Shown piece after piece: positions 1 through 64,000 of a stretch of DNA of 64,000 bases. The stretch comes from Octopus sinensis (taxonomy: Eukaryota). Position 1 is the stretch's first letter; every line of letters starts with the position of its first letter. The notes beneath the pieces are model-generated. The model saw nothing but the letters and a program-made list of their open reading frames with translations, was not told the DNA's origin and ran no database searches. Where the stretch lies: contig NC_043015.1 in the NCBI RefSeq assembly GCF_006345805.1, positions 16,244,001 to 16,308,000 of the forward strand. The letters are read 5' to 3'. Made by a program: the position numbers and the translations under genes.

Positions 1-323
1 TCATTTGGAATATTTATTGTTGGATTTTAACGTTCTTATTGCTGCTGTATTATCTTGTTATTGTATCAAACTGGTACTGTGTATCGTGTATTTTTAACCA
101 TATATCACCCAGATGATTTAGTAAATATATAAATGATTCCCCTAATTAAACAGATACATGAAATATTATATACTTTTTGTAATAAATTTGTAATAACTTA
201 TCTTTCATAGGCATTATATTAGAACAATATCACCTTCGTAATTTCGCTTTAACCTAAAATTCTGATATGTATATATATGTATACGTACATATGTGTATGT
301 GTATGTATATATATATATGTATA

Positions 324-522
324 TACTCTTTACTCTTTTACTTGTTTCAGTCATTTGACTGCGGCCATGCTGGAGCACCGCCTTTAGTCGAGCAAATCGA
401 CCCCGGGACTTATTCTTTGTAAGCCCAGTACTTATTCTATCGGTCTCTTTTGCCGAACAGCTAAGTGACGGGGATGTAAACACACCAGCATCAGTCAAGC
501 AATGCTAGGGAGCCAAACACAG

Positions 523-553
<31 letters not shown>

Positions 554-728
554 CATACATATATACGACAGGCTTCTTTCAGTTTCCGTCTACCAAATCC
601 ACTCACAAGGCATTGGTCAGCCCGGGGCTATAGCAGAAGACACTTGCGCAAGATGCCACGCAGTGGGACTGAACCCGGAACCATGTGGTTGGTAAGCAAG
701 CTACTTACCACACAGCCACTCCTGCGCC
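324..728 (-). mobile_element. tRNA-derived SINE family A
   Basis: Head ggcgcaggagtggctgtgtggt...gggttcagtccc, internal (TA/TG)n tract, 3' tail gactgaaacaagtaaaagagtaaaagag; near-identical body at 25898-26258. Confidence 0.85.
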
Positions 729-750
729 TATGTGCGTTTGTATGTGTATA

Positions 751-804
<54 letters not shown>

Positions 805-805
805 T

Positions 806-838
<33 letters not shown>

Positions 839-1239
839 AAACTGAAATGCGATTTTAGCGCTTGGATCGCTTTCAATGCCACTACATCCCGTCCGATTCG
901 CTCCAAAATTTACAGGGACATGTAGAATGAGGTGACGATGCTCGTGGGCTACCTTAGAAATCCCTAGCTTAAAAGGTGTGGTTGCCAGGGGCCATCTTCC
1001 TCACTCACGCTATTTCCTCCTTTCCCTCTCTTACTCCCCTTCATGAATAACTTTGAGAAGTCCACTCCCGTTATTTAATGTATTCCCCCCAACTCCCTTT
1101 CACTTTCCCTTTATAAGTTCGTCAGGCGGCTTTCTTTGATGTATCTGTTTGCATTCATAGGGAGAATTATCATCGCTACCAAACAACACACAATCATGAG
1201 AACAAATATTATGAATCAGATATTCTTGCGTTCATTTAT

Positions 1240-1425
1240 ATGTGTGTGTGTGTGCGTGTGTTCTATATATAAATATGTATATATAATGTATGTGTGTGTG
1301 TGAGTGTGTTCTATATATAAATATGTATATATAACGTATGTGTGTGTGTTTGTGTGCGTTCTATATATAAATATGTATATATAATGTATGTGTGTGTTCT
1401 ATATATAAATATGTATATATAATGT
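1240..1425. repeat. Compound minisatellite (gtgttctatatataaatatgtatatataatgtatgtgtg)x4
   Basis: Four tandem ~40-50 bp units with variable (TG)n. Confidence 0.85.
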
Positions 1426-1717
1426 ATATATACAAAGTGTATATATCTTTATTTATGTATATTAAACTTTTTCATACTTTTTCATAGTTATATATATTTT
1501 TAAACAAATTATAAATATAATTTAATAATTTTTATTTTCAATTTAAATAATTTAAATTTTTCAATTTTATATTTTATATATTTTCTATATCATATATTTT
1601 TTTTAATGTTTTTGTTTTGTGGTTTTCACTGTTTGATTTGCCTATTAGTGGTTTTATCTCTAATTAATTTATACAGAATATATCTCATTTGTATACATTT
1701 GTATATATAATGCGTGG

Positions 1718-1752
<35 letters not shown>

Positions 1753-1759
1753 TATATAT

Positions 1760-1826
<67 letters not shown>

Positions 1827-2604
1827 TATATATATAATGTGTGCATTACGTAGTCGGTCGATTCAGCTGAAAATATGCACACCTATGTTAAAAGTGCTGG
1901 CAAGTTTGTATGACAACTATTTTTTTCCTCAAATGAAAGGCGTCACCTCTAGGACAAAATTCCTCATCTTATAAAATGTGGCCCCAGTAGACCCGAATGA
2001 AATCGGGTTATATTAACCAAAATGTGAAAAGGGGTCTAAATGGGGCTGGAAGGGGATTAAAATTTAAACGAGCAGGTGTTTAGCAATTCTCTGTTACATC
2101 AAGCTAAAAAATTTGCACCAGCCTTTTAATCGTCAATGTGTTGCCGTCCATGATGAAGAAGTTTTGAATGCTTGCCATCGTGAGTCTACTGTCGTGAGAA
2201 AGAATCACTTCAAAACTTGGTGTTTACGAACTTTCTTTTACATCAAGTTCAAAATTTTACGCCAGCCGTTAAACTGTCAATACGTTGCTGTCCGTCGTTA
2301 AGAAATGCCAGCCAAATTCTATCCCTTCAAACTTTGGTTTCCAATATTTTATTATTTTTATTCAGCTCGCAAGTTCGCCTGTCCCTTTTAAATGTTAGTG
2401 TTTCGCTGTCTGCCTTGAAGCAGACCTTTCCGTTGTTACTGCCTGATACTTATGATTGATCTTTCTAAATATTTTATTTCTCAACTTACTCAAGATCTTC
2501 TGTTGTTTATAAATGGGAGAGAGATAGATAAAGATAGAGAGTAAGAGAAAGCGAGGGAGAGTCCAAGAGAAAGGAAGAGTAAGAGAGTGGGAAAGTGAGG
2601 GAGA

Positions 2605-2915
2605 ATCATCATCATCATCATTGTTTAACGTCCGTTTTCCGTGCTAGCACGGGTTAGACAGTTTGACCGGGGTCTGGGAAGCCAGGAGGCTGCACCAGAC
2701 TCCAGTCTGATCTGGCAGTGTTTCTACAGGTGGATGCCCTTCCTAACGCCAACCACTCTGTGAGCGTAGTGGGTGCTTTTTTCGTGCCGCCGGCACAGGT
2801 GCCGGGGGGGCTGGCAGCGGCCACGATCTGTTGGTACTTTTTATGTGCCACCGGCACAGAAGCCGGTCAAAGCGGCGCTGCAATCAGCCACGTTCGGATG
2901 GTGCTTTTTATGTGC
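2605..2915 (-). mobile_element. RTE LINE 3' UTR/tail fragment with (ATG)n tail
   Basis: catcatcatcattgtttaacgtccgttttcc...ggatgcccttcctaacgccaaccactc; the same module terminates the RT-coding RTE at 60705-62935. Confidence 0.8.
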
Positions 2916-2983
2916 TGAAAGGAAGCAACAGAAAGTAACAACCACACTCCTTACCCGCGCGTAGAGCGGGTCACCTTCAGCTA

Positions 2984-3063
<80 letters not shown>

Positions 3064-3368
3064 AAGATGAGAATGTGTGTCTGTCTGTGTGAATCCCTAA
3101 AACTTGAGAACTACGCAACCAATTCATTCAAATTTTACACATGCCTTACTTAGGGTCCATGTAGTGTCGTAGGCCAAAAACATTTTTTAACTTCTTGCCT
3201 AGTGCAAGCCACAGCAATATTATATCTTCTCCACTATTTCAGTATTACGTGTCAAAAGCGAAATGATAACATCTCTCAATTGTAATGTCAGACACTTTCA
3301 CTTTAATACTGAAACTATTATCTCACCTATATACACATACATACATATATACATGTATATATATATAT

Positions 3369-3438
<70 letters not shown>

Positions 3439-3631
3439 ATATATACATGTATATATAGATGTATATGTATAGGTGTATATGTATAGTTGTATTTATATAC
3501 ATATAGATGTATATGTGTTGACGTACATGTAATATGTACACACACATATACATGCATACATATATACACCCATACACATGCATATACACACACGCACACA
3601 CACACACACACACTCACACATATATATAGCT

Positions 3632-3950
3632 GTAGGTGTGGCTGTTGGGTAACAAACTTGGTTCCAAAACACATGATCATGGGTTCAGTCCCACTGTGTG
3701 GTGACTTCGCATGTGTCTTTGCTATAGCCTCAGACCAACCAAAGCCTTGTCAGTGGATTTTGCAGACAGAAACTGAAAGAAATCAATCATATATATATGT
3801 ATGTATATATGTAAGTGTATGTCTGTGTCTTTGTTTCTGTGTTTCTCCCTCATCACTGCTCTTCTTTTATTTACATCCCCATAACTTGTTTGGTTTGACA
3901 AGAAGAAACTGATAGAATAAGTACCAGGCTTATCAAAATTTTAAAAAATG
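3632..3950 (+). mobile_element. Older SINE family A copy inside tandem unit 1
   Basis: ggtgtggctg...gggttcagtcccactg...gaaactgaaagaa...gatagaataagtaccagg; duplicated at 4651-4975. Confidence 0.8.
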
Positions 3951-4556
3951 TACTAGGCAGTGTCTAATATTTCTGTTTGCCTACTCAGTTGTATCTATCA
4001 ATTTATCTTTTTGTCTGTGTGTATATATATTTATATATATATAAATGAGAATGTGTGTCTGTCTGTGTGAATCCCTAAAACTTGAGAACAACACAATCAA
4101 TTTCATTCATGCCTTACTTAGGGTCCATGCAGTGTCATAGGCCAAAAAGATTTTTAACTTCTCGCCTAGTGCAAGCCCACAGCAAAATCATATCCTCTCC
4201 ACTATTTCAGTATTACGTGTCAAAAGTGAAATCACAATAACATCTCTTTATTGTAATGTCAGATACTTTCACTTTAATAGTTTCACTTTAATACTGAAAC
4301 TTTTATCTCACATATATACAAGCATACATGCATATACCCATACATATATATATATATATATATGTATGTATACATCTGCACAAATGTATATATATACATT
4401 TATATATATATATACATGTATTTATATAGATGTATACATGTATAGGTATAGATGTATATATATACATATAGATGTGCATGTTTACATGTATATGTGTAGA
4501 TGTGTATATATATATAAATATATATATATACAAACGTACATGTAATATGTATACAC

Positions 4557-4591
<35 letters not shown>

Positions 4592-4650
4592 TAAATGCAT
4601 ACATATATACACCCATACACACACACACACACACAGACATATATATACAT

Positions 4651-4975
4651 AGGTGCAGGTGTGGCTGTGTGGTAACAAACTTGGTTCCAAAACACATGAT
4701 CCTGGGTTCAGTCCCACTGTGTGGTGACTTCGCATGTGTCTTCTGCTATAGCCTCAGACCAACCAAAGCCATGTCAGTGGATTTTGCAGACAGAAACTGA
4801 AAGAAATCAATCGTATATATATGTAAGTGTATGTGTGTGTCTTTGTCTCTGTGTTTCTCCCTCATCACTGCTTCACAATTGCTCTTCTTTTATTTACATC
4901 CCCATAACTTGTTTGGTTTTACAAGAAGAAACTGATAGAATAAGTACCAGGCTAATCAAAATTTAAAAAATGTAC
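4651..4975 (+). mobile_element. Older SINE family A copy inside tandem unit 2
   Basis: Near-identical to 3632-3950 including flanks. Confidence 0.8.
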
Positions 4976-5258
4976 TAGGCAGTGTCTAATATTTCTGTTT
5001 GCCTACTCAGTTGTATCTATCAATTTATCTTTTTGTCTGTGTGTATTTATATCTATATATATAAAAATGAGAATATGTGTCTGTGTGAATCCCGAAAACT
5101 TGAAACTACACAATTTCAGTCAAATTTTACTCATGCTTTACTTAGGTTCCATGTAGTGTCATAGGCCAAAAAACTTAACTTCTTGCTTAGTGTGAGCCCA
5201 CAGCAATATCATATTTTGTCCACTATTACATGTCAAAAGTGAAACAATAACATCTCTC

Positions 5259-5973
5259 GGATCTTTACCTTTTAACCGGTAGATTTAGAAAATAATTTTT
5301 TATAAGTAAACACTTTCAAATTTGTATACTTGTAGAATGTGTCATATAAAACACCTTTTACTCTTAACGTTTTTGAGAAAAGTTTATGTTTACGAAGTTA
5401 TTTCATTTTAAAGTTGTCGTATATCGGTCATTTCAACCACTCAATGATGTGTATTCAACTGAATAAAATTACTGCTGTTGCTTGTCAACAACAACTGCTG
5501 GCGGAGTATATTTCATTTATCACTGTTATTTATGACATATTTCATCTCAGTTACGTTCGTATGCATAAACGAGTGTATCTTAAGCATAATCGTTCGTGCT
5601 TCGTTTTTCATTTTTTTTCCATAACTATAACCCTAAAACCCCAACCCTAACTCTAACACCCTAACACCAAAACCTTAAAACCAGTATAAACGCACGAACG
5701 ATGTCATAATAAACAGTGACAAACAAAATATACACCGCCGGAAATTGTTGTTGACAAACAACGGCAGTAATTTTATCTAGCTGAATACACGTCAGTGATT
5801 GGTTGAAATTACGACAACTTTAACACGAAATAACTTCGTAAACATAAACTTTTCTCAAAAACGCTAAGAGTAAAAGATATTTTATATGGTACATTCTACC
5901 AGTATACGAAGTTTGAAAGTGTTTAGCTACAAAAAATTATTTTCTAAATCTGCTGGTCAAAAGATAAAGATCC
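5259..5973. mobile_element. Foldback/MITE DNA transposon with ~300-bp TIRs and 8-bp TSD
   Basis: Ends ggatcttt / aaagatcc; TSD catctctc at 5251-5258 and 5974-5981; paralogous units show a single catctct empty site. Confidence 0.9.
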
Positions 5974-6084
5974 CATCTCTCTATTGTAATGTCAGATACT
6001 TTCACTTTAATAGTTTCACTTTAATACTGAAACTTTTAAAGTGAAACTATTATCGCACATATATACAGGCATACATACATATAC

Positions 6085-6124
<40 letters not shown>

Positions 6125-6128
<4 letters not shown>

Positions 6129-6860
6129 CAACAATTGAGGGTAAAATTAATTAATTATTAATCAATTTCACCAAGTATTCAGTATGTAAAGGGACCATTT
6201 TAGGCGAATTCAAAATATTACATTATATATAAGGGCTTAGTAAAATAAATTACTTTGCCACATACTGAACTCATTAGAAATAGCAGCTAAAGAAATTTCT
6301 TTAGCTATTTCTAATACTTAAAGAAGATCTCACTCAGATAGTGTTTGCTCAAATCAACTCACAAAGGTATGGGGGAAAAAACATTAAAAAATCAAGTGCA
6401 AAGGTTATTTGAGAACGTACGTTTCTAGATTAGTCAAATCGACATTTCTTTCGTCAGCTCAGAACTCCTTGATTCGGATTTGGGAACACTGAAAGTGGGA
6501 GCATACCCTTTTTGGCTTCTTATCACCTCTAGAATTCTGCTCGAACTAAAAGTGTTATCAAATTCAGAATATGCAAGCGAAGAATTTCTGCTCTCCCCTT
6601 TCCACCAGCGTGGGTTAAAATTGACAAACACTATGTTTTATCGGTGAAATCCGAAGCATTAAACAGAGAGAAATGAATTATAATTTCAACAATTGAGGGT
6701 AAAATTAATTAATTATTAATCAATTTCACCAAGTATTCAGTATGTAAAGGGACCATTTTAGAGATCTTCTTTAAGTATTAGAAATAGCTAAAGAAATTTC
6801 TTTAGCTGCTATTTCTAATGAGTTCAGTATGTGGCAAAGTAATTTATTTTACTAAGCCCT

Positions 6861-6870
<10 letters not shown>
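6125..6870 (-). mobile_element. Penelope-like non-autonomous structure (direct plus inverted terminal repeat)
   Basis: 6125-6203 directly repeated at 6683-6761; 6222-6331 inverted at 6761-6870. Confidence 0.5.
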
Positions 6871-6895
<25 letters not shown>

Positions 6896-7164
6896 AAGAT
6901 GAGAATGTCTGTCTGTCTGTGAATCCCTAAAACCTGAGAACTAAACAACCAATTTCATTCAAATTTTACACATGACTTACTTCGGGTCCATGTAGTGTCA
7001 TAAGCCCCAAATTACGTGTCAAAAATTAAACAACAATAACATCTCTCTACTGTAATATCAGATACTTTCACTTTAATAGTTTCACTTTAATACCGAAACT
7101 ATTAAAGTGAAACTATTATCTCACATATATACAGGCATACATACATATATATATATATATTATG

Positions 7165-7252
<88 letters not shown>

Positions 7253-7741
7253 GTGTGTGTGAGTGTGTGTATACATCTGCACAAATATATATATAGATGT
7301 ATATATATATAGCATAATTAAATCTCAGAATGAGATTGAAACAGTAATCGCTTGATAATGTAAAGTATAGAAGCCATCTTATCATGGCTAACCACATTGG
7401 GGAGGGGGGGTTACTGTAGCTTTATAGCCCCAAGAGATCTTCGTCTCTAGCTGGCTTTAGACACAATATCTGTGTCCTTGGAGTATTTGCAAAGTATTTG
7501 CAAAGTGTCACATTTTCATCCAAAAAAAAAACAAAAACTGGTCAATTGTAGGTTAATTGTTACATTTAGAAAATGCAAATATTGCACAATTAAGATGCAA
7601 GCAAATAGTTTTTTGTTTCTAAAATTGAAGTATTTTGACTACATTCAACTTGAAATAAAGCTCAAACAATCTTGATTGAATACAATAATGGTTTTCATTA
7701 TTAAATCTCAGAACGAGATGTAAACAGTAACTGCTCGACAA

Positions 7742-7853
7742 TGTAAAGTATAAAAGCCATCTCAATATGGCTAACCACAAAGTGGGGGTGTTACAGTAGC
7801 TTTTTAGCCCCACTTTGTGGTTAGCCATATTGAGATGGCTTTTATACTTTACA
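7742..7853. repeat. Perfect 46-bp inverted repeat with a 20-nt loop
   Basis: 7742-7787 tgtaaagtataaaagccatctcaatatggctaaccacaaagtgggg is the exact revcomp of 7808-7853. Confidence 0.92.
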
Positions 7854-8129
7854 ATAATGGTTTTCTTTCACTAAAAAACAGTTTTTTTGGTTTAAAGCTG
7901 TAAGGCAACAAAAATCATTTATTAGCAAGAAAATAGTATTTTCTTCCTTGAATAAAAAGCAATCAGTGTTTTCTTTTCATTAAAAAATAATTAAGCATGC
8001 CTTTATTTCAATAAAATTTTTGGTTTTGTGAAACGAAGTTAAGGCAAAAAAAAAAAACTTCTTGAGAAACCAAATGGTCTTTCCTGTCTTCATGCCAAGT
8101 TTGAAGAAAATATCTCTTGTGCATCTTAC

Positions 8130-8458
8130 TTTTTTGGTCTCATAAATATACTGCATTTTGTGGCATTATTTCAAGCCAGCCAGCTTTTTTTGTGCAAACT
8201 GCACGTGCATTTTCCTCGCGTATGCATAGTATCAATCACAACAGCTGATGTGCTTGCACATACAAATACACGTTCCCACGGCTTTATCGATCACATTCTC
8301 ACCTGGAATCGATTTTTGTAATGTATTCAAGACTTATTATACATGCCCTGATACCGTCGGTATCTACATATCAAATTTGAGCGCAATTGGATGGAGGATG
8401 CCCGAGATCCTAGAAGATACACACACAGACAGGCAGAACGGATTTTATATAATAGATT
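8130..8458 (-). mobile_element. Helitron-like non-autonomous 5' fragment
   Basis: On - begins tctattatataaaatccg...gtctgt, like other TC-TATATATAAAA-type Helitron 5' ends here; no 3' CTAG identified. Confidence 0.4.
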
Positions 8459-9924
8459 TGTGTCTAATATCTATGGTTAAAATTTCATCAACAGCAAAAA
8501 TATATCAATTGTCATGGGGTTTATGGCCCTTATGCATAAAATATATTTTCCAAATTTCATAAAGATCCATTCAATACTTTTGACCTGGATCATAAAAGAA
8601 ATGACTAAAATTTTGGAGTTAAGGCCCTCATTAGGGTGTCTTAGAATCCTCATGATAAGTGGAAACCCTGAGAATACTTCTTGATGTGTGTCAATTACCC
8701 ATGGTTGAAATTTCATAAACATCAAAAATTTATGAATTTTCATGGGGGTTCTGCCCCCTTTAAGCCATCTGAAATTCAAACCAAACATATTGCACTATAC
8801 CTGCCCTTATGCATTGAATCTAAGTTCCAAATATCATGAGGATCCATTCAGTAATTTTGGTCCATGAAATTGTATGAAACACAGCATTACCCTTCTCCTA
8901 GGCTTGGAGAAGAGGTTTCTCAGCTACATAGGAGACTCGCACCAAAGTGATTATGAGACCACCAAAACAATGAAGACTTTCTTCAAGGACTGAAAGAATG
9001 CTTTCTACAAATTCTTTGGTCAAAATCTCAAATTCCAATTTGAGCGTCTATGGTATCTGGAGAACTGTAACTACTCAAGCTTATCTGTTACAGCTACCAA
9101 ATTATCTCTCCTCATGCTCTATGCCTGTCTCTCTTTCTCTATTCTGCTCATGTAGCCAACTCAAAAATGTCATCTCTCTCCTCCCCTGCTATTGCATCAT
9201 TATTACCATCCTACTACTAGCAACCCTCTCCCTTCCTCAATTCATGCTTCTCTCACTCCCGTATCCATCACTCCCTCCATCTACCCTTCAACTCCTCCCA
9301 ATTTTTACAGATGTTGCTTCCCCTCTCTGCCACATTTCCCCTATTTCTTCCTCAGACACTCTTGCACCCCACCCCACTCCCATACATACATTCCTAGCTT
9401 CTCTACTGCACTCACCAGGTGACACTTGGACACCTCATCACAACTATTTATCTCTTTGAAGATACTATTGATTCATGCTCACACTCTCTCCCCTTAATCT
9501 GAGTAACCATGTTCCTACAACAGGAACATGTAAGCTGCATGGTGACCTCAAGAGTGCAGGTGGCATGAAAAAGTACCCCGAGCACACTGTAAAGTATTTG
9601 GAATTAGGAAGGGTATCCATTCATAGAAATCATGCCAAAGCAGATACTAGAGCACAATGTGATTCCTGGTCCCATTAGATCTTTATCAAGCCCCCTCAAC
9701 CCATACCAGCATTGATTACAGACTTTAAATGATGATGATGATAATGATGACATGTGTGGACACATATGTATGTAGTTTAGAGAGGACACAACAATTAGTA
9801 AAATGAATCAACCCTGAAAAGATGAAAAGTAAAGTTGACCTCAGCAGCATTTGAACTTGGAACGCAAAGGTGGTACTTAGGCAGTGTTATATATCCCAGC
9901 ATTGGTACTTAGGCAGTGTTACAC

Positions 9925-10085
9925 ATCCCAGCACTCCAATAATTACAGGTATGAAACTGAACTTGTAGTCTGGATGGAGTAACTGTAGACTTCTCAATAA
10001 TTCAGCGTAGGTATTTTCTTTTTCGCTGATCTTTAGCTTTACATTAACATTTGCTGGGCAACTGATTTTCACAACTGTACGATTT
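9925..10085 (-). mobile_element. Non-LTR retrotransposon fragment, restriction-like endonuclease C-terminus (R4/Dong-like)
   Basis: KISCPANVNVKLKISEKENTYAELLRSLQLLHPDYKFSFIPVIIGVLGCV matches the RLE-type ...P.D.N...K..EK..KY..L......IPV.IGALG.V pattern. Confidence 0.7.
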
Positions 10086-10649
10086 CTCTTCTCTATCCCA
10101 AATTACTATGTTATGTCTATTATCTTTACATTTTATTGTCATTTTCTCTCAGACATTCACCAGTACTCCTTTTTATTATGAGTGGCTATGGCATCTACCA
10201 TACTGTGGGCTCTTATTTCTCTGGCCTCGGGGTCATTCTTCCGATGGATCTCATTATACAGTGTCTTAGGTACAACATCATGTCCCATCAACAACAGGGT
10301 GCTTTTGTTTATTTGCATGTATGTAATTGTTCAGTTTTCATGTATCTATGTATGTATGTATGCATGCATGCATGTATGCATGTATGCATACATGCATGTG
10401 TGTGTGTATGTGTGAGTGAGTGTATGTGTGTGTGTATACACGCACATACATACATATGTAGGTATTGGGATAATTTTTCACATTGTTAGCTAAAGTGGCC
10501 TTTCGGCTGAGAAGGCAGTATAGTTTTTAAATTGACTGTTAAAATTTATTCGAGTTTCCGTAAGTGTGAAATTACGGAACGTATCCCGAAATTACAGTCT
10601 ATACTTTATAATCCCGTAAAGGCGGAATCTGTTAACGTAGTGGATCTGT

Positions 10650-10662
10650 GAGAGAGAGAGAT

Positions 10663-10741
<79 letters not shown>
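10650..10741. repeat. (GA)n microsatellite
   Basis: ~90 bp GA tract ~500 bp upstream of the NDUFB4 ATG. Confidence 0.95.
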
Positions 10742-10743
<2 letters not shown>

Positions 10744-10784
10744 TAATCTTGCTACTAATTTCCATTCACTAAATATTCTTTTCT

Positions 10785-10975
10785 AATCTAAGCACAAGGC
10801 CCGAAATTTTGGGGAAGGGGACCAGTCGATTAGATCGATCTCAGTACGCAACTGGTACTTAATTTATCGACCCTGAAAGGCAAACTCGACATCGGCAGAA
10901 TTTGAACTCAGAACGTTAAGATAGCTAAGCATTTCGCCCGGCGAGCTAACATTTCTGCCAGCTCGCCGCCTTCCT
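10785..10975 (-). mobile_element. tRNA-derived SINE family B upstream of NDUFB4
   Basis: On -: aaggcggcgagctggcagaa...gttctgagttcaaattc...gtcgataaattaagtaccag; repeated at 19575-20580 and 24898-25445. Confidence 0.8.
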
Positions 10976-11260
10976 TTCCCTAAATATTGAAGTGGGAAAA
11001 TTATCCGAAATTACGTGGGTAAAACATACTTGCGCCCATTTATTAAGATGATAGTTTTTTTAATGAAAATTTTATTCTTATTTTATCTTTTAATATTTGA
11101 TTTAAATATTTCAGAAACTGAAAAGCCTTAATGATACACGGTATTTTCGTCGGTGGCGAAAAGCTGGCTAACATGGGTAAGATTAGCTTTATATGTCAGA
11201 AGTCTAAGGTGACTTTCGTGGATAAAAATATTATCCAGTTTTATGAACAGTTTGTGAGTA

Positions 11261-11422
11261 ATGACTGGAGTCATTAAGAAAACATGGGATCCTTGGAAAA
11301 TGTACGATGTGTCTTTAAAAGAGAGAAAGGCTATGGAAGAACGTGCTTTGATGAGAGAAAAACTCAAAGGTGAATGGCAAAAGAAAGTTACCGACCCATA
11401 CAAAGGCACTGGAGGTTACATC
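11261..11422 (+). CDS. NDUFB4: NADH dehydrogenase 1 beta subcomplex subunit 4 (B15), coding exon 1
   Basis: ATG at 11261, 54 codons (MTGVIKKTWDPWKMYDVSLKERKAMEERALMREKLKGEWQKKVTDPYKGTGGYI), phase-0 donor gtaagt at 11423; resembles the B15 N-terminal ...LR.E..K...NPY.....GG..FD motif. Confidence 0.9.
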
Positions 11423-11620
11423 GTAAGTATTACAATAAACTTGCGATTATTTGTACTTACAGAAATTTACTATCGTTTATTGGTTAAATATAGGAAAATA
11501 TTTAGATTTATAGGTGTATGGAACCTCTGACTTGGTTCAAAGATTGTATTATTTTAGCGAAAAGATCGAGCTTCATCATGCCTTTCTTAAGGACATGAAT
11601 TTTCATACCTATGGAAGAAA

Positions 11621-12572
11621 TGGTCAATATAAAGATCTTCACCCGTTAACGAAAAAAATAAAAATAAAACCCAGCCTGCTGGGTGTTAACAACTGTGTAG
11701 AAAACGAATATTAAAAGAAAAATTGCGCAAACGAACCTGGAGGTGGGGAGAGGACTTTCGGAAAATTCACAAGATCCGATTTTCCCCTCATAACTTTCAG
11801 GAAAATGGATATATATTAAAAAAAAAAAAGAAAGAAAGAAAACACCAACAAGCAGGCTATTCACATGCTAGAAATAACAACCAAATCTCAAGTTCGCAAG
11901 ACCATTTTCAGTTCCACAACACACGATGTTTTGCGCTTGTCGAATGATTCTCTTTAATTTCACTTTGTCACAGTATTTCTTAGCTATTTTTACTTTTCTT
12001 TTTTCAAAGGAGTTTGCTGTTATTTCAGCACTCATATCTTTTTGTAACTTTAAAAAAAAAAAAAAAATGAACACTTTAATTTCATATGAATTACATTTTC
12101 ATATTACTGCAGGAAATTAATCTTTGCAGAAAGCTGAGTAGATTGATTACATATTTCTTTCATCATGTTATCGCAGTTTTGTGAGATTCGGCTGTTATTT
12201 CTAGCATGTGGATAGTCTGCTTGAAGGCCAAGGCCGTAGAATTGGGAAGGGACGGGGTTGGTGTATCTTATCTTTTATCTTTTTTGAAAAATTGAAATTT
12301 TACAAACAATTTTTTTTCAGAATCGGATTCAGATTCTCAATAGCCTAAAAAGTGAGATTCCGTAAAAAAAAAAAAATTATATATATATATGTATATATTA
12401 TCCATTTCCTGAAAGTTATGAGGGAAAAATCGGATCTTGTGAATATTCCGAAAGTCCCCCCTCCAAGGTTCGTTTGCGCAATTTTTTTGTATATTCGTTT
12501 TCTACACAGTTGTTAACACCCAGCAGGCTTTTTTTTGTTTTCATTGACAGGTGAGGATCTTTATACTGACCA
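11621..12572. mobile_element. MITE-like element with ~190-bp terminal inverted repeats in NDUFB4 intron 1
   Basis: 11621-11815 is similar to revcomp of 12395-12572 (tggtca.tataaagatc.tcacc...cagcctgctgggtgttaacaactgtgtagaaaacgaata...cataactttcaggaaa); no clear TSD. Confidence 0.7.
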
Positions 12573-12799
12573 AACAAACAATGAGTATAAAAACAATGTC
12601 CAGCAAAAACAAAAAAAAAACAAATGTTTACAAGAACTAAATGTTCATAGAAGTGCAAGAAAAACAAGTATGAGTAAACATTGCAAGAATAGCAGAATGG
12701 AAACCACATCCATAATGGCAGAAAGTATATGAATTGGTGAATATGATGTGAGCTAGCAGTAGCTCTAGGAAAAAAATGAAAGATGTACCTGGTACTATT

Positions 12800-13950
12800 A
12801 CCGTGCACATTTGCTAAGATTAGCAAGGAAGACAGAATTACATGCTGGAACATTGCAAAAGACACAACCTTTTCTATTAATAACAATAGAGGCAAGCTGT
12901 GTCTGACAAGAGCACAGACAGCATGAGATATCTGACATACAAGGTGTCAGGCAAAAGAGCTTAACAGGCACCGTTATGGTGATATAACTCAATAAAAAGG
13001 CACAACATTATGGTGCAATGTGTGTAACTGGGTGCAGGCATGTGTAAGAACGTTGAAAAATTTTACAAACAAAACACAATGTAACAAATGTTGGAAAAGG
13101 TAAATACAAAAATGAGAAAAAGCAGGCATTCAGGGCCAGCTCATATATACAGTCTTGCAAAATCCTCTAATCTAATGGACATGATGTGTGTGAGAGGAGT
13201 CTATAGCAAAATAACCAGCCCGATACCAGGGCTCGTGCCACAGAGTAAGACATATCGATTAGAGGCATGGTATCAGGCTAGCAAGTGAGAATGGAAGTGT
13301 ATCCAAGACTGACAGGCCAGGGTCCAACAAGATTGAAGTAGATGTGATGGAAACGGAGTAAGCAGGGTTTCAAAAACAGCTTGTCAATGAGTCAGTGGGA
13401 TGCTGAGATGTCACACAGGATCTGCAGAGGTTGGCACAGGCAGGTATGGAAATTACAGGTGAAGAATCTTGAGTGAGTCCAGAGGAGATAAGAGGTTGCA
13501 AGTGTTGCTGATGAAAGGACTGTAATACAGCACTGATTGCAGTGTCTAATGCATTAACCACAAGTGAAAGCTTTGCATCAGAGACAGAGAGTGCAAGGAG
13601 GGATGCTGTAGTGAGAGAATTTTACAATGTCGAAAGCTTTGAGTTGAGTAGGAGTTAGTGAAATGGTGTCATTCATCATGCACAGATTCTTGTCAAGTGA
13701 GTGAAGAAAGAAGTCCAGTGCAATGAGGAATGAATTAACAATAGAAGGTAAATTGAGGCAGTGGCACAACTGATGAAAAATCAGAGGAGCAATGTCCTCA
13801 ATAACATGAACATTGGGTGAAATCAGAAGCCATCTTCTTCAATGGGGCAACAAATGGTGGCAAGCAGGAAAAATTTAAGCAACAGCAAGACGCAGCATGC
13901 ATGTTCTGCGTCACTGTGCATATACAAAATTCCACAAGGTCCTGTAACAA
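12800..13950 (-). mobile_element. Degraded Ty3/Gypsy pol remnant in NDUFB4 intron 1
   Basis: LTPTQLKAFDIVK and DAKLSLVVNALDTAISAVLQSFHQQHLQPL resemble the RT connection and RNase H D(A)SD.AIGAVLQQ...WQPL motifs; boundaries approximate. Confidence 0.65.
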
Positions 13951-16598
13951 AAGGAAACTTGAACAAGATGGGCAGCTATTTTGAAAAATGGTTCAAATGA
14001 AAATGAACAAAACTATTACATGAAGGACGCTGTTGTAAGAAAAAACTTTTTCTAGTGAAGGCTATAATTCTGTATTCCAAACTGCATTGTCTCTTGGGTT
14101 AAAGAAATTTAATGAAAACTGAATGTTTATAAATGTCTTGTTCTAGTTTGAGGCTATACATAATGATATATCCAGGCAGAGACTTTTAACTGATGTCATG
14201 AAGCAATTTTATTCAAAACAGCAAAACATACAAACACAAGGTTCAAGCATTGCAAAATGTATATCATTCAGGCTCAAAATATATTTTCTGTAGCATAGTT
14301 ATTTTTTTATTTTATCTAGTTTCAGCTCACGAGCTGTGGCCATGCTGGGGCAAAAAATTTTTTTTAGAGTATATTTTCAAAAGAAATATTCCAGCATTGG
14401 GTGGTCACCAATTATAATGGGGAAAGAAGTAAAACCACAAGATTTAGATAAGTTGAATAAGAAATGATTTATTCCTCTCATAAAAATAAGAATGCCAAAA
14501 GAGAATGATGGCTATATTACAGTCTGGAACAAGGATTTAAATGACTTCAGTTCTGCTGGGTCTGTTGATGGTCTGCTGTCTGTTGCGGTAATGATGAAAA
14601 CTGGAGAAGACTGGTTCATCGATGCCGGTCCAAAGAGATGTGGTATGCATGGTAAATGGCTGCTGCCAAAGACCCAGAGAGGCAGAATACAATGGTTTTT
14701 ATAACTCTGGGTAGGCTCCAGAGACAAAGTGGTCTTTCCCACATTGCAAACACATGATTGGACAGTTAGCAACTGGACAATACATGCCACTAGTGACTCA
14801 ATGGACAGAAAAGTGAGCCTATTTTGTGGTATTTAAGCTTAAACAACCAAGCTTAATAAAGGCATTACACCCTTCTGCTACATGCTGGTGAGTGTCTTTA
14901 TTCATTCAGGAAATCTAAAATTAAAAACAAAATTTGAGAAGTGGTGCTGTCAGTAATGTGATTCCACCTCAAAATACAAGGTTGGGTAATGAAAATGAGG
15001 AAAATTTAGAAACAAAGATGAAGTATAACTACAGATTGCTGCCTCACTGCACCCAACTTTTGTTTCCTCATACCTTTCTGAGAAATGCATTTTTTTAAAA
15101 TGAGATTTAAAATCGTAACCTGTTGAGTGGATGATTCAACTAGCAAGAAGGCTTACCTTTCATATTGATAATATTTAGATGTCGATTTCTTTGAGCAATA
15201 GTTCTTGAAAAGAACTTTACCACTGCTGGTGTATGTCTCTAAAAGCACGGAGATTCCTAAATATGGTGAGATATATTCTATCCAACTACTGCAATGATAA
15301 ATTACTGAATTGTTACTAAATGAATTAAGCCATAAAATTTGGAAATACTGGTCTTAATAAATCAGTTTTACTTGTGTTTTCTCATGCTCATATAGTTTGG
15401 ATGAATATATTTTGTATCATCTGTTCTATAAGATAGAATATTAGGTGTACCTTTATTGCTTATCTGTCACTTGTATACATTCACTTCAACTTTTTCATTT
15501 TGCTTTTCATTAATGAAGATTATGCTTATATATTTTTTAGCAGTTGAGAGTTTGTCTTCATGCAGTTCTCATGTATCTATAAGTTTTTCTATGTGGTGGC
15601 CCATAAATATGTTCTGCCACTAGACTTCTTTATTTAGTTTATAACTTCCAGTTTGTAGCTAATAGTATAGCTTGATCTTTGTCCTGTATTCTTGAAGATA
15701 AGAGAGAACAACAGAAGGAGCAACAATATCTGAACTGAATTAAACACAAGCAGTCAACAATAATAGTTGTGTTTGAACTTTTTGTTATTTCTATTAGTTA
15801 ATTTGGGGAAAGTAGATGTGCCCATCACTTTTGCAAGCCATTTATGACTGGTGGTATTGATGCTGTTACCATAAACTGGTACAAGTTGACTGCAGGAAAG
15901 ATATATAAGGAGGGAGACCCAGAGGCTTGATGATCTGGAATGGAAAGATTGAGCATGGTGGTTAGTGCAGGGTTTAAGGTGTAGGCACAACATGAGCAGT
16001 GGTGGCATAATACTGTTCAGTTCCTAGGAGTAGATGCCATTGTAGTTGCAGCAAAAAAACTTTTACCATTCAGTCAAGTTGCCTTTCTCTGGATGCTACA
16101 TGGGATGTCTATGTACTAGCAGCACAGTTACAAATACTGGATCTCACTTAAGCTTTGTAGCTTAGCTGAGACCTATGATGTTGAGTATTTTCTGACTCTG
16201 AACAAAAACGTTTTTTGGATGCAGTCTTTGCTACGTTAAGGATGTGCATTCACCTTTAATAATAGTGAACTGTAGCATTTGGAGCAATCATGAGGACTCT
16301 AGCTACATACTGTTCATAAGTAATGAAGTAAGGTGCAATGGTGTTTTCTTATGGGGAATGTTAATTATAATAATTTTAAAAAATTGAATAGATAGGTAAG
16401 CAATCTAGTAATTTGCTGATGTAAAATCCTGTTGAATTTTGAGGCTTGAAAGAATTATACATTTTAGGTTGGTGGTGAATAAACTGACTACTAAACACTT
16501 GTTTTTATTATGCTCATGTAAGTAATTAGCATTTGAAAAATAATTAAATATTGCAGCTATGAAAAATTTACAATCTTTTCTCATTTTATTTTTAACAG

Positions 16599-16742
16599 TT
16601 TGATCCTCAAATGCAGCGCTTTTATTCAATGCGTGTAACCGGATTTAATTACTTTAAAGTATCATTCAAGTCTGTGATGGTCGGCTTAAATTTTGTGGTT
16701 GTTCCAATTGCAGTCTTTACTTATTTAATATATAAGGAAAGA
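16599..16742 (+). CDS. NDUFB4: NDUFB4 coding exon 2 (contains the transmembrane helix)
   Basis: Polypyrimidine tract plus aacag acceptor; 48 codons FDPQMQRFYSMRVTGFNYFKVSFKSVMVGLNFVVVPIAVFTYLIYKER; donor gtaagt at 16743. Confidence 0.92.
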
Positions 16743-16910
16743 GTAAGTATTTCCTATAAAAAAATTTTGCTAAATGGATTTATAATCTCCAATGAATTCC
16801 TTTTAAAATCATTTATAATATAATCAACTTCAGTTTCTTGTATTGCTTAGGCTACACAAATCATGTATATTATTTGTACTTCAATTCTTTTCTTTTTTTA
16901 TTCTTTTTAG

Positions 16911-16979
16911 GAAGGACAAGAAAGAAAAATTCGTAATGGTGAAATAATGTACAAAGACCGGCACAATAAATTAATCTAG
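16911..16979 (+). CDS. NDUFB4: NDUFB4 terminal coding exon 3
   Basis: ttctttttag acceptor; EGQERKIRNGEIMYKDRHNKLI then TAG, like the invertebrate B15 C-terminus (G.V.YKDR..K..); AATAAA near 17018. Confidence 0.9.
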   Translation, partial: EGQERKIRNGEIMYKDRHNKLI

Positions 16980-18289
16980 AGTAACAAATGTAACAGACAA
17001 GTTAATTTGATTGTTGAAATAAAAAAAATATCTTGGAGTAATAATTGTATTTAGTCTTCACATTGTGAAACAAAAATTTTACATTTCTGTATCCTTGATA
17101 AAATGCAAATTATTTACCTATATTTTGGTTTTCATAATACCATGATCAGAATATTTTTCTGATTGTACTCAATGATATATTTTCACACATTACACACATT
17201 TGGATTGCAATGGTGCCTGTATATGATAATTCAGTCTGCTAGAAAAAGCAGCCAAGTTACCTCAAACAACACCCAGCCAGCTTAAAAAAGGAATGATCCA
17301 ATTAGTCTTAAATATATTATCTGAATATAAGATAGGATAGTCATAGCTGGAACATTTTAATATTTATATTTAACATGCTCGTTTATGCTCCAACCTTGAA
17401 TGACTTTTGTTGCAGTAGTTGTCTTGGAGAATAACACATTGAGTTGGGCTCTGGACTGTTAAATGTTTTTTATCGTAGTCATGCTTCATCGGTTATACAT
17501 AATATAGATGATATGAAAGGTTGTAACATCACCTACTGATTTCAAATATCATGTCTCCTATAAACAGTATATCTCTGTTAACCAATATTGCAACCTTTGA
17601 CTATCCAACTTAGTATGCTTAAATTAAGTTGCTCTGAAGACATACTAGTGACCTGTCAAAGAGGATCTTAGTCCACACAGTATCACCATAGAAATCATGA
17701 ATATAGCTAGGTTTTCAAGTTGTTGGGTTCTTATTAAAATGTTTCCACCTACTTTGTAACAAACAAAAAAATTTAATAAATGCTAGATTAAATGTTTTTT
17801 TATATAGATATAATCTTGCATGTTAAATTTATAGATAGATGTAAACTGCTTCATGCTACTCCATTTAGTGCTTATTTACTATGGCATTCTTTTTTTTTGG
17901 CAACATTTTCAGTAGGATAGCTTTAAATTATTCTAATAACTAGTGGGATCTTGAAAATTCCACATTTTATATTTATTTACTTTTAATTTGAAGATTTATA
18001 ACATTTTTTTTAATATATATTAAATGTTTTTGTAGCAGGGATAGAGAAAGGATGAGTTCATTGATAAAAAGTTAAAAGAAAATCTTGCTCAGTATGCTGT
18101 AGCATGTAGCATGAAGATACCAAATCATTTATCACATTGCCCTCGTATCTGAACATTGCTCGAATTATGCAACTGTTCTTTGTTCATGTTTACATATTTC
18201 TTTCTCAGAGTCTTTCTCATATTTCTCATTGGATGTAAAATTGCAAATATTTAGGTGATGGGAATCTGAAGAAAGTCAGCTATATATCG

Positions 18290-18710
18290 ATAAGTCTTTA
18301 AGGAAAATTTAAGATATGCTTGCCTTATGAGTAAACAATAAAATGCAATGCAACATGAAGTTAAGCCAACTTATAATAGAAGCAGCAAAAATCATCTTCA
18401 GACATTTCCACAGCTAGCAAAGTTTGGTTCAATAAATTCAATTAGCAGTGTAACCTATACAGCATCAGCATCTCCAAAGAAGTTTCAAATGCTGGCACTG
18501 ACGTAACCAAGGAATTTCCTCAAGTTTTTAAGGGTGTCATCAAGGATAGGAACTATTCTCTCCAACTTGTATTCAATTTAGATAAAACACACCTTTTTCT
18601 TTTTTGAGAAAAAATACAATTGCATGCTCTCATCTCCCAAAATGGAAAACACTTCTGGGTTTGAGGACAAAAAAGATCATTTTTACTGTAATACTTCAGG
18701 AAACTTCAAT
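18290..18710 (+). mobile_element. pogo/Tigger-type transposase remnant
   Basis: Degenerate translation resembles F.ASKGWF..F, VFN.DET.LF and GFK..KDR.T of Tigger transposases. Confidence 0.65.
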
Positions 18711-18949
18711 AATGTTTGACATCCCTTTCAAGGATTTCAGTCCTCACTTCTTTTATATATATAAAATGTGACCACGTGTGTACTGTTGGCGATTTTTTTT
18801 CCTCCGTTTTCCCTTCTCTGGATCTTTCCTTTTCCTATGTTTCTGACGAAGAGTTCCGCTCGTCCAAATAATACTATATTTGTTCCACATCCTCACATTG
18901 TTGTGGTTTCATGTTTGAATTAACTTTATGTATATATATATATATATAT

Positions 18950-19560
18950 AGTGTTCAGGCTAAATTTGACAGTTTGCATAAAAGGAAAAAGAAACAATAT
19001 CCCACTGAAAAAAAAATATCAACTAGTTTATGGCTGGTAGTTAACAGTTTACTCAAAGTAGATGCCCTCAGCTTCCACCACAACTTCAAGACAGCTCTTG
19101 GAACCTGGCACATGCATTCCTCAGTGTCTCTCGGAGATCTTGAAACATGTCCTTGGTGTTGCAGGCAGAACTGTTGGTGTCTTTCTCAAGATAGTAGTCC
19201 ATGGGATTACAATGTCAGAAATTGGGATTGAAGTTGTAGAACTTCTCCAATAACCACTTCTCACTCTCCAGAAGAATAGCAAATAGCCAAATGCTGCTGC
19301 TACACATATGGCCTTCCAGCAGCAACCTACTCCTGTCAGGGATTGATCAGTCTCCAGCAGCTTCACATAACCATCTGAATTGAGCCTAAGGCTTTATTCA
19401 AAGATGTCACCCTCACTGGAGAATCACCTAAAGACCATCACACTTTGAGAGAACTTAGTCTTTGTGATGGCCATGTCACATCGTACAGCCTTTAGTGTTC
19501 ACAGAGTACAGTGCAGCCATCACGATGTCAGCATTTTGATACCCAGTGCAAATTATCATG
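18950..19560 (-). mobile_element. Tc1/mariner maT (DD37D)-like transposase remnant
   Basis: - strand VAAGRPYV.QQ and downstream segments follow the maT pattern VAAGRPYVWQQDSAPCH...PNSPDCNPLDYYVWGAVER...EAVVEA.GDFI. Confidence 0.75.
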
Positions 19561-19574
19561 ATGTAGGTAACTCT

Positions 19575-20580
19575 TTTAATATTGGTTTCAAATTTTGGCA
19601 CAAGGCCAGAAAATTCAGGGGAGGGGGTAAGTGGATTACATCAACCTCAGCGTTCAACTGGTACTTATTTTATTGACCCTTAAAAGGATGAAAGGTAAAG
19701 TCAACATCAGTAGAATTTGAATGCAGACCATAAAGTCAGACAAAATACTGCCAAGAATTTTGCCCAGTGTGCTAATGATTCTGCCATCTTGCTACCTTGC
19801 TCTTTTCTAATATTCAGATGGCTTCCAGTTGTCCATGTCCACAAACATTTTCTCAACAACTTTATACTCTCTAATGCTGTTGATTGTTCACCAATACAGC
19901 AAGATGTTCCTGAAAAAGTTGACATACAAAGTCGTTATATTTAGCAAGAACACCTTGTGTGTGTATAACATTGTATTATTTCCATCTAAGTGGACTACTT
20001 ATATGTGTAGGACTCAATATATAATAAATATACAATTTATAATAGTTTTTATTTAGATATTGGCACATTTGTTTGACCATGGGTCATTCTCAGGTGATAC
20101 TTTAAAGCCGTCTTTTCTTTTTTTGTTTTAGAAAGTGAAAAATATTCATTTCAAATCTTGCACAAGATCAGCAATTTCGCGGGAGTGTGTAAGTCAATTA
20201 CATCCATTTCGGTACTCAACTGGTACTTATTTTATCGACCCTGAAATGATGAAAGGTAAAGTTGATCCTGGCAGCATATGTTCTCAGAATGTAAATTGAA
20301 AGAAATACCACTAAGCATTTTGTTTAGCACGCTAACGATTCTGCCAGTTTACTGCCTTATAGGTAATAAATATTTGTTTCAAATTTTGACACAAGGGCAG
20401 CAAGTTCAGGGGAGGGAGTAAATTGTTTACGTCAACCCCAGTGCTCAACTGGTCCTTATTTTATTGACCCTGAAAGGATGAAAGGCAAAGTTAACTGCAG
20501 CGGAATTTGAACTCAGGACAGATAGATGAAATGCTGCTAAACATTTTGCCCAGTGTGCTTAAGATTCTGTCAGCTGTCTT
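19575..20580 (-). mobile_element. Cluster of three SINE family B copies
   Basis: Copies at ~19575-19790, 20150-20360 and 20375-20580 share caactggtacttattttat.gaccc.gaaa.gatgaaagg.aaagt. Confidence 0.8.
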
Positions 20581-21207
20581 ATTAAGTAATAAATGTTAAA
20601 CAATATTATAGCGATGCTAATATGAGACTAACCTCTTTTGTAGGTGTGGACACTGAAAAGCCACACACCAGATATAGGACATGACACACTGGTACTTCTA
20701 TTATTATTTGTTCATTCTCATCTGCACTGTGAAAGATCTTTGTATATTTTTGTTAGTTGTAATTATTCATACCAGTATGTAATACCTGATGACAAAAGGA
20801 TCACAAGGAACAATACACTGTCATGGAAGAGATCTGTTCAGTCCATGCCATCATGGAAAAAACATGTCAAAGTGATGATACAGATATCATCATTTAATGT
20901 CCCTTTTCCAAGCTGGCATGGGTTGGACAGGATCTGGTGAGCCGCAGGGCTATGCTGAACTCCAGTGTCAGCCTTGGTATGTTTTCTATGGCTGGATGAT
21001 GCTCCTAATGCCAATCACCTTACAGTGTACTGGGTCTTGTTTCATGCCAATGACACTAGTGAAGTCACAAAGTTGCAAGACAGAAAAAAAAAAAGCCCTC
21101 ACAACCATGTGGGGGCTTTATGCCAGGTACTGAAAAGCTAATGTATAAAGAGGGACGAGCACAAATGTCTTGCTATAAAAGGAATACATAGCTATCCTTC
21201 ATTATAC

Positions 21208-21636
21208 AAGAGGATGCTGACAATACAAATAATACAACTCGTGAAACAGAAAGAGGTTCTGAAGATTATTTCCAGGATACGTAAGTCCTTTATTTTAATA
21301 CTGTTACATCTCCTGTAGGAGGCACAATGGCCCAGTGGTTAGGGCAGCGGACTCGCGGTCGTAGGATTGCAGTTTCGATTCCCAGACCGGTGGTGATCCC
21401 TGCTGTACTCTTTCACCACAACTTTCTCTCACTCTTACTTCCTGTTTCTGTTGTACCTGTATTTCAAAGGGCCGGCCTTGTCACTCTCTGTGTCACGCTG
21501 AATATCCCCGAGAACTACGTTAAGGGTACACATGTCTGTGGAGTGCTCAGCCACTTACACGTTAATTTCACAAGAAGGCTGTTCCGTTGGTCAGATCAAC
21601 CGGAACCCTCGTTGTCGTAACCGACGGAGTGCTTCA
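21208..21636 (+). pseudogene. Inverted duplicate of an SA exon 3' end (73 bp), its donor and intron start, and the intronic SINE
   Basis: 21208-21280 equals revcomp 37306-37234 with 1 mismatch, followed by gtaagt, the intron start and the SINE of 36816-37196 with a 61-bp internal deletion. Confidence 0.93.
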
Positions 21637-23419
21637 AGATTGTTTGAAAGGTATTGGTGTTTTTACGGCGAGAAGACAGTTATTTCCCTAAAGTTGAAGT
21701 TCAATTGCATAGCATTTACATTTAAAATATGTACACCTTGCCTTTTTGTGTTGACATTAATCTCGACAACCTTTAATGTCTTTACTTGCTCATGAAATGT
21801 TCCTTCTTTCATTTATCTCGATTGTTTGTTATCTGATTCACTTGGTTTCATAGTATGAATGTAAAGCAATCATTTTATTTAATCTGTCAGCTAAAAACTA
21901 TTGAAACTGATCTTATACTATAGTTGTTTGTGTCAGTGCACTCATCAGGTATCATTGATCTATGGGACGGTTGGACAAGTTGTTTTGAGAAAATTTGGTT
22001 TAAATGTTTGACAACTCTGCACCGTCCATTGGATGGGGGGCGTTTTGCTTGTACACATAATTTCCTAGATATACTTTCAGATAGTCTCTACAAGTGATGA
22101 TCAGATTTATCACATGGTTCTTCATTTTAGCATAAGCTGCAGCATTGTAGAAAAATAATGAACTCACTGCTGCTTGGTTCAGGAGTGCACCTTTAGTGCT
22201 CTGTTGCAGGTACTTAAACCATTAGTTTTCTCTTGCCCACATTTTACTTATAAAGACCAAGAGTATGAAAGTGATGGCTTTGACTAGGATGGATTCTGAT
22301 GTCAGGAGGATAACACATCTTTTCTCTGAGAGCAGCCCGGTATCTTACTTGTGATAGGACTTTAACTCTAAAAATCCTGTACTGCAGATAACAGCAACTA
22401 TCACCAAATTCTGAACCACAGTTCAAATAGTGATATTCTTGAGAGAGAGAGAGAGAGAGAGAAAACAGGAAGCACTCCATCTGTATGAGAAACAAAGTTT
22501 AGCCTGATTTTAGAAAGAACTCTGTTTGCACTAGCCACATTTATTGTCTTATTCATTGAATTCCAATTTCTTCCTTCAATTTTTAAGCATCAGTGGTGTT
22601 AGAATTGATATTTATTAATGATTTTATTGGAGAATTTGTACATGTAAAAAAAATAATCAGTGCTATTTCAATGTCATATAGTTTCAGCATTTCTATACTG
22701 AACTGGATTTCATAGAAACCTCTAGTTTCTAATAGGATTGGGGAATGTATATGCAGGCAGCATTACAGGAGTTAAAAAACACATGGAAGATTATAGACTG
22801 TTCTTAAAAAGGATTTGTTGCTAGCTAATGTAGAAGCAGGTACTGCCATTTTTTCCTGCTCATATTAGTCTAATAAGCAATAGTTATTCATGCATTGGTA
22901 TTCCAGTGATCACAATTTAGTGTTTTGTGAATTAGGTATCTTGGATCTACTCTGTAGCTGTTTTGCTGAAGGATTCCATCACTATGAAACAGTTACATTA
23001 CATGTGTGCGTGTATATAAAGGGTGGGGTGGGGTGGGGGAGACACTGGGCTAAATTGGTAATTTCTGATTTCTCATTATTTTCTCCTGACCTGTTTGAAA
23101 CCATTACAATGCAAGTATTGCATCATCATTGGGAGTGAAAATCGGTTAACATAGTTGTTGCTGCTGAAGTTAGAGTTTGAAACAGTCAGGTAACAGGTAC
23201 TTCTTTTCAAGAAATTTTTTCTCAACTTCGACTGGATTGTTACTGGGATTGCTAATAAAATATCTAGATAATTTTTGGTGTTTAATTATTGATATTCTTT
23301 TTTCTGTTAGATTCCAAGTTAATTTTTCACACGCTAGTGCCTAACCTGATAATCTTTAAAAGATGAAGACTAAACTGGGGGGGAAAATGAGTAACGACTA
23401 ATTTCAATAATTCATTCTC

Positions 23420-23965
23420 TTTAATTGCATGATGCATAAATGTATTGGGAGGAGTCACTCAAGCAAGTACAGAAAATTGCCATTTCCTCAGTGAGGCCCA
23501 GCATCCAAAGATCCTTTCTCACCACTTCATCCCATGACTTCCTGGGTCTACCCATTCCACAGGTACCCTCAACAGTTAGAGATCAGCACTTCTTTATGAA
23601 ACTGTCCTCATTCATACACATCACATGACCAAACCAGTGCAGTCTTTTGCACACATCTGATGCCTCTTATACCCAGTTTTCCTCTTAAATCATTTACACT
23701 CTGTTGTGGTTGCACACTGACATTACCCATCCAGCAGAGCATGCTAGCTTCATTTCTTTCAAACCTTTGCAAATCCTCTGTAGTCAAAGCTCATGTTTCA
23801 CTGCCATGTAACATAGCTGTATGTACACAGGCATCATACAAGGAGAGGCTCCTAGTTACAACAAAGGTGGAAACTCTCTGAACTTTGACCAGCCTATTCT
23901 TATTCTAGCAACTACACTTTTAGAACTCCCTCCCCCACTGCTAACTTGATTGCCTAGGTAATAGA
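23420..23965 (-). mobile_element. RTE LINE RT C-terminal fragment
   Basis: Similar to 61250-61600; - strand encodes degenerate RAMLHGSETW...RRLHWFGHV-type sequence. Confidence 0.75.
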
Positions 23966-24897
23966 AGCTGAGCAAGACCTAACACTAATTGCTTCAACTT
24001 GCCTTGACTGAATAAAAACCATTCCATTCCAACACCATGGTTGGTGATTAGCTATGTGCAACATCCATCTTTAAAAACAATTTTGCTTCACATAAACCAT
24101 CCCACCCCACCTGTGCAAATATGAGAAAGTGAGTCAGACACAATACCTTGTGGTACTTTGCAAATCCTGCTGAAGTTAACTTTGCTTTTGATTCTTTTGA
24201 GCTTAATAAAAATAGAGTCAAATGTTGAGATCAGTTGTATAGACTACTCTTCTCTTTCAAATTTCTGGCCTTGTGCCTATGCAAGAAACAATTCTAAGTA
24301 AAAGCCCAGCATGTTTAGGGATGGATGGGTAGACCATTACACAAACCACAGCACTTGATAGGATTGATGAAGTGCCTATGATGATCTTCTTAGGATCTGA
24401 TCTTAAAACATAAAGAGCTGCAAGGCATTTTGTCTGATATTCCACTGCGCCATGACATCAGATAATAAAAATAATTACAACTGTGTATTGCATTTATGAA
24501 TAAAAACATTGCAAAAAGATGTCTTGTTCTATATAATATGAATCTGCCAATCCTAAACTGCCTGAAACCAAAACACCCTAGTTTATATTTGTTACTTAGA
24601 TTCTGTAATGCTCACTATTAGAATCACTGCAGATGTTACTGAATTTTTGCTTTTATTTAGTGTTTTTTTTTTTGTTTTTGTATACCTGGGTATATTGTTT
24701 TTGAAGAGAGTAACTTGGTTTGTTTGAAAATTTCATATTAAAAAAAAACTGCAAAAGGGTCAAAGAAAAAAAAAATTTCATTGTTTGTTTTTGATGTTTG
24801 CATGTCCATGTCAATTACTAATTACATCTATTATTAATATCTTTCTTTTATGGTCTTTTTGAGTGTTTTTTTTTTTTAGTTATTCAATAATAAATGT

Positions 24898-25445
24898 TTT
24901 CTACAATAGGCACAAGGCCTGAAATTTTGGGGAGTGGAGTAGTCAATTACATCAACCCTGAAAGGATAAAAGTTAAAGCCGACTTTGGTGGAATTTGAAC
25001 TCCGAATGTGAAGATGGATGAAATACGGCTAAGCATTTCACCTGGTCTGCTAATGAGCCTGTCAGATTGCCTCCTTAATAACAACAACAACAACAATAAT
25101 AATAATAATATAATAATAATAATCCTTTCTACAAAAGGCACAAGACCTGAAATTTTGGGGGAAGAGGCTAATTGATTACATCGAGCCCAGTGATCAATTA
25201 GTACTTATTTATCGACCCCAAAAGAATGAGTGGAATTTGAACTCAGAACATAAAGACAGCCGAAATACTGATAAGCATTTTAACTGGTGTACTAACGATT
25301 CTGCCAGCTTGCTGCTTTAATATCCTTTCTACTATAGGCACAAGGCCTGAAATATTGGGGAAGGGGACTAGTCGATTGAATTGACCCCAGTGGTCACTGG
25401 TACTTAATTTATTGAAGGATGTAAGGTAAAATCGACCTTGGCGTT
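24898..25445 (-). mobile_element. Head-to-tail array of three SINE family B copies
   Basis: Copies at ~24898-25075, 25125-25320 and 25322-25445, each starting tttctac..taggcacaag.cctgaaat on +, joined by (AAC)n(AAT)n tail. Confidence 0.8.
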
Positions 25446-25865
25446 TCTGCAAGAGCAATAAATGTTTGAATAAAAAAACCCATTTTAAATATTTTCTGAG
25501 GTTTTGTAACTTAGAAAATTTTCAACAAGGTGTTAACAGTCGGGTATGCACAATGGTTAATCTTTAATTATTAGCTATTATCATCATTAAAATCACTGTG
25601 AATGACAGACTAGACATTCTTGATTCCACATACTCATTATATTTGAAGTAGTCTTTAATACAGTTTAGTTTCCATGGCAATCTTATTACAATTAGAAGTC
25701 AGAATGCAACAAACTGAAATTGGTACTAAGTTTTAATTCCTGTTTTTTTTTTTTTAAATATGTCTCCTCCATTCTCAAGATTATTCAGAAATATAATAAA
25801 AGTTATATTGATGACACTTATAAATTACCTTGTACAATAAAATTTCTTTTCTTAGTCTGTAATGG

Positions 25866-25897
<32 letters not shown>

Positions 25898-26014
25898 GGT
25901 GCAGGAGTGGCTGTGTGGCATCTTGGGCAAGTGTCTTCTACTATAGCCTCGGGCCAACCAATGCCTTGTGAGTGGATTTGGTAGACAGAAACTGAAAGAA
26001 GCCTGTTGTATATA

Positions 26015-26056
<42 letters not shown>

Positions 26057-26258
26057 TGTGTGTCTGTGTTTGTCCCTCTAGCATTGCTTGACAACCGATG
26101 CTGGTGTGTTTACATCCCCGTCACTTAGCGGTTTGGCAAAAGAGACCGATAGAATAAGTACTGGGCTTACATAGAATAAGTCCCGGGGTCGATTTGCTCG
26201 ACTAAAGGTGGTGCTCCAGCATGGCCGCAGTCAAATGACTGAAAAGAGTAAAGAGTAT
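25898..26258 (+). mobile_element. SINE family A copy with a deletion in the head
   Basis: Same body and tail as 324-728; the B-box part of the head is missing. Confidence 0.85.
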
Positions 26259-26409
26259 AGCAAATAAAAAATAATTCCCTTTCTTATTTTAATAGAGCAA
26301 TGTGAGTGAGGGATTTAAATATTTTAACGTCATACAAGGAATAATTTGTTTATATGGTGATCAGAGAACACTTAGAGTGTGAGTGCAGGTGTGTGAACAA
26401 AAATATACA

Positions 26410-29400
26410 ATATATATATACAATATATAATTTTATTTTAATTTTAATTACAGCACAAACTTTCATTATCTTTCAACTATAGGTTACAAACTGATTATTA
26501 TTATTTTTTTTAGAACAAAAGTTTTTGGGGAAATATGAAACAAAACTATAGAAAATACATAGATAAGGTTTAGAAATTGTTTAAATTATCAAAATAGAGC
26601 CATAATGATATCATTTTGTTTAAAATGTTTAGAGATAAGAATGTTTCTAAATCTGTAGACAATTAAGTCATTATCTAACAATGGTCTGTAATTCTGATGA
26701 AACTAAAATCCATGATGACTCAGTTCTGACTGCAAATTGAAGATAAAAAAAAAATTGAAAAATTAATTTCTGTTACAATAATTAAGTTACATGGCAAGAT
26801 AAATATACATTTTATTCCTTCTGATAAAATATAACACATATACATACCTTTTTTTTCTCTTTACAAATTTATAGACAAAAAAAAAAAGCTTAAATCATTC
26901 ATGATAAACATTTCAGAGTAGAATTTGTTTTCATAATTACAACCTATTAGATTTATTATTTTCAAGTTCAATAACTTTTGCCTTCAAAATTTTAAGAATC
27001 TTTGATGAGAGAAAATCAAAACCTCCAGGCAAAAGTCATTGAAATAATTTGGTGGGTTCGTGATTTCTTCACTGGCTTCATCATGAATTTCTGAAAACCT
27101 CTTATGTGCTAATGCCATACAGCATTACACTCTTTCATCTACTCGAGCCTGTATTGTCCATGAGTAAAAGTTTTTATATCTCAATCTTTAAGGATTTCCA
27201 TTATATTAATTTTGTTTTCTCTCAAAGTCACATTTGCTGTTTTACATATTAATTACATGCACTATTATTTATTTACTTCATTTATATTTGTTACTCAATG
27301 ACAAAGTCTTTCATCACACACCTGTCACCTCTTCAAAGATATTGTACTATCTTTAACAGTATCTTTGTGTTTGAATAATAAATGGTAAATATCACTGCCA
27401 AAATACATCTGTTTCAGAACACATTATAAATGAAACATTATTAAGAAACAATTAAATATTTATCTTCCTACATCAATGTTTTAATATCTGAAAAGCAGTT
27501 TCTAATCAAACTCTGCCAAGTCTCTGGCCACACAAGCATTCAGTCTCATCTTTCACCATGCTGACTATATCTTACTGCAGAATACATAGGATTCTCCCCA
27601 TTTAAAACTAAGTTACATACAAGTCATGATTTGGGGGCCCAACTGATGTGAATTTTCTTGGTTGCTGACAATGAAATGTCACCACTTCCATAGTGGTGGA
27701 ATTTTCAGTGCTTATATGAACAGGTGGGAGTTGCACATGTCTGGTCACCTGCATGACTTCTCTATTGAACATTGCTGAGGTCCAAGTGATGGTCAACACT
27801 GATCACCAATAGATATAAGAGAGAGAGAGAAAGAATTGCTGATGATTGTGTCCTTGTCTCAGAGAAAGTGCAGAGCTCAGCAGGAGTCACACAGTTCACA
27901 TTTGAAAATTAACATCTAGAAGACTGATTCAAGCAAAATAGCACAACCTGAGCCCATCACTATTAAAGAGCAAGTTCAATGAAAAACAAAACAGGTTGAG
28001 ACAGTAACTGTGAAACACAAGCAGATGTCATTTCAAGTGAAACGAAAAGTATTAGCCATTCTATTACACAGGTTGAGGCATAGATGATATACCATAAAAC
28101 AGGTAAAAAAAATGCTGCATGCATTCATGAGACAGAAACTTATGGAAAGATAAAATGAAGAACATATTCATTCTACAGAAGGCCAGCTTTTAGGTGGTTT
28201 CTGACAAGTTGGATTTCTAGCAGTACCCTTTAACTGATAGGAGGCACCAGTCATACTGGGTGCCCCTTGTCACTATCACCTTCACAGAGGAAGATAATGA
28301 TACAGGGAAATAATCACTTCCAATGGCACAATAAAACTTCATTACGCAAGCGTTCTCTTGCATCCAATATCTCCAGAAGATCCTTTCAGTTTACATACAC
28401 AGAAATTCTTTGTTAAACTGTCAGCAATAGTGCTGTACACACACCAGCTGAAATGACTGACATAGTGTGCATGGTTGACTTGTGGATAGATACCTTCTAG
28501 AAACCTCTGTAGCCACTGTGTTAATGGTTAATGCATGGCTGGTGAACCAACACAAAGGTCAAAGACCAGCTAAGTACCATTTTAAAGTGGAACAATGGAC
28601 TCATGAATGAAATACCTGGCTACTTAATGTTCACTTTGGCAGTCTCAGCATTGGAGGGGGGGGGAGATATGAAGGGTAGAAACATACTTGGCACTACCTG
28701 AAGCAAGAAAAGAGATATAAACATTATGTAATATTTAGCCTTTCCAACCAAACATTTATATATCTCATCTGCAATCAAAACTGCTCATCAATGCTTAGGA
28801 TGTACAGGCATAAAAGGATTCACTAAAAAGAAAATAACGATGTTCATCATCAATTTGGTTTCAATGATGACCATAAGGAAGCGTGCATATGTGTGTGTGC
28901 ATGTATGCATGTACACAAATAAATACAATGGAAGTTTACAATTAAAATATTATAGAATAGTTAGAGGTTGTAAAGGAGCAGTGCAAGAAACAGCAGTTCC
29001 AATTTTAGAGATCAGTGATGTACAACTAATTCATTAAAAACAGGTACAAAAAGTAGAAATTCTGAGTGCCTCCAGTTTTCTTACAATCCAATGGAAACCA
29101 AACTCCTTTCGGCTTCAGCTGGATATTGTAGCAATTAAGTAAGTGTTGTACAATAAAATGCTGGATATATTCCTACTTAGTTGTTTATTGTAAATTTAAG
29201 TCTAAGCTTAGAAAATATAATGGAAGCATACAATCAAATACTGTAATATCAGTAAACTAATGCTTCAAAAATGTTTTTGGAGGGAGAGAAAAAAAAAGTT
29301 AAAAAATGCTATTATCTTCAAGAAAAAAAAAAGAAAAAAAATTTAATTTGCAAGCATATTAGTAGCATCCAACTAACAGTTTAGTAATAATAGATTTAAA

Positions 29401-32400
29401 AGCTTTCAGGAAGGTTTTATATGATTGTTATATTTCAAGAATCTTTTAAATAATTTTGAAGTAATTATAATTATAAAACAATTTTAATTAAACTATTATT
29501 GGAGTACACATTTGGTCCACTGTGTCCAAAAGGAAATGAAATGTAAAATAAAACTGGATAAAATGCAAACTTTAATGATGAACATGTCAGAAATACCACT
29601 GAAAAGAAACAGTGATACCTTTAACAATGAGAGAAGGCAGAAACACCTCTGTCAATAGCAAGAAAGTAAGGAAGTAGAAAGATACCTCTGTAAAAACCAA
29701 CTCCCACAATATAGGGCAACATATAGGTGAACAGAAAAGTAGTGGATCCAATTTACTGAGCTATGGAGAAAGATTGTAACTGAAGTTTATAAAAGGTAAG
29801 CGAGTTTGACAATAAATAGGTCAATGGAAGATAAAATATTATACTTTGAAGAAAAGAAATAGCAGGATATTATATTTAGAGAGAAAGCTGGCAAAGCCTA
29901 AGTGAGAAGCTGAGAGAAGGTTATGTAATGTCTTTCATTGCCCCTCCCCACATACTGAAAAATATATAACTTATCAAATGCCTATTCTAAGTCAACTAAG
30001 GCTATCCAATTTTGCTGAGTCTGCTTCTGACAAGGAGGAAGAAGTGATGCTCATGATGACAACCACCATCATTTTATTGTTTAACTATATAAATTTTCTT
30101 GAAAGACTAAAAATAATTTGATGCAAAAATCTACAGTTTAAATACTCAGATTTAAATTATTAAAAGTTTAGTACGTATGAGCTTCATATGGCTTGGCTCA
30201 ATATAGAATTAAAAAATGACCAGTAAAATGAAAGGAAAAATTGTGTTGATTGCTAATTTAAGCTGTGACAAAACCAATCAGAAAAGGTGGAAAAATTTGA
30301 TCTGGAGTTATTTTAGCATTGTTCTGCTTTAGTTTTTCAACTCTTTTATCATTGATCTTATATCAAGCAATTATTTTACTGTCAATCCTTTCCATTCAAT
30401 TGGTTTTTCTTCCAAAACAATATGTTATGCTTTTTGTAACATTTAAACTTTTTCTGGGTTTACTGTTTCCAAGATACAAATTTCACATTGAGCAAAAGCA
30501 TTAGTTATTCTAATGTCTCACTGTACAATACTTTTAATATGCAAATCAAATACTCAACCTATTAATTAAAGCCCTTGTGCTGCTAGTTATTATAACATTT
30601 TTCAAACACCAAAGATCTTAGAAATTTTATTTCCTACTAACATAATTGTGTTAGTGCAAATTGAAAATTGCAAGTGTGGTACCATAAACTACACAATTTC
30701 TATGGTGTAGTATTTCCTTTCTTACAGTACTATTTGTAGACAATGACAGAATTCACTGTTTCTGTGAAAGCTCACATCAGTAATTTATTTAAACCCTCTC
30801 ATTCTTACATTTAACATCAAAGCCTTTATTGATTTACCAAAAAGAAAAAAAAAAATCAATAAATCAACATTAAAACTATTCCCAAAATTCAATTCCTCTC
30901 TGCTCTAATAGCATAAAATATAAACCATTACGATGGAATTTTTTCAAAACCATCCAGGGGATATTTACACAGCAATTCAAAGCTTTGTAAAAATGCTGTT
31001 CTTGTTTAATACAGCGACTCATTATTTTCTAAAATACTATGTACAGAAATAATACTAAAGAATTTTTTTCACTTGCCTACACAAAGAAACCAAACTACCA
31101 TGCAGTTACCCTTAATAAAAAATATTAGTTTATCCTATTTTAACTTCCTAAAGCCACCAACTGATTTTCTGTAGAGGGAACAGTTAGTAATGAAAACTGT
31201 TAAACATTCCAGGCGGTCAAATAAACCAACAAACAAAACCCTTCTTCACACCATCTGTACTTTATGGAGTGCTTTTTCACTGACAGCTAGATTGTTAAGA
31301 TGAAATAAAAATGATAAAACCAATAAATATTATTATCAGCAGTTAATGAAGAAGTCAAAAGGAAGGCACTGAGAGAAAGAGACAAAGATAGGGAGATTGA
31401 GAAATCAGTGAAAAATAACAAGCATCAGTAAATGACTGCAAGAATAAAGAATTCTGAAGAGGAAAAAGAAAACTTACAAAGGCAATGGATTCCAGTTGTT
31501 GGGTCTGTGAGTAATAAAAATAACAAAGACTCAAGCATAAATATTCAATAATAGAATCACTATTCCAATAAAGAAATGAATCCTTTATGAGTGACATTGA
31601 AGATATTCAAATAACTGCTAGAGACTTCAATGGTATATTAATCAGTAGAAAAAATGAAGTCATTATTTAAATGGAAAGGAGATTATTAGCCTCAAAACAG
31701 ACACGGTACAAAGCTATGCAAATTGACAAATTGTTATATATCCTCCAAACTACACAAACATATTTGTATATTGTCATCATTATCATCATCAACATTATCT
31801 TAAATGTCCATATCCATTTTCCATGTTGGCATACATTCTAATAAAACATATTGCACATAAAATCACAACAGAATAGTTTTTATTTTTATTTTTGCATCAT
31901 TAAACTAGTTCCCTAAGCTTACTTCTTTGAGCTAATCATGTTGCAGCTGCATAGGATAATTTTTTAAGTGCAAAATTTGATTAATGAGAGTGGAACCAAA
32001 CATAAACCATGGTCCAAAAATTCTATAAAATAAAAGGTTATGTTATTCAATGTGGTAGATGTGGGATTGGCTTCTTGATGTGGTGTGCCAAAAGCAAAAT
32101 AAACAGCAGTTGTACAATAGTTTCAGTGACAATGACCAAATAGTACCAGCTTAGAATTGAACATCAAACAAATTTTTATAAGAATATGATCAACAAATAA
32201 CATATTTAAAAATATTTTTATGATTATAAATAAGTTTTGTATAGTTATTAGATTGTTGATCTAACATTGAAAATACAAAAGACAGTTTATTATTATAAAT
32301 TGCTATTTTGTCATAGTTTAAGGTATTTTTGCAGACATTAACACCAAATTTGTATCTTGTGGCTTGCAGATATATTGCAAGAAATTCAGTAGAAAATTCT

Positions 32401-32489
32401 GCTAGGCACAGCAACATTCTAGCAATTCTAAAACAAATATGAGAATAAACACTTTTGAACAGGTGTTTCAGTATCATTTTGACTACTTC
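26410..32489 (-). other. Inferred long 3'UTR of the SA gene
   Basis: AT-rich, nearly free of the repeats that fill flanking DNA; AATAAA on - at 26432-26437 followed by a U-rich tract; further AATAAA sites inside. Confidence 0.4.
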
Positions 32490-32537
32490 CTAAAATGAGT
32501 TACTGTCCACAATGATTGAAGCTGCATGCCTACACCT
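32490..32537 (-). CDS. STAG1/2: Tentative terminal coding exon of SA (RCRHAASIIVDSNSF*)
   Basis: First AG (ctaag) after a long pyrimidine tract on the - strand; phase 0 fits; weak resemblance to STAG1 SAAIIEDDSGF; other AGs nearby give other endings. Confidence 0.4.
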   Translation of the reverse strand, partial: RCRHAASIIVDSNSF

Positions 32538-32751
32538 CTTAGATGCAGGTGAGAAGATTGAGAATTAAGAAAAGAGATTGGGAGATATGGAAGAAGTAGA
32601 GAATGTAAAAAAAAAACGGAGAAAAATTTTTAGAGAATGAGAATGTGGAAACAGGGAAGAGAGACTGAGAGAAAGGGAGAGACTTAATGAAAAGAAAATG
32701 GTTCTTTTTAAACTTAGATACTCATGAACCTCTTTAACATTCAACACTTAC

Positions 32752-32902
32752 TGATGGATCTTCAATAGGAGGTCCATCTTCTTCAAAAAGTCCTCCTTGC
32801 ATGACAGGATGATGGGCTCGACCTCTGGCTGACACAACATCAGAATTGTCAAATTCATTCATGTGGCTTTCTCCTTCTTCAGACACATTTTCAAGACTTG
32901 AC
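32752..32902 (-). CDS. STAG1/2: Cohesin subunit SA C-terminal exon
   Basis: tgtag acceptor, 151 nt, SSLENVSEEGESHMNEFDNSDVVSARGRAHHPVMQGGLFEEDGPPIEDPS, donor gtaagt; GLFEEDGPPIED resembles STAG GLMEEDAEPIFED. Confidence 0.8.
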
Positions 32903-33299
32903 CTACATCCGTAAAATCAAATAAATATCAAGTTATTTTTATTTCAAAAGAAACCTAAAGTCTAAGAACCAATGCTTAATTAACAGAAAAGAAATGTTTG
33001 CTGATAGATCTTTTCTAAGTGGATGCCATCAGATTAAGCCTCTAGACAAGATATATTCTATTAATGAAATATAATATGACTAACTTGGCTAATTGGTTAT
33101 TTTTCATGTTAAAAATATTGAAATAGGTAAAAAGAGTTATGTAAACAAATGGCTCAGTCACTTTCACTTTGAAGATATTCTTAATTTGTTATGACTAAAT
33201 TGGACTCAGTCGTCTAAATACACTTTTCTATATGTGTATGTATTGCATTATGATTGGAGAAACAGATATACCAAAAGATTGTAGCTAACCTCTATGATA

Positions 33300-33560
33300 T
33301 GAAATAGGGAGGAAATAAAAGCTTCCATGGCTAACAACCAGTGTTTTAAGATAATTTTCTTTGCTAAAGCAAGGTTAGCTTTCAAGACCTCGTGATAGTT
33401 TTTTCCATTTTGCTCTATCTTTTGCATTTCCACCTGCCCAATGCTCTTGCCTAATTCACTTCGTCATCATCTTAACTCTTTCTCGGTCCTTTTCTTCTTT
33501 CCACATTCATTTCCCATCATTTGTCTCACTTGTCATCTTCACAATAACTCAGTCATCTCA
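33300..33560 (-). mobile_element. Degenerate RTE-like LINE 3' end
   Basis: - strand ...RRKGPRKS.DDDEVN...AKDRAKWKKL resembles G.RPRGRPRKRW.D...AQDR..W. Confidence 0.45.
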
Positions 33561-34878
33561 TGGTTAAGTGAGTGGAGTAAACTCAGCACCAAGTTTTGAT
33601 TATAATTCATATTTAGAAACTGAATTAATAATTCTCTCAAAGAGACACTATGTTACAACATAATTTTAAAATATTTTTTCTTAAAACTTGTTTTGAGTAA
33701 TTTGAACCATTTAGATTCTAAAGAAGTATTCATGGTTGAAATATTTAAAACCTATTCCAAAGCTATTTAGAATCAAATTGTCTACTTCTATTTCTTTAAT
33801 TGTTAATCTTCACGCCATTTTATAAGTTCAGAGTTATAGGGAAAATTATAAATTATTTTCTCCCAGATAATTATTCATACAGAATCTGAAGCACCAATTA
33901 CACTATAATTGCTGAACTATAAATGTTCTAATATGATCTAAATGTGCTGAAAATTTGATTTGATTTCAACAGTGTACTCAAATTATGAAGGAGCACCAAG
34001 TCAGACTGTGTTGATACTTTTTGCATTTTCTACAAAAGTTTTAAATTACACAGATTAAATGTATAAAATAATAACAAAAACCATGCTGACCTTAGTACAC
34101 TATTTGACATAACTGTTTTAATATTCATAATACACAGCCTAGCTTCCAGGGCTTACTGAGTTGTGAGAGGATGCAAGGCTTAAATGTAAATCATTAGGGG
34201 AGCAAAATACATTAGCCCTGCAGACACATGAAATGTACAACACTGGGGTGGGTGGTACTGCTTATAATTCACAAGACACGGACAAAATTACAATAGAGCC
34301 AACCAAAGGAATACAATCTCAAACAAGATATTATTTGCATCTCCATTCACAATAAAGTCTACCATGTTTTGTCACTGTATACCAATCAGTAGTTACATGA
34401 AATACAAAATGATTAATACATATATGACTTCAGCCAATAGTAATCTCTGTATATGCCTATTACAGTTTTGCTACCTTAGCAGCATCTCTTTTAGTCAAAG
34501 TTCCAATTCTAGAGAAACAGTTAAGTTTCATCTCTTTCAGTAGCACTTAATGCTGTTTCAGTTTCTCTGCAGCACAGTATTTCGACAAGTAAGGTAGTTT
34601 CGGTATTTGGTTAAAGCAAAAATAACACCTGGATAGCATAGAGGAACACTTAAAAAAAACTTTCAGCTGATCTGCAACATATGAGAAACCAGCTGATAGT
34701 GATAGACCTTGAGCTCATCTATGAGGGCAGCTGCCAGATATATCTGGTCATGGCATAGGTGGTGAAACCAAAGGCTGTGGACAATCATCACCATCACTAG
34801 TCCTAAAGAAAAGCAGAGATGTGGCTGCAGTACCAAAGAGCAGTGTTTACTATTCACTTTCTCCTTTAGTTACTCAAG

Positions 34879-35635
34879 ATCATCATCATCATCGTTAAAC
34901 GCCCGCTTTCCATGCTAGCATGGGTTGGACAATTTGACTGAGGTCTGGCAAACCAGATGGCTGCACCAGACTCCAATCTGATCTGGCAGAGTTTCTATAA
35001 CTGGATGCCCTTCCTAACGCCAACCACTCCCCAAAGTCCATCCCCTCCTCACTGTGGTGGGGACGCTGGCAACGGGTAGTGTCAGAGCTATGCCGTCGGG
35101 AACTTCGGTTCCTGGTAGGGCCACCCAAGGCAGATTGGTCAGACACCGAGTGGTATTAGGGCCACAACTCGGCAGACGGGGCTCTGGTGAAAATCCTCGG
35201 AGTGTTTGTTTCAGCAACCGGCGGTTCCTCGGTCGTTCTGTCCCTGCATCTGCGGCAAACAGGATGTCTCTACATGCGGGATTGTTGGGGACTGCTTGTG
35301 AAATTCATATTCCCACGAAACCTCTTCCACCGCCATGGTTCGAGATGCCTCGAGGGTGGTGGAAGAAGCCGACTCAACCCACCCAGGGTGAATGTCGCCA
35401 CAAGTACAAGTAAGTAAGTAGTCCAAGAGTGTAGTGGGTGCTTTTACGTGCCACCGGCACGAGGGCCAGTCAGGCGGTACTAGCAACGGCCACGCTCAAA
35501 TGCTTTTTATGTGCCACCTGCACAGGAGCCAGTCCAGTGGCATTGGCAATGACCTCGCTCGAATGTTTTTTCATGTGCCAGTAAGGCGACGCAGGTAACG
35601 ATCACACTCGAATGGTATTTTTTACGTGTCAGCAG
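34879..35635 (-). mobile_element. RTE 3' tail copy interrupted by a nested insertion
   Basis: Tail module continues across 35030/35422 (aaccactcc | tccaagagtgtagtggg). Confidence 0.85.
35031..35421 (+). mobile_element. Young GC-rich 5'-truncated LINE 3' end with (AAGT)n tail, probably another RTE family
   Basis: Open frame to TAA at 35413 (...MPRGWWKKPTQPTQGECRHKYK), tail caagtacaagtaagtaagtag, CpGs intact, possible TCC TSD. Confidence 0.7.
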
Positions 35636-35869
35636 CACAGATATAAATGCTATTGTCACCTTACCTTATACTACCACAAGATACCTTTACAAAAATAAGC
35701 CATTTTACTTCTCAAATTTGTTCTGAAGAACTTAATTTTTACTAAACTTAACTTCATGACTCACTTTTAATAAAGTACAAATCCAATCACATCAGTGTTA
35801 TCTAATGCTTACATGTATTCAAACTATAAAACTATACAATAATAAAAGAATGACTGACCAAATACTCAC

Positions 35870-35983
35870 ATGTTTGGTGGTCGTAAATGACTGTAGTTAG
35901 AGGTTTCAATTCTTTGTTGTAGGTCTGATTGCTTTGAAGAATCCAACCAATTCATCTGGGAAAGTTGAGTGACATCAGATATT
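35870..35983 (-). CDS. STAG1/2: Cohesin subunit SA C-terminal exon
   Basis: ttttcag acceptor, 114 nt, ISDVTQLSQMNWLDSSKQSDLQQRIETSNYSHLRPPN, donor gtgagt; phase 2/2. Confidence 0.78.
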
Positions 35984-36494
35984 CTGAAAATAAAATGCAT
36001 TAATTCTCAGACATATAAAGGAACATATAACAAATAGAATGGAATTCATTGAAAAGTAAACTATACTCAACACTTTCAATGTGAGAAATATAAGAACTGT
36101 TCTATTGAAATAGTTAAGCTCACTTAAAAAGTTACATTGTCTAAGTGACATAAGATTCTGCACACATCCTTTTTGGTACTTTTACAGTTTTTTTTTTTAA
36201 TTGCAGCAGGATCTGAATGACTGTTGCTATAAATAATTTTATAAATAAGATGCAGCTGCCTTCCAAAGAACCAGTTTTCCATTATACTGACTCTGACAGG
36301 TTATGCAACGTAAAATAATAAATATGAAACAAACTGTTCTATTGGATTATGACCCTAGCACTTTCACTGACTTCCTACTGCAAGTAGCTATTATATCTTG
36401 CAGAACTAATTAGTATCTGTTGTTAACAAGATATTTAAAGCAAATTTTATGAAAAAACAAAAACAAAAAGACTGATGCTTTACTACTACTACTA

Positions 36495-36715
36495 CTACTA
36501 CGCCGCTTCCACCACCATCGCTTAAAGTCCACTTTCCATGCTGGCATGGGTTGGACGGTTTGACTGAGGACTGGCAAGCTAGTAGGCTGCACCAGGCTCC
36601 AATCTGATTTCGCAAGGTTTCTACAGCTGGATGCCCTTCCTAATGCCAACCACTCCAAGAGTGTAGTAGGTGCTGCTTTTTATGTGCCAGCAGCACGGGA
36701 GCTAATCAGGGGGCA
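36495..36715 (-). mobile_element. RTE 3' tail fragment
   Basis: Same module as 2605-2915. Confidence 0.8.
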
Positions 36716-36815
36716 CTACAAATTAATTCTGGGTTATAAAAGGAATTCAAAAGACAAAGAGAAATGGATGAGGCATAATAATACAGACAGCAGTTTATAG
36801 GGTACAGGAGATGTA

Positions 36816-37196
36816 TGGAAGCACTCCGTTGGTTATGACGACGAGGGTTCCGGTTGATCCGATCAACGGAACAGCCTGCTCATGAAATTAACGTGTAAGT
36901 GGCTGAGCACTCCACAGACACGTGTACCCTTAACGTAGTTCTCGGGGATATTTAGCGTGACACAGAGAGTGACAAGGCCGGCCCTTTGAAATACAGGTAC
37001 AACAGAAACAGGAAGTAAGAGTGAGAGAAAGTTGTGGTGAAAGAGTACAGCAGGGATCACCACCATCCCTGCCGGAGCCTCATGGAGCTTTAGGTGTTTT
37101 CGCTCAATAAACACTTACAACGCCCGGTCTGGGAATCGAAACCGCGATCCTACGACCGCGAGTCCGCTGCCCTAACCACTGGGCCATTGCGCCTCC
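36816..37196 (-). mobile_element. Young tRNA-derived SINE (family C here) with 13-bp TSD
   Basis: tRNA-like head ggaggcgcaatggcccagtggttaggg...ggtttcgattccc; TSD tacaggagatgta at 36803-36815 and 37197-37209; CpGs largely intact. Confidence 0.9.
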
Positions 37197-37233
37197 TACA
37201 GGAGATGTAACAGTATTAAAATAAAGGACTTAC

Positions 37234-37471
37234 GTATCCTGGAAATCATCTTCAGAACCTCTTTCTGTTTCACGAGTTGTATTATTTGTATTGTCAGCAT
37301 CCTCTTCAAGTTTCCTCCGTTTCGGAGTAGGTGGCACAGGTAAATGAGGTGTAGATAAAGTAGTGGATGCCTGTGCTGCTGCTATGACAGCTGAGGCAGC
37401 AGCAGCTGCAGCAGCACGGTTGCTTGCCTCTTTTGCTAACGCAGCTGCATCCATGGTCTCATCTCCAGATG
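37234..37471 (-). CDS. STAG1/2: Cohesin subunit SA C-terminal low-complexity exon
   Basis: ttgtag acceptor, 238 nt (phase 1 in, phase 2 out, fitting both neighbours), SGDETMDAAALAKEASNRAAAAAAAS...PKRRKLEED...SEDDFQD, donor gtaagt. Confidence 0.82.
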
Positions 37472-37647
37472 CTACAAAACAACATTCAATTAAACTGTTG
37501 TAATTCTCCAAATTAAGTTGTCCATTCATATATCTGCACACACACACACACACACAAACAAACTCCCAAACTAGACAGTGTGACAGACACTCAAAACAAG
37601 GTACTGATGGGAAACTGAAGTAATTTCTATCAACAATGTATGTTATA

Positions 37648-38161
37648 TCTATATATATAAAAGTGAGGTTATGTGGTGTCTGTCTCCTACGATTTAGATT
37701 CCTAACTACTCCCACATTTTGCGGTGCAGTGTAACCAAAAGCGGGTATCTTATAGTCGTGATTCATATCGAGCCCTTCTGGGTATTAGCGCGCGTCTACG
37801 ATGAGTCTACGATTTAAAAAAAAATTTACCATAATTTTTCCGCATTTTTAATGCATTTTCGCTTGGTTTATATAAGGGAAGTAACTCTCTAAAAATGTAT
37901 TATTAAATCTCAGAACGTAAAAAGCTACAGTAACACCCCCCTTTAAAATAATAATAATCGTGTACAGTGCTCAGGTGCACTACAACTCATCTAAAGTGTA
38001 TATATAATCAGGTGTAGTTTCGGCAGATTTCGGAAAGCATGAGGGCCTTAAAGGATGCAGTAGTTAGCCATATTGAGATGACTATTATACTTTACATCTC
38101 TAAAAATGCTTATATAGTTATTTCCCTTACAAACCCGAGCAACGCCAGGTGATACTGCTAG
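37648..38161 (+). mobile_element. Non-autonomous Helitron
   Basis: 5' TC (a|tctatatatataaaag), subterminal GC-rich hairpin acccgagcaacgccaggt, 3' CTAG followed by T; inserted between A and T, no TSD. Confidence 0.85.
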
Positions 38162-39009
38162 TGCATTATATATGTCCCATATAGAAAGGCTCAAAGTTCA
38201 CCAAAATATCATTCCCCTGGACAGAAAAGCTCAGATAATAATAAAGAAGAAAAAAAGCATCCAATTGTCAAAATTGGACAAAGTCTTGAAATAGAAAAAC
38301 TCTCTTAAGAACATCACTCTTAAAAATGAAAATAAAATGAATTTAAAAGTTTAAGATTAGTTATCATTAGATTATAATTTTTTTTCAGACAATTAATCTC
38401 ATCTTTGGAGATGATACAATGTGCTCCTTTTCTGCACATTGAACAATGCCATTTTCCTAATGGTGCCAAGATCCTGTCCTCTTTCTTACTTACTTAAACC
38501 TTCACCATTGTTATCTTTACCTTAAGACCTCTCAGTTCTAGGTTTAGTTCCTAGCCTGGAATACTTTTCTATAATTTCCCTATAAATTCAAATATGAGAA
38601 GTAGATTATCAGTTTATAAGAGTCCTAGTGGACGTCTAATCTTAAGCTCTTCTGAAATCACTGTCAAATTCCATTTTACTTACTGCATCTTTGCACATAG
38701 CTTGTACAAGCATCTACAGTCTTTACATCTACACCTAGTTTATTCAGTGACCACCTAACTATTAAATGTGGTACCCTATCAAATGCCCTTTCCAAATCAT
38801 TGGAAAGCAACATGGTGCAATTTAGTGCTGATTCTTATTACACTGATGTTGCTGCATCAATGTTTTAGTGTATTAGCAATATCCAAAACTTGATTATGCT
38901 GCCGAGCATATTTTGCAGTTAGAATGTGTTTCAACAAAAAAGCCTAAACACAAATCTCAATCACACCAACGAACTGCTTTACATTAACAGGGGATGTGAA
39001 CACATTGTA

Positions 39010-40246
39010 CAAGGATCAGCTGGAAAGTTCATAGGCTGACCAAGATACTTTCATGGAATGTGACCAAATGAAATTTGTTTTTTAACGTAGTCCCCATTGT
39101 GGCCCTTAAACTTCTTCCATCAGTGTTGCAGTATTAAGACTCCTTTGGTGAAGCTTTTATCCTGTTGGTCAAAAAAGTCATCAGCAGCAGATATGACATC
39201 ATCACCACTGTGAAACTAGTTCAAATCAAGAGAAGAGGGTGGCTGATAAACCAGTTCAGAGCCACAGTCATGCACAGCAGCCATTAAAACCAAGAACTTG
39301 TGTGTTAGAACATTGTCCTAATCAAACAAGACACCCTTTTGTCAGTTTTCCTGGGTGTTTGATCTTGATAGCCTTTTGTAACTGCCTCAGCAACCTGGCA
39401 TGGTACTCTCCACTGATGGTGTGGCCCTTTTGAAGATAGTCAACAAACACAATGCATTTTGCATTCCTAAAATCCGAGGACATCACCTTCCCTGCAGATA
39501 AAAACACCTTGGCCTTCTTTGGAGCAGGTGAGGAGGGATGTTTCCACTGCATTGATTGTCTCTTTGTCTCTGGCTCAAATTCATTAAGCCATTACACATT
39601 CTGAGTTAGAAAACATTCAAGGAAACCAGCTAGATCTGTTTGGAACAATGTTGGATTTTCCTGAGATGTGATACACCAAGTGAGCTTTTGATCAGGTGTC
39701 AAAAGACATAGCACTCACTGAGCGAAATCCTTCATCATGCTAAGTTCATTGTGCAGAATATTCTCAAACCTCTTGTAGGATATGCTGATAGCATGGACTA
39801 TTTGAGTTATACTCAATTGCCTGTCATCCATCAGCATGTGGTGAACACAATCAATGATTTCCTCAGTGGTGGCAGTAACAGGACGTCCAGAGCTTGGATC
39901 ATCTTCAAGACTCTCCCATCTCCTCCTAAATTCAGTGACCCACTTTTACACTATTGATAAAGCTGGAGCATCACCTTCTGATGTAGCAACCATGTCAGCA
40001 TGAATATCATGGGGGGAGGGGGGACAAAACCTTTTTTTTTCTGCAGGTACTTGATAATACCACAGTACCAAATTTTATCCATTTTCAAGAAGTTGTTACT
40101 AGTTGATGTCTCCTTTGAACAGACAGATGTCAGTTTACCAAAAAAGAAACAATGCAGTTATATAAAACAAAAAGAGCTGCAAGATTTCACAGCTCAAACA
40201 TCATTACTTCATAGTCAGCCTATTAACTTTTTTTAGCCCACCCTTG
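39010..40246 (-). mobile_element. mariner transposon (irritans/Hsmar2-like), defective
   Basis: TA flanks, imperfect TIRs caagg...aaagtt.ataggctgac; QWKHPSSPAPKKAKVFLSAGKVM...VDYLQKGHTISGEY; stops and an internal deletion. Confidence 0.9.
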
Positions 40247-40893
40247 TACACCCTTAACAATCAGAACCTGGTGACTCCATTCTCCATATGACAATAGCCA
40301 CCTGTGCTCACCTGTCTTTCTTACAGGCCAGGTGTATTGGCATCCTAACCATACTGCTTTAGTCAAACACTTGCCTTTCAATATTACCAACTTCTTTAGT
40401 CATTTCTCATTTGCCTTTATTATTTTGTATCCTAGTCCAACCTGTGTCTTCTACGTAGGTAGCATTTATCATTTCTAAGTTGAACTTAGCTACAGATATT
40501 AGGTACTAGACCATTGGAGAATATTACTTGCAATATCTAGCATCTTAGCCAAGAGGAGATTTCCCTCATATATTAATGCCACATAAAAAAACAATAACAA
40601 ATACTGGGTTTGAAAAGTCATAATAGTCGAGGGAGAAGACACAGTGACACACACAAAACCTTGTAGCTTTTACTCTAAGAATTAAACAACAAAAACTGGT
40701 CAATTTCTTAACAATGTCTTTGGTATCTGAGTAATCAACCTGAGAAAAATAATAGGTGATGCTGATCCAGCAAGGTCCGAACACCGAAACAGTAAGTAGC
40801 TAACTAGAAGCTAGAAAGCTCCACAATAGCCTAAGCACTGTTTATTAGGTTCACTTACCAGCTTTATTAATAACAAAAATACAGATATTTTAC

Positions 40894-41072
40894 CAGTATC
40901 AGTTTTCCGTTTGGTCCCATATCGCTTTTGTGTAGCCTGTCTCAGTGTTATAGGATGAATTTCATGTTCTCCCTGTACCAGACTATTACGGTAGGCAATC
41001 AATGGTTGGGACTCATTGTCTGAGCGATCAGTAGGAACACCCATGGGAAGATGTTTGTCCAGATAGTTTAAT
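40894..41072 (-). CDS. STAG1/2: Cohesin subunit SA internal exon
   Basis: tttacag acceptor, 179 nt, LNYLDKHLPMGVPTDRSDNESQPLIAYRNSLVQGEHEIHPITLRQATQKRYGTKRKTDT, donor gtaaaa; contains the PL..YRNSL motif. Confidence 0.9.
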
Positions 41073-41289
41073 CTGTAAAAAAAATAATCAATTTAATAAT
41101 TTCAGAAGAAAGTTAAAACTCTGTGTGGTATCTAAATGTTCATTTTTCACATCAGCATGCATTACATTGGTCTTCAAGATTGCTTGAAGAATTGTTTTTA
41201 AGAAACATCCCTGAAACAGGATAATCTCTAGCCTACTTTTATTTCAACAACCCTTACACACAACATACACAAAATAAAACAACAACACT

Positions 41290-41485
41290 ATTATCATTTA
41301 GCTGGCATGGGCTAGATGGTTTGACTGGGACTGGTGAGCCAGAGAGCAGTACCAGGCTCCAGTCTGATTTGGCCTGGTTTCTATAGCTAGATACCCTTCC
41401 AAATACCAACCACTCCAAGAGTGTAGTGAGTGCCTTTTATATGTCACCAGCATGGATGCCTTTTACATACCACTAGCACAGGCTG
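41290..41485 (-). mobile_element. RTE 3' tail fragment
   Basis: Same module as 2605-2915, more diverged. Confidence 0.75.
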
Positions 41486-42149
41486 TCAACATGCACTTAC
41501 ATTATTTCACTATTTTTATCGCTTAGGCAGAGGAAGAAGGGCAATCCTAATGATCCTTATTTTTTGAGCTTGAGGCAAAAAAAGAAGCTCCTCTCAAACT
41601 GGAGAGCTGGCATGAAAGAACATAACAGACTGAACTCTTCTAAAAGCAGCTCAAAGCCAGGTGTTGATGTTAAGCTAGACTACAATAATTTCTCTTACCA
41701 AAGGACAGATACAATCCACTCAGCAAGTTCTAACATAGCTGCCATCTACCCAGTTTTAATTATAAAACCTTGGTCAACGTGAAGATAGACAAAACTTATC
41801 CAGGGTGCACAACAATGCTTATAATCAGAAACTTTTGAAGTGCTATGGAAAGCATGAGTACATTATCAATAAAATGTATAACATAGAGCCACAAGGCAAC
41901 TGAGATGTCTTGCAAAATACTAGGCTGCAAAACATGGTAATGGATGTGATACATACACAACTAATACTTGAAGCAATGAATGACAACTCATAGCTGTTCC
42001 TTGTTGTTATTTGCTTTTTAATACGTTTCTTCTAGTCTTTCAAGCCTGACATTCTCAGATCTGATTTCACCAATTCTCGTGGCTTGTAAGGATTTCGCTG
42101 ATATATTCCACTATTAACTACACTGATATATTCTACTATTAACAAGTAA

Positions 42150-43570
42150 ATTTTCATATAATTCACCACTTTGAATACATGTAAGTCAAGTACACTCTTT
42201 AAACCAACAAGGCTACCAATTCTGAAGGGTGTCTCTTCTATTAACCTCAAACACTGCACTCCTGAGCTAGCTTCTATACTAACTAAAGTCTTCGAGGTTC
42301 CTCTCTCCACAGGGATCTACCCTATCTTGGGAAACATTAGTGTCCCATTCACAAGAAATGAAGCCTTTCTGACCATGTTAACTATTGCCTTATTGCATTC
42401 ACTTCAAATATCTTTAAGCTAAAGGAGACAGCCATTAACAACAATGTCTTCAAACACCTGGAATCTGTCTCTCCTCCCCTTTCTTAATGACCATCAGAAC
42501 AGCTGCTCTAAAACCAGATGAACTAGTGACCTACTTTTCTGTGTCCACCAGTGGGTACTTGTCTTGGATAACTTTGGTGAAAGCAAAGCTTTCAAGTATA
42601 TCTAGCATGTGAATCTCCTATTGAAATTGCCCACCTATGGGCTCCAATCATCTTTCATCTCTTGAATTGATAACTTCCTAACAGATTAAACAATTGTTGA
42701 GTGCTGATGGAGTTCTTTTTGTTCTTCATTATGTTAATTATGATGTTCTCCACTCTCTTCTTAGTACATGTCAATGATTTACTTGCTATCACATCCAGCA
42801 ACACTCATTTTTATGCCCTTCATTCCTTCCTAACATTCTCCAAACATCCACTTACAACAAACACCACATACCAAATTCACACTGCCGCCATGGACCCAAG
42901 TTCTAAAAAGCATCCTCCAATTGGGGTATGTCACTCTCGTCTCTTTTCACATTCAGAAAACACAAATTCTTTTCACATAAAAAAACAAAAAATTTACCAT
43001 ACCACACTCTTCTTAATCGTGAGCAGCAAATTAGCTAGAGTCCTCAAAATCACCTCATTTGTAGTTTTTCACTATCACCAAGGATCTTTCCTAGCAAAAG
43101 CACATCCTTTACAGGACCACATCCTGGCTCTTCTTTTCAAAGCTGAAAGATACTTCAGCCTCCAACAGAATATTGCTCCCACACCTGGAATGCTGCTGCC
43201 ACTGCACACAGACACCTTAGACTGCATCCAAGAAAGGGTTACCTGTCTGATTGGCATAAAGTCTGTCACAGACATGCTCCAGCTTCTGCCTTACAGGACT
43301 GCTGTCTCCCTTCTCTTCCTTTCCTACACCAACTGTAATGGCCTATGCACCTCACAGCTGGTTGGGCCTGTGCCACCTTCACTCAAACATACCTGTCCTG
43401 CTTATCTCTACTCTTCCCACCACCCTTGTTGTGTTCTTGTTCTAGGAACCAAACTAATCATTACACCCAGTTCATTCCCAGAATGTCAGTCCTCTGAAAT
43501 TCTCTCCCTGCACATATCTTTCCTACAGGTGTTGACACACAAAGGTTCAACAGGCCTAAGTATGCATGTA
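42150..43570 (+). mobile_element. Degraded CR1/L2-group LINE RT remnant
   Basis: LKHCTPELASILTK.F..LSTGIYP; KHLES...LNDHQ; STLFLVHVNDLL...HFYA (DD lost); LDCIQERV..LIG. Confidence 0.75.
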
Positions 43571-43805
43571 GAGACCATGAATACTGCCACTTCTCATAAA
43601 ATACAAGGAGGAAGGGACTCTCTATTGTTAACACAAGCAACAACAGAAATTGTTCCACCACTTTTTTACTATTGTTTTTTCAAGCCGACCATCTCCAGCA
43701 CTATTTATTTAATAAGATTATCAATTATTTCTAATGAACTGAGAAATTCAGGAGCTTCATTCATAGATGCCCCTACTATTTGCACTGGCTCTTTATTAAT
43801 TTACC

Positions 43806-44085
43806 AGCGCCGCCTTGACTGGCTTCCATGCCGGTGGCACGTAAAATGCACCAATCCGTTCGTGGCCATTGCCAGCCTCGCCTGGCACCTGTGCCGGTGG
43901 CACGTAAAAAGCACCCACTACACTCACGGAGTGGTTGGCGTTAGGAAGGGCATCCAGCTGTAGAAACACTGCCAGATCAGACTGGAGCCTGGTGCAGCCT
44001 TCTGGCTTCCCAGATCCCCGGTTGAACCGTCCAACCCATGCTAGCATGGAGAACGGACGTTAAACGATGATGATGATGATGATGA
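43806..44085 (+). mobile_element. Young RTE 3' tail copy with (ATG)n
   Basis: ...gttaggaagggcatccagctgtagaaac...cggacgttaaacgatgatgatgatg. Confidence 0.85.
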
Positions 44086-44859
44086 ATGATGAAATCTCAC
44101 AGCACCTCTTGTGAATGTATATTTGGCACTGAGTACACAGCTTTAGGTCCTTTCTAAATCTCTGTGTCATTCTTTCAAGAAACATAAGAAAAGGATTTAA
44201 GAATAGAGACATGTATACACATATATGATTTGCAATATTCTCACATTAATCTACACTTCCCGCTCTCAATACCTACCAGATTTAACAATAAGGAACCCTC
44301 CCCAAAACCTTAAGTAGATCAATATAGCTGTTTGTTCATTGTTACGATCTTCTTTTGATTTCACATCCAGGTACTAACTCCAAATGCATCTTATTCAACT
44401 TACCTTCCATGACTATTATATCTCTCTAGTACAGCAACTGACAACCAACAACACTGCTAATTTGGAGAGTAATATCTTCCTTCATAACCTGACTAACCAA
44501 TTATCTTGACTTCTAAATTCATTGTAGTTCATACATTAGCTGCACATGAAGAAAATTTCTGAATGGCCAAGTGATAGATGTGATAAAATGCTGACCAGAA
44601 TCTGGCTCAACAATATTACATAATATCAATTATGCTTTAATAAGCATCTCATACAGCAAAATAAACATTATTTTAATGTGGTTAAGATGTGATCTTGGTC
44701 ACCTTGCTTTATGATACAAGGGGGCTGATTGAATTACTATTACAAGTCAATCATCCTTGACAAGAACATGCTCTGACCCCTTCCCAGCACATCTTATAGT
44801 TTAGCTCCTCAACCACTAACATGAAGCTGATACTCACCTCCCCCAGGCTTCAAAGTCCT

Positions 44860-45062
44860 ACGAGCTGCATGGCAACTTTAATATTGCAGGGGGCTCAAAA
44901 TAAAACCACCCAGTGCATGCTGTAATGAGGCATTAAGAAGGGCATCCAAACACAGACATTGGAATATAATGCAGTCCTCAGACTCATAAGATCCTGTCAA
45001 ACAGTCCAACCCATGCCAGCATAAAATATGGACGATAAATGATGACGATAACAACGATCATG
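44860..45062 (+). mobile_element. Old RTE 3' tail copy
   Basis: aagaagggcatccaa...gtccaacccatgccagcat...gatgatgacg. Confidence 0.65.
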
Positions 45063-45275
45063 ATATGCATTCCTAATCAGCAGAAATTTATTCTATAAAT
45101 GCTGCTAATAATGAATATTTTCTTTTAAAAGGACTGCATTGGTCTTACCCATACCCAACACACTCTAGCGTTACTGTTCTATTACCCTCCATCCCCACCC
45201 CATACCAATGTCAAACCAACATGCACTCACTTAAAAAACATGCTTCAACTAAATACAAAGTTATGTATTACTTAC

Positions 45276-45407
45276 ACAGTCTTTTTATCTTGTTTCATTA
45301 ACTTGTTGGTAAATTCACAAAGAATTTCTAAAAATGACAAATTTGGTGGCATTCCTTTCGGATCAGCTGCATTAGAAACAGGAGTTAAGCTGAAGAGGAT
45401 TCCTTCT
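45276..45407 (-). CDS. STAG1/2: Cohesin subunit SA internal exon
   Basis: ttccag acceptor, 132 nt, EGILFSLTPVSNAADPKGMPPNLSFLEILCEFTNKLMKQDKKT, donor gtaagt; matches PPNLAFLE.LSEFSSKLLRQDK. Confidence 0.93.
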
Positions 45408-46751
45408 CTGGAAGTGTAAGAAAATTAAAAATCCAATAAAATAATAGCAATAATTACAAATCAAAACACTGTAAAAAAACTAAAACCTCCAATTTCTTGC
45501 CAGAAAATATGTTATCATTTCTACTATCTTGTATTTTATACTCAGTTTAATTCAGAGAGCCAAGGGTTGTATTGTTATATATATATATATATATATATAA
45601 GGCATGTACCATCCAGGAATTCAAGTGTAGGAGTTAGTAAGCTTAAAACATTAAGGCAGCTATAGATGACAAAAGGTAGACAATATACAATATACAACGC
45701 CAGGTCATAATGCTAGTTAACATTATTATGCTTTCCAGCAGCTCTATAGCCACATTCAAATGCATATTCAACATATTTAAATTCTCCTTCGTAGTAAACG
45801 ATTCATAACTTCTGACAATAAACAGTAATGACAAGTTTATAAGTTTGCTTGACATTTTATAAGTGTGAAAGGGATTAAAATTTCGATACTTGTTATCAAA
45901 GGTTCCAACAAGAATGAGTGAAAAAGAATTGTTAACATAATCAGTTTGATTGGTCACCTTCCTCCGTTGGTTGAATAAAGTGTTATCCAAGCTGATGCTT
46001 ATTGGTAATTAAACTTAATTTGCAACACCTGTACATATTTATCAGCTTTGTTTTCGTTGGTAATTCTTATCAACAACTTTTCTTGTGATCATGATTTGAG
46101 AAGACATACAGCAGTATGCTAAAGATCAGACATAATCTCTTGTTGGCAAGAAATGTAAAATAAAGTTTATTATAAATAACACAAACACTTTGTAATTTAA
46201 TAGCTTTCAATGTGATATCTGTTAAACAGAAATTATTTTTATTTACTGAAAAATTTAATAAAATCTAATCATCATAAGTAAGTGAAATTATGCTAAATAC
46301 TACTAAACCGAAAACCTTTTTTCCCCTGGCTATATTGGCAATTCTGAAAACTTTTGGGTGCAAATTTTACATGAGTAGAAGTTTTTTTAACAAATTTTAT
46401 CCTGAAAATCACCTGCATAAATTACACAGGTGCACAAATTACATGGGTTTTTATGGTATCTGAAAAATATTTCAAGCATTATTAACTTATCCCAAAAATG
46501 TTTACAGAAGAAAAAGGAGGAGAAAGAAAAGAAAACAGAACCTAATTGTGATCTTCAGATTATTCTAATTTGAAGGACAAAGCAAATATAATACAACATG
46601 CAGAAGAATCTGCACACTGTATTATATCATTTTGAAATAAATTTGTAATATTTAAGTGTCACTGATGCAAGATAAAAGACATCAAACTATTGACATTAAA
46701 AGTAATAAAAACACAAGAATTTTAGCAGAAAAATAAATCACCAGAACCTAC

Positions 46752-46828
46752 TTGTGCATAGCAGCTACAGCTTCACGGTTTTTAACTTGATCAAGACCAA
46801 ATGATAAAGAGAATCTGCGCGCCAATTC
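46752..46828 (-). CDS. STAG1/2: Cohesin subunit SA internal exon
   Basis: atcag acceptor, 77 nt, [25 protein letters not shown](K), donor gtaggt; matches STAG ELARRFALTFGLDQ.KTREA. Confidence 0.95.
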
Positions 46829-47168
46829 CTGATAACCATTAATAAAAGATAAGATAAATTTAGGAAGCACAAGCAAGAAAGTATCCTTTTATTTTTCTTT
46901 TTTTTTTTTCATTCTTAACGATTTACCTTTACAATTTGTTTTGGTCAGCATTTTATAAAAAAGAGAATGGCGTTTTAGAAAAGAAGCATATTTGTTGTAA
47001 CAATTGTAATATGGAATCAAATTACTAGATGAAAATTCAAGATGAAGGAGTGGATATTATTCTATTTCAACAATATTATCTCAATTTATATTATGAAACT
47101 CATTTGACATAAAAATCAAAGAATAAATGCAAAAATGCAAAACACACAGCAGTATTAGAGAAACTTAC

Positions 47169-47237
47169 TTTAATGGCTTGAAAGCTATCTGAGGATCGAT
47201 CGATGACTGGTTGCTCCGCCTGAACTTCTTTGAATAA
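47169..47237 (-). CDS. STAG1/2: Cohesin subunit SA internal exon
   Basis: ttacag acceptor, 69 nt, LFKEVQAEQPVIDRSSDSFQAIK, donor gtaagt. Confidence 0.9.
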
Positions 47238-48156
47238 CTGTAAACAGATTATAACTGGTAAAAATATGGAAACTAAGAGCAAAGTTTGAATAGCATGATT
47301 AGGATAAGAACTAATTCTCATAGAGGTCAGTGTTTGAGGAAGCTATCTGGAATGTCAACTGGACCTCGATTGCCAATGCCAACAGAGCAAAGGGTTTGGA
47401 TTTTCTTATGGCTTAGTCAGAAGTGGAATGGCAGTGCCCATGGTCTTTTGCAGAGCCTCTGAAATCAGCAGGAGAAAGAGACCACAACTCATTGGTTGTT
47501 TTCAGAATAGAGATTTGGTCTAAATAAAACAGACTGGACTCTACTAAAAACATTCTAGGGCCAGTAATGGATTAACACTGATTATGTAGGCAGCTGTCTA
47601 GTTTAACTCACAAGGCTTGTGTTGTTATGTGGCTAAAGTAAGATATATTTAGGATTCCATACAAACGTCCCTATATCCATGCAATATATTTGTTTTGGCA
47701 GTATGGATGCAGCTAATAAAGTCATCTTAATTGAGAAGGATGAGAGAGAGAGAGAGAGATTGCCCACATTTGAAGACGTCACTAGAAATTTTCAGGAATG
47801 TGTTGAATGAAAGTATAATTTACCTTCATAGAGAAATCCTTACACTATTCAGTGTATACCAAGAAAGTCAATATGAAACCACTCCTGCATTTAACCTCAA
47901 ACAATATTCTACAAGGACCTAATTACCTTCAATCCATTGGGCTCCCATTCTGATTTGCAGTTATTGTTTAGCCACAAGTCAACTCTGATCAAAGACATTC
48001 CAACTGTGACTACCCTACCTTGTTTGTATGTCTAGGATTACACTCTCCTCTGAATCTCTTTTTTAAGATTGAGTAGGGTGTGATTTGAAGGATGTTTGAC
48101 TGCTATTTCTAGCAAGTCAAGCAGCCATGGAGAGATTGTCATGCAAACAGCTTACT

Positions 48157-48159
<3 letters not shown>

Positions 48160-48213
<54 letters not shown>

Positions 48214-48216
48214 AGG
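48160..48216. repeat. (GA)n microsatellite
   Basis: GA tract ~40 bp into the intron following the SA exon 48259-48360. Confidence 0.9.
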
Positions 48217-48258
48217 GGGGGATGAGAAGCATTCAGAACATTATTCATCAAGTCTCAC

Positions 48259-48360
48259 CTGTGTAAGGCTGAAAGCCAAAGTTTTTGCAGTAGCCACTTT
48301 ATTAATTTCTCTTGCTTTACTTAAGGTAGCTTTGATAATATCCCCATAATCATTGTAAAA
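48259..48360 (-). CDS. STAG1/2: Cohesin subunit SA internal exon
   Basis: ttttag acceptor, 102 nt, [34 protein letters not shown], donor gtgaga; matches [18 protein letters not shown]. Confidence 0.95.
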
Positions 48361-49223
48361 CTAAAAAGAAATAAACAGATAAATTAGAATTATCATTATA
48401 CTTATTTCAATGAGTATTTTTTTTAAAACCATGTTGGCAAAATTAGAAGCCATATAGTTTCCTATTTCCTATAAATAAATAAACAAGCTTTTCATTGAGG
48501 GTTAAATACTAAGTGTGTAGAATTATATTATTATATTTATAAAGAAAATAATTGTCACCTGTTATTCATGTAAATATATATATTTTTGCTTTTTACATAT
48601 ATGTAATGTTTTTTTAAAATTCAAAGTGAAAGGGAAAAACTTAGTTAAAAAAAGAAACATGCATATGATACCTTAACAGAGACAGAGTTTATAGAAGTCT
48701 TCAGTAAACGAAATTCATTTATTTACTATATAAATATTAAATACCTAATTGAAAACAAAAGTGGAATTCTTACAAAATAGATGAGAGTAAATATTTCAAA
48801 AAATGCATGCAAGAAGCCTACATTATCAGCAGCCTCTATTTATTTATAGAGAATCCTGTTTCATGTCTTAAATGGTAGACTATGATGAGCATTTGTTTCA
48901 GTCGATACAAAAGTAATAATGCATATACTATATATAACTCAGGATGGTTATACTAAGTTTTCTAAATCTATAGGAAACTAGAGCAGACATTTTGAATTTT
49001 ATTAAGAAAGCCAGGCCATTTAGAAATAAGTGTTCTTCAGAATTTTTAAATAATTGTGCAGCTTCTGTTGTAGACCAAAGGAAAGTTCTTTAGCATCTTT
49101 GCATATACAAGGGTATAAGAATAATTTTGCTAAAAGGTCTGAAGATACATTGATGATACTCAGTTGTAACTGAGGCAAAATTAAAACTGGTATTTTAGGT
49201 GTCAATTTTCTCTAATAACCTAC

Positions 49224-49357
49224 CTTCATATAATGTTTAAACATATCAGCTGCAGTGCGTATACTAGTTATATTATAAACAACAAGTTTGCAAAAAGCTG
49301 CCAGAAAATTCCGTTTTTTATGGAGTTCTTCAATCTTCACATTTTCATCCATTTCCT
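49224..49357 (-). CDS. STAG1/2: Cohesin subunit SA internal exon
   Basis: aacag acceptor, 134 nt, [44 protein letters not shown], donor gtaggt; matches STAG KIEALHKRRNLLAAF.KL. Confidence 0.95.
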
Positions 49358-49813
49358 CTGTTAAAGAATCACATAAGATAGTATTTATTTACAAACTGTA
49401 CACACTTATCATTTACTTCAGTTACACAAGGTAAAAATATGTAGTATCATACTAATAAGTGACAGTTTGGAAGTCACGGGGGTGAAATATTGAAATTCTT
49501 CAAGAAAAAGTTAATAATATTTATGTAATGTTTGTCATCAATTTTTCAATCTACACTTGGATAAGATATCTAAGTGTGCTCCCCCATGCCTTTGTACTGT
49601 ATTAACTACTGGTAAATTGTGCAAGGCATAACTTAAAAAGATAATCTACTTGCATGCAATGAGCCTTTTCTAAAATATGCTGTGATGACAAACTATATAG
49701 GTTTTTGTATTCCTGATCAAACATGATTGGCAAAAACTGTGGCCTTCAAAGAAAGAAGAAAAAGAAATGGAGTAGGGGTGATGGAATTCCACTGAAGGAT
49801 AGAATACAATATA

Positions 49814-50899
49814 AGAGGGGGTGCCCAGAAGCAACTGGGAACGTTCTCTGTGGGACAAACCCACTAGAAGCCACTTGATGCGACCCTCAGGCATCAGTCT
49901 GTTGGCCAGTGTCGTTGGGTGAACTTGTACTGCCACATGGTGCATCTTTGTTTTGCAGTGCTTCCCCACTTTTCACCAACAAAGGAACAGTGTGCTTCTG
50001 TAAAATTCTGTTTTCTGCTGCGGAAAATGGTAGCTGAAACAGTTGTCATGCTTCAAACAGCTTACAAGGATGCTGCCATGAGCAAAACACAAGTTTAAAA
50101 GTGGCTTCCATGCTTTAGGAATGGTCACTTGTCGCTTGAAGACCAACCTTGTTCAGGACAACCATCGACCTCCTGAATGAATGAAAATCATCATCACCAT
50201 CGTTTAACGTCCGTTTTTCATGCTGGCATGGGTTGGACGGTTTGACTGGAGACTGGCAAGCCAGAAGGTTGTACCAGGCTCCAATCTGATCTTTCAATGT
50301 TTCTACAGCTGGATGCCCTTCCTATTGCCAACTATTCTGAGAGTGTAGTAGGTGCTTTTTATGTGCCACTGACATGGGAGTCAGTCAGGCAGCTCTGGCA
50401 GCAACCCACGCATGAATGAATGATGCTTATTGCATGCCACCAGTACTGATAACAGCCTCAACTAGAATTTCCATTTGATTGTGAGTTGATTTGATTCTGA
50501 TTTCCAAACAATTGTTGATATGACTAGTGTGTCCTGGAGCTCCTACCAAAGAATTTTGAGTGAGGAATTGCAAATGAATGAGTTGTAACAAAATTTGTGT
50601 CTCGCTTGCTAACAGAAGGTCAAAAGTAGTCAAAACTAAATGCATGTCATGAACTGAAAGAACAATTGGAAGTTGATCTGGACCTTTTTTTCAAAGGACA
50701 TCACTGGTAACAAAAGCTTATGCTATGGAATTTGCAGATGTGAAGAAAAAAACGACAGAGGCATTAAAAGGCATCACTTTGCAAGAGTTCCAGCACTGCT
50801 CTGAATAGTGGAAAACTTTGAAGGCAATACAAGTATAAACATGTAAAACAAAGTGAATAAAATATTGCAAAATTCTGGTTTCTTTTAGGTACCCCCTCA
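49814..50899 (+). mobile_element. Defective mariner with a nested RTE tail (50188-50440)
   Basis: TIRs gagggggtgccc / gggggtacc with TA flanks; KEQCASVKFCFLL...ETVVMLQTAYKDAAMSKTQV...EDQPCSGQPSTS HTH region; DDE domain largely deleted. Confidence 0.85.
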
Positions 50900-51279
50900 T
50901 ATGTATTAAATTTTAATAAATTCTTTACAGAATAATGTACAAAATACCAGATTCATAAAAAATGATTCAATGCCTTTCTTTCAGGGAAGCAAATGCTTTC
51001 CAAAATATAAATTAGATAATTATTAATGGTGATTGGTGCAGCAGTAAAATATAGGCATTTCACATCATGAAACTAGTTTGGATCTTTGGATTGAACTTCA
51101 AATGAGATTAGTAAGAATGTATATTTTCCTATTTTCCCTTCTCACTATCTCCAAAAATTATAATTACTGTTGATATCATCTTCTCAGCAGTACTTTTGTT
51201 TGTGCTATAGTAAATTGCAATAAATCTGCAGTAATATTTAGTTTCCTCGGACACATAAGAGGTGCAACAATATCAAAGG

Positions 51280-51625
51280 AAGGCTAATTAGGGAGATAGT
51301 TTTTGTATGTGGCAGATGCTCAGGTGCTATAAACACTGAAAATGTACAGAGAACAGTTTCTGTTACATTCCAGGGAGAAAAACTACAAGTAGTTGATAGC
51401 TTCCATTACCTAGGGGACCAAGTCAGTAGTTGGGGTGGATGCTCTGAAAGTGTAGCTGCTAGAATAAGAATAGCCTGGGCAAAGTTCAGAGAGCTCCTAC
51501 CTCTACTGGTGAAAAAGGGCCTCTCACTCAGAGTAAAAGGTAGACTGTATGACGCATGTGTACAAACAAACATGCTACATGGCAGTGAAACATGGGCCAT
51601 GACTGCTGAGGAAATGCATATTCTC
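51280..51625 (+). mobile_element. RTE LINE RT fragment
   Basis: VVDSFHYLGDQVSSWGGCSESVAARIRIAWAKFRELLPLLVKKGLSLRVKGRLYDACVQTNMLHGSETW. Confidence 0.9.
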
Positions 51626-51976
51626 ATTTGCCTTTGGTATAATACTTATAATTGTACAAAAGACTTTCCCTGTTGGTTTAATGTATTATCAGTGTATCCA
51701 AATCACTAACTCACTGTAATAGGTGTCAGAGAGTGCATTTCGACTGCACAAGACAGAAGAATGGAGTAAGAACAGCAGTTTTCATCCTGTCTCAATAGCA
51801 TACAATCTTGAGACAAAATTAAAAAGGAAGGCATAACGATGCAACACTAACAAGAAAGTTTAGATGATTAATTTTGCAAAAGAGAAAAATATTATACTGA
51901 ATTTTCATCAGTACATTATTGCTATTTAAATTATGAACATAAGAAAAATAAAAGGTCAAGTAGACCTAATACTAAC

Positions 51977-52130
51977 CATCATCATCTTCCACAAACACTT
52001 TTTCTGACAGAAAACCACAGAGCTGAGCCTGAAGGTTCTTATCTGGTTCATAGATGAGAGCTTTTAGTAAAGCATTCTCTCCAAGATGCTTGCTGAAAAC
52101 GATTAGCAAGTCACAGATAGTTATATAAGC
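51977..52130 (-). CDS. STAG1/2: Cohesin subunit SA internal exon
   Basis: tttcag acceptor, 154 nt, AYITICDLLIVFSKHLGENALLKALIYEPDKNLQAQLCGFLSEKVFVEDDD, donor gttagt; matches STAG AF.LLCDLL.IFS...LQSELL.F..DHVF. Confidence 0.92.
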
Positions 52131-52659
52131 CTGAAAATAAAGAAATATCATTCATGAAATTCATGTTAATATCTAACCACTTTGCATTTAGAAAAACTCC
52201 TATGTTTACTCTCACTCCTTCCTGTCACATCCTCACTTGCACAGATTGAGTAGAACATATACTGATGCTGTTGTGTGTCTTAATGATATGACAAACCCAA
52301 CAACATAGAAGCAATACATAATTACCGAAAGGAACAAGCAATTTAAGTAACAATTTACAAGTTATTTGCTCACATGCACACACATACTAATATTTTTATA
52401 TCAATCTATTTATAATGGTACCTATTTTCCAGCAAGACTAACAGAAAGGAAGACTTACTTAATAAGAGGCTACCAGAAAATATAGTTATGTAATTTTCTT
52501 AAGGAATCACTAGTCGACCAGATGGTTATTATATGTTATTATATAATAAAACTAGTTATAATGTTATTATATGTTTATTATATAATAAAACTAGTGTGTT
52601 CTGCCCTTGAAGTTTACTTCTTTCTCATTAGTAGTTAGTAGTAGTAGTAATGACATTAA

Positions 52660-53204
52660 CCCTCTTAGACCTGGGCCCCAGTGTCTAACTTAACCCTCTG
52701 CCTGGGCTCCTGAGCAAAAAAATAAATAGTTGTATATACAGCTCAAGAGTTATGATCACAAAAAATTTAGGAAAATAACAATATTAGACCGATCTCTCAA
52801 CTACTGTATTGGCTCACACAAATAGCTATTTTCCTCATCACTTTCACCAGTTCGATTGTCAAATCACCCTCATTGCTGGAGTAAGTGTAAACCTTAATAA
52901 TTTCCTCAAGTGCAAAGAGTCTAGGTCTTGTTCATTTCAAGGCAGAGTCCTGGGTTCATGACAAAATGTTTTTTTTCACCAATTAAAAACAAAAGTAACC
53001 AACAGTTATGGGGGACACCATAACCAACAACTATGGGGGACATCATTAACAAACACACTTGACTACAAAGCTACAACGTGATCAGTTGTCTGATTTTAGT
53101 ATTTTATCATCTATTTGTGTGTTGTTTATTACCACTTTACCAAGAATCTGGCAGAGAGGACATTTAAACTAATCTTGCTATAGCAGAAACATGGTATGAC
53201 AGGG
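52660..53204. mobile_element. Possible piggyBac-type MITE
   Basis: ttaa-ccct at 52656-52663 (again at 52690) and aggg-ttaa at 53201-53208; TIR match only 4 bp. Confidence 0.25.
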
Positions 53205-53515
53205 TTAACCTGTGTAAACAATATGCTTCAGCTTTATGCAAATATCCGAGACTATGTAAAAATTAAAAAAAAAGAAGTGTAAGAAAATAAATTTTAATTT
53301 AAGGGTATTTTCCTAAGTTCAAAATATGCTGTAACTCTTAAAATCCTTTGAAGTCACTGTAATGTAAAATGCTCATTTACTCACAAATAAAAATCAAACA
53401 AAGTCATTTCAACAAAATTGTTCAATACTTATCACATATTGGAGTAGTAAATAAAATGAATGATCTGATCTTCTCTAATCAAAGGTGACTAATTCTATTG
53501 AAGTGAGTGCAGGAC

Positions 53516-53805
53516 CATCATCATCATTTAACATCCGTTTTCCATGCTGGTATGGGTTGGATGGTTTGACTGAAAACTGGTAAGCTGAGGAGCTCCACCA
53601 AGTTCCAATCTAATTTGGGATGGTTTCTACAGCAGATGCCCTTTCTAATGCCAACCACTACAAGAGTGTAGTGGGTGCTTTTTATGTGCCACTTACAAAA
53701 CACCACTATCAGCCATGATTGCAATTTCACTTGGCTTGATAGGTCTTCTCCTCAAGCATGGTACATTGCCAAAGGTCTCAGTCATTTGTCACTGTCTCTG
53801 TGAGA
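53516..53805 (-). mobile_element. RTE 3' tail fragment
   Basis: Same module as 2605-2915. Confidence 0.8.
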
Positions 53806-54249
53806 CCAAAAGTTGTAAATTGAAAACTTTATGAAAGACCATTACAACTGAAGATTACATTGCGTGGATTTGAGATTTTGGGGAACCTCATAACTCATTG
53901 GATACTGGATACAGAGACACCACTGGAAGCTTCCTCTTCATGTAGTTTACAAAGGACAAGTCAGCCAGGTGAAGTACATTCTTCTCTCAGCGATATTCTT
54001 AACATAAGAAGTAAAACATTTGTCAATTTTACATTACTCTTACCAGAGATGAGTAGTATGAGCCAGTCATTGACTGGAATATTGAGACTTAAATGTTTAG
54101 GAAGGAACCAGCTTATAGAGCCTTTTACTGGTAATCTACACTAGTAATTCAGTCAAGGGTGACACACACTAATAAAATATTTTAAACTTCAAAGTAAATG
54201 ACAATACAAATTTAAGAAAGATTGAAAGATTGTCCTGGTAGAGTGAGAT

Positions 54250-57170
54250 TGTGTGTCGACACTGTATTCATCTGTTTCCAAATAGTACACGTGCAAAGTG
54301 GGGAGAAATTGTCTCCAACAATTTAACGTTCTCTACAAGTGGATATTCCTATTTCTGAGATGTTGATGATGCAGCATTGTGCTTCCGATATTCTGGAGGA
54401 ATTCAGGTAGAATGTTTCCCACTGTCAATGATCTTGAAAATTTAAATATTCACTCATGAGGGGATGTGTTGGTAGCTGTACAGAGGAGTCCTCTCATGGC
54501 TGATGGAAAGGACGACTAACCACTGTCCTTTATCTAGTTGTAGTGAGCTAAGTGCTAGATTTATGGTCTTCATAAGGGTACCCTTGACCCTTTCACATTG
54601 GCCATTACCTTGAGGTCAAGAGGGAGATATTCTAGTTTTTATTGTCCTATTAGCATGAAGGAAGTCTTGGAGCTTCTTATTATCAAATTGGGTTCCTCTG
54701 TCAGTGGATACAACTTGGTGATCCAAGCAACGAAAAGAGATTGAGCAGGTGGGGAATTACTCTTTCAGTATTCATGTCATTGCATGGGTATGTGAATGGA
54801 TACCTTGGTATTGTGTGGTTGATGGCAGGGGGTCGACAAAGTCAGCGGAGAGGCGCTCCCAAGGTCTTGATGCCTGTATTAACTGATACATTAGAGGAAG
54901 TGAGGTTTGAGTTTAATATATGTAGAACAACTGAGTGCCATTTCGAAGATTTCATTGAGGGAGAACGGCAGGTTTCATACTTTACGGTAGTGAAGGTGGC
55001 ACAGTTGTTTGTGAAGGGTTATTAGTGCTGTTGTGTCTCTTATTGCTGCACATTTTGGCAGTGCATCAGCTGCTTTGTTTTGAGTTCCTATAGGAGATTG
55101 TGTAATTTATGTCTGAGAGGTCCAAACGCCAGCGTATGAATCTTTCATTTTTTATGTCCCTTGTTTATTGAAGATCATCGCCACCGAGTGTTGATCGGTG
55201 ACGATGTTGCAGTATGGGGAAATATGTATTAGGTGGCACCATTTGCAACAACATTCTACGATTGTGCAGGCTTCTGTCTCAACAATGGATTGGTGTTTTT
55301 CTGTTTTTGAAAGGGATCTTGAATAGAAGGCCACTGGCCTTCCCTGTTGTGATAGCATCCCTCCCAAGGCTAGGTCAGAAGCATCTGTTTCGATGGTAAG
55401 TGGTATTCCAGGTTGTAGAACAGCAAGTATGGCATTTACCAATGCAGTCTTTAGGGATGTGATTGCTGTTTTTGTTTCTTCTGACAGTCCTGCTTTGTTG
55501 CTATTCCTTCTGGCTCTTGTAAGTGGAATGGTGAGTCTGGAGCACTTAGGTATCCACTTTGCATAATATGCAAAAATGCCTTTTATTCGATTTGGTTCTC
55601 TCAATGTTCTGGCATATCTAGCAGAACTCAAAACCTTTTAGGGCCAGGTTTTATTGTTAAATTTCCAATATGTCCAAGGAAGCTGATTTGCTTGTTGAGA
55701 GAATTGGCTCTTGCTCTTATTGATGGTCATGCCAGATGTTTCAGCTGCCTGGATAAATCTCCTGAGGTTATTGTCATATTCATGATCTTTGCCAGCTATG
55801 ATGATGTCATGTAGATAGGCAAAAGTTTTTGAAGATTGTTTCTTTTTATGAATTCATCCATGACATGCTGGAAAATTGCTGTGGCATTGGTACAACCAAA
55901 TGGGAGGCATTTAAACTTGTACAGTCTCCCCACTGCTTCAAATGCTGTCAGTTTATAGTGTTTGGGTAGACGTTCCACCAGATGATATGCAGCTGTCATA
56001 TCTATGTTGCTGAAAATCTTGTTTGCCACTACTTCATTTAGAAGATCATTGATCCAGTGGGTAGGGTAGGCATCTAGTTGTGTGTAGATATTTATAGTGT
56101 TCGCGTAGTCGATCACCAGTTTTTCCTTCCTTCCATTAGATGTCACGAAGCAGTGAGCTCACCAGGGACTAAAGCTTTCTTGAATTATGTCCCCTGAAAA
56201 TAACCTATTTCATGCTTAATAAACTCTGTGCCTCTAGGACTGCATCTTGAAGTTGGTGTAATTGGTTTTAGCTTAGAGGTCTTAATGCCAGGAAGTAGCT
56301 TGTATGCGATGCATTTTAGGTTTGACATGGACATGCAGAATGACACAGGCTTGAGTATACCCTTGAAGTCAATTGTAACTGCAGAGTGTTGACTGAGGAT
56401 ATCGATTTTGATGATGACCAGTGCTACAAGATGGTCAGCCACAAGGAAATTAGTGTTATATGTGTAATTTCCCAGTTGTAGTTTGCTACTGAATTTGCCT
56501 TTAATTTCCAGTGCTGTGTTGTTGGCCAAGTTAACTTTTTCTGGGCAGGCATGATTGTATTGTAATCCTCAGACTGCAAGAAATTTTGCTTCTATAAATG
56601 TCCTGTCAGAACCCATGTCAAGAAGGGCTTGTGTATTGTTGTCCTTAATTTTAATGGGAACCAGCCGTCCTGTACCATTTGTTACTGTTAAAATGGTGGA
56701 TGATAAGGTTCCATCACTGTTTTCCTCTCAGGCTCTGTGATTGCTGCAGTTTCAGGGAAGTTTTGTTTGTTTCTTGGTAGCTTTTTGAGAGAAGCAGACT
56801 TCCTTCCAATGGCCTTTCTTCTGACACCTTTTGCAAGTAGAGTTTCTCACCGGGCATTGATTTTTTTTTATTTATATGGCTGTCTCTACTACACCAAAAA
56901 CATGCTGATTTAGTGGCTGCAAGATGGAGTGGTTGATCAATACTAACTGAGCCTTGCGTTAGGTTGCAAGTGTCTTCAATGGCCACCTCCATGGTCTGAG
57001 CAAGCTTATAGAGTGTTTCTAAGCTGTCATCTGATGACTCGAGAAGTCTTTGTCTGATTGATGGTGATTAAAGCTCAGCCACAAAAGCATCACCAATTAG
57101 AATTTTTCAGTTAAGGTCTGCTGTTAGGGCTTGGATTTTACACTTCTGGGCCAGCACCTGAAGGCTTGAT
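54250..57170 (-). mobile_element. Ty3/Gypsy internal region (gag C-term, protease, RT, RNase H, integrase), frameshifted, no LTRs seen
   Basis: gag SPSIRQRLLE; CFWC knuckle; RT KERLVIDY-type KEKLVIDYANTIN...LPFGCTNA...YLHD; RNase H IETDASDLALGGMLSQQGRPVAFYSRSL...VTDQHS. Confidence 0.92.
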
Positions 57171-57310
57171 GTACTCAATACAAAATAAGATATCTATATT
57201 TTTATCTATTATTTACTATTGTGAAAAGAAATTAATGATAGGATATTATAATTCATAACACTAATCGTTTATTTATAACAACTATTAATTGTGAATGTTA
57301 TATTATTTAC

Positions 57311-57403
57311 CTCTTCACTAACTTTGTCCTGAGAATGGAAGATTAGTTCATTACAATATCTCATCAGATCTATTAAACGGCGCTTCAACACTCGGATATT
57401 TTC
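57311..57403 (-). CDS. STAG1/2: Cohesin subunit SA internal exon
   Basis: ctccag acceptor, 93 nt, ENIRVLKRRLIDLMRYCNELIFHSQDKVSEE, donor gtaaat. Confidence 0.88.
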
Positions 57404-58279
57404 CTGGAGAAAAAAAGACAAAAAAAAAAACTATTTCTTAACAACATAATAGTTGCAGCTACTTCAATGTCAAAAGAAGATAAAAACAAAAGACCGTTCT
57501 TTATTGCACTGAAGAATTTGTAGAGGTACACAGAGAAAATAAATACACAGACAAAATAACGTAGTACAGGGCTGATACCCTTTAAAAATCATTGGACATC
57601 AGCTTTTTCATCATCATTTTAAGTTTCTATGCTTACATAGGTCAGGCAGATTTTCTATGACCAAATACCCTTCCTATCACCAACCTTCACCTGTTTCCAA
57701 GCAAATAATTCCCTATGGCCAGACATGTTTCCATAGAAGACTGGAAATTAACAACAAATGCTGGCATGACAGACACTCTAACATCTGTAACTACCACGTG
57801 ATATCAAGACAAAGACAGACACATATAACAGGCTTCTTTCAGTTCCCATCTAGCAAATCTATTTATAATGTTTTGGCCACCCTGGAGCTATATTAAATGG
57901 CACTGGCCCAAGATGCTACATAGTGGGATTAAACACAAAACCACATGATTGGGAAGCAAACGTCTAAACTACACAGTCATGTAGGTACCTAGAGTTTTAT
58001 GTTTTGTATAATTTTTATGGATTATGACATAATGAACCAAGTCAATCAGCATTATCTAGTTCTTCATTAAATACTTTATGTTGAAATATCTTCGTCTTTA
58101 CTTCTATGTGTTCTAACTTCCATAAGAAGTTAAAACATTAACACAAACAGTTTCCTAGTGAGCTAAGTACATTCACAAATCATTATTCAGTTGTTATATC
58201 ATTTATTCTCAATGATGATGATGATGATTGCAACATCAGTAAGGTATGATAGTCAATTAGGTAGAGCTAACAAGAAAAG

Positions 58280-58760
58280 TTAATTTGTTCCCAGGATTTT
58301 TTGATCACATTGAACAAATTATTGAGATTTGATGGTTTCTGAGCAGTGATGTTATGATCAAACGTTGTTCCAGAGACCTAATTTTTTCATCAGACATAAC
58401 TTTTGAACTGAACATATGGTATGTTTGAGTTGTCATACACCAGGTGAGAGAATTATTGGTTGCTTTCATATCTACATTGTTGCACCTAGCATATTAGCAA
58501 TCAATTTGAACAAGATTTTATATTTTTTATGTCTTTGGTCAGAGTTATTTCCTATTTGCTTCTATCTAGAAATCAAAGAGAATGACTACGCTTCCCTTCA
58601 AACTTTGCTTTTGGTACCTGAACATCAATGCTTTGAAACTGACTTATTTTCCATAACATTTCAGACAGAATCAGTGCTGAGTTGCTGAAGCAAAAATATC
58701 ATGATAATATATGCATCTCTGATCATAAGTAGTGGAGGAGCATCATGTTGAGAGGGATTC
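58280..58760 (-). mobile_element. Possible highly degraded Tc1-like remnant
   Basis: - strand QKPSNLNNLFNVIKKSWEQI resembles the Tc1 C-terminal P.NL.EL...I...W..I; catalytic motifs not recovered. Confidence 0.25.
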
Positions 58761-59336
58761 TTTGGGGTTTGAATACATATTGTAACAAAAGCAAAGTTTG
58801 AAGAAAATATTAGCCATTTTTCATACTTTCTATTTTTAAGCAAATAGGAAATAATAGTTCCTACCAATGCGAAAAATTGTGTAACAGTGTTATCAATTTA
58901 AACAAGATTATACAATTTGTGTGGAATCAAATCACCTGTTTTAAGTATTTATTAATTTCTTTACAATACCATTTGTATTGATAACTGATTACATTTGAAA
59001 ACTTTATACATTCTTTTTTAGTTTAGGAACTGGCTCTTTCCAGTTTGCAACCATGACACTGATGCACAACACACACACTTTTATTTGCAAAGACCTAGAC
59101 AAGAGGGTTATGAATAATACAAAATAGGTTCTTTGTTTTTGCATTCAAACAACAAAGGAAACCAATAAAACCTATTTTTGAAACAAAAATCCCAATGCTG
59201 ACTGTCTTTGGTGTTTCTTAACATTTTAATCAAGTATACTGAAAACATGTTTTATTGAAGGACATACACAGTGTCCCATTCAGAATTCATACAACAAAGC
59301 TTTCTCAAACGGTATTTACTACAGAGTTTAACATAC

Positions 59337-59417
59337 CTTATCAGGGTTGTTTTCATCAAGTTTCTGTAACCACCACATAATTGCCATTGAGCAGGTTGAA
59401 ATTGCCTTACATATAAC
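59337..59417 (-). CDS. STAG1/2: Cohesin subunit SA internal exon
   Basis: ctgtag acceptor, 81 nt, VICKAISTCSMAIMWWLQKLDENNPDK, donor gtatgt; phase 0/0 matches neighbours. Confidence 0.88.
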
Positions 59418-59871
59418 CTACAGTGGTAAATAGTTTCATTTAAATATACTCAAAGAAAAAGCATTTATATGCACAAACTACTACAAAATATAACAAAGAT
59501 AAATATTATGACCTCAACTTGGGCTCCTATTAACTTAGTCACAAACATTTGTATTTTACAAATTACACAAAGAAATGCTCTCTACATAATAAACTGCACC
59601 TATTGATTACTCAAACAATAAAACCAAAATATTGAAATTCAAAGACAAACTGAATATACATAAAGTACAATGTAGGACTACTTTAACTTTTATAGTAACA
59701 AGCCTACCTCCAATAGCTAAATACATAGGAAACACATCAGAATATTACAGAAACGAAACCCCATAACTCTCCCAACCCATTCGATCTTAACATATCAGTA
59801 GCCAGTTCTTCAACATCATTGTAATCTTTCTTGGATTAATTACAGCAATTTTTTTTCCTCAGATGGTGGCA

Positions 59872-60050
59872 ATCACCATCATCATTATTTAATGTGCATT
59901 GGCTGGGCAGTTTGACAGATTCCAAAGAATCCATCATGTTCCAATATCTGAATTTGTATGGTTTCTACATCTGGATGCACTTATCAATGCCAACCACTTT
60001 ACAGCAGGTACTGGGAGCTTTGTTCATGCCATCTGCACTATTGAGGTCAC
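59872..60050 (-). mobile_element. RTE 3' tail fragment, diverged
   Basis: catcatcattatttaatgtgc...ctggatgcacttatcaatgccaaccact. Confidence 0.65.
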
Positions 60051-60544
60051 CAAGCAGCTCACAGGTCAACAAACACCTGGGAAGGTGGGGGGGGGTCAGC
60101 TTCATACAAAGAGACAGGAGAGTTCAAACATTAAAACATGAGAGAAGAAGGATGGGTGGTCAGAGCAGGTTACTGAAGGAGAAAAGAGAAATGATCTGTA
60201 GGAGCTGCAAAGAGATAGATAATGGCGATGAGGTATCTATATGGTCCAACAAGGCACAAGGTGAGTAGAAGTAGGTGGGTGGTTTGCAGGAATGTATGGG
60301 GAACTGGAATTAAGTGGGGTAGGGAGGTAAATTGTAAAATTTGGATTGAGGGTTAAAGGGTAAATGAACAATGTTCAGTTTCTAAAATTCTCAATTGATT
60401 TTTCTTGAATATCATGTTATATATATATATGAACATGTGTATATCTATTTGTAGATAGATGTGTGTGTGTGTGCGCATATATGTGTATATCTGTGTGTGT
60501 ATCATCATCATCGTTTAGCATCCGCTTTCCATGCTAGCATGGGT

Positions 60545-60702
60545 TGTGTAAATGACCAATTATTTTGGTTGATTTATGTGCCTGATGAAGAAAGACTGGG
60601 CTGAGTGGCAAGACACTGCCTAAACCATGGTAAAAACCATACATAAAATGATGATGACTTACCATGAGTTTGTGAATGTATAAAACATTGTTAAATAACT
60701 AT
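60545..60702 (+). repeat. Direct repeat copy 1 flanking the RTE
   Basis: Matches 62958-63091 apart from a few substitutions and a 24-bp indel. Confidence 0.9.
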
Positions 60703-60704
60703 TC

Positions 60705-62935
60705 ATAAATCATGATCATGATCATTAAGCGTCCATTTGTCCAAGCTGGCATGGATTGGACAGTTTGACCGGGGCTGGTAAGCTAAGGTGCTGCACCAGA
60801 CTCCTGTCTGCCTTGGGATGGTTTCTATGGCTGGATGCCCTTCCTAACACCAACCACTCCAAGAGTATATTGGGTGCTTTTAGGTGCCAGTTACGTGACA
60901 CCAGTATCTGCCATGACTATGATCTCACTTGGCTTAATGGATCTTCCTTCTCAAGCACAGCACATTGCCAAACGTCTCGGTTACTTGCCATTGCCTCTGT
61001 AAGGCCCAGCACTCGAAAAGTGCTTTTTATGTGCCATTGGTATGGGTGCCAATTACATGACACCTACAACTATGATTTCACTTGGCTTGACAGGCTTTCT
61101 CAAGCATAGCATATCACCAAAGGTCTCAGTCACTAGTCATTACCTGAATGAGGCTCAATGTTTGAAGAACATGCTTCACCACCTCATCCCATGTCTTCCT
61201 GGGTTTCCCTCTTCCACAGCTTCCTTCCACTGATAGATATCAGCACTTATTACATAGCTGTCCAAATCCATATGCATCATATGGCCATACCAACGTAGTC
61301 GTCTCTCTTGCACACCACATCTGATGCCTCTTATGCCCAACTTTTCACTCAAGACGTTTACACTCTATTGTGCATACAAACTGACATTGCGCATCCAGTG
61401 AAGCATACTAGCTTCATTTCTTTCAAGCCTACACATGTCCTTGGCAGTCACAGCCCATGCCTCACTATTGTATAACATGGCTTTTCGCACACAGCATCAT
61501 ACACTCTGAGCAAGAGGCCCTTTGTTACCAACAGAGGTAAGAGCTCTCTGAACTTTGCCCAGGCTATTCTTAATCTCTCAGCTATGCCCTCAGAGCAACC
61601 ACCTCTGCTACTGACTTGGTCACCTAGGTAACAGAAGCTATCAACTACAACTAGTCTTTCCCCCTGGCATTTGATGGAGTCTATTTTCTGTACATTTTTA
61701 GTGTTGATTTTACCTGTGCACCTTCCGCACACAAAAACTAGTTTCCCTGTTAACCTTCCTCCAATATTGCTACACCTCATGTCCACAGCTTAGACTAGGT
61801 ACATCTTATGGAGTTTCTACCTATGCCTTTTCTACAGATCAAGCAGGGCTATCTACCTGAGGGGACTTTTGATTTGTCTGCTTTCCTACTTACTAAGACT
61901 TTTTCGATTCTAGACTTTGCATCCACACCTGAAACTTCTTCTCTAGTTCTGGGAGTGATACAGCTATAAGAACAAAGTCATCAGCATAGAGGAGCTCCCA
62001 AGGGCAGCCTGTCTTAAATTTCTCTGTTATTGCCTGGAGGACTATGATGAACAAGAAGGAGCAGAGGACTTGTACCCTGAATTCTTCGCTATACCAGTTA
62101 CCTACCCTCACCTTACTGACAACATCCTTGTACATGGTTTGTACAGCTCTTACCAACCACTTGCCTATCCCTAGTTTCTGCCCACATTGACTGCCAGATA
62201 TGGGATCGGCGGAGCCTGTCTGAAGCTTTCTCCATGTCAACAAAAGCCAAGTACAGAGGTTTATCTTTGGCTATGTATTTCTCTTGCAGCCTTACCAGAA
62301 ATATAGCATCAGTGGTACTTCTCCTTAGCACAAGACCAAACTGCATCTCATCTAGACTAACTCTCTCTCTGACCCTCTCCGTGACTTTCATTACCTGATC
62401 CAACAATTTGATATCTCTGTATTTCTTTCTATCTAAAGTATCACCTTTGCCTTTGTAGCAGTTGACTATGGTGCTGCTACACCAGTCATTGGGTATGACT
62501 CCTTCGTGTACCATCTAGTTAACTATACAGGTGTCTAGACCATAACCTACACCTCAGCAGTGATTCCTGATGGGCCAAGGGCTTTTCCTGTCTTCATATC
62601 CTTAATTGCTTTATCTACCAAGCTACTGTCAATTCAGATAGCTGGTCACTCAGTTGGACCAGCATTTGGCAGACTCTCTTTCTTCCATTCATTCTCTACA
62701 TTTAGCAGCCTTTCATAATGGTGTTTCCAAGCCTCTTTCTTTGCAGAATCATTAAATGCAAGTGAACAATCATCCATGCAGACACATTTCTCTCTTATGA
62801 CATCACAATTTTCTCTCACATATTGTCTTGCAATCCAAAACACTTCAAGTCTCTGGTTCTCATGTCACAGAACATTGGCAAACATCTTTTCTGTTACTTC
62901 CCCGTCTAAATATACCTGCCTCCTGGCTATCTGAT
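60705..62935 (-). mobile_element. 5'-truncated RTE LINE (RT plus 3' UTR and (ATG)n tail), frameshifted
   Basis: IPNDWCSSTIVNCYKGKGD; QFGLVLRRSTTDAIF; LAFVDMEKA; CPWELLYADDFVLIA; SFCYLGDQVSSRGGCSE; 3' tail module at 60705-61200. Confidence 0.93.
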
Positions 62936-62957
62936 ATGATTCCCTATATAATGTGTG

Positions 62958-63091
62958 TGTGTAAATGACCAATTATTTTGGTTGCTTTATGTGCCTGATG
63001 AAGAAGGACTGGGCTGAGTGGCAAGACATACATAAAATGAAGATGACCTACCATGAGTTTGTGAATGTATAAAACATTGTTATATAACTAT
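62958..63091 (+). repeat. Direct repeat copy 2 flanking the RTE
   Basis: tgtgtaaatgaccaattattttggttg...cattgtta.ataactat. Confidence 0.9.
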
Positions 63092-63579
63092 GACAATTCA
63101 ATGAAAAATATGTTAACAACTGCAACTGTTAATGCTATAACCATTACGTTATAATTTGCAGTAATTTCCTTTTTACATAAATCAATGAAACTTCCCCTAA
63201 AGTGAAATAAAAATTCACTTCCTAAAACTTATATATGATTCAAAATTTCCTACCACCTGATTAAAAAAACCACCACAAAGTTTGCTTACTGATACTCTTT
63301 CATTACAGCTGTAAGAATGGAACCTATGAAGAGAAACTAATCAAGTGAATCAGCATAAAAATATTTTAGAAATGTTGGTTTCTTACATAGACAAAGGATT
63401 AATCTTTGTAAGAGTATATACACATATGAATTTAAATCCAGTATATTACTGGTACATATTTTATCCATGCAAAAGGGATGAAAACTGAAGAGAATGCTAA
63501 GAATACAATTACATTCTGTGATACATTTCTGAGCCATCTCAGAAATAATAAAGGAAAATCATTGAAATATAAATTCTAC

Positions 63580-63667
63580 CTCTTCAGGAATAGCATTATT
63601 TTCATTCGCTGTTTTGACAATATGAAAAACATCATCCCAAAGTTCCCAGGTATTCAGATCATGGCAA
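63580..63667 (-). CDS. STAG1/2: Cohesin subunit SA (STAG1/2 family) internal exon
   Basis: ccacag acceptor, 88 nt, CHDLNTWELWDDVFHIVKTANENNAIPEE, donor gtagaa; aligns by eye to STAG (A/C)HDLTKWDLF...GAMPEQ. Confidence 0.88.
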
Positions 63668-64000
63668 CTGTGGAGAAGAAAAATCCAACTTTTAGAATAA
63701 AAATAAATTAACAGGAATACACACATATATAAGAGAATGAGATGACAAAGGAATAAATGATTATTTTATGAACTTCATTAGCTTACAGTTGTTTCTGCTA
63801 TAAGATGCAGTGGACTCAGAAGTGAGTAAAGCTCCAATGAAGCTACAAGGTGTTACTTAGGCATTCAACTGAGTCCACTGCATCTTATAACAGAAAAAGC
63901 TGTAAGCTACTGAAGTTCATAAGATAATCTTTTATAGCTTTGTCATCTTATTTTCTTATTTCTGCTCTGTACTCAACTAACATTTCATTCTGAAGCATAT

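What the first reader, a model, noticed from the sequence alone, without database searches (positions are those of the whole stretch)
21208..21636. SA exon end, splice donor and intronic SINE copied 15.6 kb away in inverted orientation: candidate SINE-primed 5' transduction of host pre-mRNA
Seen: 21208-21280 is the last 73 bp of the SA exon 37234-37471 (1 mismatch). It is followed by the intact donor gtaagt, 37 bp of intron including the SINE's upstream TSD (tacatctcctgta), and the SINE of 36816-37196 with a 61-bp deletion at a GG microhomology. The copy stops at the SINE 3' end (gagtgcttc) and lacks the downstream TSD. CAAGA occurs at both junctions (21207-21211, 21635-21639). About a dozen substitutions, with CpG losses on both copies, argue against an assembly duplicate. 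Known: SINE 3' ends recruit partner LINE RT, and 5' transduction is described for elements transcribed from upstream promoters such as SVA. Inferred: an unspliced SA Pol II transcript was reverse transcribed from the SINE tail past the SINE head into the exon. Intronic SINEs could thus move exon ends with working donors. The copy now offers a + strand donor ~4 kb downstream of NDUFB4 and could pair with its source in long SA read-through RNA.
Basis: partly seen in the sequence, partly recalled or inferred. Interest (0 to 1): 0.8.

Follow-up and report, generated by a model that had tools for sequence, protein, structure and literature searches.

The report
Local inverted copy of exon-end plus SINE
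A 428-base piece of a cohesin (SA/STAG) gene, made of the end of an exon, its splice donor, a little intron and a whole intronic SINE, has been copied upside-down 15.6 kb away and stops at the SINE's tail; this fits reverse transcription of unspliced gene RNA started at the SINE tail, but DNA repair copied from the neighbouring SINE explains it almost as well.

Summary
Window 21208-21635 (+) copies 36818-37306 (-): 73 nt of exon, an intact gtaagt donor, 37 nt of intron that includes the source SINE's upstream target-site duplication (TSD), and then the SINE with a 61-nt gap. It ends within 0-2 nt of the family's consensus 3' terminus, GAGTGCTTCC(A).

The SINE belongs to a young family of thousands of copies with 9-13 nt TSDs. 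All 13-14 differences are private to one copy or the other, so the source SINE was still consensus-like when it was copied.

New context: the patch sits exactly between the 5'-truncated end of an old minus-strand element B and the 5'-truncated end of a young plus-strand retroelement, Rep-C. The word (C)AAG recurs at three successive junctions, which looks like repeated endonuclease/TPRT (target-primed reverse transcription) use of one site.

Reverse transcription of unspliced SA pre-mRNA from the SINE tail is plausible (about 0.4). It does not explain why the copy landed 15.6 kb from its source, which has a chance of about 1e-5 under random integration.

The main rival (about 0.33) is an ordinary independent SINE insertion there, later repaired by one-sided homologous copying from the nearby SINE that ran into its flank and closed at the AAGA microhomology.

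No empty site or second case could be found with these tools. Exon-plus-intron 5' transduction is already known for human SVA.

The parts
21208..21280 (+). Copy of the last 73 nt of the SA exon. One mismatch (T, where the source has G). AAGA at 21208-21211 is shared with the target flank.
21281..21317 (+). Copied intron start: intact gtaagt donor (21281-86), a TTTT run, and the source SINE's upstream TSD tacatctcctgta (21305-17).
21318..21635 (+). SINE-A copy with a tRNA-like head carrying A- and B-box-like motifs. It lacks 61 nt between 21388 and 21390 (GG overlap) and ends GAGTGCTTC, 0-2 nt short of the family terminus. It carries 9-10 private changes, 7 of them at CpG.
21636..21639 (+). AAGA between the SINE tail and Rep-C. 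It is a candidate short TSD, filler, or the start of a longer lost TSD (AAGATTGTTTG...).
37234..37471 (-). Source exon, a probable C-terminal exon of the SA/STAG gene. It is an open frame with ag/gt boundaries.
   Evidence: No protein match.
36816..37196 (-). Source SINE-A (381 nt), in sense orientation in the SA intron 37 nt after the donor. It is flanked by 13-nt TSDs at 37197-37209 and 36803-36815, and it contains the 61 nt (about 37064-37124) that the copy lacks.
20886..21207 (-). Element B, an old repeat (65-85% identical to other copies). Its (GAT)n-type tail is at 20886 and it is 5'-truncated at about 21207; other copies run on for at least 150 nt. It forms the left flank of the patch.
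21639..22059 (+). Rep-C, a young retroelement (about 1.2 kb full length, with a (TA)n-type tail and variable 5' ends). Here it is 5'-truncated exactly where the patch ends. An AT-rich tail may run on to about 22091.
20870..20885 (+). Left copy of the direct repeat AAGTGATGAT(A)CAGAT. The right copy is at 22092-22106. It is the probable TSD of element B and brackets B + patch + Rep-C.
   Evidence: shared 10-mer reached by 14 of 2000 shuffles, and the match extends to 15 of 16 nt with one indel
22092..22106 (+). Right copy of the same direct repeat. Together with 21207-10 and 21635-38 it gives three successive (C)AAG junction words.

Best explanation
A reverse transcriptase from the SINE's partner LINE bound the tail of the intronic SINE-A inside an unspliced SA Pol II transcript. 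It began target-primed reverse transcription at a nick in front of AAGA, at the 5' junction of the resident Rep-C element. It copied the whole SINE and, finding no RNA 5' end at the SINE head, ran on through 37 nt of intron, the donor and 73 nt of exon. The cDNA end was then joined to the upstream DNA end at the AAGA microhomology, which trimmed the usual 9-13 nt TSD to 4-5 nt.

Shown: the boundaries, the family terminus, the orientation, the flanks and the ages.

Inferred: that the template was RNA; that the nick site was re-used; and that the 61-nt loss was a template jump or a later deletion.

For the landing site to be 15.6 kb from the source, the template must have been nascent or freshly released pre-mRNA still near its gene. 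The site lies in the convergent intergenic region downstream of SA. This step is conjecture.
For: - The copy ends within 0-2 nt of the family terminus GAGTGCTTCC(A) and lacks the source's downstream TSD.
- The SINE is in sense orientation in the SA gene. The RNA model requires this; a DNA model is indifferent to it.
- The carried flank contains TTTT, so an RNA template cannot be a Pol III transcript (established knowledge of Pol III termination).
- Family copies end at a fixed internal point, so this RT normally starts internally at the tail.
- The flank after the tail starts with A, as most family TSDs do.
- The site has taken three successive insertions at (C)AAG, as expected for a nick site that is kept at a 5' junction and cut again.
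- The source SINE carried no mutation when it was copied, and the copy is as diverged as the older family members (2.85% from consensus). The event therefore dates to the family's active period.
- Rep-C is of similar age.
- Precedent: SVA 5' transductions made by read-through from exons into an intron and ending at the intronic SVA's 3' end (PMC12593883).
Against: - Locality: under random integration the chance of landing within 16 kb of the source in 2.72 Gb is about 1e-5. No precedent for local retroposition of nascent pre-mRNA is known to me.
- The 4-5 nt repeat is outside the family's 9-13 nt TSD range and is mostly explainable as templated sequence.
- None of the 25 sampled family copies with TSDs carries a 5' flank, and the flank exists only twice in the genome.
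- The 61-nt stretch does not fold into a hairpin that would promote an RT skip (z = -0.58).
- Only one A-to-G change occurs in the copy lineage, so there is no RNA-editing signature.
Confidence: 0.4

Rival explanations
1. Two steps at the DNA level. First, an ordinary, independent SINE-A insertion landed at the Rep-C 5' junction with a normal TSD of about 11 nt (AAGATTGTTTG). Later a double-strand break near its head was repaired by one-sided invasion of the nearest homologous sequence, the SA-intron SINE-A 15.6 kb away. DNA synthesis ran off the SINE head into the donor's unique flank (TSD, intron, donor, 73 nt of exon). The end was closed by microhomology-mediated joining at AAGA, which removed the rest of the left TSD. 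Homology ends at the SINE tail simply because that is where the resident SINE ended.
For: - It explains both the locality and the exact stop at the SINE tail without any RNA.
- It restores a family-typical TSD length.
- The 4-nt microhomology at the 5' junction is typical of such joins.
- Young SINE-A copies do cluster locally in inverted pairs: 2 of 29 sampled 3-kb loci hold a second copy about 1 kb away (L018, L030).
- The L018 pair shares a private 1-nt insertion seen in none of the other 28 sampled copies, yet the 5' flank of L018a is not repeated anywhere near L018b. The 5' flank of L018b lies beyond the locus end and could not be read. This pattern is what gene conversion between neighbours would give.
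- Coupled homologous/non-homologous repair that inserts donor-flanking sequence is established (my knowledge: Richardson and Jasin 2000). Synthesis-dependent MMEJ is covered in PMC2943611.
Against: - It needs two events plus a resident SINE. From the family density seen here, the chance of one lying within 16 kb is about 5-15%.
- The sense orientation of the source SINE in its gene becomes a 1-in-2 coincidence.
- The 61-nt loss needs a further event.
- Mutation density shows no sign that the 3' part of the copy's SINE is older than, or of a different subfamily from, the 5' part.
Confidence: 0.33
2. Replicative template switching (MMBIR/FoSTeS) with no resident SINE. A 3' end at ...TATACAAGA switched to the SA locus at AAGA, copied 183 nt, switched again at GG (skipping 61 nt), copied 247 nt, and returned to the original template at C|AAGA, duplicating AAGA.
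For: - The event is local, inverted and a few hundred bases long.
- All three junctions (5' junction, internal gap, 3' junction) have 4-, 2- and 1-nt microhomologies.
- It explains the 61-nt gap within the same event.
- The phenomenon is reviewed in PMC8421209.
Against: - Ending within 2 nt of the SINE terminus would be chance, about 1%.
- Falling exactly at the junction of two truncated retroelements would be a second chance event, about 1-2%.
Confidence: 0.1
3. A single chimeric retrocopy. Reverse transcription began on Rep-C RNA at its (TA)n tail and, after 420 nt, jumped to the SINE-A tail in SA pre-mRNA, as in U6-L1 chimeras.
For: - Rep-C is 5'-truncated exactly at the patch, in the same orientation and of similar age, about 3% from its relatives.
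- TACAAG flanks the patch plus Rep-C (21205-10 and 22089-94).
Against: - There is no microhomology at the switch point.
- The spacer AAG(A) repeats the target word, which fits two insertions better.
- The jump would need an RNA 3' end at the SINE tail, or else a coincidence.
- The tails differ (TCCA-type versus TA-type), which suggests different partner LINEs.
Confidence: 0.08
4. Either an assembly artefact, or an inversion with staggered breaks that leaves inverted duplicates at its ends.
For: Only the inverted arrangement itself.
Against: - The two copies differ at 13-14 sites plus a 61-nt indel and have different flanks.
- The source is continuous with original sequence on both sides: the exon upstream and an intact 13-nt TSD downstream. 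Neither copy therefore has the one-new-junction pattern of a staggered-break inversion.
Confidence: 0.03

Closest known systems
5' transduction by SVA (and L1) in humans, including exon plus retained-intron read-through into an intronic SVA
   Same: An upstream host promoter drives a transcript that contains a sense-oriented intronic non-autonomous element. The new copy carries host exon and intron sequence 5' of the element and ends at the element's 3' end (PMC12593883; Damert 2009 and Hancks 2009 as cited there).
   Different: SVA transcripts end at the SVA's own poly(A) signal and are primed on poly(A) by L1. Here there is no poly(A): priming would be internal, at a LINE-type tail of a tRNA-derived SINE inside a longer RNA. 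SVA offspring are dispersed, whereas this copy is 15.6 kb from its source. The TSD is only 4-5 nt.
Stringent LINE/SINE pairs that share a 3' tail (eel UnaL2/UnaSINE1 type)
   Same: The RT recognises the 3' tail and starts at short tail repeats even when the RNA extends further 3'. This is my knowledge of Kajikawa and Okada 2002. Family copies here end at a fixed GCTTCC(A)+short-repeat terminus.
   Different: The partner LINE was not identified here. Run-through past the SINE head into host RNA is not a described feature of those systems.
Coupled homologous/non-homologous double-strand-break repair (one-sided invasion, synthesis into donor flank, end joining) and SD-MMEJ
   Same: Copying begins within a repeat-sized homology, captures unique donor flank, closes with microhomology, and prefers a nearby template.
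   Different: There is no direct evidence that a SINE was resident at the site before the event.
MMBIR/FoSTeS templated insertions
   Same: A local, inverted insertion of hundreds of bases with microhomology at every junction (PMC8421209).
   Different: The end coincides with a retroelement terminus, and the site is a re-used retroelement insertion point.
L1-mediated chimeric retrocopies (U6-L1 type)
   Same: The layout is a 5' piece that ends at an RNA-defined 3' end, fused to a 5'-truncated retroelement in the same orientation.
   Different: The 5' piece is not a complete small RNA. A spacer repeats the target word.

Membership tests
tRNA-derived SINE family (SINE-A), for the repeat inside the patch | Many dispersed copies with fixed 5' and 3' ends, flanked by TSDs | tested here: met
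   More than 4000 first-look candidates. The 40 scored copies are 96-98% identical over source positions 37196-36816. TSDs are 9-13 nt in 25 of 29 copies.
tRNA-derived SINE family (SINE-A), for the repeat inside the patch | tRNA-like head with Pol III A and B boxes | tested here: inconclusive
   The head contains TGGCCCAGTGG and GGTTTCGATTCC, which resemble the A- and B-box consensus by eye. ARAGORN and Rfam call nothing.
LINE-mediated retrocopy with 5' transduction | The copy ends at the element's own 3' terminus and lacks the source's 3' flank | tested here: met
   It ends GCTTC|AAGA against the family terminus GCTTCC(A). The source's downstream TSD is absent.
LINE-mediated retrocopy with 5' transduction | Family-typical TSD flanking the whole insert | tested here: not met
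   Only AAGA/CAAGA (4-5 nt) is present, and most of it is also templated by the source. The family range is 9-13 nt, though 4 of 29 family copies also lack a normal TSD.
LINE-mediated retrocopy with 5' transduction | The source element lies in sense orientation within a transcription unit that supplies the flank | tested here: met
   The SINE head faces the exon on the minus strand. STAG-domain exons lie upstream on the same strand.
LINE-mediated retrocopy with 5' transduction | An empty pre-insertion site exists in a relative or allele | not testable with these tools
   The flanks are unique in the assembly and there is no alternative haplotig. No cephalopod genomes are in reach.
LINE-mediated retrocopy with 5' transduction | Other family members carry transduced 5' flanks (generality) | tested here: inconclusive
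   None among the 25 sampled copies with TSDs. One copy (L021) has a 475-nt 5' extension inside its TSD, but it consists of tandem head fragments, not host flank. A genome-wide scan was not possible.
One-sided homologous repair from a paralogous repeat | A recipient repeat was present before the event | not testable with these tools
   This needs an orthologous or polymorphic intermediate. Mutation patterns give no signal either way.
One-sided homologous repair from a paralogous repeat | A nearby homologous donor, and a microhomology join on the non-homologous side | tested here: met
   The donor is 15.6 kb away on the same contig. AAGA(G) is shared by the target and the exon at the 5' junction.
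MMBIR/FoSTeS templated insertion | Microhomology at all junctions, with a local template | tested here: met
   AAGA, GG and C at the three junctions. The coincidences with the SINE terminus and with the element junction are left unexplained.

The most novel reading that the evidence does not exclude
The tail of an intronic SINE lets a LINE reverse transcriptase seize nascent, unspliced host pre-mRNA at its gene. The RT then writes the SINE, together with the upstream intron, splice donor and exon end, back into nearby DNA in the gene's own downstream region. This would be a local, transcription-coupled way for SINEs to scatter exon ends with working donors in cephalopod genomes, and it would also account for the local inverted SINE pairs seen in this family.
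Probability: 0.25. Interest if true: 0.7.

Novelty: new variant of a known kind. Interest (0 to 1): 0.45.

Why it matters
If the RNA route is right, tRNA-derived SINEs with LINE-type tails, and not only poly(A)-dependent SVA and L1, can move host exon ends and splice donors. Retroposition of nascent transcripts would then be spatially tied to the source gene, which bears on exon shuffling and on the SINE-rich octopus genome.

If the DNA route is right, this is an ordinary example of repeat-guided ectopic repair that captured flanking sequence. It would be useful mainly as a caution: a copy that stops at a SINE tail is not proof of reverse transcription.

Either way, the copy places an intact gtaagt donor, preceded by an AG with a pyrimidine-rich run, 4.4 kb downstream of NDUFB4. 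It also creates a 430-nt inverted repeat with the SA intron.

Tried and rejected
- **Assembly duplicate:** rejected because of 13-14 private differences, a 61-nt indel and different flanks.
- **Staggered-break inversion:** rejected because the source keeps original sequence on both sides.
- **Pol III transcript starting upstream:** rejected because the carried flank contains a TTTT run.
- **RT skipping a hairpin as the cause of the 61-nt loss:** the fold is not better than shuffles.
- **The copy's SINE as a member of a subfamily lacking the 61 nt:**
  - An older related family without that module exists (contiguous hits at 82-94%).
  - The copy is much closer to the young family (2-3 mismatches per 111 nt), and no copies share its private variants (best hits 96-97% = consensus).
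  - So this idea is rejected.
- **A/A variants at 36836 and 36830 as subfamily markers** that would show independent origin: they are unlinked, recurrent CpG decays.
- **Element B as a 3'-truncated element needing a target deletion:** replaced by reading B as a minus-strand, 5'-truncated element with its own TSD.
- **Protein identification of the exon:** no hits.
- **STAG-domain paralog on C9310 as a way to map the last SA exons** (the whole domain lies in one open frame): it shares no DNA similarity with the window.
- **Empty-site haplotig:** none; the right flank is unique.
- **A second case at L018:** the 5' flank is not shared.

Full report
**1. What is there**

The window is contig C19:16,244,001-16,308,000 of a 2.72 Gb assembly in 13,516 contigs. 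Its repeats and genes look cephalopod.

Reading both regions, aligning them and scanning for repeats confirms the observation. Window 21208-21390 is the reverse complement of 37124-37306 (183 nt, 98%). Window 21389-21635 is the reverse complement of 36818-37064 (247 nt, 96%). About 61 nt of the source lie between these arms and are absent from the copy, with a 2-nt GG overlap at the gap.

In sense orientation the copy reads as follows:
- the last 73 nt of the open frame 37234-37471;
- gtaagt (21281-86);
- 31 further intron bases, including tacatctcctgta (21305-17);
- the repeat (21318-21635).

The flank part (exon plus intron) occurs exactly twice in the whole assembly.

**2. The repeat is a young, abundant SINE, and the copy stops at its true end**

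A search of the window's own genome gave more than 4000 first-look candidates. All 40 scored were 96-98% identical to the source over 37196-36816.

In 29 fetched copies the 5' end is GGAGGCGCAATGG. The 3' end is GAGTGCTTCC(A), often followed by one or two TCCA-like repeats or a few A's. TSDs are 9-13 nt in 25 of 29 copies and usually begin with A. The source has a perfect 13-nt TSD (37197-37209 and 36803-36815).

The copy reads GAGTGCTTC|AAGATTG. It therefore ends 0-2 nt short of the family terminus and lacks the source's downstream TSD.

All 29 relatives contain the 61 nt, so the copy has lost it. An older related family without that module exists (contiguous hits at 82-94%). The copy is far closer to the young family, and no genomic copies share its private variants (best hits 96-97%).

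**3. Age and direction**

Each difference was polarised against the 29 relatives:
- copy lineage: 9-10 changes (7 CpG transitions, one C>A, one A>G, and the tail base);
- source lineage: 4 changes (3 at CpG), plus 2 in the stretch the copy lacks;
- shared derived changes: none.

The source SINE was therefore still consensus-like when it was copied. The copy is 2.85% from consensus, as diverged as or more diverged than any sampled family member (0.3-2.1%). The event belongs to the period when the family was active.

The two A variants of the source at 36836 and 36830 are unlinked, recurrent CpG decays, not subfamily markers. They cannot show independent origin.

**4.

- *Left flank, 20886-21207.* This is an old repeat, element B, 65-85% identical to other copies. 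Other copies continue at least 150 nt beyond the point equivalent to 21207, and that continuation is nowhere nearby. The left end of B is an (ATC)n run. B is therefore best read as a minus-strand retroelement with a (GAT)n tail, 5'-truncated at about 21207.
- *Right flank, 21639 to about 22059.* This is Rep-C, a young plus-strand element. It is 95-98% identical to some copies over 170 nt. It has a fixed 3' end with a (TA)n tail and variable 5' ends, and it is about 1.2 kb at full length. In every longer copy the sequence continues upstream of the 21639 point, so Rep-C is 5'-truncated exactly where the patch ends.
- *Direct repeat.* AAGTGATGAT(A)CAGAT lies at 20870-85 and 22092-22106 and brackets B + patch + Rep-C (the 10-mer alone is reached in 14 of 2000 shuffles). 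I read it as B's TSD. That places both Rep-C and the patch precisely between B's 5' end and B's right TSD.
- *Junction words.* The junctions read TATAC-AAGA-GG (21203-13), GCTTC-AAGA-TTG (21631-42) and TCTAC-AAG-TGA (22087-97). The same word thus marks three successive junctions, as expected if one endonuclease nick site, retained at each 5' junction, was cut again.
- *Uniqueness.* The flank 22055-22420 is unique in the assembly, and no alternative haplotig gives an empty site.

**5. Genes**

- Pfam confirms NDUFB4 exons at 11258-11527 and 16596-16820 (+).
- STAG-domain exons lie at C19:16,378,816-16,380,540 on the minus strand, 97-99 kb upstream of the exon in question. A large SA gene running into the window is therefore credible.
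- The 78-residue exon found no relatives in two large protein searches or in Pfam. Its exon status is inferred from the open frame, the ag/gt boundaries and its position.
- An acidic open frame at 32737-32916 (-) may be the last coding exon. This is my reading and is not verified.
- If it is the last exon, the copy lies about 11 kb beyond the SA stop codon, in the convergent region between SA and NDUFB4.

**6. How it arose**

Any explanation must account for five facts:
- (a) the stop at the SINE tail;
- (b) the source flank attached 5' of the SINE head;
- (c) a 5' junction with AAGA(G) microhomology;
- (d) a position exactly at a re-used retroelement junction;
- (e) a distance of only 15.6 kb from the source, on the same contig and inverted.

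The family's RT must normally start internally at the tail, because copies end at a fixed point. The SINE is in sense orientation in the gene. The flank has a TTTT run, so only a Pol II transcript could carry it. The 5' join at microhomology with a shortened TSD is what 5'-truncated LINE-type insertions show. Human SVA provides a direct precedent for exon-plus-intron read-through copies that end at the intronic element's 3' end (PMC12593883).

Fact (e) is the problem. Random integration would place the copy within 16 kb of its source about once in 1e5 events. Even hundreds of run-through events genome-wide would not make one such pair likely. The RNA route survives only if the template was nascent or just-released pre-mRNA still at its gene, which is reasonable for an unspliced RNA but has no precedent known to me.

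*The main rival* has two steps. An ordinary SINE-A inserted at this hot junction with a normal TSD (AAGATTGTTTG). A later break near its head was repaired by one-sided invasion of the nearest homologous SINE. Synthesis ran into that SINE's flank, and closure at AAGA removed the rest of the left TSD.
- This explains (a), (c), (d) and (e) with documented repair behaviour, and it restores a normal TSD length.
- It needs two events and a resident SINE. Family density puts the chance of one within 16 kb at roughly 5-15%.
- It makes the sense orientation of the source a coincidence.

*Local inverted pairs are unusually common in this family.* Two of 29 sampled 3-kb loci hold a second young copy about 1 kb away in inverted orientation (L018, L030). 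One of these copies has an internal 120-nt deletion. The L018 pair shares a private 1-nt insertion seen in none of the other 28 copies, yet the 5' flank of L018a has no second copy near L018b. That pattern fits either local retroposition or gene conversion between neighbours, so it raises both hypotheses equally.

*Plain MMBIR/FoSTeS* accounts for all three microhomology junctions, including the 61-nt gap. It leaves both the SINE-tail stop and the element-junction position to chance, about 1% each.

*A template-switch chimera with Rep-C* fits the layout and the ages. It has no microhomology at the switch point, and the spacer repeats the target word.

*Artefact and inversion models* are excluded.

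My probabilities:

| Explanation | Probability |
|---|---|
| RNA run-through | about 0.40 |
| Resident SINE plus one-sided repair | about 0.33 |
| MMBIR | about 0.10 |
| Chimera with Rep-C | about 0.08 |
| Other, including artefact | the remaining 0.09 or so |

**7. Comparison with known systems, and novelty**

The closest known system is 5' transduction by SVA and L1. This case would differ in three ways: the element is a tRNA-derived SINE with a LINE-type tail; priming is internal and independent of poly(A); and the landing site is local. That makes it a new variant of a known kind if the RNA route holds, and an ordinary repair product if it does not.

**8. What would decide it**

- The state of the orthologous site in related octopuses or in population data: empty, plain SINE, or full patch.
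- A genome-wide comparison of SINE-A 5' flanks.
- A retrotransposition assay with the tail embedded in an intron.

None of these could be run here.

Noticed in passing
L021 (G000:C3:159706315-159707172): A full-length SINE-A is preceded by a 475-nt tandem array of about 43-nt SINE-head fragments. The array and the SINE are both enclosed by one 12-nt TSD (ATAGCAGACATC). This is a 5' extension made of repeated head pieces rather than host flank.
   Followed up: partly
L018 (G000:C5:134116531-134118419) and L030: These loci hold inverted pairs of young SINE-A copies about 1 kb apart. The L018 pair shares a private 1-nt T insertion found in none of the other 28 copies, but the 5' flank of L018a is not repeated near L018b. 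The second L030 copy has a 120-nt internal deletion. Among the roughly 115 top hits there are also three pairs spaced 0.2, 2 and 6 kb apart, so the family is locally clustered.
   Followed up: partly
hits, e.g. G000:C8:103806100-103806210: An older related SINE family (82-94% identity) joins the tRNA-like head directly to the body without the 61-nt segment. That segment therefore behaves as a module of the young family, and its absence from the copy falls close to that module boundary.
   Followed up: partly
window 21195-21286: The new 5' junction reads tccttcattatacaag|AGGATG. This is a pyrimidine-rich run followed by an AG directly in front of the copied exon end, which is followed by the intact gtaagt. 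The result is a potential cassette exon of about 70 nt on the + strand, 4.4 kb downstream of NDUFB4.
   Followed up: no
window 20868-20895 and 22090-22116: Both copies of the probable element-B TSD are locally palindromic (GATGAT...ATCATC on the left, GTGAT...ATCAC on the right). The similarity between them may extend a few bases into what I call B's tail.
   Followed up: no
window 337-663 and 25911-26252: This is another local inverted pair (96% and 87% over 159 and 150 nt), 25 kb apart. It belongs to a repeat that also flanks element-B copies elsewhere (L076 and L079 match both arms at 81-90%).
   Followed up: no
window 55155-57067 (-) and 39325-39945 (-): There are long open frames with the look of LTR-retrotransposon gag/pol (reverse transcriptase / RNase H-like) sequence, and fragments that look like a mariner-type transposase. 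Both lie inside what should be SA introns. They were not examined further.
   Followed up: no
G000:C9310:33219-33551 and G000:C9766:27684-28016: Two unplaced contigs carry a complete STAG domain in a single 152-residue open frame with the same Pfam score. They share no DNA similarity with the window. They may be a second, divergent STAG gene or a duplicated contig.
   Followed up: partly
window 32737-32916 (-): An acidic open frame (...EEGESHMNEFDNSD...EEDGPPIEDPS...) resembles the C-terminal tail of SA proteins and may be the last coding exon. It has no Pfam hit.
   Followed up: partly
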